DNA from: Octopus vulgaris
Lineage: Eukaryota
Direction of reading: 5' to 3'
Length of the DNA stretch: 64,000 nt
Assembly (NCBI GenBank): GCA_951406725.2
Contig: OX597820.1
Coordinates: forward strand, 56,420,001-56,484,000
Below are positions 1-64,000 of the stretch, piece after piece. The stretch's first letter is position 1. Each line of letters starts with the position of its first letter. The position numbers were made by a program, and so were the translations under genes. The notes below the pieces were generated by a model. The model ran no database searches and was not told the DNA's origin. It saw only the letters and a program-made list of their open reading frames with translations.

Positions 1-873
1 TCTTGTCAGTTAAGCACTTTGTGGTCACTGGCAAATTTCCTTTGTTCTCCATCACTTTAAACAATTTTCCTTTTATATCTAGTGGCAGCTCTTTTCTACT
101 TGCAATCACAGCAGCTCACATATTCCCACAGCTTCTAAATCCTTTGCAAGTTCGGCAACTGAAAAACCAATTGAAATAATATATGGTGCTGGTTTTACTA
201 TGGAAGTGTTAATTTCCAGGCTACATCATGTTCATTTATGTTGTCTCTCCCTCATTTAAAAATTCATAGCAATACTCAGTACTCTCCTCACAAAGTTTCC
301 ATACCTTGATTCCCTCATTTTGTGGGTTTGCCTGACATATTGTTGGAAATGTACACAATTCTTATAATATACAATAACTTAAATTGATAATTATCTTCCT
401 GATTTGTAATAGCTTTCATATTTTTACATATGCTCTGAATGTCATTGAGAAGGGTGCCTTATTTTATGTAAGGAATCATAATCTTCATGTACTGGCATAC
501 TACTACTGTTTGAAATATGCAAGAACAATTCTTCTGGTGGAAGATTTTCATTTACATTGCTTTAAATCATGAAATTTATATCATAGAACCAGCAGTAGTC
601 TCGGGCAAGTTGAGATCAATAGGGATACTCTCACTTTGAAGTATTGTCCTCATTTACAATTACAAATGCTGCATTGATTGTAACCAAGAAAACCAGGACA
701 ATTTTGTTGGATTGTAATAGGTCTCTCTGTATAAACTGAATGTAAATTAAAAATGCTTACTCTTTTATTCCTACAATTTTCACTGGTTATAGTAATTTGT
801 GTTTGTGCTAGGGTGCTGTTGGGAGAATATGTAAAGGATATGTAATAATTGTTTCAAATTTTAAATATTTCAG

Positions 874-975
874 AAAACTGCCACTGCTGTTGCTCATTGT
901 AAACGTGGTCGCGGTTTAATCAAAGTCAATGGTCGTCCATTGGAGAATCTAGAGCCACAGATTTTACGCTATAAG
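874..975 (+). CDS. RPS16: 40S ribosomal protein S16 (uS9), internal coding exon; first exon lies upstream of the window
   Basis: ttcag acceptor and gtaag donor; translates [34 protein letters not shown], the conserved RPS16 N-terminal block. Confidence 0.97.
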
Positions 976-1720
976 GTAAGAATTTCCAAATATGTATATT
1001 TCATTAACATATGACTGTTTAGTACGAACTTTGCTTCCCAATACATGGTTCTGGGTTCAGTTTCACTGTGTGGCACCTAAAGCAAATACCTTCTATATCC
1101 CTAGACCAGCACAAGCCTTGTGAGCAGATTTGGTAGAAGGAAACTCCTTGTCTTGTTATTGTCTCTGTCATACAAGTAGTATAATGTATTTCCAATATTT
1201 TGAGAGAACATGTCTGGTCTTGGGGAAATCTATCACCTTGCTTGGAAACTGGTGAGGGTTAGCAACAGGGAAGGTATCCAACCATAGAAAATCTGCCTCA
1301 AAATCTGCAAGCATGGAAAAGTGGATGTTAAATTGATGATTATATATAACCATTTCCATTTAATCATGGAATTGTCATATCTTCATCACTGGAAACAATT
1401 TGTTTATGCTTGAGTTTTCTTGCCATTTTGTAGTTTTGTTAATATCTCTAGAACAGTGATTTTACTTCAACCATTGACAGTTGCTGCTAATTAGAAAATT
1501 CATTGGTTGAACTATATTGGAATAGCTTGTCTAAACTACTCTACTAGATTAATGAACTTCCTTTATATAATTGTCTGATTTAGTTTTTCAAATAGCCTAT
1601 GACATGGCAAATCAAAAGAGCAGAAGCTTTCTATGGTATTTTATAAATTTACAGAAATGAATATTTTATCTTTAATATCCTATTTTAAATAAGCTGTAAA
1701 TGTAAATTTCTTTCTTCTAG

Positions 1721-1817
1721 CTACAAGAACCACTATTATTGCTCGGAAAAGACCGATTTTCTGCAGTTGATATTAGAGTAAAGGTGAAAGGTGGTGGTCA
1801 TGTTGCCCAGATTTATG
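1721..1817 (+). CDS. RPS16: RPS16 coding exon
   Basis: ttctag acceptor and gtgag donor; [32 protein letters not shown] + G (phase 1). Confidence 0.97.
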
Positions 1818-4442
1818 GTGAGTTCTTTTCACTTCATCTAATTTAACTTTATCTCAATTTCATATTTAATCAAGAGAGAGGTGCAGTATCTACCCATTAC
1901 AAGTTCTCCCAGCCGGTATAGATGGATATAGTCGTTGGTACTTCTGCTGCTTGATACTTGAATAAAAATGCAATTTTAGGAGATAGCTTTGTTTTGGGAG
2001 TAATTTGCAGGGATTGTTTGGGTGGGAGTGGTAGTTTTATAGTTTAGAAAAAAAAAAAAGCATATCTTTTTAAGCTAGTCTGATCTATGATGTGAGTGTA
2101 GCATGAATGCCAGCCCATGAACATGCAATACTCATATAGTTATTGACTTCATAGGAACAGGACTTGAATATGTCCTAGTCTTGTGGAGGTAATTTAGTGC
2201 CTTTGTTTTCTCAATTACATAGGTGTAAAGCAGTGCAGTGTATAGCCAAATGGTTAAGAGGTTAGCTGCACGACCACTTCATGGCATCTTAGGAATATGT
2301 AATTTTTTTTTTAAATAGCCCAAAATCAGCTTGTATCTTGTGACTGAAATTGGGTAGAGTGAAATTATACAGAAACCCATTAGCTGGATTGTACTTGTAA
2401 TTTAGGCAGGACAAGTCTTGTCACACAGTGTGTCCTGCTGATTCTTCCTGAAAAACTAAGTTATGGGTACCTGTTTTAGAAATGCTCAAGCACTTAGCAT
2501 TTGAGGAGGAGGCAATTCAGTTGATGGAAAAGCTGAATCTGCATTGAATGATGGAGATCCACCATCAAGTTATAAAATGTAGTATTGTTACAGTTTAAAA
2601 ATATTCATGTATGTGGTCTGGAGAACCAGTGGCTGCACCAGGCTCCAGTCTGATTTGGCATTGCTTTAAGGAAGGGCATCCAGCTGTAGTAACATTGCAA
2701 GATTAGATTGGAGCCTGGTGCAGCTGCTGTCTCTCCAGACCTCAGTCAAACCGTTCAACCCATGCCAGCATGATAAACGGACGTTAAATGATGATGACGA
2801 TGTATTTCATTCAGTAGAAGGATCAGGAGTCAACCATATTCTTTCAGATTCAGTTGCCCTGTATGGCACCGTGCACTGAAGTATCTACTATAATAATACT
2901 TTTGTGTTTTTCTCCGTCACATGTGAGTGAGACAGGAAGGGGTGATAGATGAATAAGGAAAGAAGGGGTGATGGCAAATTTGGTAGTGGGATGATGGGAG
3001 TTCTATAGTGAAAAAATCAGTGTTTCTACTTTGTCAGTATATGTGTAAATGTTTGTGTGTGTGCTATGGAAGTGAGATAGTGAACATTCAATGCTGAAAA
3101 GAAAAATCAAACAGCGTTTCAACTCTGAGTATATGTATGTGTACAAGGGAAGTATGTGAATGTTTGTATCTGAGTATTATGTACCTTATTTTATACCTTA
3201 TGTATAAAATACAATTAGCCATCATTTTGATGGCACGGGACCAGCTAATGTGTATATAATTCATCATTTAGTGACAATGCAATATTTTGCTGCTATTCTG
3301 TTGGCAGAATACTGCTAGCTGGACACTGATTATTGGCTGTTTTGTCAGTCCACTGGTTTGTTCTGAGAGGAAGTGTTTAACCTGTGACAGCAACTAAAAA
3401 TTCTCATGACTAAAGACTGCTGATTTCAAATGGAACATTACTTCCATCAAAGTTCTCAGTAGAGGAAAATGATTGGTGTGTCATGTACAAGGGCATGTCT
3501 TCAGAAGATATTTTTTTAGATTGTTCTTTACTAAGCCAATTCCTTTTGAGCAATAGGGTGGTATTTGGTAATCAGAAGATGGTTTTACTTAAGAATTTAC
3601 CTAGGGTGGGCCTCAGAAAGAAAGTTTCATGAAATAGGTGAACTGTGATTGTTCTGAAGGAAGACTTGCTGGGGTTAATCACTTGGATTGGAGCAGCTTT
3701 CACATCCTTTAACTGTACATAAGGTTGTAAGAGCATATATTCAGGAAGGTTTTATGTGTTGAGCCTAAAACTGGAACCAAATTTGTTTCTTAGAGAATCT
3801 TAGCTAATAGTAGATTATGTAACAGAGTTGGAAATTTTCTTAGCAAAGATTGCTTGTGTGGTGATGGTAACTTTCTGATGTCATGGGCAATGTTTAGGGG
3901 CTCTTGAAGAAGGATAGTATTGGTAAATTTAGCAGTCCTTCGTGTTTCAAAGATCAGCACATTTACTGCAAAAGGTAGTCATTTATCAAATTGGCAAAGT
4001 ACCAAATTAACTGCTTTGAAATATCAGTATCTCTATCTCAAAATATTGTACTGTAGGTTGATGTGGGTTATGATATATGATTAAGTAGTGATATTCAGGA
4101 ATAAAGACATATTCCAAATTTTGTTATAAATTGCAATTTTTGAACTACAAAAATATTGACTGTTTCAAAAACTTTTTTTTTGCATTTCCTGTCTATATCA
4201 TCATCATCATGGATATTTTGTACACATTTGCATTGGATACTATAGTTTCAAAAAAATTAAAATGCTTATTGCAATTGAATAGAAAAGAATGCTTTTTTCA
4301 GCGATCCCCATTTGGGAGCCTATGACACGAAAGAGTTTCATATCTGGATGAACATTATTTACTATTTTTACCCCAAATTTCTAAAATATTTGGATTTTTG
4401 TGCTATATATGTTGTTTGCATAATGAAGTACTTCATTTTCAG

Positions 4443-5525
4443 AGCCTTTCATAAGGAGTAAAACTAAATTTCTAAATCTAGAGGAAATAAATGATTTGTT
4501 GAATGATCCTGATTTTGTGGCTGAAATTTCTAACGTATCTGATGATGATACACCAAAAGGTGAGGTGGAACTTCCTCCTGACAATGCGTGTCGTTTCTGA
4601 TGAGGAAGAGATAGATGAAAATGAACTTGATAATTATCCAGATGAGTACCTGGATGCTTGGAATCGCACTCAAATGGTTTAGAAGATTCAGGAACAAATT
4701 CAAGAGATTGAGTCGAACTTGCAGCTAAACGTTGAAAGTGCAAGACGAAATCAAAACCAATTTGGAGTATGTCATGAAGAGTTTCATGTTGAAAGAGGAA
4801 ATTTTGATGCAATAAATAATAAAATCAACAAAAAAATCATTTCAAGGATAATCCCCTGTAGAGGCTTTTGAAACACTTTTTGATGATGTGATAACCCATA
4901 TTGTAAGACAAAGTATCATATATGCTATTCGAAATAATCGACATAAACCTCAAATTTTCACTGGATTACTTGAGAAAGCTCATTGGATTTTATTTACTAA
5001 CAGGCTAGCGTCACTTGCCACAACAACAAATGTGTTTGTGTGAGGATGAAGATGTAAAGATTCAGTTCATTTGTATGGCATGAAATAGATACATTGAAAT
5101 TAAAAGAAATTTGCACTTCAATGATAACTCTAACATGTGGAACAGGTGCAATTCTCAGAATGTTCAAAATTGCACCACTAATTCAAATGATGAACAAAAG
5201 ATTTGTTGAGGTTTTTTCAAAGCACCTGAGCAATTGATGAACAAGTGGTGCCGTATTAAGGTTGCCATTTTCTGAAGCAATTCATAAAAAGTAAGATTTG
5301 GATACTAACTGGGCAATGTACTGCTCCACAACAGGTTATTGTTTTCATGTTGACTTGTATGAAGGTAAGAAAGGAGGACAAAATTCTTCATTTGGATTAG
5401 GAGCTACAGTTGTTTTGAACAGTTTGCAACTTCAGAATCCTTCAGACCACATAGCTGATAATGTTTTTTTACATGTTTTGAGCTTAAAAAATACCGAGAA
5501 AGGAGTTTGTGTTCATCCTGTCTAA
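4443..5525 (+). pseudogene. Decayed piggyBac (PGBD-like) transposase in an RPS16 intron
   Basis: Frame-broken motifs: acidic N-terminus, SPVEAFETLFDD, IDEQVVPY*GCHFLKQFI, CSTTGYCFHVDLYEGKK...GLGATVVLN; many stops and frameshifts. Confidence 0.8.
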
Positions 5526-5559
5526 TGAAAACTAATGTATTTCTTTTTAATTTTTGCAG

Positions 5560-5607
5560 CTATCCGTCAAGCTATCTCTAAAGCTCTTGTTGCCTACTAC
5601 CAGAAAT
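5560..5607 (+). CDS. RPS16: RPS16 coding exon
   Basis: tttgcag acceptor and gtaag donor; (A)IRQAISKALVAYYQK, phase-compatible with flanking exons. Confidence 0.97.
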
Positions 5608-6528
5608 GTAAGTTTTGTGAATCAGTCTTGGTTTTTTTAAGTGTTTTATAACATGCTAGGTGCCAAGGAATGATGTTGCAAAGCACAACATTAGTTTCAC
5701 ATATGAGTTTAAAGTGTATTCCAGATTAGTGGTTGCTGCTAGTAATATATCTTTTAAATTTTATGTCTACTATAATTGATTTAAAAAAATTACATAACTT
5801 TTGCCATAATGATAAATTTTTAGTTTCTTTATTTGAAACACTTAGTTCATCCCCTAAGGGTCTTTATCCAAATCCTGCTGGATGTAACTATCTTGTCTGG
5901 TCTTTAATGTTGATTGGCATAAATTCCTGTAATATATTAATAAAATAAATTCTTGAGTAAAATAAAAAAATTAGAGAAAAAGTTATGTGAAATATGGCAA
6001 TCTCTCTGCAAATTTGTATTGTTGTTTAAAATCTCACATGTAACCATTTAATACTACTAAAGTCTTTATCAGATGTTACAAATTTTTCTGCACATCTATT
6101 TCTTTAAAAATTCATAGTGCTCACAATATAATGGGGGTAGGCATTTTGGGGGTGCAACTTTATTTCAATTCTTGGTGGATAGAAACTTTGTATTTTTTAA
6201 CAGTAGTTCTTTGTTTTATTAGAAACAAATGTTATTCTAACATGATGTTATATTCCTTTAATAACACCTTCCATGCTTTGACAATGAGTGCAGACATCTG
6301 TGAGATTTAAGTTAGCTTTTTACTCCATGGTTGAAGTTCAGTCTCATTGCACAGCAGCCTCAGATTGTTAGTAGAAATAAAGTACTTGGATTGATGAAAT
6401 CCTTTGAAGGCAATGTGTAGCATGGCCACTATCCAATGGCTAACCCAATTGAAAAAAAACACACACACACACACACACACCAAAACAAACAAAAAAATCA
6501 ACAGAATAGAACAATTAAGAGCTAATAA

Positions 6529-6729
<201 letters not shown>

Positions 6730-6738
6730 AATATATGT

Positions 6739-6744
6739 AATAAA
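6739..6744 (+). promoter_or_regulatory. Polyadenylation signal of RPS16
   Basis: AATAAA 9 nt after the stop codon, followed by T-rich sequence; short 3'UTRs are typical of RP genes. Confidence 0.75.
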
Positions 6745-6869
6745 CATGGAATTTTTCTGAGAAATCTTTGAGTTTTTTTCGTTTTTGAAAAGAAGCTGGA
6801 TTGAGATTGTGTTTTCAAATCTATCTGATCTGTTGTAGCATAGAGATAGGCTTAGACAAAAAGCCACAC

Positions 6870-6900
<31 letters not shown>

Positions 6901-7199
6901 CACTTGTTTGCTGGGCAGATTTTGACTGTCTCTATGTGTGAAAGAAGTGTCAGCTGGCTGTGTGACATGAATTTGTATATTTGAAAAACTAAATGGTTAT
7001 TAAGAATAATGGTTACAACACAGCTGTAGATACTTATCTATATGGCATTAATAAATGGGGCACTTTCCTATATAACCATATTTCTGTAAACTTACGTGAA
7101 TCCAACTCAGTAAGATGGTTCTTGGTTCTATGGTAGAAGCTTCTCGTTTTAACCATTGAGCATTCAGATTACTCAGATGTAATGTTATTTTATTTACAG

Positions 7200-7550
7200 T
7201 GTTATGAATTAATAGTGCATACCAGCGTTGCCTTACTGGCACTTGCGTCAGTAGCACGTGAAAAAACATTTGAGCGAGGTCGTTGCCAGTGCTGCTGGAC
7301 TGGATCCTGTGCAGGTAGCACGTAAAATACCATTTGAGCATGGCTGTTGCCAATACCACCTGAGTGGCCCTCGTGCCAGTGGCATATAAAAGCACCCACT
7401 ACACTCTTGGAGTGGTTGGCGTTAGGAAGGATATCCAGCTGTAGAAACTGCCAGATTAGATTGGTGTCTGGTGCAGCCATCTGACTCGCCAGTCATCATT
7501 CAAATCATCCAACCCATGCTAGCAATGGAAAGTGGACGTTAAATGTTAAT
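7200..7550 (+). mobile_element. SINE-like repeat with aggaagggcatccagctgtag...aacccatgccagcatggaaa...ggacgttaaatg tail; related copies at ~1230-1340, 2615-2800, 9255-9470
   Basis: Same tail sequence recurs four times in the window. Confidence 0.7.
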
Positions 7551-9488
7551 GTTCCAAGATTTTTGTGTGATTATTTTTAGAATGACATTGTATGGTAGGT
7601 GTGATAGGCTGGATCTGATCAGTTTGAACTTAAAACGCAAAGAATATTTGGGCATGATATGGCCAGTTGAAATGCTAAAGTGATACAAATTAAAACTTAT
7701 CAAAATTTCATTAATTTATGTTCCACACCAGTTTAATAATGAGTCATTTTATTAAATTCTTGTTTCTTAGCATACTTCTACGGAAGTATGGTAATAAAAG
7801 GAATAAAATTAGGATTAGGGAGATTTTATGAAACTGAAACTTGTTAATGGCTTCATTAGCACATCTGCAGACCAGAGAGACTATCATATTTTAAGTGGTT
7901 CATAGTTTGATTTAGTAGCTTTTCTCTGAATGCAGTCTAAGTGACTGTGTCGAGGCTTTTTTTTTTCAAGATTTAGTCATATTGACGCTTGTACTTAATT
8001 TAAGTAAAATGGGTTGCTTCTCTGGTGGTTCACAGACCGACAAATGACAGTCTCCTTTCCTAAAATAGTGACTTTTTTTTTGGATCTGCCCTATCTGTTA
8101 ATATGCAGATAAAGTAAATACTTTTTATTTAATTTCATGGTGTTGGACAACTTTAGAATATATTTATTTTATTAAACGAATTTGTACCGTTTCACTCGCA
8201 GTTGAACATAAGCCGGGTCTTAAATACGAAAGAGTTAGCTCCCTTCTATAGACGTAGTTGAGCCTCAAGATTGAAGTTTTCGGCATTTTGTAGTGGGAAA
8301 TTTTTAACATTTGTTTATAGCAAATATTAATATGCCACAGCATTAATTGTAGTGTCTCATTAATTTTTATTTCCTTTTTACAGTTACCCTTAAAAATATA
8401 TGAAATTGTTTTCCTGCCGGGCAATCTTGCATCAGCAAGGCTTTTCTCCTTTCTTAATTCCAGTATTATTTCTCAAAGGAACAGTGAAATTGCTTTGTTA
8501 TCTCACTCCAGCGATTTAACTCTACATAGTCTCCTAAAAGAATTGCAGCAAAACCTTAAAATACATTCTCAAACGTCTATGCAATGGTGAAATACATATA
8601 GGATAAACTAATGCATCTATCCTAGTTTATCATTGAGGTTTGGGTTAAGAAAAAGAAAAAAAAACAAACTAAAAAATACGTGATAAATGAATCATCTCAA
8701 CGCACTTTAATGGAACGAATGGTAAGATTCAAACTCACAGCTTACGACAACGAAGCTTCCATCGTTCTGTATTTTCTTGACCATCTCTACCTTTTCCAGT
8801 CAAGGGTGCTGTCGGCTGCGTCATGGGTTAAGACATCTTCATTTTTGTCCTGTCCACGTGGTGGGTACGAGTACGTAAATCACATTAACACCAGCGAGAG
8901 TTCATTCTGGGTAGTTGAACATTTTAGGTGGTCGCTGGGGCGCGTTCCTGCGGTATAAGCTGAACTTTTTTGATCGTCGTTAAACCGTGATAAGCATAAC
9001 ATGGTTCACAATTGAGTGTACTGTGTTGTCTTGGACCAGTGATAAATAAGGCTACATGTACTGAGTATTATAAGGGAATGAACTTGAAAAATCATTCAAG
9101 CACCAGATAAAATGTATTATGGTACGGATTGTATTCCGAGTTCAATTCCCCTCTGAATCAGTTTTGCACTTCGTCCTCTCAAAATGAATAAAGTACCAAT
9201 CCAATATGAAGGATTAGTACTTTTTATTCTTTAGGCGCTTTGTTGTACTCAAGAAGACCGACTTACCACAATGCAGCTGATATCCTAAAGCCAAGATGCT
9301 ACGTAAAAAGCATCCAGTACACTCTGTAAAATATTTGGTATAAGGAAGGGCATCCAGCTGTAGAGACATAGTCAAAACAAAATATGGAACCCGGTGCAAC
9401 TCCTGGCCTTGCCAGTCCCTGTCAAGCCGTCCAATCCATGCCAGCATGGGAAACGGACGTTAAATGAAATCGGATGTAGTCGAACTAC

Positions 9489-9868
9489 GAGAGTGGCTGT
9501 GTGGTAAGTAGCTTGCTTACCAACCACATGGTTCCGGGTTCAGTCCCACTGCGTGGCACCTTGGGCAAGTGTCCTCGGGCCGACCAAAGCCTTGTGAGCG
9601 GATTTGGTAGATGGAAACTGAAAGAAGCCCGTCGTATATATGTATATATATATATATATATATGTGCGTGTGTTTGTTGGTCCTCCCAACATCGCTTGAC
9701 AATCGATGTTGGTGTGTTTACGTCCCCGTAACTTAGCGGTTCTGCAAAAGCGACCAATATAATAAGTACTAGGCTTACAAGGAATAAGTCCTGGGGTCGA
9801 TTTGCTCAACTAAAGGTGGTGCTCCAACATGGCCATAGTCAAATGACTGAAACAAGTAAAAGAGTAAA
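9489..9868 (+). mobile_element. tRNA-derived SINE, family A, with internal (TA)n/(TG)n
   Basis: Head tggctgtgtggtaag (A box) ... ggttcagtccc (B box); many copies, e.g. 10328-10680+, 14548-14958-, 15300-15725+, 24880-25278-, 48650-49345+. Confidence 0.85.
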
Positions 9869-10327
9869 AACCTCCAAAGACCATAAGGACCCCGGTTTAG
9901 AACCTCTGATATAGATAGTTCAATCAGTAAACGTTGAGTTGTCTCCCTTACAGTATGCTAATCTGCACCTGCCAACTTCTTTTTGGTATCAAAATTGATG
10001 GTTCTGAAGTTTATTTTGTGAAATTAATACACAGCAGTATAAGTGCCAAGCAGTGTTAATAAGCATAAGCAAACTTAAGGTTAGTTAAAATATGTTTGCG
10101 ACACATTTCAGCTTCTAAAGGCAAATTCGCTGTAATTACCGTGGAGGAAAAATAAAATCTCTCATATAGTAAAGAAGCGGTTCGGCAAAAGAGACCGATA
10201 CAATAAATACTACGCTTTAAAACATAATACGTACTGGGGTCGATTTGTTCCACCAGACCCCTTCAAGGTGGTGTCCCAGCACTACTGCAGTCCCGTCACT
10301 GAAATAAGTGAAAGATAAAGATACACA

Positions 10328-10491
10328 GGCGGCAGGCGTGGCTGTGTGGTAAGTAGCTCGCTTACCAACCACATGGTTCCAGGTTCAGTCCCACTGCGTG
10401 GCACCTTGGGCAAGTGTCTTCTACTATAGCCTCGGGCTGACCAAAGCCTTCTGAGTGGATTTGGTAGACGGAAACTGAAAAGAAGCCCGTC

Positions 10492-10527
<36 letters not shown>

Positions 10528-10680
10528 TTACATCCCCGTAACTTAGCGGTTCGGCAAAAAGAGAACGATAGAATAAGTACTAGGCTTACAAAGAATAAGT
10601 CCTGGGGTCGATTTGTGTGACTAAAAGCGGTGCTCCAGCATGGCCGCAGTCAAAATGACTGAAACAAATAAAAGAATACA
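10328..10680 (+). mobile_element. SINE family A copy
   Basis: Near-identical to 9489-9868. Confidence 0.85.
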
Positions 10681-11025
10681 GTAAAAAAAAAAAGAAAAGA
10701 AAAAAAGAGAAAAATCAAACCCTCAGAAGTGAAATATGGTATCGACCCCTGTTTGCCAAACAACACATCCAGCCAGAATCAAAAATCATGCAAACATTCG
10801 TTTAGAAATAACAGCTCAATTTCAAATCTTACTGCCAAATTCAGTCCTAGATGGATATATTCGGAAAGAAAAAAAAAAAAAAAAAAATTACGGTTGTATG
10901 GTAAGAAATTTGCTTGGTTCCGGGTTCGTTCCCCCTGAGTCACATCACGGGAAAGTGCCCCATTCTATAGCGTGGGGCCGACCAAAGCCTTGTGAGTGGA
11001 TTTAGTAGACAGAAACTGAAGGAAG

Positions 11026-11432
11026 GCGAGCTTGGCAGAAACGTTAGCACACCGGGCGAAATGCGTAGCCGTATTTCGTCTGCCGTTACGTTCTAAGTTC
11101 AAATTCCGCCGAGGTCGACTTTGCCTTTCATCCTTTCGGGGTCGATAAATTAAGTACCAGTTACGCACTGAGTCGATATAATCGACTTAATCCGTTTGTC
11201 TGTCCTTGTTTGTCCTCTCTGTGTTTAGCCCCTTGTGCGTAGTAAAGAAATAGGTATTTCGTCTGCCGTTACGTTCTGAGTTCAAATAGTACCGCGGTCG
11301 ACTTTACCCTTAATCCTTTCGGGGTCGACAAATTACATACCAGTTACGCACTGAGGTCGATGTAATCGACTTAATCCCTTTGTCTTTGTTTGTCCCATCT
11401 ATGTTTAGCCCCTTGTGGGTAATAAAGAAATA
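11026..11432 (+). mobile_element. SINE family B (tRNA-like head + Meta/MESC-like core), dimeric, nested in a family A copy
   Basis: Core gcctttcatcctttcggggtcgataaa..agtaccag; two units joined at gaaata|ggtatttcg; flanked by an imperfect TSD agaa(a/g)ctgaa(g/a)gaag. Confidence 0.8.
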
Positions 11433-12019
11433 AGAAGCTGAAAGAAGTCCGTCGTCGTATATATATATAAGTGTGTGTGTCTCTGTTTGACTCACCATCG
11501 CTTGATAACCGGTGTTGGTGTGTTTACGTCCCCGTAACTTAGCGGTTTGGTAAAAGAGACTGATAGAATAAGTACCAGGCTTAAAAATATACATAAATAC
11601 TGGGGTCGATTCAATCGATCAAAAATTCTTCAAGGCGGTGCCTCAGTATGGCCGCAGTCAAATGACTGAAAGAAATAGTAAAAGGTATAAAAAATGTTAT
11701 AGGTAGAACCATCTTCATTGAAAATAGAAATAGCAGCCAAAATCTCCCTCAGATTATATTTTGAGAAATGGGGTCAATAGTGACTTGTACAACAGACAAT
11801 AAAGGAAGCTTTGTACTTCTTCAAGTATCACTTGAAGAGGAGAGTAGAGAGGCAAGTTTTGTCTAGTGAATGTTTAAAAAAAAGATGGGTGAATGTAGCA
11901 AGGATGGCACGTATGAATGACGAAGCCACCCTGACTATGATTCTATGAACCGTAAAAATTAATACAGAGAGTTGCTTATTTGCAAAAAAAAAAAAAAAAA
12001 AATATAACATGTGACTTCA

Positions 12020-12315
12020 TTGACCGAGGTTACCGTGGTCTTTTCAGTAGGCTTTTCTTTCCACGGGTAAACCTCACCTGTCCTCCCCTTTACACTTCAT
12101 ATTGACATTTCTGTGATTACGATCCCTATTGATCAACTTTTTTTTCCCCTCTCCCCCCGTTTTTTTTAATCCTCCCCTTTTTTTGTCCTCTTTCTTTCCT
12201 TTTACGATCCCTTTTAATCGAAAACCAACCCCCTCTTTTTTACCCCCAAAAGAAAAGCTCTACCTTGTAATTTGTTCTGTCTGTGTGCAGCCCTGTGTGG
12301 CTAATAAAGAAACAT
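12020..12315 (+). mobile_element. LINE 3'UTR-like repeat (second copy at ~55994-56365)
   Basis: Shared attgaccgaggttaccgtggtcttttc...ctgtgtgcagccctgtgtgg(ct/cc)aataaagaaac. Confidence 0.6.
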
Positions 12316-12923
12316 ATCTTATAAGGTGGAAGCGTGAAGATAAAACGTGACTTGACTTGAGGTTGCCAGTTGGTCAGTCAGTCCAGGACTCTGAGAGACC
12401 TTCAGAGTGAAGGATTACACAATGGTAGAATGCAAACGTGAAGTAAATTTATGATGAAATTTGGTTATAGGTGAGGCGAGCTGACAGAATCGGTAGCACG
12501 CCAAGCAAATTTCTTAGCAGCATTTCTTCTGGTTTTTATGCTTTTCCTCCTGAGTTCAAATTCTGTCGAAGTCAACTTTGTATCTTATCCTTTTGGGGTC
12601 GATAAAATACGTACCAGTTGAGCACTGTGGTCAGTATAATCGCCATGAACCCTCTCTCAAACCCCTCTCTCAAAATTTTCGGTCTTGTGCATATAGCAGA
12701 AAGAAAAAAATATGGTTATCACTAAGTCAGTGGTGCTATCATGACCCTGAAAAGGGTCACGAGAAGAAATTATCTTTAAACAGGGGATCTAACTCCATTA
12801 TTTGCAACAGATTGGATTCAGCTAAAATCATCCAAGGACCAGGTAATAGACTAACTCCTTCACCGAAGCTGGTACACAGACAAATTAATATACCGGTATG
12901 TGTGTGTTTGTCTTCGCATTACC

Positions 12924-13141
12924 TATTTCTCTACTACCCACAAGGGGGGACAAACAAGGACAGACAAACTGAATAAATCGATTATATCGACCCCAGTGCG
13001 TAACTGGTAGTTATTTAATCGACCCCGAAAGGATGAAAGACAAAGTCGACCTCGGCGGAGTTTGAACTCAGAACGTAACGGCAGACGAAATACCGCTAAG
13101 TATTTCGCCCGGCGCGCTAACGTTTCAGCCAGCTCGCCGCC
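12924..13141 (-). mobile_element. SINE family B monomer with 16-bp TSD
   Basis: TSD ttgtcttcgcattacc at 12908-12923 and 13142-13157. Confidence 0.9.
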
Positions 13142-13481
13142 TTGTCTTCGCATTACCACTTAGCCTCTTATGCCATGGAGATGTCTTTATATTACATAAA
13201 CAAAAAGCTGGAAGCTCGGTGGTTCAACACACGAAGATGTGGAAAATAAAAAGGGCTTCCGTCTATATAATAATTATTACCTCTAGCATTTAAATCGGTC
13301 GTATTTGGCCCTAATGGCTCACCCGTGTTATGTTCAAACTGGCTGTAACCGGTCTCTTACGATATTACTAAAAAAAAATCTTAAATCATGTCACTGAAAC
13401 CTCGTACTTTCGAGATACTGCATGTTTTGATATTAAATGTGATAAGGAGGTTCAGGACGCCATTCAAAATATTACGGCAAT

Positions 13482-13762
13482 ATTGTTTGTTCCTTCTCGA
13501 GCCATGCCTGGCTCATAGGGCCGGTTACCCGGTTTCTTTGGCGTATAGGTTACCTACCTGGACGGAACACCGGTCCGTCGCAGGTGAGCTGCAAGATGCA
13601 GGAGGAAAGAGTGAGAGAAAGTTGTGGCGAAAGAGTCTGCTGGAGCCGCGTGGAGCTTAGGTGTTTCGCTCATAAATATACACATCGCCCGGTCTGAGAT
13701 TCGAACCCACGATCCCTCGACCGCAAGTCCGCTGCTCTAACCACTAGGCCATGTGCCTCCAC
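13482..13762 (-). mobile_element. tRNA-derived SINE
   Basis: Minus-strand head tggcctagtggttagagc (A box) ... gggttcgaatct (B box) followed by a non-tRNA body. Confidence 0.75.
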
Positions 13763-14733
13763 TTACGGCAATATAGCCGAACATAACACTTATTTTGTAT
13801 AAATAGTAAATATATCTTTTACATGTTTCAATCATTGAACTACGGTTATGCTGAGGCACCGCATTGAAGGGTTTTTTTTTGAAGCCTGGTACTTATTTTA
13901 TAGGTCTCTTTTGCCGAGGACGTAAACAAACCAACACTAGTCGTCAAGCAATGGTAGGGGACAAACACAACACACACACTCACGCACGCTTTCTCTTTCT
14001 TTCACTCTCTCTCACACACACATGAAGGGGTCCTTCCAGTTTCCCTTTATCAGATTCACTTACAAGGCTCTGGTAGCCCGGGGGATTATAGTAGAAGACA
14101 CTTGCTGAAGGTGCCCTGTGGTGAGACTGAACCCTAGATAATATGGTTAGGAAGCAAGCTTCATAACCACACAGCCACGCCTGCGTCTATATATTAATTT
14201 TCAGTTTGTTACACCCCAGTATCTACTTGTGTTTCGCCTGTAAACAAGCTTTATTTATTGGACGCATTATGGCGGCGAGCTGGCAGAATCGTTACTGTGC
14301 CAGACAAAATGTTTTGAGTCATTTCTTTCAACCTTACATTTTGAGCACAAATGCTGCCGAAGTCGACTTTGCCTTTCATCCTTTCAGGAGTCATAAAGTA
14401 AGAACCAATTGAGCACTAGGGTTAATGGAATCGACTTGCCCAACCCTTAAATTTGCTAGTCTCGTGCCAAAATAAGAAAGGATTTATTGGACACATTCTG
14501 TTATGAAAATTAATTTAATAAAATGTACAATAGTACATTACCAATACTCTTTTACTCTTTTATTCTTTTACTTGTTTCAGTCATTTGACTGTGGGCATGC
14601 TGGAGCACCGCAAGGACTTATTCTTTGTAAGCCTAGTACTTATTCTATAGGTCTCTTTTGCCGAACCGCTAAGTTACGGGGACGTAAGCTCACCAGCATA
14701 GGTTGTCAAGCGATGTTGGGGGGATAAACACAG

Positions 14734-14794
<61 letters not shown>

Positions 14795-15462
14795 CGACGG
14801 GCTCTTTCAGTTTCCGTCTACCAGATCCACTCACAAGGTTTTGGTCGGCCCGAGGCTATAGTAGAAGTCACTTGCCCAAGGTGCCACGTAGTTGGACTGA
14901 ACCCGGAACCATGTGGTTCGTAAGCAAGCTACTTACCACACAGTCACTCTTACGCATATAGTATATCGGTTTTTAGTTTTGGAACAAGTCCAGCAATTTC
15001 GGGGGAGGCGGTCACATCGACTCCAGTATTCGTTACTTATTTTGCCGATCCTGAAATGATGAAAGATAAAGTCGACCTCGACGGAATTTGAACTCAAAAC
15101 GTAAAGACAGACGAAACAGTGCTAAGCCTGGCGTGCCAACGATTCGGTCAACTCGCCACCTTAAATAATCATTACTTTATTGACTGGTAAGATTGTTTCG
15201 ATGAAAATGTTTGTGTCAAATGTTTGCTTTTGAAAAGCGACGAAATTATTGGAGGTCAACATTTGGGTCATTGTTGAAAAGTGTTTTTAGCGACAATACG
15301 GCGCAGGAGTGGCTGTCTGCTATGTAGCCTACTTATCAACCACATGGTTCCGGTTTCAGTCCCACTGTGTAGCACCTTAAGGCGAGCGTTTTTTACTATA
15401 GCCTCGGGCCGACCAAAGCTTTGTTAGTGGGTTTGGTAGACGGAAACTGAAAGAAGCCCGTC

Positions 15463-15530
<68 letters not shown>

Positions 15531-15932
15531 TTGTGTATCTGTCTTTGTCCTTCCACCATCGCTTGACAACCGATACTGGTGTGTTTACGTCCCCGTAACT
15601 TAGCGGTTCGGCAAAAGAGACCGATAGAATAAGTCTTGGGGTCGATTTGTTCAAATAAAGGTGGTGCTCCAGCATGGCCGAAGTCAAATGACTGAAACAA
15701 ATAAAGGAGTAAAAAAAAAAAGAATACAAATATGTAGGACATACAGAGGTTCAATTTTAGTGTTTATTCACAAAGTTCTTGCATTTACACCTGTTAATTA
15801 AGTTAAGTTCACCTGTCTACTGGGGGAGGGTCAAATTTGACCAGAAAAATCAGATAAGAATATGTAATTGTAAATCATAAGTATTTAAGTACCTACTGAC
15901 AAAATTACAAGTCAATATGTAAAAAAAAAGTG

Positions 15933-16180
15933 TGGAGGCGCGTGGCTTAGTGGTTATGGTGTCAGCATCGTGATCGCAAGATTGTGGTTTCGATTCCTGG
16001 ACCAGGTGACGCGTTGTATTCTTGAGCAAAACACTTCATTTCACATTGCTCTAGTCCACTCAGCTGGCAAAAATGAGTAACGTTGCGATGGACTGGCGTC
16101 CCGTCCAGCTGGGGAACACATACGCCATAGAAACAGGGAAACTGGACCCATGAGCCTGGCTAGGCTTTAAAAGGGCGCAT
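15933..16180 (+). mobile_element. tRNA-derived SINE family C (V-domain-like core cttgagcaa(g/a)acactt); copies at 33256-33570+, 34560-34915-, 44142-44465-, 44925-45150+, 55583-55890+
   Basis: tggcttagtggtta A box, gttcgattcc B box, shared core; the 44142-44465 copy has TSD ttctgctaat. Confidence 0.8.
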
Positions 16181-16439
16181 TTATATTTTATGTAAAAAAA
16201 GTAGCAAAGTTACTAACAGGTATTGTTGACACCTGTCTGTTGGACTAAGAAGCTCATTTTGCAACCACGTGATTTAAGGTTCAGTCCCACAGCACAGCAC
16301 ACCGTGGGGAAGTGTCTTAAGCGGTATTCCCGGGCTGAGTAATGCCTTGTGAGTGAATCTGGAAGACGAAAACTGCGTGGAAAACAGACGTATGCACGCA
16401 CACACACACGTACACATATACAAGGCACATAGTTACTTG

Positions 16440-18075
16440 TGACTACCTGCCAAAACGACAGTAAGCATGCCTGATAGTGTTTCCACTTTTACCGTCAAAC
16501 ATTGCGCTTTAGCGATAGCCTCTGTCCTCAACAATATCTCAAGACATTATTTGTCTAGAAGGATACAATCCAGTTTATGGGAACATGCTACAGTATCACT
16601 ATCCCAAAGGAAGGGCAATACCAGCTATCGGTCTCATTCAAAGCTGTGGGATACAACTCTTAGGAATCCTCTTCTGTAATAAATTGAGTTTCTCTACTTC
16701 TTCACTGGATACTATCATTAGTTTCCTATTTCTTTACTGGCCACAAGGGGCTATACACAGAGGGGCCAAACAAGGACAGTCAAAGGGATTAAGTCGATTA
16801 TATCGACCCCAGTGCGTAACTGGTACTTATTTAATCGACCCCGAAAGGATGAAAAGCAAAGTCGACCTCGGCGGAATTTGAACTCGGAACGTAACGGCAT
16901 ACGAAATACCTATTTCTTTACTACCAACAAGGGGCTAAACACAGAGAGGACAAATTAGGACAGACAAACGGATTAAGTCGATTATATCGACCTCAGTGTG
17001 TAACTGGTACTTATTTAATCGATCTCGAAAGGATGAAAGACAAAGTCGACCTCGGCGAAATTTGAACTCAGAACGTAGCTGCAGACAAAATACCTATTTC
17101 TTTACTACCCACAAGGGGCTAAACACAGAGAGGACAAAGAAGAACGGACAAACGGATTAAGTCGATTATATCGATCCCAGTGCGTAACTGGTACTTATTT
17201 AATCGACCCCGAAAGGATGAAAGGCAAAGTCGACTTCGGCGGAGTTTGAACTCGGAACGTAACGGCATACGAAATACCTATTTCTTTACTACCCACAAGG
17301 GGCTAAACACAGAGAGGACAAATTAGGACAGACAAACGGATTAAGTCGATTATATCGACCTCAGTGTGTAACTGGTACTTATTTAATCGATCTCGAAAGG
17401 ACGAAAGGCAAAGTCGACCTCGGCGAAATTTGAACTCAGAACGTAGCTGCAGACAAAATACCTATTTCTTTACTACCCACAAGGGGCTAAACACAGAGAG
17501 GACAAAGAAGAACGGACAAACGGATTAAGTCGATTATATCGATCCCAGTGCGTAACTGGTACTTATTTAATCGCCCCCGAAAAGATGAAAGGCAAAGTCG
17601 ACCTCGGCGGAATTTGAACTCAGAACGTAACGGCATACGAAATACCGCTAAGCATTTCACCCGGCGTGCTAACGTTTCTGCCAGCTCACTGCCTTACTAT
17701 CATTAGTTTCCGTTTAGTTAGCTATGACAGTAGCTTGCTCCCGTGCGTCACCCATAGAGGTCCTCTATCTTTGAAGTTTGAAAAAATGTCTTTGTATTTG
17801 ACCATGGTACGTAAATCTTCTAGCAAAGAGCCCCGCATCATCTGCCTTTCATCTCTTGGATCATAAGCTATTTATCAAATTATATTATCGCAGGATTGCT
17901 GCTGAAGCTCTGTCACGTCTACATTCTGACAATTCTAGCATACTCTTCTCCAACGTTCATTTATGTTTCTTCACATTCTTCCATTGACGATCTGCTTTCT
18001 TTCACTTCTAATAACGCTCACTTCTATACACAATTCTTTATCCCTGATTAATCCATACCACTGATTAATCCATAC
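16440..18075 (-). mobile_element. Highly decayed non-LTR retrotransposon (possibly R4/Dong-like), split by the SINE array
   Basis: Scattered minus-strand peptides (YHGQ, WD...HKLDCILLDK) resembling the RT C-terminus and RLE region. Confidence 0.35.
16727..17694 (-). repeat. Tandem array of five ~184-bp SINE family B units with one head and a 17-bp TSD
   Basis: Units start near 16725, 16909, 17093, 17277, 17461; TSD tactatcattagtttcc at 16710-16726 and 17695-17711. Confidence 0.92.
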
Positions 18076-19485
18076 CAGATGTCTGAATTTAAAGATCCAC
18101 TTAACATATGACATGAAAAATAAAATAAGAAGTTATTAAAAAATAGGTATGCTTGAATGTTATTGTCATTGCTGTTAATTAATTAGCGAACTCTTTTCTG
18201 AAGGCCCTTATTTTAAAGGACCTTTGTCATCAGCAGAGATTTGAGAATTAATGTAGTAGGGCGAATTTGTTGTTAGAGACCTAAACGATATGGAGTTACC
18301 AATAGTACTGATCAACAGGTAATAATAGAGAACCGATGTTGTGGAGCAAAACATCCTTTTTCTATCTACTATAGGCAGGAAGCCAGAAATTTGTGGGCGG
18401 GGTGGGGTGGGAGTAGTCATTTACATTGACTCCAGTGCTCAAGTGGTCCTTATTTTTATCGACTGCGATGCGAATGAATGAAAGGCAAAGTCGATCTCGG
18501 CGGAATTTGAACTCAGAACGCGAAGCCGGAAGAAATACCGTTAAGGTGTTTTGTCAACACGACGCCTTAGAAACGAACGATAAATCATTTGAGGAACATA
18601 AAAGCATAAAATCAAATTCACACACACACATACACACACTCTCACATTATCTCCCATCTATTTTCATTTCATTGGCTTCGTAGTCAAATATCTTTATCCT
18701 ATAATGAAAGAAGGAGAGCCTGACCTCGTGTTTACCAAATATTATAGGCTTCTAAGTCTATAGCCATAAGAAAACAAAAGACTAAGAACTAGATACTTCA
18801 TTAAACGCACAAACCATAAAATTTTGAGTTCCTTCCAAAACTTACCTTCAGATTATGTTGATGGCTCTACAGAATTCTATAAAAATTGCATTTTCATCTC
18901 ATCAAAATTCTTGTTTAAACATCGGTTTTTCTCTTCTTCTTAGTTATATGAACATCATGATATATTTAGCCTTGATTTCGTTGTATTAGAGATTTTAGCT
19001 TGTTTTCTTATTTTGCCAACTAAAATATTTCATTGAAAGATTCAAATTTGAGTCTGTTATTCATTAATGCACATTTTTTTCCTCGTTACAAGAATCTTTT
19101 AATAATGTCACTTGGCTTATTGCCATAGATACTTGACTGCTGATGCTGTGTCACCTCTGAGGTTTGATTGAGCATACTCTAATTTAGAACAAACAGCATG
19201 AATGGGAAATGAGGTGGGATGGGAAATCTGAAGTTTAACTACACATTAGATGAAAATCAAATGTTTTACAACCAGTAGAAGTGCTTAGCAACAATTTAGC
19301 TTGATTCAAACCAAGAATCTGAAGTTAGCAGCTGCTTAGTATGTCGTATTAGAAAATGTCGAAATTTAATGAGATCACAGTAACAAGACTATCATTTGGT
19401 AGAGTAAATAACTAGTTGACTTTTCGTATAATGTTCTCTTTTAATAATGCTTCTAACACATTGTATGTATGCATATATGTATATA

Positions 19486-19573
<88 letters not shown>

Positions 19574-19609
19574 GCAAGATTTTTTATGTGAAGTCGTGTG
19601 TTGAAACAG

Positions 19610-19987
19610 ATATTGTTATATTTCGGAATGGTCATATTGCCAGTTTAGCCAATAAAAACACACGCACTATATATTTGGTGTTATTTTGCTTCAGTGATAT
19701 TTATTTTTTACATTAATCTTAATCTTATTTCGGCCAAAGTTCTTTCGTCATACAATAGACATACAATAGAAATACAAAATGGCTGACGGTTAGTAAGGAG
19801 AGACACAAGTAAGTGAGAAGAAAACAAAGGACCACTGATGCGGTCACAGGAGTGTGACGAAAGAACTTTGGCCGAAATAAGATTAAGATTAATGTAAAAA
19901 ATAAATATCACTGAAGCAAAATAACACCAAATATATAGTGCGTGTGTTTTTATTGGCTAAACTGGCAATATGACCATTCCGAAATAT

Positions 19988-19995
<8 letters not shown>
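19610..19995. repeat. 141-bp inverted repeat (19610-19750 / 19855-19995) between (TA)n tracts; probable Penelope-type terminus
   Basis: Arms read as exact reverse complements with a ~104-bp spacer. Confidence 0.85.
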
Positions 19996-20037
<42 letters not shown>

Positions 20038-20124
20038 CATATTATGTATATATGTAGGCATATATATATATTGTGTATATATATATATATTACGTATATA
20101 TATTGTGTGCGTTGTGTGCGTGTA

Positions 20125-20199
<75 letters not shown>

Positions 20200-20481
20200 A
20201 TTTCTTTACTACCCACAAGGGGCTAAACACAGAGGGGACAAACAACGACAGACACGCGGATTAAGTCGATTATATCGACCCCAGTGCGTAACTGGTACTT
20301 AATTTATCGACCCCGAAAGGATGAAAGGCAAAGTCGACCTCGGCGGAATTTGAACTCAGAACGTAGCGGCAGACGAAATACGGCTACGCATTTCGCCCGA
20401 CGTGCTAACATGATAGTATATGCATACATACATGTACATACATAGGCACATACGTACGTACGTACACAATACATACATACA

Positions 20482-21003
20482 TATGTGTTTGCAATCCAGG
20501 AACAGGAAATATCAACCAAATACCTGTTGCACAAAAGGGATAGAGATGCAAGAAAAGCAGTAAAATGTAACAAGCGATACAGAGCTTATGGAGTTAACTC
20601 TGAAGATATCACTCGCATCAAAAGCAGTTATCTGAAAATGCCATCGCGGTACTATCTACCGATGAGGCTTGATGTCGTAGCTAGGATACTCTATAATGAA
20701 ATCTGTCGGAAGGATAATCCCGAGGACAAAAAAATAAGAACCTACAGTATGGTAGAAGCCATAGCCACTCATAATAAAAAGGAGTAATGGTGGAATGTGC
20801 CAGTGAAGACCTCAATAAAATGTAAGCACAACAGATTTGATATAATGATTCGGGATAAAGAAGAGAAACGGTGCACAGCTGTGGAAATTAGCTGCCCGGT
20901 GGATGTTAACATAAAACTGAAGATCAGTGAAAAAGAGAATACCTACGCTGAACTACTGAGAAATCCGCAGTTACTCTATCAAGATTATAAGTTCAGGTTT
21001 ATA
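20482..21003 (+). mobile_element. R4/Dong-like non-LTR retrotransposon C-terminus (decayed CCHC finger + restriction-like endonuclease)
   Basis: FAIQEQEISTKY...MRLDVVAR...*WWNVPVKT...HNRFDIMIRD...VEISCPVD...EKENTY, matching RHD and PD-(D/E)xK patterns with substitutions. Confidence 0.8.
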
Positions 21004-21342
21004 TTGTTTTCAGTCGTGTTTGTTTGTTTGCTTGTCCGTGGACAAGATATCTCAAGAACTGCGGGATGGATTCGGATGAAGCTTTCAGGGATGTTTGGCC
21101 TTGTGACTGGTACGAACTGATTAGATTTTGGCATCGATTCGATACCGGACAGAGATTCTGGATTATTTTTCCTGTTTTTCTTCTACTTAATTTTTGAGAG
21201 CGAACTTATTTTTGTACTTATTCTATCAGTTTATTTTGCCAAACTGCTAAGTTACGAGGACACAAACATGCTAACATCGAGGCACAAAGACACACACACG
21301 TATATATATATGTATATATATATGTATATATATGTATATATC

Positions 21343-21427
<85 letters not shown>

Positions 21428-21659
21428 AATCTCTCGTGTTCTGCAATTTCTTGCTGAACAACCCATACAGATGATTTGTCTATAGAAGGGGTTCTCAACC
21501 CCCTGGGATGGGGGTGGGGGAGTCGTGAAGACTGAGCAGCGGGGTCGCGTAGTCTTGTTAGAAGTGGCTTGGGATAATATTAATTTCAACTCATATACAA
21601 AACTCCGGAAGAAAACCAAAACTTTCAGATAGGGACCGTTGGACTCTTTCGCGAAATTT

Positions 21660-22426
21660 TAGGAAGGATCACAAAAGTACAGCTCCCAAAATTACTGCAG
21701 AGCTTAAGAAAAACTGTTCGCCGAGAGTTGCACAAAGCCGGATTCACGGGAGGGCTGCAATCAGAAAACCGCTACTTTCAAAAACAAACGTTGTATGCAT
21801 TTAGGGTGGATTAAAATCCTACAGAATTGGTCTCTAGAGCAGTGGAAGAATGATATTTTCTCGGACGAGTCATCCTTTACCTTATTCCCGACCACCAGCC
21901 GAGTATACGTGTGGAGATAGCCAAAAGAAGCATTTGATCCAGACTGCCTTCTTCCAACTGTTAAACACGGAGGAGGATTTGTGATGATCGGGGAAGGGGG
22001 CTATATCTTGGAAATCCGCTGGCCCAATGGCTTCCCTTCATGGCAGAATTAATAGTCAAGCCTATTTAAGCGTTTTATCTGATCAAATTCATCCTATTGT
22101 TGCGGAACTGTTTCCGGAGGGAAACGCAATCTTTCAGGATGAAATTGCATCAATTTACACAGCAAAAGTTGTTACTGAATGGCACGAGGAACTTTCTTGT
22201 GAAGTTGAACATCTTATCTGGCCACCACAGTTCCCACAAGAACTGGAGACTGTTTTAGCTGAAGAATGGACAGAAATTGATTTGGAAACAATTCATTCAA
22301 ATGTTGTACGAGTTCATACCTCGTAGAATTCAAGCTGTAATTACTGCCAAAGGTAGTCCTACCCCATATTAAAATTAATTTGTTTGAAATTTCAAGGTGT
22401 TTCCATTATTTTGTCCAACTCCTGTA
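21660..22426 (+). mobile_element. Tc1-like transposase remnant with 3' TIR
   Basis: IFSDESSF, VWR*PKEA, TVKHGGG, FQDEIA, WPPQ; ends tccattattttgtccaactcctg-ta. Confidence 0.88.
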
Positions 22427-23596
22427 GTTCCATATCTAGACATACTCATATATATTTAAATGATAAATTTCGGGAAAGTTTTTCAAACTTTTAGAGTTCC
22501 AGTGATGGCTTGGATCTGTAGTCTTCGAATTAGCTTTCTCCTTTCTGGTTTTGAGAAGCCTAATTTCTCAAGATTGGTATTTAGGCAGTGTGTTACACAT
22601 CCCTGGGTTCCAATAATTACAGGTATAAACCTGAACTTGTAATATTGGTAGAATAACTGCAGATTTCTCAGTAGTGCTAAAACGTTGGGAACCGCTGATC
22701 TATAGTGATCATATGCATGTGCTGTACGTTAGCTCACTCTCTCTCCATCGAATCAACATTGCTAGTATAGGCGTACGGTGTGCAGAGCAACAAGAGACGA
22801 AGTGTTTGGCTGAAGAGTACAATATACCACCCGGTCTGGGAATCGAACCCACAATCGCGCGATTGTGAGTAAAACATCATAACCACTGAGTCACGCGTCT
22901 TTTACGTTGTAAGTTTTGTAATTTATATCAATACATTTTAAAGCCAACATTGCATACATAAACAAATATAACATCATGTCCCGGATTCGAACCCATGATC
23001 TCGCGATCGTTAGTACAACATCGTAACCACTAAGCGATACTCACTCTACGTTGTATGTACTACAGTTTATATCAGCACATTTTTAGCCAACGCTGTTATG
23101 TACAGACAGTTATAACACATTGTCTTCGTATAGGATATCGATACAGTTACTGTTAGCTGTGTTTTTTCGCTGAACGTAACCAAAAATGGTTTGGAGAAAG
23201 ACCAACAATAATTTAGATGATATCATGTATATGATGTTCGCTATATCTTCCATTCAGATTGCTGTCATCACGACATGTTTATATTCGATAATAAAAAAGT
23301 GTTTAGATATTCTAGTCGCAGAAGCGACGCTAGTTTATGGAAGGACTGTGTATTCGTAACAAATGGAAATTTTACTCAAATCATGTCTGTATCATATTCA
23401 CCATTGAGAAGTTGAAATGTCATAATAAACATGTTATAATGATTGTTTTGATTTAGGTTCCTATATTGTTCTCAAACTTCTTGCTTAATATCTGTATAGC
23501 GAGGTTACGCATACACATAGGCATGTGCACACACTCACACATACAAACACAAGCATACACACACATAAACCCATCTCTTTCTCTCCCTCTCCCCCC

Positions 23597-23649
<53 letters not shown>

Positions 23650-23941
23650 ATATATATATAAATATATATATATATATGTATATAAATATTAAATGAGAGA
23701 GAGAAGGAAAGAACACACTCAGTCACACAAACACACACATAATATACACACACATATATATGGATACATATACGATGTATATGTACATACATAGACACAC
23801 AAACACAAACATTACATATATAAAGCCTTCTCTTCTCCCTCTCTCTCTCTCTCATTCTCTCTCTTTCTCTCTCTCTTTATATATTTATTTATATATTAAA
23901 TGAGAGAGAAAGAGAGAGAGAGAGGGAGAGAAAGAAGAAAT

Positions 23942-24007
<66 letters not shown>

Positions 24008-24384
24008 TTATATAAACCCCTCTCGCTTTCCTTCTCAATCTCTCTCTATGCACACTCATACATAATTACGTACATACACAGATATATGAGTACACACACA
24101 CACGCACACACGCACACGCATTATCCTCATTACTGTAGGACATCACCCATAATTATCTTTCCATATTGTCAAACGAATCTAAATGTAAAGCGAAGTACTG
24201 TAAGGATTCCTCTATAGTTGTTTACATTTGATATAGGAACAAGTCGAATCTGCATCCAAAGGGAACAGATTAACAGAAAAAAATGCTGGAGGCTGCACTC
24301 TTCCAGTCACAAGACGCATCGCTTTGCGGAATGCTACTTTGAACCAAAAAGCTTTCTAAATAAATAGATATATAAACAAACAAA

Positions 24385-24745
24385 CAAGAGCACTCAGAGA
24401 GCGCAAACCTCCGCCAAGGTAACACCAACGTCCTCCCAACGATTAGCCAGAGATGATTTTTAAAATGAGAATATCTGAAATACACTTGACTGCTCTCACA
24501 AACGAGAATACTAAAAATGAACGCGACTGCTCTCAAAAATTAAGTGAAAAAAACAACAACAAAAGCAGGAAAAATAATCCAGAATCCTTGTCCGGTACCG
24601 AATCGATGCCAAAATGTAATCAGTTCGTACCATCCACGAGGCCAAACAGCCCTGAAAGTTTCATCCGGATCCATCCAGCGGTTCTTGAGATATCTTGTCC
24701 AGGGACAAACAAACAAACAAACACAACTGGAAACAATACCTCCGT
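24385..24745 (-). mobile_element. Non-autonomous Helentron-type (HINE/DINE-like) element; copies at 21003-21200+ and 36280-36625+
   Basis: Sub-terminal acctccgcc/ggcggaggt repeats, (GTTT)n, 3' hairpin gcgctctctgagtgct. Confidence 0.7.
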
Positions 24746-26147
24746 CTTCACTGTATTTCACCGCGTTCGACGGAAGAAGAGAACATTTACTGTTTCACAA
24801 ATTTGCCGCAAAAGCCGTTTGAAGTTTTCTGAAGAATGTCGATATTCTAGCTTCCTTTGTTTTTTGAGAGATATCTTTTATACTTTACTTGTTTCAGTCG
24901 TTAGACTGCGGCCATTCTGGGGCATTGCCTTGAAGAATTTATTGTCGAATAAATCGACCCCAGCACTTATTTATTAAAGCCTAGTATTTATTCTATTGAT
25001 CTGTTTTGCCAAATCGCTAAGTTACGGGGGCGCAAACAAACCAACACCGGTTGTGAAGCGGTGATGGGACATAGACAATCGCGCGCGCACACACACACGC
25101 ACACACACATATACGACAGGCTTCTTTCCGTTTCCATCTACCAAATCCACTCCAAAGACTTTGGTCGACCCGATGCTATCGCAGAAGACATTTACCTAAG
25201 GTGTCACGCAGTGGGACTGAACCCGGAACCATGTGGTTGGGAAGTAAGCTTCTTACCCTACAACCAAGCTTGTGCCGTAATTATTCATAAATTTGGGTAC
25301 GTATTTAAGTGAACTCTTCTTCACTAATTACTGTCAGGTTAGGGATTTCATTAGAGGCTGATGAGACCTGCTACTGGTACTATGTGAACCAGTAATAAGT
25401 GTTTCATAGTCAAGTGGTCGGCGACTAAACCGGCTCTTCCACTCGTGAGAAGTGTGTCTGGACATCCAACAGGGCTAAAAACAAGATCTGCTGAAGGTCG
25501 GGTGAGCTCCTTGTGGGTCAACGGCCATCCAGCTGGGGGAGATAGCTGCAAACCACCCCAAGAAAACACTATGGGAAAAATCAGAACGAAGTAACGCTAC
25601 AGCTTTAACCGATGAAAGAACACGAGGCGCGTAATCGGGAAAACTTTCGTTGTGAAGCGTACGATATATATGTGAAGCGTACGATTATAGCTTAATGACT
25701 GTTGATATATTGGGTTCACATTTTGGTACAAGGCCAGCAGTTTCAGGGAAGGGTGTAAGTCAATTATATCGACCCCAGTGCATAACTGGTGTTTATATTT
25801 ACCGATACTGAAAGGATGAAAAGCAAAGTCGACGGAATTTGAACTCAGAAAGTTAAGACAGACGAAATAGCACTAAGCATTCTGCCTGGTGTGTTAATTA
25901 ACGATTCTGCCAGCTCACCGCCGCCTTATTAGAGCCATTATTCTACATCATATCTTCATATTTTGGCACAACGCCAGCAAGTTCGGGTGAAGTGGTAAAT
26001 CGATTATATCAACCCCGATGCTTAATTGGTACTATTTTATCGGTCCCGAAAGGATGAAAGGCAAAGTCAACCTCAGCGGAATTTGAACTCAGAGCGTACT
26101 GACGGAAAAAATGCCGCTAAATATTTCGCTCGGCGTACTAACGATTC

Positions 26148-26553
26148 TTGTTTCTTTACTGCCCACAAGGGACTACACAGAGGGGACAAACAAGGACAGA
26201 CCACCGGATTAAGTCGATTATATCGACCCCAGTGCGTAACTGGCACTTATTTAATCGACCCCGAAAGGATGAAAGGCAAAGTCGACCTCGGCGGAATTTG
26301 AACTCAGAACGTAGCGGCAGACGAAATACCTATTTCTTTACTACCCACAAAGGGCTAAACACAGATAGGACAAACAAGGACAAACAAACGGATTAAGTCG
26401 ATTATATCGACCCCAGTGTGTAACTGGTACTTATTTAATCGACCCCAAAAGGATGAAAGGCAAAGTCGACCTCGGCGGAATTTGAACTCACAACGTAACG
26501 TCAGACGAAATACCACTAAGCATTTCGCGCTAACATTTCTGCCAGCTCACCGC
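26148..26553 (-). mobile_element. SINE family B dimer
   Basis: Two units joined at the same gaaatacctatttc junction (about 26323-26336). Confidence 0.85.
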
Positions 26554-26669
26554 CTAAAATAACTTGATATTTCGAAAGAAGAAAGCATGAATTTCTTTAT
26601 TATGTCTTTATAATTTATAGCTCGTTTATAGATTTGGTTGTTTAGGCGACTATATATCTTTACAACGCT

Positions 26670-27580
26670 TGAAATTTTCTGTACCCATCCCTCGCGATGC
26701 GAGCGGCGGGGGCTCCACCTCGTCCTTTTATAGAGGGTTAGTGGCTGGTAAGTGCGACGATGTCCCGGGGGAGACTGGGTTTCGATGACGGTCAACTCAC
26801 CAAACTTCCAGAGGACTTTTTGCCGGGGCCCATGGATAACTACCAGAAATCCCTGGCCTGGCAATGCTACCGAGGAGCTTTGCCTGTTCGCGATAACTCT
26901 TCAAGCACAGATGTACAGACACACAGATATGTCCGAGATGCGAACTGAGCTACGAAACTGCTCTGCATACTATCATACGGTGTCCGTTGATTTCGGATCT
27001 ATGGGTTTACCTTAGAACACCTGCTGTCACGTCTGGGAAGAGTACAGTTGTCAACTAAGTCCATTATCAAAATTGTCCCACCTCCTTCCCTTAACCGGTA
27101 AAGGCAGGTGACTTTCCTCTGCTTGGTGGCTATAGCGACAGTGGTCGTGTGGTTGACGAAAGTGAAAGGAATTAAGACGGGCAACTTTCTTGCTGGCCAG
27201 AGTTTAATAAACTATTTCACATACCACCTCAAAAGAAAAATAAGGCTAGAGAGAGAGAGAGAGAGGGAGGAGGGAGGGAGGGAGAGAGAGATGTTACTGC
27301 CGCGTGTGTTCAGGACTAGATGGATGCAAGTGACGCGATCGTTGAGCATGAATGTGGCCAACTTGAACGTATACCGTAGTCTCTTGTGTGAGAACAGTGC
27401 TGGGTCGTGGCTTGTGGGGTCTCCACGTTCAACATTTCATCTTGTTGTCTCATCATTATACCATGTCTAACTTTTATCTTATTTCTTTTTGTTCCTCCAT
27501 CCGCTCATTCAACCCTGTAGTAGACGCCTAATTGTTCTTGTCTGTCCTGTAGCGTCCCTCTATGTCAGCCTAAAGGATTA
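26670..27580 (+). mobile_element. Tx1/L1-like LINE 3' end (zf-RVT region + 3'UTR), decayed
   Basis: NYQKSLAWQCYRGALPVRD...CPRCELSYETALHTIIRCPLISDLWVYLE...VAIATVVVWLT; frameshifts and a (GA)n expansion. Confidence 0.82.
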
Positions 27581-28140
27581 AATTTATTACCGAACAACCT
27601 CACAGATAATTTGTTTATAGCGATCAAATGATTGTGTAGACATAAAATTACTCCCCCCCCCCATCTGTACAGGTGCAACAAGTGCCACATACCAGATGAC
27701 AAAATGATCGTAGAACAACGTGAAATGAAGTGCTTTGCTCAAGAACACAACGCAACACGCGGCCTGGAAATCGAACCCACTAAGCTATGTGCCTTCGTGC
27801 ATACATACATACATACATGGTGGCTGCCCCTCGTTATCGAGTATGGCCATTGCACGAATCTTAATCAATGTTGCTATCATGCAATGCCTGTGCAAGAAGA
27901 TTTTTTTTAAAGTGGGGAAAGGCTGTGCACTGAGTCACTCCCACTCACTAAGCAACAGCAGCCATAATCCGAAAAGGAGAAGTCAACATCATCGGTAACC
28001 ACTGAGCCGCAGGTTTTATATCGGAGTTATCCCAGTTACCTTCTCCTAGAAGGATGCCCTAACAAAGCTAGGAGCCCTTCACTCCCAATGGTTTAACCGC
28101 GCGATCGGGTATTCAGTCCGATTATTTCTATGTCCCCGCG

Positions 28141-28213
<73 letters not shown>

Positions 28214-29903
28214 GTTACCAGGTATATATATACCTGACTTTTCAGTTCTTAGGCCATTCCCACCGTCATCTAGCTGTTTTGGTCTTGTTCTAAAGCTCCG
28301 CATCCTTGCTGTCCGACTGCTTTACTTAACCGCTGTAAACGAATCAACACCAGTTAAGCAGTGTGCTTGCGTGCGTGCGTGTGTGTGTGATACACAAGCA
28401 CGCACACTCATATACATATAAGCATCCACATATACGTATACGACGAGCTTCCATACAGTTTCCGTCAATTAAATTTACTCACAAGGCATTGTTCGGCCCG
28501 TGGCTTTAATGGGAGGACGCTAGCCCAAGGTGCCTCGGAGTGAGACTGAACCGAAAACTACTCAATTCCGAAGCTAATGACTTAGCCATATAACCATGTC
28601 TTCAGTCATAGATTGTGTATTCTAAGAATAGAAATTCTGATTGGATCGTAGAGAGGGTGAAAAAGAAAAAACTAGTAATTTTTGTTGACGTCAATGAGGT
28701 TATTTTGATAGAGTGGGGAGACTGCAGGGTGCATGTACGCTCTGACAGAAATGTGATGCCATATTGCTAAAAAGTCATCGTGTATAAAAAAAATGGTAAG
28801 GAAGGAGTTAAATTTGATCTGTTAGGTGTGCAGTGTGAACTTAATTGACAGCCTGATTGCAAGTGAAAGAGAGTGAAACAGAGAAAGCAATTCGTAATTG
28901 GAATCGACGACTAAAGAAAACAACAGGAAATTTGCTAATTGGTATATGTGGAATTGGTTCTGTACACACAGTAGAGATACGAGTACAATGAAGTAAGCCT
29001 CTGGCCAATTCTCGGACAAATTATTCCATTTCACTTATGTCTCCTGCCTTTATGTGTCCGGGGGTGGTCAATAACCTAGAAATAGACTAGCTGACATGAT
29101 GATGAAATCCTTAGTGGTGTTCAAATAATATAATAAAAGGCACGGATTTATTTGTCTTTCTTTTTATTTTCCTACATTAGAGAAGATTGAATTAGTACCG
29201 AGTTCTGATGAGAAACAGTTCGACATTCAACGAATAAAGAAAAATATAACGAGAAGATAATTGAATAGAGATAAGTGCGAAGCGACCAAAGGAAGCGCTT
29301 AGATAGATTTCATTTTTGTTTTTTGTCTGGTTTAACAACTCTATATAAAAACAATAGCAAAACGCAAGAACTGAAACAGGAAGGTTATTCTTGACACTAA
29401 CTCATGATGATGATGTCACTATAGAAAAAAAAAAGTTGAGATCATCGACGACGACGACGACAATGATGATGTTCCCTATTAGGATAACTAATGACAACAA
29501 GAACGTTAACATCACCTTTGCTGTGGTTATGGTTCGTCAACATTGCTTCGCAAGGAGCATAGGACCGGTTTCCCGGTTTTTCTAGCGCATATATTCCTCC
29601 CTGAATGGGATACCGGTCCGTCACGAGATTACCCATTTTAGTAGCTGAGTGGACTGGAACAACGTGAAAATGAAGTGTTTTGCTCAAGAACACACGGCAA
29701 CACCCAGTCTAGGAATCGGAACCAGAATCTTAGAATCACGATTCTAATACCCTAACCACTAATCCATGCGCCTCCTCTCAATAGCTAACCACTATTTAGA
29801 AGACACCTTTTTTTTAGCAGCCTTCAAAGAAAACCGTTTAACTTCTACTATGCAACATAAGTATAAAACCAGATGAGATAATGATATGTCAGTGTTGTTA
29901 TTG

Positions 29904-29940
<37 letters not shown>

Positions 29941-30193
29941 ACAAATTAATAAATAAAACATATGCATATATACATACATATATGTACGTACCTACATCTA
30001 CATGTATATATACATGCATATATGGGTACAGGACACAAAAAAAAAACGTCGAACACAATGAGAAACGAAAACATAAACACAAAACCAAGGAAATGGACAT
30101 TTTTCTTAAACAACGAACAAATAGAGTACAGGACATACAACACTAGGAAAATTCCCCTTCTTCAGTCGCCTCTGTTTCATCTACTCCGCGTTT

Positions 30194-30498
<305 letters not shown>

Positions 30499-30571
30499 TA
30501 TTTTACTATAAAATTGGATTCAATCCTAAATCTGATTTTTCCCTGTAAATTTGGATTTATTCCCTAATATT

Positions 30572-30629
<58 letters not shown>

Positions 30630-30794
30630 AAGGATAAATGCCGGAGCCTCTTTGTACATATGCAATATTTACAATCCATATATCAACAAATTACAAGTAC
30701 AGGGCCTCTGTACACGAACAAAGGAAACAGCAGATTTCATTGGCGTGTAAGAAATAGGAATGGAACTAAGAAGCAGAGATTACAGCGGTGATTG

Positions 30795-30826
<32 letters not shown>

Positions 30827-31692
30827 CACAATGATAACAATGATAACAAATATTTATTTTTCTCGAAGATAGAGATATATGCTCAATAGTGAAAGTTGTA
30901 CAAGTTTTATTTATACTCTCGTTGAAATACATTGTTAGACTGTCTGAGAATAGCGCAATGCACATTTATAAGTACCTATTTATCAAATTTAAATAAAATA
31001 CTAACAAAATATTCTTATTGAAATATTTAAAGAAATAAATTAAAGTAAATTTTCTGAAGATAAAGAAATAAAGAAAAAGCCCAGCCAACCAACCAACCAA
31101 ATAGTCAAACAAACAAAAAATAGTTATAGAATTAGAAAGAATGAAAAAGAAGTTAAGTCGTCGCTTATAGATAATTTAAAACATGGCACATAATAAGAAA
31201 TTAATAAAAATTCGTTTGGTAGTTCGGGGCAATTATTAAAGTTACACATCACTAATAGTCAATGAAAAAAGAAAATGACATCGCTTTATTGAATAAGATT
31301 AACAAGTTAAATAAATAAATAAATACATAAAATTAAACTAAAGACAATTTTCTTTTATTCATCTTTCAAATAAGATACTTTACATTTCCATAATTTATCC
31401 AAATATGGAGATGTATGCTTTTGTTTATAGCTTTTAATGCATTTGATTCTACTACGAAATATCATGTTACTGTCCAATAACTGACTATTTCAAAACATAT
31501 TCTTTACTTTAGAGTCCTTCATTCATTTCCTGTAATTCAGTCACTGAATAGCCAGCCAGGCTTGGGGATCTAAATCGCCTTTGTTTTGATAGTTTTCCCA
31601 TACTGACCAAAATTTAAATTTATGTCCTCTCTTCTTGGACATTATGGTTCTGTCTTTTCTTTTACTGGTTTCAGTCATTGGACTACGGCCAT

Positions 31693-32375
31693 TAGGGTGG
31701 AGTGAAAATAAAAAAAATTGTGGAAATTGAAACTGCCTGAGAACTAAAATGCTGCTAGATTTTATTATTAGAAAAATGCTAAATTTTCGCTGAGATCAAT
31801 CAAAGGCATTTCCTCCCTCAGGCCCCCTAAACTCCGGAATTGGGGGATTTTTGGAATTTTTATACAATAGCCGAGTTTGGGAGGGGGTGTTGAGGCAGTA
31901 AGTGCTCTTGACTGATCGAAGCTAAAATTTAGCATTTTTATAATAATAATATATAGCAAGATTTTAGGCCTCAGGCATTTTCAATTTTATATTTTCATTC
32001 CACGCTAATACACATGTATATGTTTGAGGGTATTTAGATTGTGTAATGTAGGGTGGAGTGAAAATAAAAATAAAATTATAAAAATTGAAGATGGCTGAGG
32101 CCTAAAATCTTGCTATATATTATTACTAGAAAAATGGTGAATTTTCGCTTCGATTCGTTAAGGACATTTACTCCATCAGCCCCCCCCCCCAAACTCCGCT
32201 ATTGTAAAAGGTTTACAAAAGTCCCTCATTTTCGGAGTTTAAGGGAATTGAGGGAGTAAATGCTTTTAAATGAACTCAGCGAAAATTTAGCATTTTTCTA
32301 GTGATTAAATATAACAACGTTTTGGTTCTCAGGTATTTTCAATTTCCACAATTTTTTAATTTTCACTCCGCCCCA
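31693..32375. mobile_element. hAT-like MITE dimer with 8-bp TSD, inserted in a SINE
   Basis: TIR tagggtggagtgaaaa / ttttcactccgcccca; TSD acggccat at 31685-31692 and 32376-32383; internal TIRs at 31992-32007 and 32049-32064. Confidence 0.85.
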
Positions 32376-32935
32376 ACGGCCATGCTGGTGCACCGCTATG
32401 AAGGGTTTAGTCGAGCAAATCGACCACAATTCCTACTTTTAAAGTTTGGTGCTTATTCTGTCGATCTCTTTTGCTGAAGTATTAAGTTACCGATACATAA
32501 ATAAAGCAACACCGGTTGCTAAGCGGTGGTGGACGAGAAAAACGACATGCACATACATACGAGGGGGCTTTGGTTAGAAGAAAATACAGGAGGATCAGTT
32601 AATTATGATTTTATTTAATATATTTCCCTCTCAGATACACATACTTATTGCAGCAGTCCTTTAGTTTTTCTAAGCCCTGTAAAAGAACTCGGAAGGTTGG
32701 GCTTCCAGCCAGGCCTTTCGTGGTTCCCTGAAAGCCAGGAACTTTTCAACAAATAATATATATATATAATTATAAATCATATATTATTTGATTCTCTGTC
32801 TGAAGAATTTCAAATAGGAAATTTCTTGCATGTTTATCCAACATCTATAATTTTGTGATTCCTATTAGCAAATAAAACACGTGTAATGGTGAATAAATAA
32901 CACCAAAACTTTTTTCAGATTCCTGTTTTGTTACA

Positions 32936-33002
<67 letters not shown>

Positions 33003-33026
33003 GTATACATATATATATATACATAT

Positions 33027-33081
<55 letters not shown>

Positions 33082-33603
33082 CACATATATATACATATCA
33101 TATATATATATGCATACATATACATATATATATATGCATATATATGTATACGAATATATACATATATACATATTTATACATATATATACATACATATATA
33201 TATATATATATGCATATATATGTATACGAATATATACATATATACATATTTAGTGAGGGTGCGTGGCTTAGTGGTTAGGGCATTCGGCTCATGATCGTAA
33301 GGTTGTGAGTTCGATTCCCGGCGACGCGTTGTGTCCTTGAGCAAGACACTTTATTTCACGTTGCTCCAGTCCACTCAGCTGGCAAAAATGAGTTGTACTT
33401 GTATTTTAAAGGGCCAGCCTTGTCACTCTCTGTGTCACGCTGATTATCCCCGAGAACTACGTTAAGGGTACACGTGTCTGTGGAATGCTCAGCCATTTGC
33501 ACGTTAATTTCATGAGCAAGCTGTTCCGTTGATCGTATCAGCTGGGACCCTCGTCGTCGTAACCGGCGGAGTCTTTTTTTTATACATATTTATACATATA
33601 TAT

Positions 33604-33694
<91 letters not shown>

Positions 33695-33723
33695 TATATA
33701 CAAATATACATATACATACTTAC

Positions 33724-33835
<112 letters not shown>

Positions 33836-34131
33836 ACATATATTTATATATACATATATATATATGTATATATACAAAGGAAAGACAGAAGATGGAATAT
33901 AAGAGAATATATTATTAATCACAACAATCTTTTCAACACATCTAGCATCGACTCCTTTTGTGGGACACTCAACAACTGGTTCAGGAGCATCCGGTGATGC
34001 AGACGTATCTCATCAGGTGATGAATAAATAAAAAAAACTCGTTAAAATGACTGTCCCACAATGCAACTTACTGTTATGTGGAGAGAAAAACAGGTAGATG
34101 GAGGAAAATTCTCCATATATATAGATAAAAA

Positions 34132-34199
<68 letters not shown>

Positions 34200-34259
34200 C
34201 ATACATACATACATACATACATACATACATACATACATACATACATAAATATATATATA

Positions 34260-34303
<44 letters not shown>

Positions 34304-35399
34304 TATATACATATATATATACATACATATATACACACATATATATGTATGCACACACATATATACGACGGGTTTCTTTCAGTTTCCGTCTACCAAATCC
34401 ACTCACAAGGCTTTGGTCGGACCGAGGCTATAGTAGAAGACACTTGCCCAAGATGCTACGCAGTGGGACTGAACCCGGAATCATGTGGTTGGTAAGCTAC
34501 TTACCACACAGCCTCTCTTGTGCCTATAAAGCCACTCCTGAATCATATATATATATATATAAGGGTAAAGACCTTCTTCGATTACGAATGACCACAAGTC
34601 AGGAGTGCACCTAGAAAGTTACCCTCCAAGGCACAAGTCCGAATAAGGTTGTTTCATGGAAAACCAGCAGTCGCCCACGTATAGCAACCTCGCAGCCTCC
34701 CCTCTCCACGTCACCGATGTTGTCCAAAAGAAAGGCAAAGACTGATACAGCTTGGCACCAGTGACGTCGCAACTCATTTCTACAGCTGAGTGAACTGGAG
34801 CAACGTGACATAAAGTGTCTTGCTGAAGAACACAACACGCAGCCCGGTCCGGGAATCGAAATCACACCTCCATGATTATAAACTCGACGCTCTAACCACT
34901 GACCACTGAGCCATACACTTTCATACTCACACACCCACTCAGGGACAGACAAACAGACAGATAGACACACACACACCCACACATGTACACACAAAAAAAT
35001 GGTTGAATTGTGTACCACCGTAGGGCTGTACATCTATAGCATCATGGCACCTATGTTACTAGCTTACCAGGAGGGTATTCTTTCATCATTTATCATAGAT
35101 CTTTTTGCTATATCAGCAGATGATGCGTCATCTATTTACGAAAGAAACTTATTATTGGTGGGTGTTAATATATTTCATAAGAAAATAGGAAAATAAAATA
35201 AAATAACATAAAATAGGAATAAACATAAATAAAACAAAATAGCTGTTATATATATGTATGTCTATAGATTTTACTAAAGTGTGTGTGTGCGTTTTTTGAA
35301 AGAAAAAACAAAATCATTTATGTATTTATGCTTGTGCGCATTAGTATTTTAAAATTAAAATAATACGTTATATGCACGTATTATTTCAGTTTATAATTA

Positions 35400-35467
<68 letters not shown>

Positions 35468-36279
35468 TGTGCATGTTAATCTATTCTTAAACAAAGAACG
35501 GTTAAAGTTGGATATACATTAGTATCTATTATGTTTACCTGTAAAATTGTCAATGAAACAATAAATATTATTATTAATTAAAACTTCCAATTTAGTCTTT
35601 GTTATTTGAAATTATCTTATCTATTTAATTTGTATTAATCCCGGGTGTAGTATAATGTGTATGACATGATCAGGTTGGGTATTCAATATAAGAAATTCGT
35701 CCTTTACGTCATCAAAGATTGTGTTGTAGTTATTAGACCTCTATTTTGTTTATAGATTAAAAGATATATACTATCATAACATTCAATCTAACATAATATA
35801 ATATACTATATTTATTTATCGAATTTTATTGAATAATATTAAGTTATACATTAAGGCGGCGGGCTGGCAGAAACTTTAGCACATCGGGCGAAATGCTTAG
35901 CGGTATTTCGACTGTCTTTATGTTCTGAGATCAAATTCCACCGAGGTCGACTTTGCCTTTCATCCTTGCGGGGTCGATAAATTAAGAGCCAGTTGCATAC
36001 TGGGCCGATCTAATCGACTGGGCCCCTCCTCCAAAATTTTGGGCCTTGTGCTAGAGTAGAAAACAATATTAAATTATATTTAATTTAATTATATTTTCGA
36101 AATACATATTTAAAGGAATGTTTACAAGATAAAACAGATTCTTGACGGTTATTAAGAATTTTAAATTTGGAAGTAAAGATTTGGTAGATTTCGTCAACGC
36201 ATAAGTTAGTTTTAAAATAGGTTAACATAAACACACACAAATAATTATAAACTGAAATAATACGCGCATATAACGTATT

Positions 36280-36625
36280 ATTACCTCTGCCTTAAGGAAG
36301 GCGGAGGTATTGTTCCAGTGGTATTGTTCCAGTGGTATCTCAAGAACCGCTGAATGGATTCGGATGAAACTTTCAGGAATACTTGGCCTTGTAACTGGCA
36401 CGACTTGATTAGCTTTTGGGATCGATCTGGTTCCGGACAAGGATTCTGGACTATTTTTCCTATTTTATTTTACTTGATTTTTGATAGCAGTCGAGTTCAT
36501 ATTTAGTATTCTCGTTTATGAGAGCAGTCAAGATATTCTCATTTTAAAAATCATCTCTGGCTAATCATAGAGAGAAGACATTGGTGTTGTCTTGGCGGAG
36601 GTTTGCGCTCTTTGAGTGCTCTTGT
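36280..36625 (+). mobile_element. HINE/DINE-like element copy
   Basis: acctctgccttaaggaaggcggaggt 5' hairpin; ttggcggaggtttgcgctctttgagtgctc 3' end. Confidence 0.7.
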
Positions 36626-36676
36626 TTTAATTTTCAGATACTTGCACAAGCAAGAATGAATAAATGAATTGGTTTA

Positions 36677-36764
<88 letters not shown>

Positions 36765-37512
36765 TTAGTAAAATCTGTAGACATACACATATATATAACG
36801 GCTATATTGTTTAATTTATTTTTATTCGCATTTCGTTTAATTTATTTTTGTTCGTATTTTATTTTAGTTTCCTATTTTCTTATGAAATATATTAACACTC
36901 CCACCTCACATATAAACATATCTCTGTTTATTTAGTCTGTGTTAAAATCTCAAACTAACAACAGTAGGGCTAATTAACATAAAAAAGATTACAGTTCTTT
37001 TATGTCAATTAGCCCTAATGAGATTTTACTTAATATACTAAGTGCAAATTTTATTTTGTTTATATAATTGAAACAATTGTAGGCATTTTTAATTAACTAT
37101 ATGTTAATAAATTAATTTATATCTATATACTCTCCACTTTCTTCTTGTTTATCATACTCTACATTTTTAATACACCCATTTATATCGATGTGATATTTCT
37201 CGTAGGCACATGATATCAAACTGCGAGCTGGCAGAAACGTAAGCGCGCCGGGCGAAATGCTTAGCGGTATTTCGTCTGCGTTACGTTGTGAGTTGAAATT
37301 CCGCTGAGGTCGACTTTGCCTTTCATCCTTTCGGGGTCGATAAATTAAGTACCAGTTACGTACTGGGGTCGATGCAATCGACTTAATACCTATGTCTGTC
37401 CTTGTTTGTCCCCTCTGTGTTTAGCCCCTTGTGGGTAGTAAAGAAATAGGTATTAAACCAGTGTAACCAGGATGATTTTATCTCTATAAGAGGAGTACAT
37501 ACCCTCGCAGTG

Positions 37513-37579
<67 letters not shown>

Positions 37580-37625
37580 CATACATTCGTTATATGCTTT
37601 AATAGATATAATATATACATACATA

Positions 37626-37833
37626 CGACGGGGTGATGAAAAGTTCCCGGCTTTAAGGGTGTCACGAAAAGCCTGGCTGGAGGCCCAACCATCCTAATTC
37701 TTTTAAAGGGGTAAGAAAAACTGAAAGACCGGTGCGATAAGTGCGTGAATCTGAGAGGGAAATATGTTGAATAAAACTGATCCTCCTGTATTTTCTTTTT
37801 ACTCTAAGCCAGGAACTTTTCAGCACACCCTCG
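37626..37833. mobile_element. Mariner-type MITE (related copy at ~32560-32750)
   Basis: TIRs cgacggggtgatgaaaagttcccggctt / aagccaggaacttttcagcacaccctcg, 5' TA flank. Confidence 0.75.
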
Positions 37834-37846
37834 TGCATACATACAT

Positions 37847-37938
<92 letters not shown>

Positions 37939-37955
37939 GCATGTATATATGTGTG

Positions 37956-38001
<46 letters not shown>

Positions 38002-38219
38002 CACACGTACATACACACACACATCTATATATATTAAAAGGATGTGTTATAATACTATTCCACACATAAAAAAAAAACACACCTATACCAACAATCTAGC
38101 ATACCTCCATCGTCTGCTGCCCCACGGATATCATTATGGTTTCGACACGCAAGCATCACCCTTCAATCCGGTGGTGTTAATAACACTGAAATAAGTGTTG
38201 TTCGGGAACAAGCATACCA

Positions 38220-38255
<36 letters not shown>

Positions 38256-38487
38256 TTTATTACTGAAACTGCAAAAACATCACAAATATATCACAAAAAA
38301 ACTACTACTCAGTTGAGATTCTTAATTACAACTGTCCGACGAATGGAAACGTGAAACTCTGAGTAGCAGTTTTTTGTGATATGTTTGTAATGTTTTTGCA
38401 GCATTAATAGTAAATCATATTACTCTACTTACGGTATTCCAGTACTACTTTTTCCCGCATTGTTTCACATTTATGTGCTTACTCTAG

Positions 38488-38564
<77 letters not shown>

Positions 38565-38633
38565 GTCTATCTATCTATCTATCTATCTATCTGTCTATCT
38601 GTCTATCTATCTATCTGTCTATCTGTCTATCTG

Positions 38634-38689
<56 letters not shown>

Positions 38690-38694
38690 CATAC

Positions 38695-38771
<77 letters not shown>

Positions 38772-38873
38772 GGTCCCGGGTTGATTCGGGGTTAACCACA
38801 GTAAATAAGGTACTCAATACATAGCAGAGTAAAATTAATTTATTATATAGAAGGAGCTCCTTCTATATAATAA

Positions 38874-38955
<82 letters not shown>

Positions 38956-39009
38956 TATTAGGTAGCAAGAATATATATATATATATTTATAATTAAAATA
39001 TTAGGGTAG

Positions 39010-39056
<47 letters not shown>

Positions 39057-39728
39057 GTCTGTGCGTATGTATATTTGAGTGAGTGAGTTAGTGTATTGTG
39101 TAGACACTAAGACTCACATCCACGAACCTAAGCAGTGTAATTTTAGTTCACTAAAGTGAGATATTTAATCATTGAGAGTGAACATTGACTGAACAAGTAG
39201 TCGGTGCTATGAGTTTACGTCAATGTGAACGAATTCCTTAAAATGCACTACATAAAGCAACTATAGAAAAGTAATCTCGTAGGACTTTTATGCATTCCGT
39301 TAACTAATCACCTCGTCAGCTGCCGTTGAACTAAAGACAATAATTCATTCTCAGCCATACATTATGTATAACGGTTGTTGACATCACGAGTGTTTGGTAT
39401 CGAAATTGACCAGAAACGGACAAAAGGTATGAAGCAGACACTTTATATATTTCTGATGAATAATAACTGTCTTTGGAGGGAATATAATAAGTCGGGGCGC
39501 TTAAATAAATGCCAGAAGCAATGTAGTAGATAGATTCGCATGAACCTTCACAGTGCAGTTTACACACGCACACACACACATCACACTCGACAAGAGTATA
39601 CATACATAAGTAGGCACATACCCACACACACTCTGCACAGTACACACACACACACAAGCACATAGTCGAATTTATTGAGTATTTAAATATGTATATGTAC
39701 ATGCAGATACACATACATACATAATATA

Positions 39729-39770
<42 letters not shown>

Positions 39771-39781
39771 ATATACATATA

Positions 39782-39824
<43 letters not shown>

Positions 39825-40704
39825 ATATATATTTATACACACACACAAATATATATATATATACACTCAATCACCTATTCACACATAAACATACGTACCT
39901 TACACACACACAGCCAATAGCAAGCCATTATATATTCAACATCATGATAATAGAGCAGCGGACATAATTCAGAGAATAGTTATCACTCCAAGCAAACCAT
40001 TAATTATGTATGCATACAGATGTTTCGACGCTGCTAATTCCAACCTATCTTCCATAACATAGGCAAACCCCCACCACTGCCACACACACACACACACACG
40101 TACAGACTCACATGCACACACGCTCATACGAACTCACGCACACACATACATACCAAGGCCTAGGTATAATATTAGAGATGATAACATTTGGCACACAATT
40201 CTACACGCAGTACTGTTAAAATACAAAGCTCTCTAATTAAAGTCTATTATGGCAAATCTATCGATTCATGGCATCAGAAATTGAAGTTAGATTAGCTCCT
40301 ATTATAGAGTTTCTGTTACTGATCCGACAGTATTTTTAAATGTTAATCTAGGTTAGTGCGAAGACATGTATCCATACATATGAACAGATGCGTGCACACA
40401 CATATACATACACACTTATACACCCACATAGATGGAAGAATGCCCCAAATACACTCATATACCTATTTATGCATACGTATGCAAAATGACCAGTATGTAT
40501 ATATTATTATAGATATCAAATTTATTCGTAAATATTTATTTTCATCTACATATTTATCAATTTAATCATTTTTTTCTCTCTCTCTCCTTGTCTCTTTGCA
40601 TGCATACATACATACATAAATAGATACATAGATACATACATACATACATACATACATACATACATACATAAATAGATACATAGATACATACATACATACA
40701 TACA

Positions 40705-40735
<31 letters not shown>

Positions 40736-40917
40736 GTGCATACTTATGTACATACATACAGCAACGAAAATTGTTATATATATGTGTATATAGCTATGTG
40801 TATATAAATACATACATACATCTACCTCGCCATCCCCCGGGGTAACGCCTTTTCTATATTGTCTATCGAGACCATGAAATTGTCTGACTTACAGGAAATT
40901 GTACGTTCTACTCCTTA

Positions 40918-40960
<43 letters not shown>

Positions 40961-40964
<4 letters not shown>

Positions 40965-41770
40965 GTCATGCCATAAATAATGCAGATTTTTCAATTGTAT
41001 GAACTAAAAGTCGCAGGGGGACAGGATAAACTAACTACATCAACTTACTATAATTGCACGTAGTTATCTTATCTTGTCCTTAATCTTTGTGCAATTTTTG
41101 AAGAGTGCAAATTTTAACAGTTATGTTTTCAAATCTATAATGGAAGTGACAAAGGAGCATATTCGGTATATTTTGCTTTATGTGTTCAATAGAGGCAATA
41201 ACGCAACGGAAAGTACGCGGAACATCAATGCAGTATGTGGGCATCGAACAATAAGCGTAAGCTAGTGCCAACGGGGGTTTTCAGAAATTCCGTAGATAGT
41301 TCCAGAAATTCTGTAGAGCTCGACGAGGGTGTCTTGTAAACCCCGATGGAACAAAATCCCATCATAACTGTTGAGGAACTAGCAGAGAAGCTTGGATTTG
41401 GTCGTTCAACCATTCATCGACACCTGCGTGCCATCAGAAAACGATCACCTTTGGTTTTAAGACGAAAGGTGTTCTTCCATCAGGATAATGTTCGGCCACA
41501 TACAGCAAAAATAACATTCTAAAGGCTGGAGTAGTTTGAATGGGAAACGATGCCCGACCCACCATATTTGCCAGACATTGCCTCATCTGATTTACATTTA
41601 TTCCACAGTCTTCAAAACCATTTGGATGGACAAAATATGAATTATGTAGAGGAGGTCAGAACAGTATTGGAGGAGTATGTTTCTTCGCAGACAAGTGGAT
41701 TTTGGAAGAGGGGCCTTGCAAATCTATCATATAGATGGAAGAGCATTATAGAAAATTGTAGATTATATAT
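40961..41770 (+). mobile_element. Mariner transposon remnant, internally deleted
   Basis: TA + TIR ttgggtcatgccataaataatgc; MEVTKEHIRYILLY..., HQDNVRPHT, PPYLPDIASSDLHLFHSLQN, LSYRWKSIIE. Confidence 0.9.
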
Positions 41771-42012
41771 ATTCTTTTATTCTTTTACTCGTTTCAATCA
41801 TTTGACTGCGGCCATGCTGGAGCACTGCCTTAAAGGGTTTTAGTCGAAGAAATCGACCCAGGACTTATTCTTTGTAAGCCTAGTACTTATTCTATCGGTC
41901 TCTTTTTGCCGAACCGCTAAGTTACGAGGACATAAACACACAAACATCGGTTGACAAGCAATGGTGGGGGTGGGGTGAGGGACCAGTACAGTCACAAAAA
42001 CACACACATAAA

Positions 42013-42877
42013 TCTATATACATAAATGTGTAATGGTGTCTGTTTATGCGTGTGTTTGGGGTCACTCTAACTCTTCCCACACCGTCCAACCGATTTTAAT
42101 GATTTTTAGCACATAGCTAGATCACGTGCCCTGAAGTTCAAATAAGGCCGGAATTTTTCGAAAACTCGCTAATGCTCAGTTAACATCGATTTTTGTGAGC
42201 TCAATCGGGCGTTTGAATGGAAATTCTCATAACGATGTAATTTCACCTGCAGCTTTTGCATTTTTTGTCCGATTTAGATGAAAATCGATGAGTGAGCGAG
42301 GCTCATGGCAGTAAGTTGATTTCAGTATATGGCGTTCACAAGAAATCTATAATTGCCCCTGAGCAGTGGTTTTATATAATCAATAGCCTTTTTGCATGCA
42401 AATACCCATAGGGATTTTATTTTTGGCCGTTACTTTTATATTTTTCATCTGATTTTAATGAAATTTGAGATTTAGGTAAATTTTATGGTAGGGAGACGGT
42501 AAAGGTTTTAATTTGATTCCAGACGAATCGGAAGGGCACAGGCGTGTATCAGCTTTTTTCAGAGACTATTCTATCGATTTTTAAGATATGTTACACGTGA
42601 TTACAGTTCATGTCCGTAAGTTGAATGCGTCATGTAGAGTTGACAAAAAATCGATAATTGCGCGTGAGCAGGGGGATATTATAAAATTAATAGACATTTT
42701 GCGTGCAATTGGACTACACTCCAATCAACCCGGGAATTATCGGGTACCTCTGCTAAAGTACCTCGAACATGACGTCATCCGAAAGATTCAGAAAGAAATT
42801 TCATCAAGCAACAGTTATAACGGCATAGGCTTATCCTTAACATAGAAAACCCGAGCAACGCCGGGTACAACAGCTAG
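42013..42877 (+). mobile_element. Non-autonomous Helitron
   Basis: 5' TCTATATACATAAA; 3' hairpin cccgagcaacgccggg + CTAG; no TSD; sits inside a SINE microsatellite. Confidence 0.78.
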
Positions 42878-42935
42878 AATACACACACACATATATATAC
42901 GATATATATATCTATATCTATATCTAACTATTTAT

Positions 42936-43027
<92 letters not shown>

Positions 43028-43300
43028 ATAGTTAATCCAAACATGAACAAAGAGAAAACACAACAACGCGAAGACGTGGAACAAGTATAGTGTTATTGGA
43101 CGTTCAGGAAAGGAAAGAAAGAAGGAGGATTTAACGTTTCGAGCGGAGCTCTTTGTCAGAAACATAGAAAAAGGAAAGGTCCAATGAAGGGAAGACGGAG
43201 AAAGAAAATCGCCAACGATACTCACGCGGTCACATATTGAAGTGTATATATATATACATACATACACACACACACACACACATACACACATACACACACA

Positions 43301-43413
<113 letters not shown>

Positions 43414-43661
43414 ATATATATATATACGATGGGCTTCTTTCAGTTCCCTTCTACCAAAGTGCCACGATGACGACCACACTGTTCATCATGTAATACATAC
43501 AGAAAGGAAAGGTGCACATACTATTTCGAGCGAACAATAACTATAGCACCTGATATCACAGGGCTGAAAATGAGGTCAATTGGTTCGTTTCTAGGTTTGT
43601 TAAACCCTCATCAGAGAAGGAATACTAGTTTTTGTTCTGTGAATAGTACCTTAAATGTATG

Positions 43662-43696
<35 letters not shown>

Positions 43697-45852
43697 ACTC
43701 AGCCAGAACTATATTTGTCTGTCTAATTTGCATGGCTCTGCAGGCGCTGAACCCAAGAATTAATGAATTAATTAGAAGTGCACAAAACAGTATCTTGTGA
43801 GGAACATTGAAATTTTTTGACAAATCTTTAATAAGTAGAATTTGATCTCATTGTGAAAAGTGATCGAAGTGGTTACAGTTATAGATTTATTTCACCGTGA
43901 GTAAGAAAAAAAATGGAATGGTCGACTGGTTTCTGGTTTTGTTAATGCTTATTCAGGAAAGTCTACTAATATATTCTGTTCACAAAAAGAATAGTGGCTC
44001 ACAGTTATTTAAAATATATACAAACTTGGGGAAAACTAAATTGGTCTGTCTAATTACATTACAGTGCATTCACTGAATTTTTCACTGACGATGGCTTACC
44101 AAAACCAGAAACTAAATCGATCGATTTATTTTTCTGCTAATGCCACTCCGTCGGTTACGACGACGAGGGTTCCAGTTGATCTGATCAACGGAACAGTCTG
44201 CTCGTGAAATTAACGTGCAAGTGCCTGAGCACTCTACAGACACACGTAGCCTTAACGTTGTGCTCAGGGAAATTCAGCGTGACAGAGATTGTGACAAGGC
44301 TGACCCTTTGAAATGCTGGTACTACACATTTTTGCCAGCTTAGTGGACTGGAGCAAGGTGAAATAAAGAGTCTTGCTCATGAATACAACGCGTCGCCTGG
44401 AACTGATTTCACGACCTTACGTTCGTAAACCGAATGGCCCTAATCACTAAGCCACGCGCCTTCACTTCTGCTAATTGAGATAAACATATAGTGTAGCCAC
44501 TTTGTTTCCCTTTCACAGCGTGGCTAAATCAAATGCCTACTAAAGGCTTACGTTTCATTTAAAATGATATAGACACCAAAAAAGATTCACAAAGAAGTAT
44601 ATCCAAACACATTAAATATCCGAAGATGACATTGTTATGGCACTGTGGCAAGATAGTAGCATGATAGTCATAACCAAATCAACTCTACCTTACCGACAGA
44701 GATAGGTGGTTATCATCATTCTCATCATACGGATACAGCAAACAACCCAAACAGTTTATCCTGTGAAAGTAGTTGACCAATGGTTTGACTGAAGAAATTT
44801 CTAGGCTGCTCACAAAGGAATATTACTTTTACAATATCCAGGAGCGATTAGAAAGACTGCAGGTTATAAAACCTGACTAGCGACTAAGTTCAAATAAATA
44901 TCTGAATAAACTCTACTCCACGTATTGGCTTAGTGGTTAGAGTGTTGGACTCATCATCGTAAGATTGTGGGTTCGATTCCTGGACCGGGCGATGCATTGT
45001 GTTCTTGAGTGAAACATTTCATTTTACGTCGCTCCAGTCCACTTACCTGGCAAAAATGGGTAATCTTGCGACGGACCCGTCCAGGGAGGAATATATACGT
45101 CAGAAAAACCGTGAAACCGGCCCTGTGCTCCTTACGGAGTCATGTGGATTAACCCCACGCATTAAGGAATGGTACGAACGAGATTCGGTTGTTTATTTAT
45201 TGATGGTCAATTAACCAAATAACGGCTCTGTCATTAACTCCTGTAGGAAATGCTGTCTCATAAAGCTATGGAGTGGATCAAAAGTGGGTGAAAGGAAAAG
45301 AAGAAACAAAGTCATAGCCAGGATAGAACTCAAGTGTCTGCAGTTGATGGAGGGCATTGTGAGAAAAAGAAAGAAAAAAAAAGAGAAGCAAGTAAGCTAC
45401 AGAGGTAGAAGAAACTCGCTGCCTGATGTTACGTTGGAGTTAAGCAGATATCAATAACCCATATACACGCACACTTGAAATGGCCTAAAGTAATATTAAA
45501 AACCACAAATGAAATAAACTACTACACAAAAAGCCATAATAAAAAAATAAAATAACTAAAAGAACATGAGACCAACCAATAAGAGGTATGAAAAAAATAA
45601 ACACACTCACACCGATGAGTATCAGGTCTCGCTTGATGAACGCTGTGGCATGAAACTAGAGTTGCGAGAAAGGAACTCAATTTAAGTAAAACATATTCTC
45701 TGAATCATGTATTGAGTACTGCTTTCTTTATCTGTCGATGAACAATAAATTTCGAAAAATTCTCATACACGGACACACGTGTATTAAAAAGAAAATGAAT
45801 CTATGGACGTATGCACACACACAGACACAGACACAGACACACGTACACACAC

Positions 45853-45933
<81 letters not shown>

Positions 45934-47670
45934 TACGTGTGTGTATGTGCGAATACAAAAATTCAATTTAAAAGAAATTGTGTGTATATGTGTGTGTCAG
46001 AAACTTATCACTTGTTCTTCGGCCTTTAGTGCAATTCTGCTGTTGTTAAGCAAACCCCAGAATGCAGAACAAAAACAGAAAAAAAAAAATAGGGTAAATA
46101 GGAAGTGATCTTTAAAATCTCTGGACGAAGTAGTTCAGAATATATCTTTAACTTTCATCATAGTTTACGATATCTATTTATTTATTTATTATGGTAAAAA
46201 GCCTTGAGGAAATCTCGCTGTTTAACCACATTATCCCAGGACGTTAATGCTTTTCCTATTTGGTATCAGAATATAGCTTTGTAGTGGTGGTAGTAGGGAA
46301 AATAAACGAGACAGTAAGACGCCAGACCAAATTTATTGTAAAATATTTTCTGCTATCTCATTTGCTTCTGATTTGAAGTGTCAGCGGTGTCAAATTTTCC
46401 CTTTTACTAAGAAAATAGAATTAGTTAATTCGTTTGATCTATTGTGTGTTAGGTAAACTTTTTTTTCGTTCGCTTAACGTCTAATCTACGCTGCTGGATG
46501 GTTAAGCCCGGATTTCGATATAGATTCATACAGTCTGACTGAGGGTGTGCATGTAGTCATGACTAAGCAAAATATACATGCTAGAAATAACAGCCAAATA
46601 TTACTCAAACCTCAACCTACTCTCTTAGGCAGTAGGTAAAAACAAAAACAAATACAATATAAATTTGATATCAATAATCAAATACATACTGTTCATTTTG
46701 CATACGTATGCATATATAGGTTTATGAATGTACAAATATATGCCTCTGCATTTGGTCATTTTTCCGATTTATGTGGATGTATGAGTGTGTATGTATATGT
46801 GTGTGCGCGTGCCTGTCCATATGTATGGAAAGGGATCTTTGCACCAATCTATTGTTTAATATATTGCGACGTATTTCTGGAAAAAGTAAAAGAAGTTGAG
46901 ACGATTGTGACTTAAATTGTGCTCTTTATAGCTCACAGCGATCATGGCTTATTTGCGGATAAGCAAGAACAACAGGATCCACAGGTCTAGCAACGAAATA
47001 CGAAACCATAACTGCTAATCCTGTATTTTATAATGAACTGAAATGTGAATTTACCTATAATCATAACATTGTAGCAAAATCCTTGGTGTTTTTTTTTTAT
47101 GGAATTTTTTTCTGTAGAAAGAAAACTTCATCCTATATTAGTAGTAGACTTATTACTACTCGCTATAGGGACTGGTAACCACTATAACATGTAGTGGAGA
47201 ACAGTCAACACGTTGTGCTGAGGCTGACCAAAGAATTTTATTTTTAGATATATCTGGGGTACTTATATGTGCTCATGATTTTTGCTTCGGCTTTTTCCAT
47301 GGGCGCATGTAAGTATCTTATTTATATCCTTTCGTATGTTCTACTGAGGAGGAAAGAATCTTTTATGAGATCAATTCCGAAATTGATTCAATATAGAAAT
47401 AACGAACTTTTAAAAAAAATTCTAACGGCCGGCTTGCCCGATTACAGTTCTTCGAGTTTTTTTTTCTGTAGCGGGTAAATAATGTGTGGAAATTGACGAT
47501 GTAATAGTCTATTATCAGCATATTGGCATTGAAATAATTTTCTTTAGTCCTCACGTATAAGTTGTTTATAATTTTAACCGTAAAGGTATTTTAATATGCT
47601 GCCACATTTTTTGATGGAATTTTTTTCTGTAGAAAGAAAACTTCATCCTATATTAGTAGTAGTAGTAGTA

Positions 47671-47721
<51 letters not shown>

Positions 47722-47768
47722 GTATACACACACACACACACACACACAGAAGTATATATCTATTCATG

Positions 47769-47821
<53 letters not shown>

Positions 47822-47923
47822 AATATATATATGTATATGTATAGATATTTTTTCTTTATATAGCGTAGCAGCAACAACAAAGTATTGATATTGATACATG
47901 GTATATATGTATATGTATATGTA

Positions 47924-47962
<39 letters not shown>

Positions 47963-49340
47963 TCACGCAAATGTATATGTATATATGTGTGTGTGTGTTA
48001 TTTTTCTCTATATAACACAGTGTTTTTAACATTAAAAAGAAATATTTTTTCTTATAATTTCCTGTTAGGTTTTAATAAAACTGTGAAGTACAACCATTGA
48101 TCATCAAAGATATTCTACTTAACCCAGCAATCTTTCGCATTTTCTTGTCTATGTAAATTCATTCAAATATTGTGTCAAGATGATAGATCAATGAGCTCAG
48201 TCATAACAGCTGTGTAGACTCCTTTCAGTCATAGCATAACATCCATTTCTCGTTATGCGTTATGCTTTTGAACGTGTGTGGGCGTGTGTGTATTTATGTT
48301 TGTCTGTCTGTCTGTATTCTCTGCCTATCTGTCTGTCTGTCTGTCTGTCTCTGTCTCTCCCTCTCTCTCTATATATATATACTTACATGCATACATATAT
48401 ACGTAGGTGTGTGAGTGTGGAGGAGCGTGGCTTACTGGTTAGGAGTGTTGCTTTTATGATCGTAAGAATGTGGGTTCCATTCTTGTGCTGGTCGAGGCAT
48501 TTTATTCTTGAGCTAAACACTTCATTTTACGTTATGCTATTCCACTCAGCTGATAAAATTGAGTGACCCAGCGACGGATTGGGGAACCGGCTTTATAAGC
48601 CTACAGCTGGAGAAGGACTTCGGCCCTTTTTCGATATAGCTATATGCATGCGTAGGCGTGGCTGTGTGGTTAAGAAGTTTGCTTCCCAACCACATAATTC
48701 TAGGTTCAGTCCCATTGCGCAGCACCTTGGGTGAGTGTTTCCTAGTATAGCCTCGGGCCCACCAAAGCCTTGTGAGTGGATTTGGTAAACGGAAATGAAA
48801 GACGCCGTCGTGTGTATATATATATATATTTTTTTTTATTATTGCCCACAAGGGGCTAAACATAGAGGGGACAAACAAGGACAGACGAAGGGATTAAATC
48901 GATTACATCGACCCCAGCGCGTAACTGGTACTTAATTTATCGACCCCGAAAGGATGAAAGGTAAAGTCGACCTCGCCGGAATTTGAAATCACAATGTAAC
49001 GGCAGACGAAATACGGCTACGCATTTCGCCCGGCATGCAAACGTTTCTGCCAGCTCGCCGCCTTATTTATATGTGTGTATATATATATATATGTCATATA
49101 TATATATATGTCATATATGTGTGTGTGTGTGTATGTGTCTTTGTGTCTGTGTTTATGCCCCACCACCGCTTGACAACTGGTGTTGGTGTGTTTACGTCCC
49201 TGTAACTTAGCGGTTCGTCACAAGACACCGACTGAACAAGTATCAGGCTTTAAAAACAAGTACTGGGGTCGATACATTCGACTAAAAATATCCTTCAAGG
49301 CGTTGCCCCTGCATGGCCGCTGTCTGATAACTGAAACAAG

Positions 49341-49404
<64 letters not shown>

Positions 49405-50366
49405 CAATTTAAATAATTTGGGAAAAACGAATTTCCAAATCAATCAGGGATCAATCAGGTACAACCCTTTAGCATTACATACTTCTGCATATTATACAGT
49501 GGGGTCTTGATTATCATGTATTTATATATTTATCTAGAAATATACAAAATATATAATAGAAATCAATAATAATTCTGTTTTGGGGATTAATAGATATGCG
49601 GGTAATACTGAACCCCGCCCCTTAAATCTAATAATCAGACACTTTTGATTTCTACAATACTTGAAAAATTATATAAATCTTAAATAAATAAATTAATAAA
49701 TTAAATATTACTAAAAATTATATTATAACAAATTATATATATCCCCAACATAGTTAGATGGAAGATAATAATAGAAGATAATTTAAATTAACTCTGCATA
49801 GTAGAATTACTCCTCTTTGCACTAATCATCTATAAATTCCCATATTGCTCTGCTATCTTCCCTTTCTCTAATCGCCATTTTGAAAGTCATCTTGGTTCCA
49901 TCAAAAGAGGATGTGTATCTGCATTTTTTATGTTATTTTTCACATTTAATTACAGACATTTTTATTCTGATGTATATTTTATAACTTATAATTTGTATTT
50001 GACATTATGTACTTGACTTTGTAAGTTTGATATATGTATACTAATTCATATTTATAATGCATAATTTATAATTTTTAATTCTTAATGTTATAAAGTATAA
50101 TTTTAAATTTTTAATGTTTGATTTGATGTGTAGTTAAACGCTTAATTTTAAGGTGATGTAAAATTAGATTAACAATATTTTGAAAAAGAACCTGATGTGT
50201 TTGTAGAATTGTAAATCTGATGATTACACACACACACACACACACACACGAACCTGTGTCCATTATAACCTTTGAACAGGGGAGGTCAGCCGCTGTATTC
50301 CACTGATTTTAGGTAAATAATCCTTCGAACAGACGGTCAGTAGCGAAGCCTGCTGGGTTCGGCTAC

Positions 50367-50409
50367 TCTACATTGATAAGGGCCAAATACACTGAAACTA
50401 GTCTGTAGA
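50367..50409 (+). ncRNA. Minimal hammerhead-like motif (U3-A8 core variant)
   Basis: tctaca TTGATAA ... GAAAC-TA-GTC tgtaga; palindromic actagt stem III; stem II weak. Confidence 0.55.
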
Positions 50410-50666
50410 TGCCGGACCAGCAAAGGAAAGCCGCTGACACAGGTGACAATGGACACAGGTTCGTGTGTCACATAGCTAGCTAGAGGCGATGGCCCCTTGG
50501 AGCTAATCAACGGCAGCATTCGTCCTATTTTTCTAGACTGCCACGTTAGCTTGGCGATAACTATTAATATCCAGTACCGCTGCCGTAGTCCTTTAGAGAG
50601 ACTTAGAAATAATAATATATATATACATATATATATATATATGTATATGTGTGTGTGTGTGTGTGC

Positions 50667-50726
<60 letters not shown>

Positions 50727-51078
50727 GTATATATATACAAGGATATCCAGAGGTAATGCAGTACGATCGTTTCATGCGACTCCAGTTACAACTATGATGT
50801 TATTGATGAAACATGTTCTTTGTCTAGCTATTTATCCTCTTTGTGATTTTGGTTAATAGAATAGCTATACAAATGAATCCTTTGAATTTAACTAAATTCT
50901 ATATTTTTATGCAGCTGAAGATTGCTCTACATTTTAAAACTGATGTAATATTTGCATTGTTCAATTAAATGAAACGATCATATTGCATTACCTCTGGATA
51001 TATTTGTTGCTTATTTTGATTGTAATCACTCCATTTTGAATTATGAGTTATTGAAGTATGAGTTATTCTGCAGATTGA

Positions 51079-52454
51079 CTGCAGAATAACTCATACTTCC
51101 CTTATCATAAACCTTCTACTAATCTTAAGTATATCAGCATTTTCAGTAATCATGCCAAGCCAATTACCGATAATTTAGTTAAAAACATTTCTCTGAGACT
51201 GTCAAAATTATCTGCTAATGTCGACATCTTTAACCAAAAAGCGGAATTCTATTAGACCGCCTTCTCAAGAGCCGGTTATAAGGAAAAAGTATCATACATC
51301 GACCCAGCTCATTCTAACCCAACATATGCTTCTCAAGATAAGAAAACCACTCGTAATAAAAATAATGATTTCAATTCTAATAGTGCCAGCACCCCTGTAC
51401 ATAAGGTAAATCCTTTACGGACTAGGGGAGGTAAGCGCCACCCAACTTCAAATTTCCAACACAGAAATTTTCCCCTTACTGTCACAAATAACACTAGGAA
51501 CAATTCAAAGTCTACAAAAAACTGTATCTGGTTTGTAATACCTTTCGGAAAACAAATCAAATCGAACCTTCCCTTACAGTTCCGTGAAGCCATTGCTAGG
51601 AACTTTCCCAGTAATTCTAGATATCATTCTATTATCAATTCACACAAGGTAAGAATAGCATTCTCTAACACTAAGAATCTTTCGCAAATTATTGCTTCCC
51701 ATAATAACAAGCTGCTAAACAAAGATTCTTCACCCGGGGGTTCCAACACTAATCTTACTAATTCCAACCCATCATACAATCATAATAATAGAAATAGTAT
51801 TGATAGTAACAGCATTCGTAGCAGCGTTAGTGTTAGCAATGATAATATTAATAATAGTATTAGTCGGGTTGATAACAACGGGAATGTTGATGGTAACAAC
51901 AACAACGGTACTATTGTCGGGGATATAGCTGGTTGTAGTGCAATTAATAATAATAATAATAATAGAAATAGTGTAGTTGTTAACGCTAGTAGTAATAAAA
52001 ACAACAATCATAACAATAAAAACTCCGTTTCGATCTCGGAGGAGAACCCTAACAGATTAAAATTTTTGTCCAGTAATTCCAAAATTAAGAATTCCATTTC
52101 CAAGTGTAGAATTTCTTCCGGTGCCGATGTCTTCTACTATATAGGTGCGACAACTTCTCAGTTATCCAAGAGAATTTCTAATCATTATTCGACTTTCCGA
52201 GATAAGAAAAACGACATAGTACAGGACTGAGTAAATTAGTTTGGCGTCTTAAAGACAACAATATAACTTTCAAGTTGGATTGGTTTATATTGTCTGTATC
52301 CTTTCCTTTTGATAAGGGCAGAAAATTTTGTTACATTTGTAATTCTGAACTCTTCTATATCCTTTTCGCCAAGGTTCCCCTAGTAAACACACTCATAGAA
52401 AAATCGTACAAATATAAGCATTGGCAAAAACACACTTACCACTCATATAAATAA
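51079..52454 (+). mobile_element. Penelope-like element, 5'-truncated ORF: RT thumb/linker + GIY-YIG endonuclease
   Basis: FPYHKPSTNLKYISIFSNHA...LRLSKLS...CIWFVIPF...IIASHNNKLL...YYIGATT...KRISNHYSTFR...LSKLVWRLKD...CYICNSE; stop at 51253-51255 and a frameshift near 52210. Confidence 0.9.
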
Positions 52455-52970
52455 TATAGATAACCACTTTAGTTTTAACAATTAGCTTCACGTCCACACC
52501 ACTACCATAGACAAATTCTTTCCTATGCCTTCGAACTTTCTGCTCCGTTATATGTTCCATTGCTACTAAATTTCTTTGACGTATGTTTATATATATCTCT
52601 CTCTCCCTCTCTATAACACGCACGATCAAACACACAGACACAAATTTTACACCTTACTACTAAGTATATTTGACGTTTGTCTCCCTCACACACACAATAA
52701 CACATACACACACACAGACACAAATGCAGTTATATACACACACTCATACACATACACAAACACTCGCACTCATTAACACAAGCACACACCCGCATATCCC
52801 CATACATACAGCATACATATTGTCTCCTACCTATTTTTACTACTCCCTCCTTCTACCCATTTTTGACGTCATTGCTTATAACGGATTATTTTAGAAAAAC
52901 ACTCATTATCACTGTGGTCACCATGTAGGCAATCATCAAAAATTTTGTTCGTCTTGTGGCTGAAAGAGGC

Positions 52971-53067
52971 TCCTTATCTTTCCTGATGAGAAGATGGCAT
53001 AATGCACCATTTATTCCTTCGGAATTAAAAGTATGCCGTCTTCGAAACATGTGTCGAGAGTAAAGGA
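52971..53067 (+). ncRNA. Type I hammerhead ribozyme in the Penelope 3' terminal region
   Basis: Stem I ctttc/gagag (extendable tcctt/aagga), CTGATGA at 52983-52989, 12-bp stem II gaagatggcata/tatgccgtcttc, GAAAC-atgt-GTC; predicted cut after 53055. Confidence 0.85.
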
Positions 53068-53254
53068 ATTTTGTTAAAATCTTCGTTCGACTCCATTCTT
53101 TCATTTATTCATATAAATAACACACAAATTTCCACACAAGAACCCGGAGTTTCTACCCTTGACAGGTCGCTTCAACCGTGTTTTCTGACGTGAATTTGCT
53201 ACCCAGGTATCGGTTAAACGAATTTTCCATGCTAGGATAATTCATTCACCTACT

Positions 53255-53389
<135 letters not shown>

Positions 53390-53646
53390 GTGTGTACAAA
53401 TATTATAATCTTTCAATACTGAAATACGTGTAGTTCCTTCATAATTGATAATTTTAATTTTAACTTAAGTAGGAGATAATTAAGGAAGTATATTTTATAC
53501 CCTGCTGGTTATCCTGATTATATCCTTTAAAGTATTATTTCGTGATGTGCAAATAGATAGCACGAGTTTACCTTCAGATATACTCATTAGGTTTTTTTTT
53601 GTATTATCTGAAATAGAATACCCGCATATTTATTAAGCCTCAAAAG

Positions 53647-53723
<77 letters not shown>

Positions 53724-53928
53724 CAGGGTGGCTCAAAAGTAGGTTTACAGTTATTCTCTTTCGCATTCTTATATTAACAGTTTAGATCTTAATTATTAAA
53801 AAATATGAAACCATTGTTCTATGCTAATTTAGTTAATTGTAAGATAGAAATTTAAATGTAATAAAATATTTTAAAAGAAATTTAAAGTGCCTACGTGATA
53901 CCTGTAAACCTACTTTTGGGCCGCCATG
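53724..53928. mobile_element. Tc1/mariner-type MITE
   Basis: TIR cagggtggctcaaaagtaggtttacag / ctgtaaacctacttttgggccgccatg. Confidence 0.75.
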
Positions 53929-53993
53929 ATAGATCGTTAGCTCCTACACGCATTTTTTCTCTCCTTGTTTCTAACCTTGTTTTTTTCTGTGTA

Positions 53994-54031
53994 TCTTTCT
54001 GTCGAAGAGCGTAGGCTCGAAACGTAAAAGA
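53994..54031 (+). ncRNA. Minimal hammerhead-like motif with CUGUCGA core (second copy 58494-58531)
   Basis: tcttt CTGTCGA a gagc-gtag-gctc GAAAC GTA aaaga. Confidence 0.55.
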
Positions 54032-54140
54032 CTTGTTTTATTTCTATTCCTGAGCGCCATACTAATACAATTGTTTGTTTGTACTCCACCTGCCTTCGTC
54101 TTTTGTTTATTTTCGTAAACCTTCCCGTTATATATATATA

Positions 54141-54480
54141 CAGTGATACCTCGCAGTACGAGTTTAATTCGTTCCATGGCCGAGCTCGTCTTACGAGTTA
54201 CTCGTTTTACAAATCAATTTTCCCCATTGAAAGTAATTAAAATATAATCAATCCGTTCCAGCCCCGCAAAATCACTCAAAAATAATCTTTTATGGGTTTT
54301 AAAACAGAAAAGTAAAATGACAATTATGAAAAAGTGAATGCATAAGAAATATGTAAACTGGTTTTATTAACTGAATTATCTTAAAGATGGGACGATTTGT
54401 GTGCTAGTACTGCGGATTTCCGCTCATACTTCAGGACGAAAATACCCACCAGCCTCAGCTCGTACAGCAAATTACTGCAC
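54141..54480 (+). mobile_element. Tigger/pogo-like MITE remnant
   Basis: TA + cagtgatacctcg...acgagtttaattcgttcc left end; right end degraded. Confidence 0.5.
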
Positions 54481-55167
54481 TATATGAGTGGACAAGCGTA
54501 AGAATGAAACACTCAACACATTTAGTAGCAGTTATACATATAATTTAAAGCAGTTTTATTCGACTCGTGCGTCATAAAGTTTCGTAGGTTTCACACAGAA
54601 GCCTCTCTCGTCGAGTTAAGTTAGCCGAATGGAGAGATGCACGCCGAATTTACGTTTTGTTTTCAAATTTTGTCAAGGTCGATTTTGCCTTTCCTCCTTC
54701 CGGGGTCAATAAAACAAGTACTAGTCGTGCACTGGGGTCCATAGATTGATTAGTAGATAGATAGAAACAGACACACAGGCATGTAATCGACTTACACCCT
54801 CCCTCAACGTTTCATCCCTTGTGCCTGTAGTAGAAAGGATTACTTATAGCTTTAATCTACTTCGATCTTCACTCCATATCGCTCGAAATTTCTTAAAAAA
54901 GGTATGGGAAAACGGTAAAGGGGATATCCTTAAAATATCAAGGAATAAGTAAGGAGGAAGATGGAGGAAAACGCAAAGTTAACAGAAGATCGGAAAAGAT
55001 GGGTTGAGGTGGGGATAGTTTGTCACTTTCAGGGAACTTACGATTTCACAAGACTGGGTGTTTTATTGATAATTGTTTAAGTACACTTACCCTTATTCCT
55101 ATCTAATCAGTCTGTCGATCTATCTGTTTGTCCGTCCGCTTGTCTGTCTATCTATCTACCTGCCTAT

Positions 55168-55393
55168 CGAGCTGGCAGAACCGTTAGCACGCCGGGCAAA
55201 ATGCGTAGTCGTATTTCGTCTGCCATTACGTTCTGAGTTCAAATTCCGCCGAGGTCGACTTTGCCTTTCATCCTTTCGGAGTCGATAAATAAAGTACCAG
55301 TTTCGCACTGGGGTCGATGTAATCGACTTAATCCGTTTGTCTGTCCTTGTTTGTCCCCTCTGTGTTTAGCCCCTTGTGGGCAGTAAAGAAATA
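55168..55393 (+). mobile_element. SINE family B monomer
   Basis: Full core and tail; direct repeat tatctacctgcctatc on both sides. Confidence 0.85.
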
Positions 55394-55928
55394 TATCTAC
55401 CTGCCTATCTATCGATTTATCTGTCTGCTTCTCTCCCTCTCTCTATCTGTCTATTTATCGAACCGTTTATTTTGCCTTTCTCTCTGTCTGTCTTGTATAG
55501 CTATCTGCTTATATATCGAACTGTCCGTTTCTCTGTTTGTATCTATCTGTTTGTATCTCTGTTTGTCTGTTTGTATCTATCAGGCGCCTGACTTCTTGGT
55601 TAGGGCATTCGGCTCCCGATCGTAACGTCGTGAGTTCCATTCCCAGCTTCGCGCTGTGTCTTTAACCAAGACACTTTATTTCGCCTTGTCCAGTCCACAC
55701 AGCTGGCAAAAATATGCTACTCCTGCATTTCCAAGGACCAGCTTTGTCACATACTAGGTCATGTCGAATCTCCCTGAGATCGACGTTAGCGGTACACATG
55801 TCTGTGGAGTGCTCAACCACTTGCACGTTAATTTCCCGAGCAAGCTGTTCTGTTGACTGAATCAGCTGGAACACTCGTCGTCGTAATCGACAGTGCCAGT
55901 TGCCTGTCTCTCTCTCCTTATCTCTCTC

Positions 55929-55993
<65 letters not shown>

Positions 55994-56368
55994 ATTGACC
56001 GAGGTTACCGTGGTCTTTTTCGTAGGCTTTTCTTCCCACCTTACTTGCTTTCCCCTTTACACCATATATCATAACACTGTGATACACGATCCCTATTGAT
56101 CGTTCTTTTTCCTCTTCCCCTTTTTTCCCCCCTTTTTTCTTTTTTCATTTCTCTTTTCTTTTGTTCCTTTTCCTTTTCTTCTTTTTTTATTTTTATTTTA
56201 TTTTTTTCCTTTATTTTTTATTTTTTTGTTCTTTTCTTCCCTTTTACGATCCCTCTTGATCGAAAACCTACACCAGCCCTTTTTTTTGTTTCTTTTGTTT
56301 TTTGTTTTTTTCATCCCCCAAAAGAAAAGCATCTGTGTGCAGCCCTGTGTGGCCAATAAAGAAACTTA

Positions 56369-56428
<60 letters not shown>

Positions 56429-56622
56429 AATGAATAAATGAATGAATAGATAAATAAATGAATAAATCCCTCTAGATCTGTGTGTATTCTTATTCAAGAA
56501 GTTGTGTATGAGTGAACGAATATATTGGTGATTTCTGTATGTTATCTTAGAGTATTATCTCTAACTGAATTTATCCTAACATGCCACTAGACATGGCAAG
56601 TGTTGTAATACACAAACACTCA

Positions 56623-56676
<54 letters not shown>

Positions 56677-56829
56677 AATACACATTAACGTACACACACG
56701 CACATATACACGCACACACACACACATTCACGCACTATATGTGTTTGTGTGTGTAAGTATATACGTGTAGTGCGTGTATATACATACATACACACGCACA
56801 CACATATATATATATGTATATATATGTAT

Positions 56830-56831
56830 GT

Positions 56832-56876
<45 letters not shown>

Positions 56877-56969
56877 CACATATATATGTGTATGGATATA
56901 TTTCTGTATACATATATATGTATCTTCGTATGCATGTATAAATGTATATAAACGTATATGTATGTATAT

Positions 56970-57029
<60 letters not shown>

Positions 57030-57109
57030 CACATATATATGTGCTTGAATATATTTCTGTATACATATATATGTATATATGCATGTATAAATGTATATAA
57101 ACGTATATG

Positions 57110-57175
<66 letters not shown>

Positions 57176-57268
57176 CACATATATATGTGCTTGAATATAT
57201 TTCTGTATACATATATATGTATCTTCGTATGCATGTATAAATGTATATAAACGTATATGTATGTATAT

Positions 57269-57325
<57 letters not shown>
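56830..57325. repeat. Compound minisatellite: three copies of a ~140-160-bp (TA)-rich unit
   Basis: atttctgtatacat...gcatgtataaatgtatataaacgtatatg repeated three times. Confidence 0.75.
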
Positions 57326-57326
<1 letters not shown>

Positions 57327-57422
57327 CATATATGTATGTAAATATATATATGTACCCCTCCCTCTCTATCTGTCTATCTCCCACTACCTCTTTCTCTCTC
57401 CCTATCTATCTATCTATCTATG

Positions 57423-57507
<85 letters not shown>

Positions 57508-57887
57508 GTCGCAACGTTTTTTTGCACACACATATCAATCCACAGGATGCATTTATGTAATTTTCTTGAGAATGATGTAAGGTCAAGCCGGGAGGAGAAA
57601 TCTTGCTGTCGGCATTGAACGACGTTACGATACGTACATAATTGACATGACGTTTCTGACGTGTACATAGAATTATACGGTTATAGGAGATATAGAAGAA
57701 TTAGCGAGTGGTTAGTAGCTTGAGGGATGATGCTGGCGGTCGTTAACAGGCAACCGATTGTTCGTTCCTCATCTTGTTCGTTCCTCATTTTGTTCGTTTT
57801 CTAACATTGAAAGCATACACACACGCAATACACTCCCTGCCACATATATACACACATGCATATAAACACTGATTTGATAACGTATGC

Positions 57888-57952
<65 letters not shown>

Positions 57953-58421
57953 CAGAAACATATACGTTCATTGTATATCTGACTTAATGCTGTAATGTAC
58001 AATTGTCTTAAGCCCCGAGTTCGCGATCATTATTCGATTCCCTATGGAAGACAAAATCGATCAGTTGCTTCTCGCTTTCTCTCTCTCTCTTTTCTGTTTG
58101 TCTGTCTATATGTCTTTCTCTCTCTGCACACACACAGAGACGCACACACACACACATGTTTATGTGTGCGTATATATAAATATATGTCTATGTATCTCTC
58201 CTCTTTCGCTATATGAATACATACATATACGCGCGCGCGCGCACAAAGACAGACATACACACACATATCCCCGCTTTCGTAACTTTTGACTATAAAGATA
58301 ATATACGTGTGCATGTGTGTGTGTGTGTGTGTGTATGTTTGTATATTCATATATATCTGTATATATGTATATAATATACATTTATACATATGCATATACA
58401 TATCTACACATGTACATATAA

Positions 58422-58475
<54 letters not shown>

Positions 58476-58616
58476 CTTCATATGTATGTAAATCCTTTCT
58501 GTCGGAGAGCGTAGGCTCGAAACATAAAAGACTTTTTCATTTTTCCCGAGCGTTAAACAAATACACCTGCTTCTTCTTCCAACACATGTCTTCGCCTTTT
58601 GATTTCTGCAAATTTG

Positions 58617-58654
<38 letters not shown>

Positions 58655-58656
<2 letters not shown>

Positions 58657-58921
58657 TGGTCAGACCTGGCTGCAGACCGTGATGTCTGGCGCCACACGAT
58701 CTTCAAAGCAGTCAGCAAGTTTGAGGAACAAAGAAGAGACACACTTAAAGACAAGAGACGCAGGAGGAAGGCGCGAGTCGCCTCTGACACCACACCGGAT
58801 GTTACCTTCGTCTGTGGACACTGCTAACGGACCCGCCTTTCCCATATTGGACTTGTCAGTCATGAGCGTGCATGCACGCGACGTGGACAGCCTTCCTGAT
58901 CTTCGTTCGCGAAGCCAAGTC

Positions 58922-58975
<54 letters not shown>
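58655..58975 (+). mobile_element. RTE-clade LINE 3' end with (TAA)n tail
   Basis: WSDLAADRDVWRHTI...KDKRRRRKAR...FVCGHC*RTRLSHIGLVSHERAC, very short UTR, (TAA)n tail. Confidence 0.88.
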
Positions 58976-59002
58976 TAATAGTATATATATATATATATAT
59001 AC

Positions 59003-59116
59003 TAGCAGTATAACCCGGCCTTGCACGATTATTAAGCCAATCAAGTTCTTTATTTCAAACCAAACTAAGTAATATCGACGTCGAATTTGGGCAAAATCCG
59101 TTGAAATTGGTTCTAT

Positions 59117-59176
<60 letters not shown>

Positions 59177-62137
59177 ATATAATATAAATATATATGGGCA
59201 ACAGACACGAACACACATGTATGTACGTACACATATTGCATGTTTTGTGCATGCATATATGTTCATTTCACTAAGAAAAATGATCGTTTTTTTTTGCGTG
59301 GAATCAACTACTAATATGCTACAAAACCCTTGAGTGGGTGTGGTAGAAGCCTCGGAAATTGTACCCATTTATATTGTGCAATTCACTGACAAATTGCTAC
59401 TCACCTCTTTGTTTCTTTGTTGTTAAATAAATGGATTGTCAACAAAACACTTTTTTACTCGGCGTAAAATAAAAACAAAACTCTTTCGCACCCAAAGTAA
59501 TGTGTGTGAGAGAGGGGGGTAGATAGATGAACGATTTAAAATAAATAAATGATTTAAAATAAATATATTGTAATTGTTGTGTGAGAAAGTATATATACTA
59601 TAATTATAAAATATAGTGTCTTTCAAAAACATCCTGAATTTGAACACTATATCTCGTGTTTAAGAAAAGACAAAACATTTTACATTTTATATTTTATGAA
59701 CATCGTCACTTACTCTCTCTCTCCCTCCCTCTCTCACTTTGTCTTTCCCGTGAAACTCTCTGCTTCTCTTCCACTTTTCTTTTATCTTGTTTTTTTTTGT
59801 TAGACGCCGTCAGAAAGCTATGGCTGAAAATAGATTTTTATGAACGTCGTCACTTACTCTCTCTTCCTCTCTCACTTTGTATTTCCCGTGAAACTCTCTG
59901 CCTCTCTTCTTCCACTTTTCTTTATCTTGTTTTTTTTTTGTTAGACGCCGTCAAAAAGATATGGCTGAAAATAGATTTTTACCGCAAAATGTTATGCCCG
60001 AAAATAGATTTTTACCGCTATCCGCGGGCGCCTTGGGAAAAAAATAAGTTGACAAAACCCAGATAGGATGTTGTCGAATGTCCTCCTAAAATTTGAGCGA
60101 CATGCGTGCTAATTTGTGGATGTGCATAAACTACAATCACGTACACACACACACATCTTGCCGTATATATATACAGATATATATAAATATATATGTATTC
60201 CCAACCACATGGTTCTGGGTTCAGTACTATTGTCCTCCCTGTTGTATAGAAATGTACGGCTGCAGCGAAATTCATTTTTGAACTTTCTTCTATTGAAGGC
60301 ACTTTAACAAAAATGCTTCCTTAAAGACGGTGAAAATATTGTCAATTTCGCCAAACAGGGACAGAATTCAATTTTTAAACAAAGGGTGAGGGTTACGGTT
60401 TACAATTATTTAACAAATGCAACACAACAACGTTTCCCTGACGAGGAACCAACAAACGTGATTACAATAGTCAAACAGTAATAATAATAACAACAAACCT
60501 TTTTAATTTATCCCGATTTATGTGAAACCACTTATTCAAGTTCAAGTCATTGATGCAATTTTATACGAATTGCTAATATACACACACACGCATAATAAGG
60601 GTGAAAAATTGAAAATTAATTTGATTAATATGAATTGAAAACCAGTGGTGTAGCATATAAGACCATAGCGGATCTTCTTCTAGCAAAATGGATGACCACT
60701 GTTAATGGTTCATCCATGTTATATAATACTTTCACTTTAATAGTTTCAGTATTAAAGTGAAAGTCTGCATTACAATAGAGAGATGTTTTTGTTTCACTTT
60801 TAACACGGAATACTGAAATAGTGGAGAAGATATGATATTGCTGTGGGGTCGCCCTAGGGAAAAAGTTAAGATTTTTGGCCGATGACACTCCCCGGACCTT
60901 AAGTAAGGCATGTGTAAAATTTGAATGAAATTGGTTGTGTAGTTCTCAAGTTTTAGGGAAACACACAGACAGACAGACACACATTCTCAGTTTTATATAT
61001 ATACTAGCATTATGACCCGTCGTTGCCGGGTCATAGTGCTAGTGCATGTATATATGTGTATATATATGTGTACATATTACATGTACATCTATATATATAT
61101 ATACATCTACACATAAAATACAAAATACAAAGTTATATCTTGATATCGCTAGTGATAACAATACTCAAAATATATAACAGACTGGAATTGTTAGCCCGTC
61201 TCTTGTAATTTCGATCAATTGTATCTTGTCCTCCCTCTTGTATGAAAGTATGGCTACAATCCAGCCTACCTCTACTTCTGGGGGGGGTACATTTTTAATC
61301 TTTATCCGGGACGTCCTACGTCACAGATATAAAGGTAAAAATGAAATATTTCCATTTAGCAAGGTTCGAGTCGAGTACTCCCTTGACTCGAACTTTGCTT
61401 CTATTGTGGCGAATTTACCGCCTCTGGTTAGATATCTCTCATAGTCGCACCAAGACATGGACCCTAAGTAAGGCATGTGTAAAATTTGAATGAAATTGGT
61501 TGTGTAGTTCTCAAGTTTTAGGGAAACACACAGACAGACAGACACACATTCTCAGTTTTATATATATACTAGTATTATGACCCGTCGTTGCCGGGTCATA
61601 GTGCTAGTGCATGTATATATGTGTATATATATGTGTACATATTACATATTACATGTACATCTATATATATATATACATCTACACATAAAATACAAAATAC
61701 AAAGTTATATCTTGATATCGCTAGTGATAACAATACTCAAAATATATAACAGACTGGAATTGTTAGCCCGTCTCTTGTAATTTCGATCAATTGTATCTTG
61801 TCCTCCCTCTTGTATGAAAGTATGGCTACAATCCAGCCTACCTCTACTTCTGGGGGGGGGGGTACATTTTTAATCTTTATCCGGGACGTCCTACGTCACA
61901 GATATAAAGGTAAAAATGAAATATTTCCACTTAGCAAGGTTCGAGTCGAGTACTCCCTTGACTCGAACTTTGCTTCTATTGTGGCGAATTTACCGCCTCT
62001 GGTTAGATATCTCTCATAGTCGCACCAAGACATGGACCCTAAGTAAGGCATGTGTAAAATTTGAATGAAATTGGTTTTGTAATTCTCAAGTTTTAGGGAA
62101 ACACACAGACAGACAGACACACACACATTCTCAGTTT

Positions 62138-62148
<11 letters not shown>
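59003..62148 (-). mobile_element. Head-to-tail Helitron-like cluster: two near-identical ~570-bp units plus a longer element with the same 5' end
   Basis: Minus-strand 5' tatatataaaactgagaatgtgtgtctgtctg at ~62145, 61565, 61000; 3' hairpin + CTAG at ~61568, 61003, 59003. Confidence 0.8.
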
Positions 62149-62189
<41 letters not shown>

Positions 62190-62390
62190 CTTACATACAT
62201 ACATACAAACATACATACATACATACATACATACATACATACATACATACATACATACATACATACATACATGCATATATATATATCTATATACATATAT
62301 ATATGTACATTTATATATTTAAATATGTATGTATGTATGTATATATATACAGACAGACAGACACGCACACACACACATACACACACACAC

Positions 62391-62434
<44 letters not shown>

Positions 62435-62938
62435 ACATACATGCACACACCAATCTTATCTTTAATTGCCGCAAAATTGGCTCAAAGGCTTAAGGTTTCG
62501 TGCATCGCACTTATGAACTTTCTGCCGATTAAGATTAATAAAAAAGATATATATATATAGATATATATATATATATATATATGTAGTCATATGCCGACTT
62601 TCAATTGTTCTCTTTGTTCTTTTAAATATGATTGTGTTTGTATATGTGTGTATAGAGAGGATGTAAGTATTGTAAGTATATATATATATATATGTGTGTG
62701 TTTGTGTGTGTGTGTGTAGATAGAGAGAGATGTAAGTATATATATTTGTGTGTGTGAGTGTATGCGTTGATGCATACATCCGTATTTTTGTTTATCTTTC
62801 TTGTTTTAGTCTTTGAAACACGGCCATGCAGGGCTACCGTCTTGGAAACTTCTTAAATGTGGTGCATATTCTCTAGGTTTCTCTTGCCGAACAGCAAAAT
62901 CAAAGGTGCACAAGCAAATATCGAATATCAAGCAGTTA

Positions 62939-62973
<35 letters not shown>

Positions 62974-63702
62974 TCACACACACACACACGCATGTATATA
63001 AGTACAAACATGCATACATATATACAAATACGCACACACAGCTGTCACATTGCCTTTCAAAAAGATTAGCTTTTTGCTCGCTTAAATATGAAAACTGAAA
63101 TGTTTTATTAAGTTTTTCTGATGTTATCTCCTTTTCCTTTTGAGACTTGCTGACATTTACCGCTAAGTTTTTGTTTTCGTTCTCTGAGAGGCAAATTTCG
63201 AGTCATCAAGAATTATTCTTTTTGCATACATCATTCAATTTATCCACTGGAACTATATAATTTCACTCTAGAAGTCACAAATTTGTGATCTCTAGTTTAC
63301 GAAATGATATAAATTCCTGTTGTGTCAAGAAGAGAATTTCAACGTTTTGAGCGGGTTTTTTCCTTAGAAAAATATTTATAAAGGAGCTTTTATTTTTTTT
63401 TATGACTTATGATGTGCAAGAAAAGGTTTGATCATTTTCGGGACCTTCGAGGCTGGTGATTGATACGAGGGGAGTTTTTCTCACATCAGAGTCCTGCAAA
63501 GAATTCTCTCAACAGTATGGACCCTGGAAAAGTCACCTATGGCCAGAGCAGGCAGTAGTGATGTTATATCATGTGAACACGCTTTGCACCACATAGTTTC
63601 GGGTTCCTTCCCTCTTGGGAAAGTATCTTCTACTTTAGCTCCAGGTCAACCAATACCTTGTGAGTGTATTTGATAGACAGAAACTGTGGTGACGTCCGTC
63701 AT

Positions 63703-64000
<298 letters not shown>

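Follow-up and report, generated by a model that had tools for sequence, protein, structure and literature searches.

The hammerhead motif at positions 52971-53067 (+ strand) of this 64,000-nt stretch of Octopus vulgaris DNA, which we call the window, very probably belongs to a Penelope-like element (PLE) that has lost its 5' part, and lies in that element's 3' terminal repeat. On the same reading, the set of hammerheads around it consists mostly of clipped 3' ends of autonomous PLEs, together with two ORF-less units that were likely handled by the same machinery. These are real ribozyme-type motifs of a known kind; the parts worth testing are an A6U change that is fixed in the core of one family and the retrozyme-like units that carry PLE marks.

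The anchor hammerhead and the element that carries it

The motif at 52971-53067 (family A, the anchor) has the core and stem geometry of a type I hammerhead. Its core boxes lie at 52983-52989 and 53044-53047, with every conserved core base in place and an NUH cleavage site present, as expected from the sequence-only reading, which had called the core canonical and intact. That reading also described a 12-bp stem II with a 30-nt loop, and the coordinates agree (52990-53001 paired with 53032-53043). Stem I has 5 bp (52978-52982 with 53056-53060), and five outer pairs join 52971-52975 to 53063-53067. With A15.1 at 53047 and U16.1 at 53054, the predicted cut falls after C17 at 53055. The one feature that had been misread is stem III: the proposed 6-nt palindrome is two bases out of register, and the helix that is needed is the 8-nt self-complementary stretch 53047-53054, which forms 2 bp in the monomer and 8 bp, including two G-U pairs, in the dimer. 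Several relatives carry a perfect palindrome at this position. The centroid fold of the anchor contains stems I and II, and the stability of the fold alone is unremarkable (z -1.82; 11 of 200 shuffles are equally stable). We conclude that the anchor is a well-formed type I hammerhead that is predicted to self-cleave as a dimer.

The hammerhead had been placed downstream of a Penelope ORF and does indeed sit in the 3' UTR of a 5'-truncated, Hydra-like PLE copy (51053..53257, + strand) that ends on (TA)n. This copy begins with a short inverted 5' piece (51053-51073), followed from 51079 by a broken ORF that reads in order through the RT thumb region, an Asn/Ser-rich linker, and GIY-YIG; the ORF is damaged by an in-frame stop near 51253 and a frame break near 52228. 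A Pfam search with the window ORF alone gave zero matches. Family A has 3443 candidates, 40 of which were scored (91-100%). Across 30 loci, a constant 3' end at a microsatellite goes with variable 5' ends, and six of these loci have an inverted copy directly upstream. In one locus, L260, there is an upstream 674-aa frame containing RT and GIY-YIG. The family A frame has 55 RT relatives at E<=1e-10, its GIY-YIG Pfam match has an E value of 0.005, below the curated cut-off, and the only named relative of the ORF is an Argonauta protein. A single ORF with a PLE-type RT plus a GIY-YIG at the C terminus points to an EN+ Penelope-like element, and the further traits of such elements are found as well: 5' truncation, inverted 5' copies, and a hammerhead near the 3' end.

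The clade assignment of family A, like that of families G and H below, is based on motifs. Hydra-clade motifs as defined in PMC8557442 are seen in seven aligned relatives of A. The CxCX5C linker is present in 7/7 of these relatives and absent from the family A protein, P0001, and because this linker is missing we call A Hydra-like rather than a member of Hydra. P0001 also lacks CCHH and the terminal CxH, and it has CxxC. The RWK and DKT motifs are present or near-present in the relatives; the longest A copy read begins after them. Nematis was considered for A, G, and H and set aside, as the published Hydra definition fits better.

Two observations on family A stand apart from this assignment. 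An Asn/Ser-rich low-complexity tract (window 51700-52060; L260:1503-3524) replaces the Cys-rich linker of the relatives; A copies still end on (TA)n without that linker, an observation relevant to the proposal that microsatellite targeting is driven by the linker. In addition, a group of A copies (L011, L013, L017, L020, L023, L024, L026, L027, and L030, on C2, C30, and C31) share one 5' end, corresponding to window position 52548, and a deletion after the hammerhead is common to part of them. This pattern looks less like independent insertion than like segmental or satellite duplication.

Truncated PLE ends and ORF-less units in the window

Families B and C are minimal hammerheads on the 5'-truncated 3' ends of two putative Neptune-type PLEs. 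The family B copy (53922..54129, + strand) has its core at 53999-54005, with A6U, and a predicted cut after 54026; a diverged second copy (58494..58619, + strand; 78% to 53995-54108) has alterations in A9 and stem III. In the family C copy (43030..43245, - strand; core 43159-43153), G8 is altered, though the descriptor passed it. The B and C window copies are ~200 nt long and end on (TA)n. Elsewhere in the genome, the 5' ends of both families form ladders (in B, from -29 to beyond -1499 nt), and coding sequence appears upstream: RVT_1 in L257 (above the Pfam cut-off) and GIY-YIG in L255 (below the curated cut-off) for B, and RT and GIY-YIG frames at 1.8 kb in L252 for C. Read by eye, both families have an RT, a CX4CX2C linker, and a GIY-YIG domain, with the CCHH-type motif read for B only. 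By these motifs, B and C appear to be Neptune-type PLEs, with Nematis as the alternative clade. The random-sample copies of B and C, whose alignment ends are rough, did not support a start of copies at the cut site.

To judge abundance in this 2.80-Gb genome, we used a random sample of 100 evenly spaced 10-kb stretches from 27 contigs (1 Mb), in which B and C each occur at 13-17 copies per Mb. B is the most abundant family, with ~40,000 copies genome-wide. Its position 6 is U in 13/13 random-sample copies and in 101 of the 103 matches in all loci, where position 7 takes all four letters. In B contigs from four runs of four organisms, neither position 6 nor G8 has any other letter at 2% or more, and N7 and N17 vary in the same contigs (summed depth). 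Changes of A6 are reported to give low hammerhead activity (PMC3088659). We found no A6U hammerhead in the literature and alignment text searched, though the dimeric PLE variants of Lunse et al, covered by the review PMC6765202, could include one. B is a natural experiment on the role of PLE hammerheads, with tens of thousands of copies carrying a core change expected to cripple cleavage, and family C, with its normal core, gives a comparison. The core of C is normal or U4C (15 random pattern matches, one of them spurious), and the U4C core is common in C, D, and H. U4C also recurs in unrelated hammerhead families of the sample.

Family H likewise is a 5'-truncated PLE end, and G appears to be one. 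The G copy (50743..51030, + strand), from a Hydra-like PLE with a 1.8-kb 3' UTR, has an inverted 5' piece (50743-50775), a core at 50915-50921, and a 10-nt deletion in stem II. The ladder of 5' ends in G reaches -1.8 kb, and its far end matches, at 77%, a single relative in which endonuclease C-terminal motifs can be read; tblastn gave no ORF within 1.5 kb upstream, and G is counted as a PLE end through that relative. The H copy (33880..34110, - strand; core 34016-34010) has a long stem II and a broken stem III. In L318 and L326 (2/20 loci), a Hydra-type endonuclease lies 300-400 nt upstream of H, with the CxCX5C linker in L326 and the C-terminal CxH in L318, so that H has both the linker and the CxH that characterize Hydra.

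The remaining single hammerheads are less well connected. Family D (38256..38480, + strand; core 38336-38342) combines a U4C core with a Hydra-type stem III; the window copy has an inverted 5' piece (38256-38312), and inversions occur in 10/20 loci of this family. Family I (32782..32937, + strand; core 32800-32806) has a long stem II and, in the window copy, an altered G12 (32874). Relatives of G, H, and I have complete hammerheads with palindromic stem III, whereas the window copies are broken. Family E (45623..45723, + strand; core 45633-45639) is a degenerate hammerhead relic with 5 genome candidates only. A search for upstream ORFs gave 1/45 matches for D (an ORF that is probably unrelated), 0/29 for I, and 0/5 for E.

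Taken together, copies of A, B, C, and H have a fixed 3' end fused to (TA)n and ragged 5' ends, and the longest of them reach RT or GIY-YIG. The ragged ends and the upstream coding sequence argue that these families, and less directly G, are truncated ends of autonomous PLEs. The short inserts therefore appear to be 5'-truncated PLE 3' ends and not units of their own.

In contrast, copies of families F and J run upstream into their own tails alone in the loci read. The F copy in the window (50244..50620, + strand) has an inverted 5' piece (50244-50290), a U3-A8 core at 50373-50379, a predicted cut after 50403, and two of four stem II pairs broken. In 20 F loci, the only shared upstream sequence is the family's own tail, found in 9/20 (3 of them duplicates of L298). 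In one locus from the random sample, L138, two units that are 99.6% identical stand in tandem with a period of 362 nt; this dimer contains two complete hammerheads and is preceded by an inverted piece, and it is the sole full dimer among the F loci read. L236 is a 99% copy of L138 on a different contig (C6 and C29), and this young subfamily therefore offers testable elements. The F unit is 362 nt long, with 41% G+C and a type I hammerhead. Its U3-A8 pair is invariant in 22/22 distinct hammerheads. Across these 22 sequences, pairing holds in 92.9% of cells and both sides have changed in 15, a degree of covariation that 0/500 shuffles reach (the shuffle ignores relatedness); at the centre of stem III the pair may be U-A, G-C, or A-U, giving three perfect palindromes. 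When the F tail-head junction was used as a query, it was spanned by all 40 scored matches, which is expected from the ranking and shows wide spread.

The family J copy (47092..47662, + strand) is an ORF-less unit of 515 nt (47148-47662) that follows a 56-nt stretch of its own tail (47092-47147); it has a canonical core at 47344-47350 and a predicted cut after 47393. Of 40 J loci selected by their hammerhead, at least 18 also contain the tail-head junction (matched by hand), and no full dimer is present among the 4 loci read. Folded as circles, two F units have z scores of -6.2 and -4.8 and J has -6.3; the damaged F copy in the window has -2.1, and four PLE ends range from -0.1 to -1.4. The loci read were the best-scoring 20-60 per family, out of ~950-3400 candidates, and an occasional F or J copy that does have an ORF upstream could have escaped this reading. 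We take F and J to be ORF-less, head-to-tail, retrozyme-like units that were likely copied from circular RNA; their more-than-unit copies imply a circular or a tandem template, two possibilities that DNA cannot separate.

The window contains other repeats. A 184-nt unit, presumably an abundant SINE, forms arrays at 16725-17646 (5 copies) and 26151-26514 (2 copies) and is dispersed at 11172, 20197, 48830, and 55169. Inverted arms of 277 nt, 83% complementary and 92 nt apart, form a MITE-like structure at 31712-32357. A probable SINE of 295 nt, whose head is tRNA-like, has opposite-strand copies at 33278-33572 and 44145-44439, and there is a similar copy near 55590-55890.

Mechanism, alternatives and abundance

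In the mechanism we favor, a PLE protein would nick AT-rich DNA, as inferred from published PLE work, and reverse transcription would begin at an internal site of the RNA that lies 60-270 nt downstream of the hammerhead. Synthesis would usually stop early or flip, leaving a short hammerhead stub with or without an inverted piece. A PLE protein that nicks AT-rich DNA and starts reverse transcription inside uncut RNA has been described, together with a hammerhead that is protein-assisted and dispensable for insertion in vitro (PMC11167929). Because the copies span both sides of the cut site, the RNA that was copied should have been uncut or re-joined; priming on uncut RNA explains how stubs keep both sides. 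The starting point for F and J would be a pLTR unit with an internal deletion. Its transcript would be cut by hammerheads acting as dimers and closed into a circle, or else a tandem master would be read through, and the template would then be copied past one unit length.

The same anatomy would also fit another mechanism, in which PLE ends retain the hammerhead fold because it acts as a structural or protein-binding signal, with cleavage being weak or of no consequence. We regard this as somewhat unlikely, and the evidence cuts both ways. In an anole PLE, hammerhead mutants had no effect on insertion in vitro and zero RNA ends mapped to the cut site, yet the ribozyme cleaves when the protein is present (PMC11167929). 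Family B has reached its high copy number with a fixed A6U, as a fold retained for its shape might, but its N7 and N17 vary while G8 and the remaining core are constant. The frequency of U4C in C, D, and H and the retention of both sides of the cut site also agree with a role as a signal, whereas F has kept U3-A8 in every distinct hammerhead while swapping its three stem III palindromes.

It is improbable that most of the motifs are non-autonomous, retrozyme-like elements amplifying as short units of their own. Most B and C copies are indeed ~200 nt, and their 5' ends most often fall 65-100 nt upstream of stem II, but these modal ends partly reflect query length, and in A, B, C, and H the longest copies extend into coding sequence. 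Most I copies begin within ~25 nt of the core. F and J fit exactly such units; the family's own tail is found upstream in 9/20 F loci, compared with 0/30 for A, 3/60 for B, 2/56 for C, and 0/20 for D, G, H, and I. Truncation of autonomous PLEs accounts better for the larger part of the set. The sequence-only reading, which proposed a set of non-autonomous, retrozyme-like elements, was therefore right about one of its positions, 50367 (F), and the idea extends to 47344 (J), both ORF-less and head-to-tail. It does not hold for 52983, 53994/58494, 43128, 33919, or, less directly, 50915, which run upstream into PLE coding sequence; 38332, 32800, and 45627 were traced to neither class.

That reading had listed ten hammerhead positions. 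All of them fall in dispersed families with a hammerhead consensus (45627 weakly), but only 4/10 pass our relaxed descriptor (38336, 43159, 52983, and 53999). The six that fail (32800, 33919, 50915, 50367, 58494, and 45627) are damaged or variant copies of hammerhead-bearing families, and the list missed a fifth window match, 47344. Block shuffles of the window (12) gave a mean of 0.4 motifs, compared with these 5. The claim of an unusual density did not survive: there are 5 copies where 3.2 are expected (P 0.22, with a library built from the sample only), and the window is therefore typical of the genome. Among the matches listed (150 of 250), an Rfam scan of the window returned microRNA models on microsatellites and was uninformative on hammerheads.

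The large and diverse population that had been proposed is borne out genome-wide. By homology, there are at least 69 hammerhead-spanning copies per Mb, or ~190,000 per genome as a lower bound. The suggested count against shuffled controls gave a frequency above random, with 51 descriptor matches in the 1-Mb sample compared with 11, 10, and 13 in three shuffles. Perfect cores number 17 (0, 2, and 0 when shuffled) and palindromic stem III 38 (4, 1, and 3). Enrichment next to (TA)n, another suggested check, was also found: of 69 sample copies, 63 had enough flank, and (TA)4 or more lies within 200 nt downstream in 43/63 and upstream in 28/63, compared with 19.8% of random points. The fold-backs noticed beside the motifs are present, and we read them as 5' inversions typical of PLE insertion. 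An origin of the motifs by chance in AT-rich repeat DNA is refuted for all but the weak family E, since the excess of perfect cores and palindromes and the family-level conservation and covariation outweigh the modest z score of the anchor fold and the ~11 descriptor matches per Mb in shuffles. Several further hammerhead families that are absent from the window occur in the sample (L091-L190), among them L110/L132/L137, L112/L148/L184, L154, L156, and L172.

A broader interpretation, which we offer tentatively, is that the genome holds ~200,000 hammerheads; that the A6U of B, kept in four organisms and through several subfamily radiations as tolerant positions drift, marks either a new working core or a fold selected beyond cutting; and that F and J are recently active circular-RNA retrozymes with PLE insertion signatures. 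If true, F and J would link retrozymes directly to PLE machinery in a cephalopod-like host.

Comparison with known PLEs and retrozymes

There is nothing unusual about the anchor itself: hammerheads of PLEs are established, and one has already been listed for an octopus Hydra element. Hydra elements with a (TA)n preference and hammerheads include Hydra-1_Obim of Octopus bimaculoides (Craig et al, 2021, PMC8557442), and the family A hammerhead differs from the one listed there. Like the Hydra-clade PLEs described in that paper, A has a C-terminal GIY-YIG without CCHH, (TA)n insertion, a canonical 3' hammerhead, and a long self-complementary stem III; unlike them, it has an Asn/Ser-rich tract instead of CxCX5C and a longer stem II. 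Family D resembles the Hydra hammerheads tabulated in the supplement (PMC8557442). B and C are like Neptune-clade PLEs, by motifs only, in their RT, CX4CX2C linker, GIY-YIG (with the CCHH-type motif read in B), and microsatellite junctions.

Massive numbers of heterogeneous, mostly single hammerheads, with opposite-strand pairs and ties to truncated PLEs, have been described before (Cervera and De la Pena, 2014, PMC4209133). The minimal hammerheads in that study share with B and C an additional base following A9, G10.1-C11.1, and a palindromic stem III of two pairs, and the U3-A8 variant of F is known there from Schistosoma. In contrast, the fixed A6U of B is absent from its searchable alignment text. 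The count here, at least 190,000 copies, compares with thousands per genome in that study, with different search methods.

The main text of a 2026 octopus repeat annotation does not mention ribozymes or retrozymes in a term search (PMC13282606), and no paper on retrozymes in cephalopods or hammerheads in octopus was evident in the titles and abstract starts of an open-access literature search. Non-LTR retrozymes have been defined as ORF-less units of 150-450 bp with G+C under 50% and a type I hammerhead (Cervera and De la Pena, 2020, PMC7229834), and units of 51-972 bp have been tied to PLE termini (Li et al, 2026, 10.64898/2026.07.22.740005). Families A, B, C, G, and H differ from such ORF-less, head-to-tail units in having coding sequence upstream and their own tail in at most 3/60 loci. 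F and J resemble non-LTR retrozymes in their ORF-less units, type I hammerhead, head-to-tail order, and predicted self-paired fold. Judged from DNA alone, F would qualify by unit size, G+C, hammerhead, and tandem dimer; J, at 515 nt, is above the range in PMC7229834 and within that in 10.64898/2026.07.22.740005. Unlike known non-LTR retrozymes, F and J do not form long arrays but occur mostly as dispersed 1-2-mers that show PLE-style inversions and (TA)n junctions. The hammerheads of both are of the PLE type: stem III is long and palindromic, and F has U3-A8. Retrozymes have been proposed to be derivatives of PLEs (PMC7229834; 10.64898/2026.07.22.740005), and F and J, in which retrozyme anatomy is joined to PLE insertion marks, support this origin for animal retrozymes.
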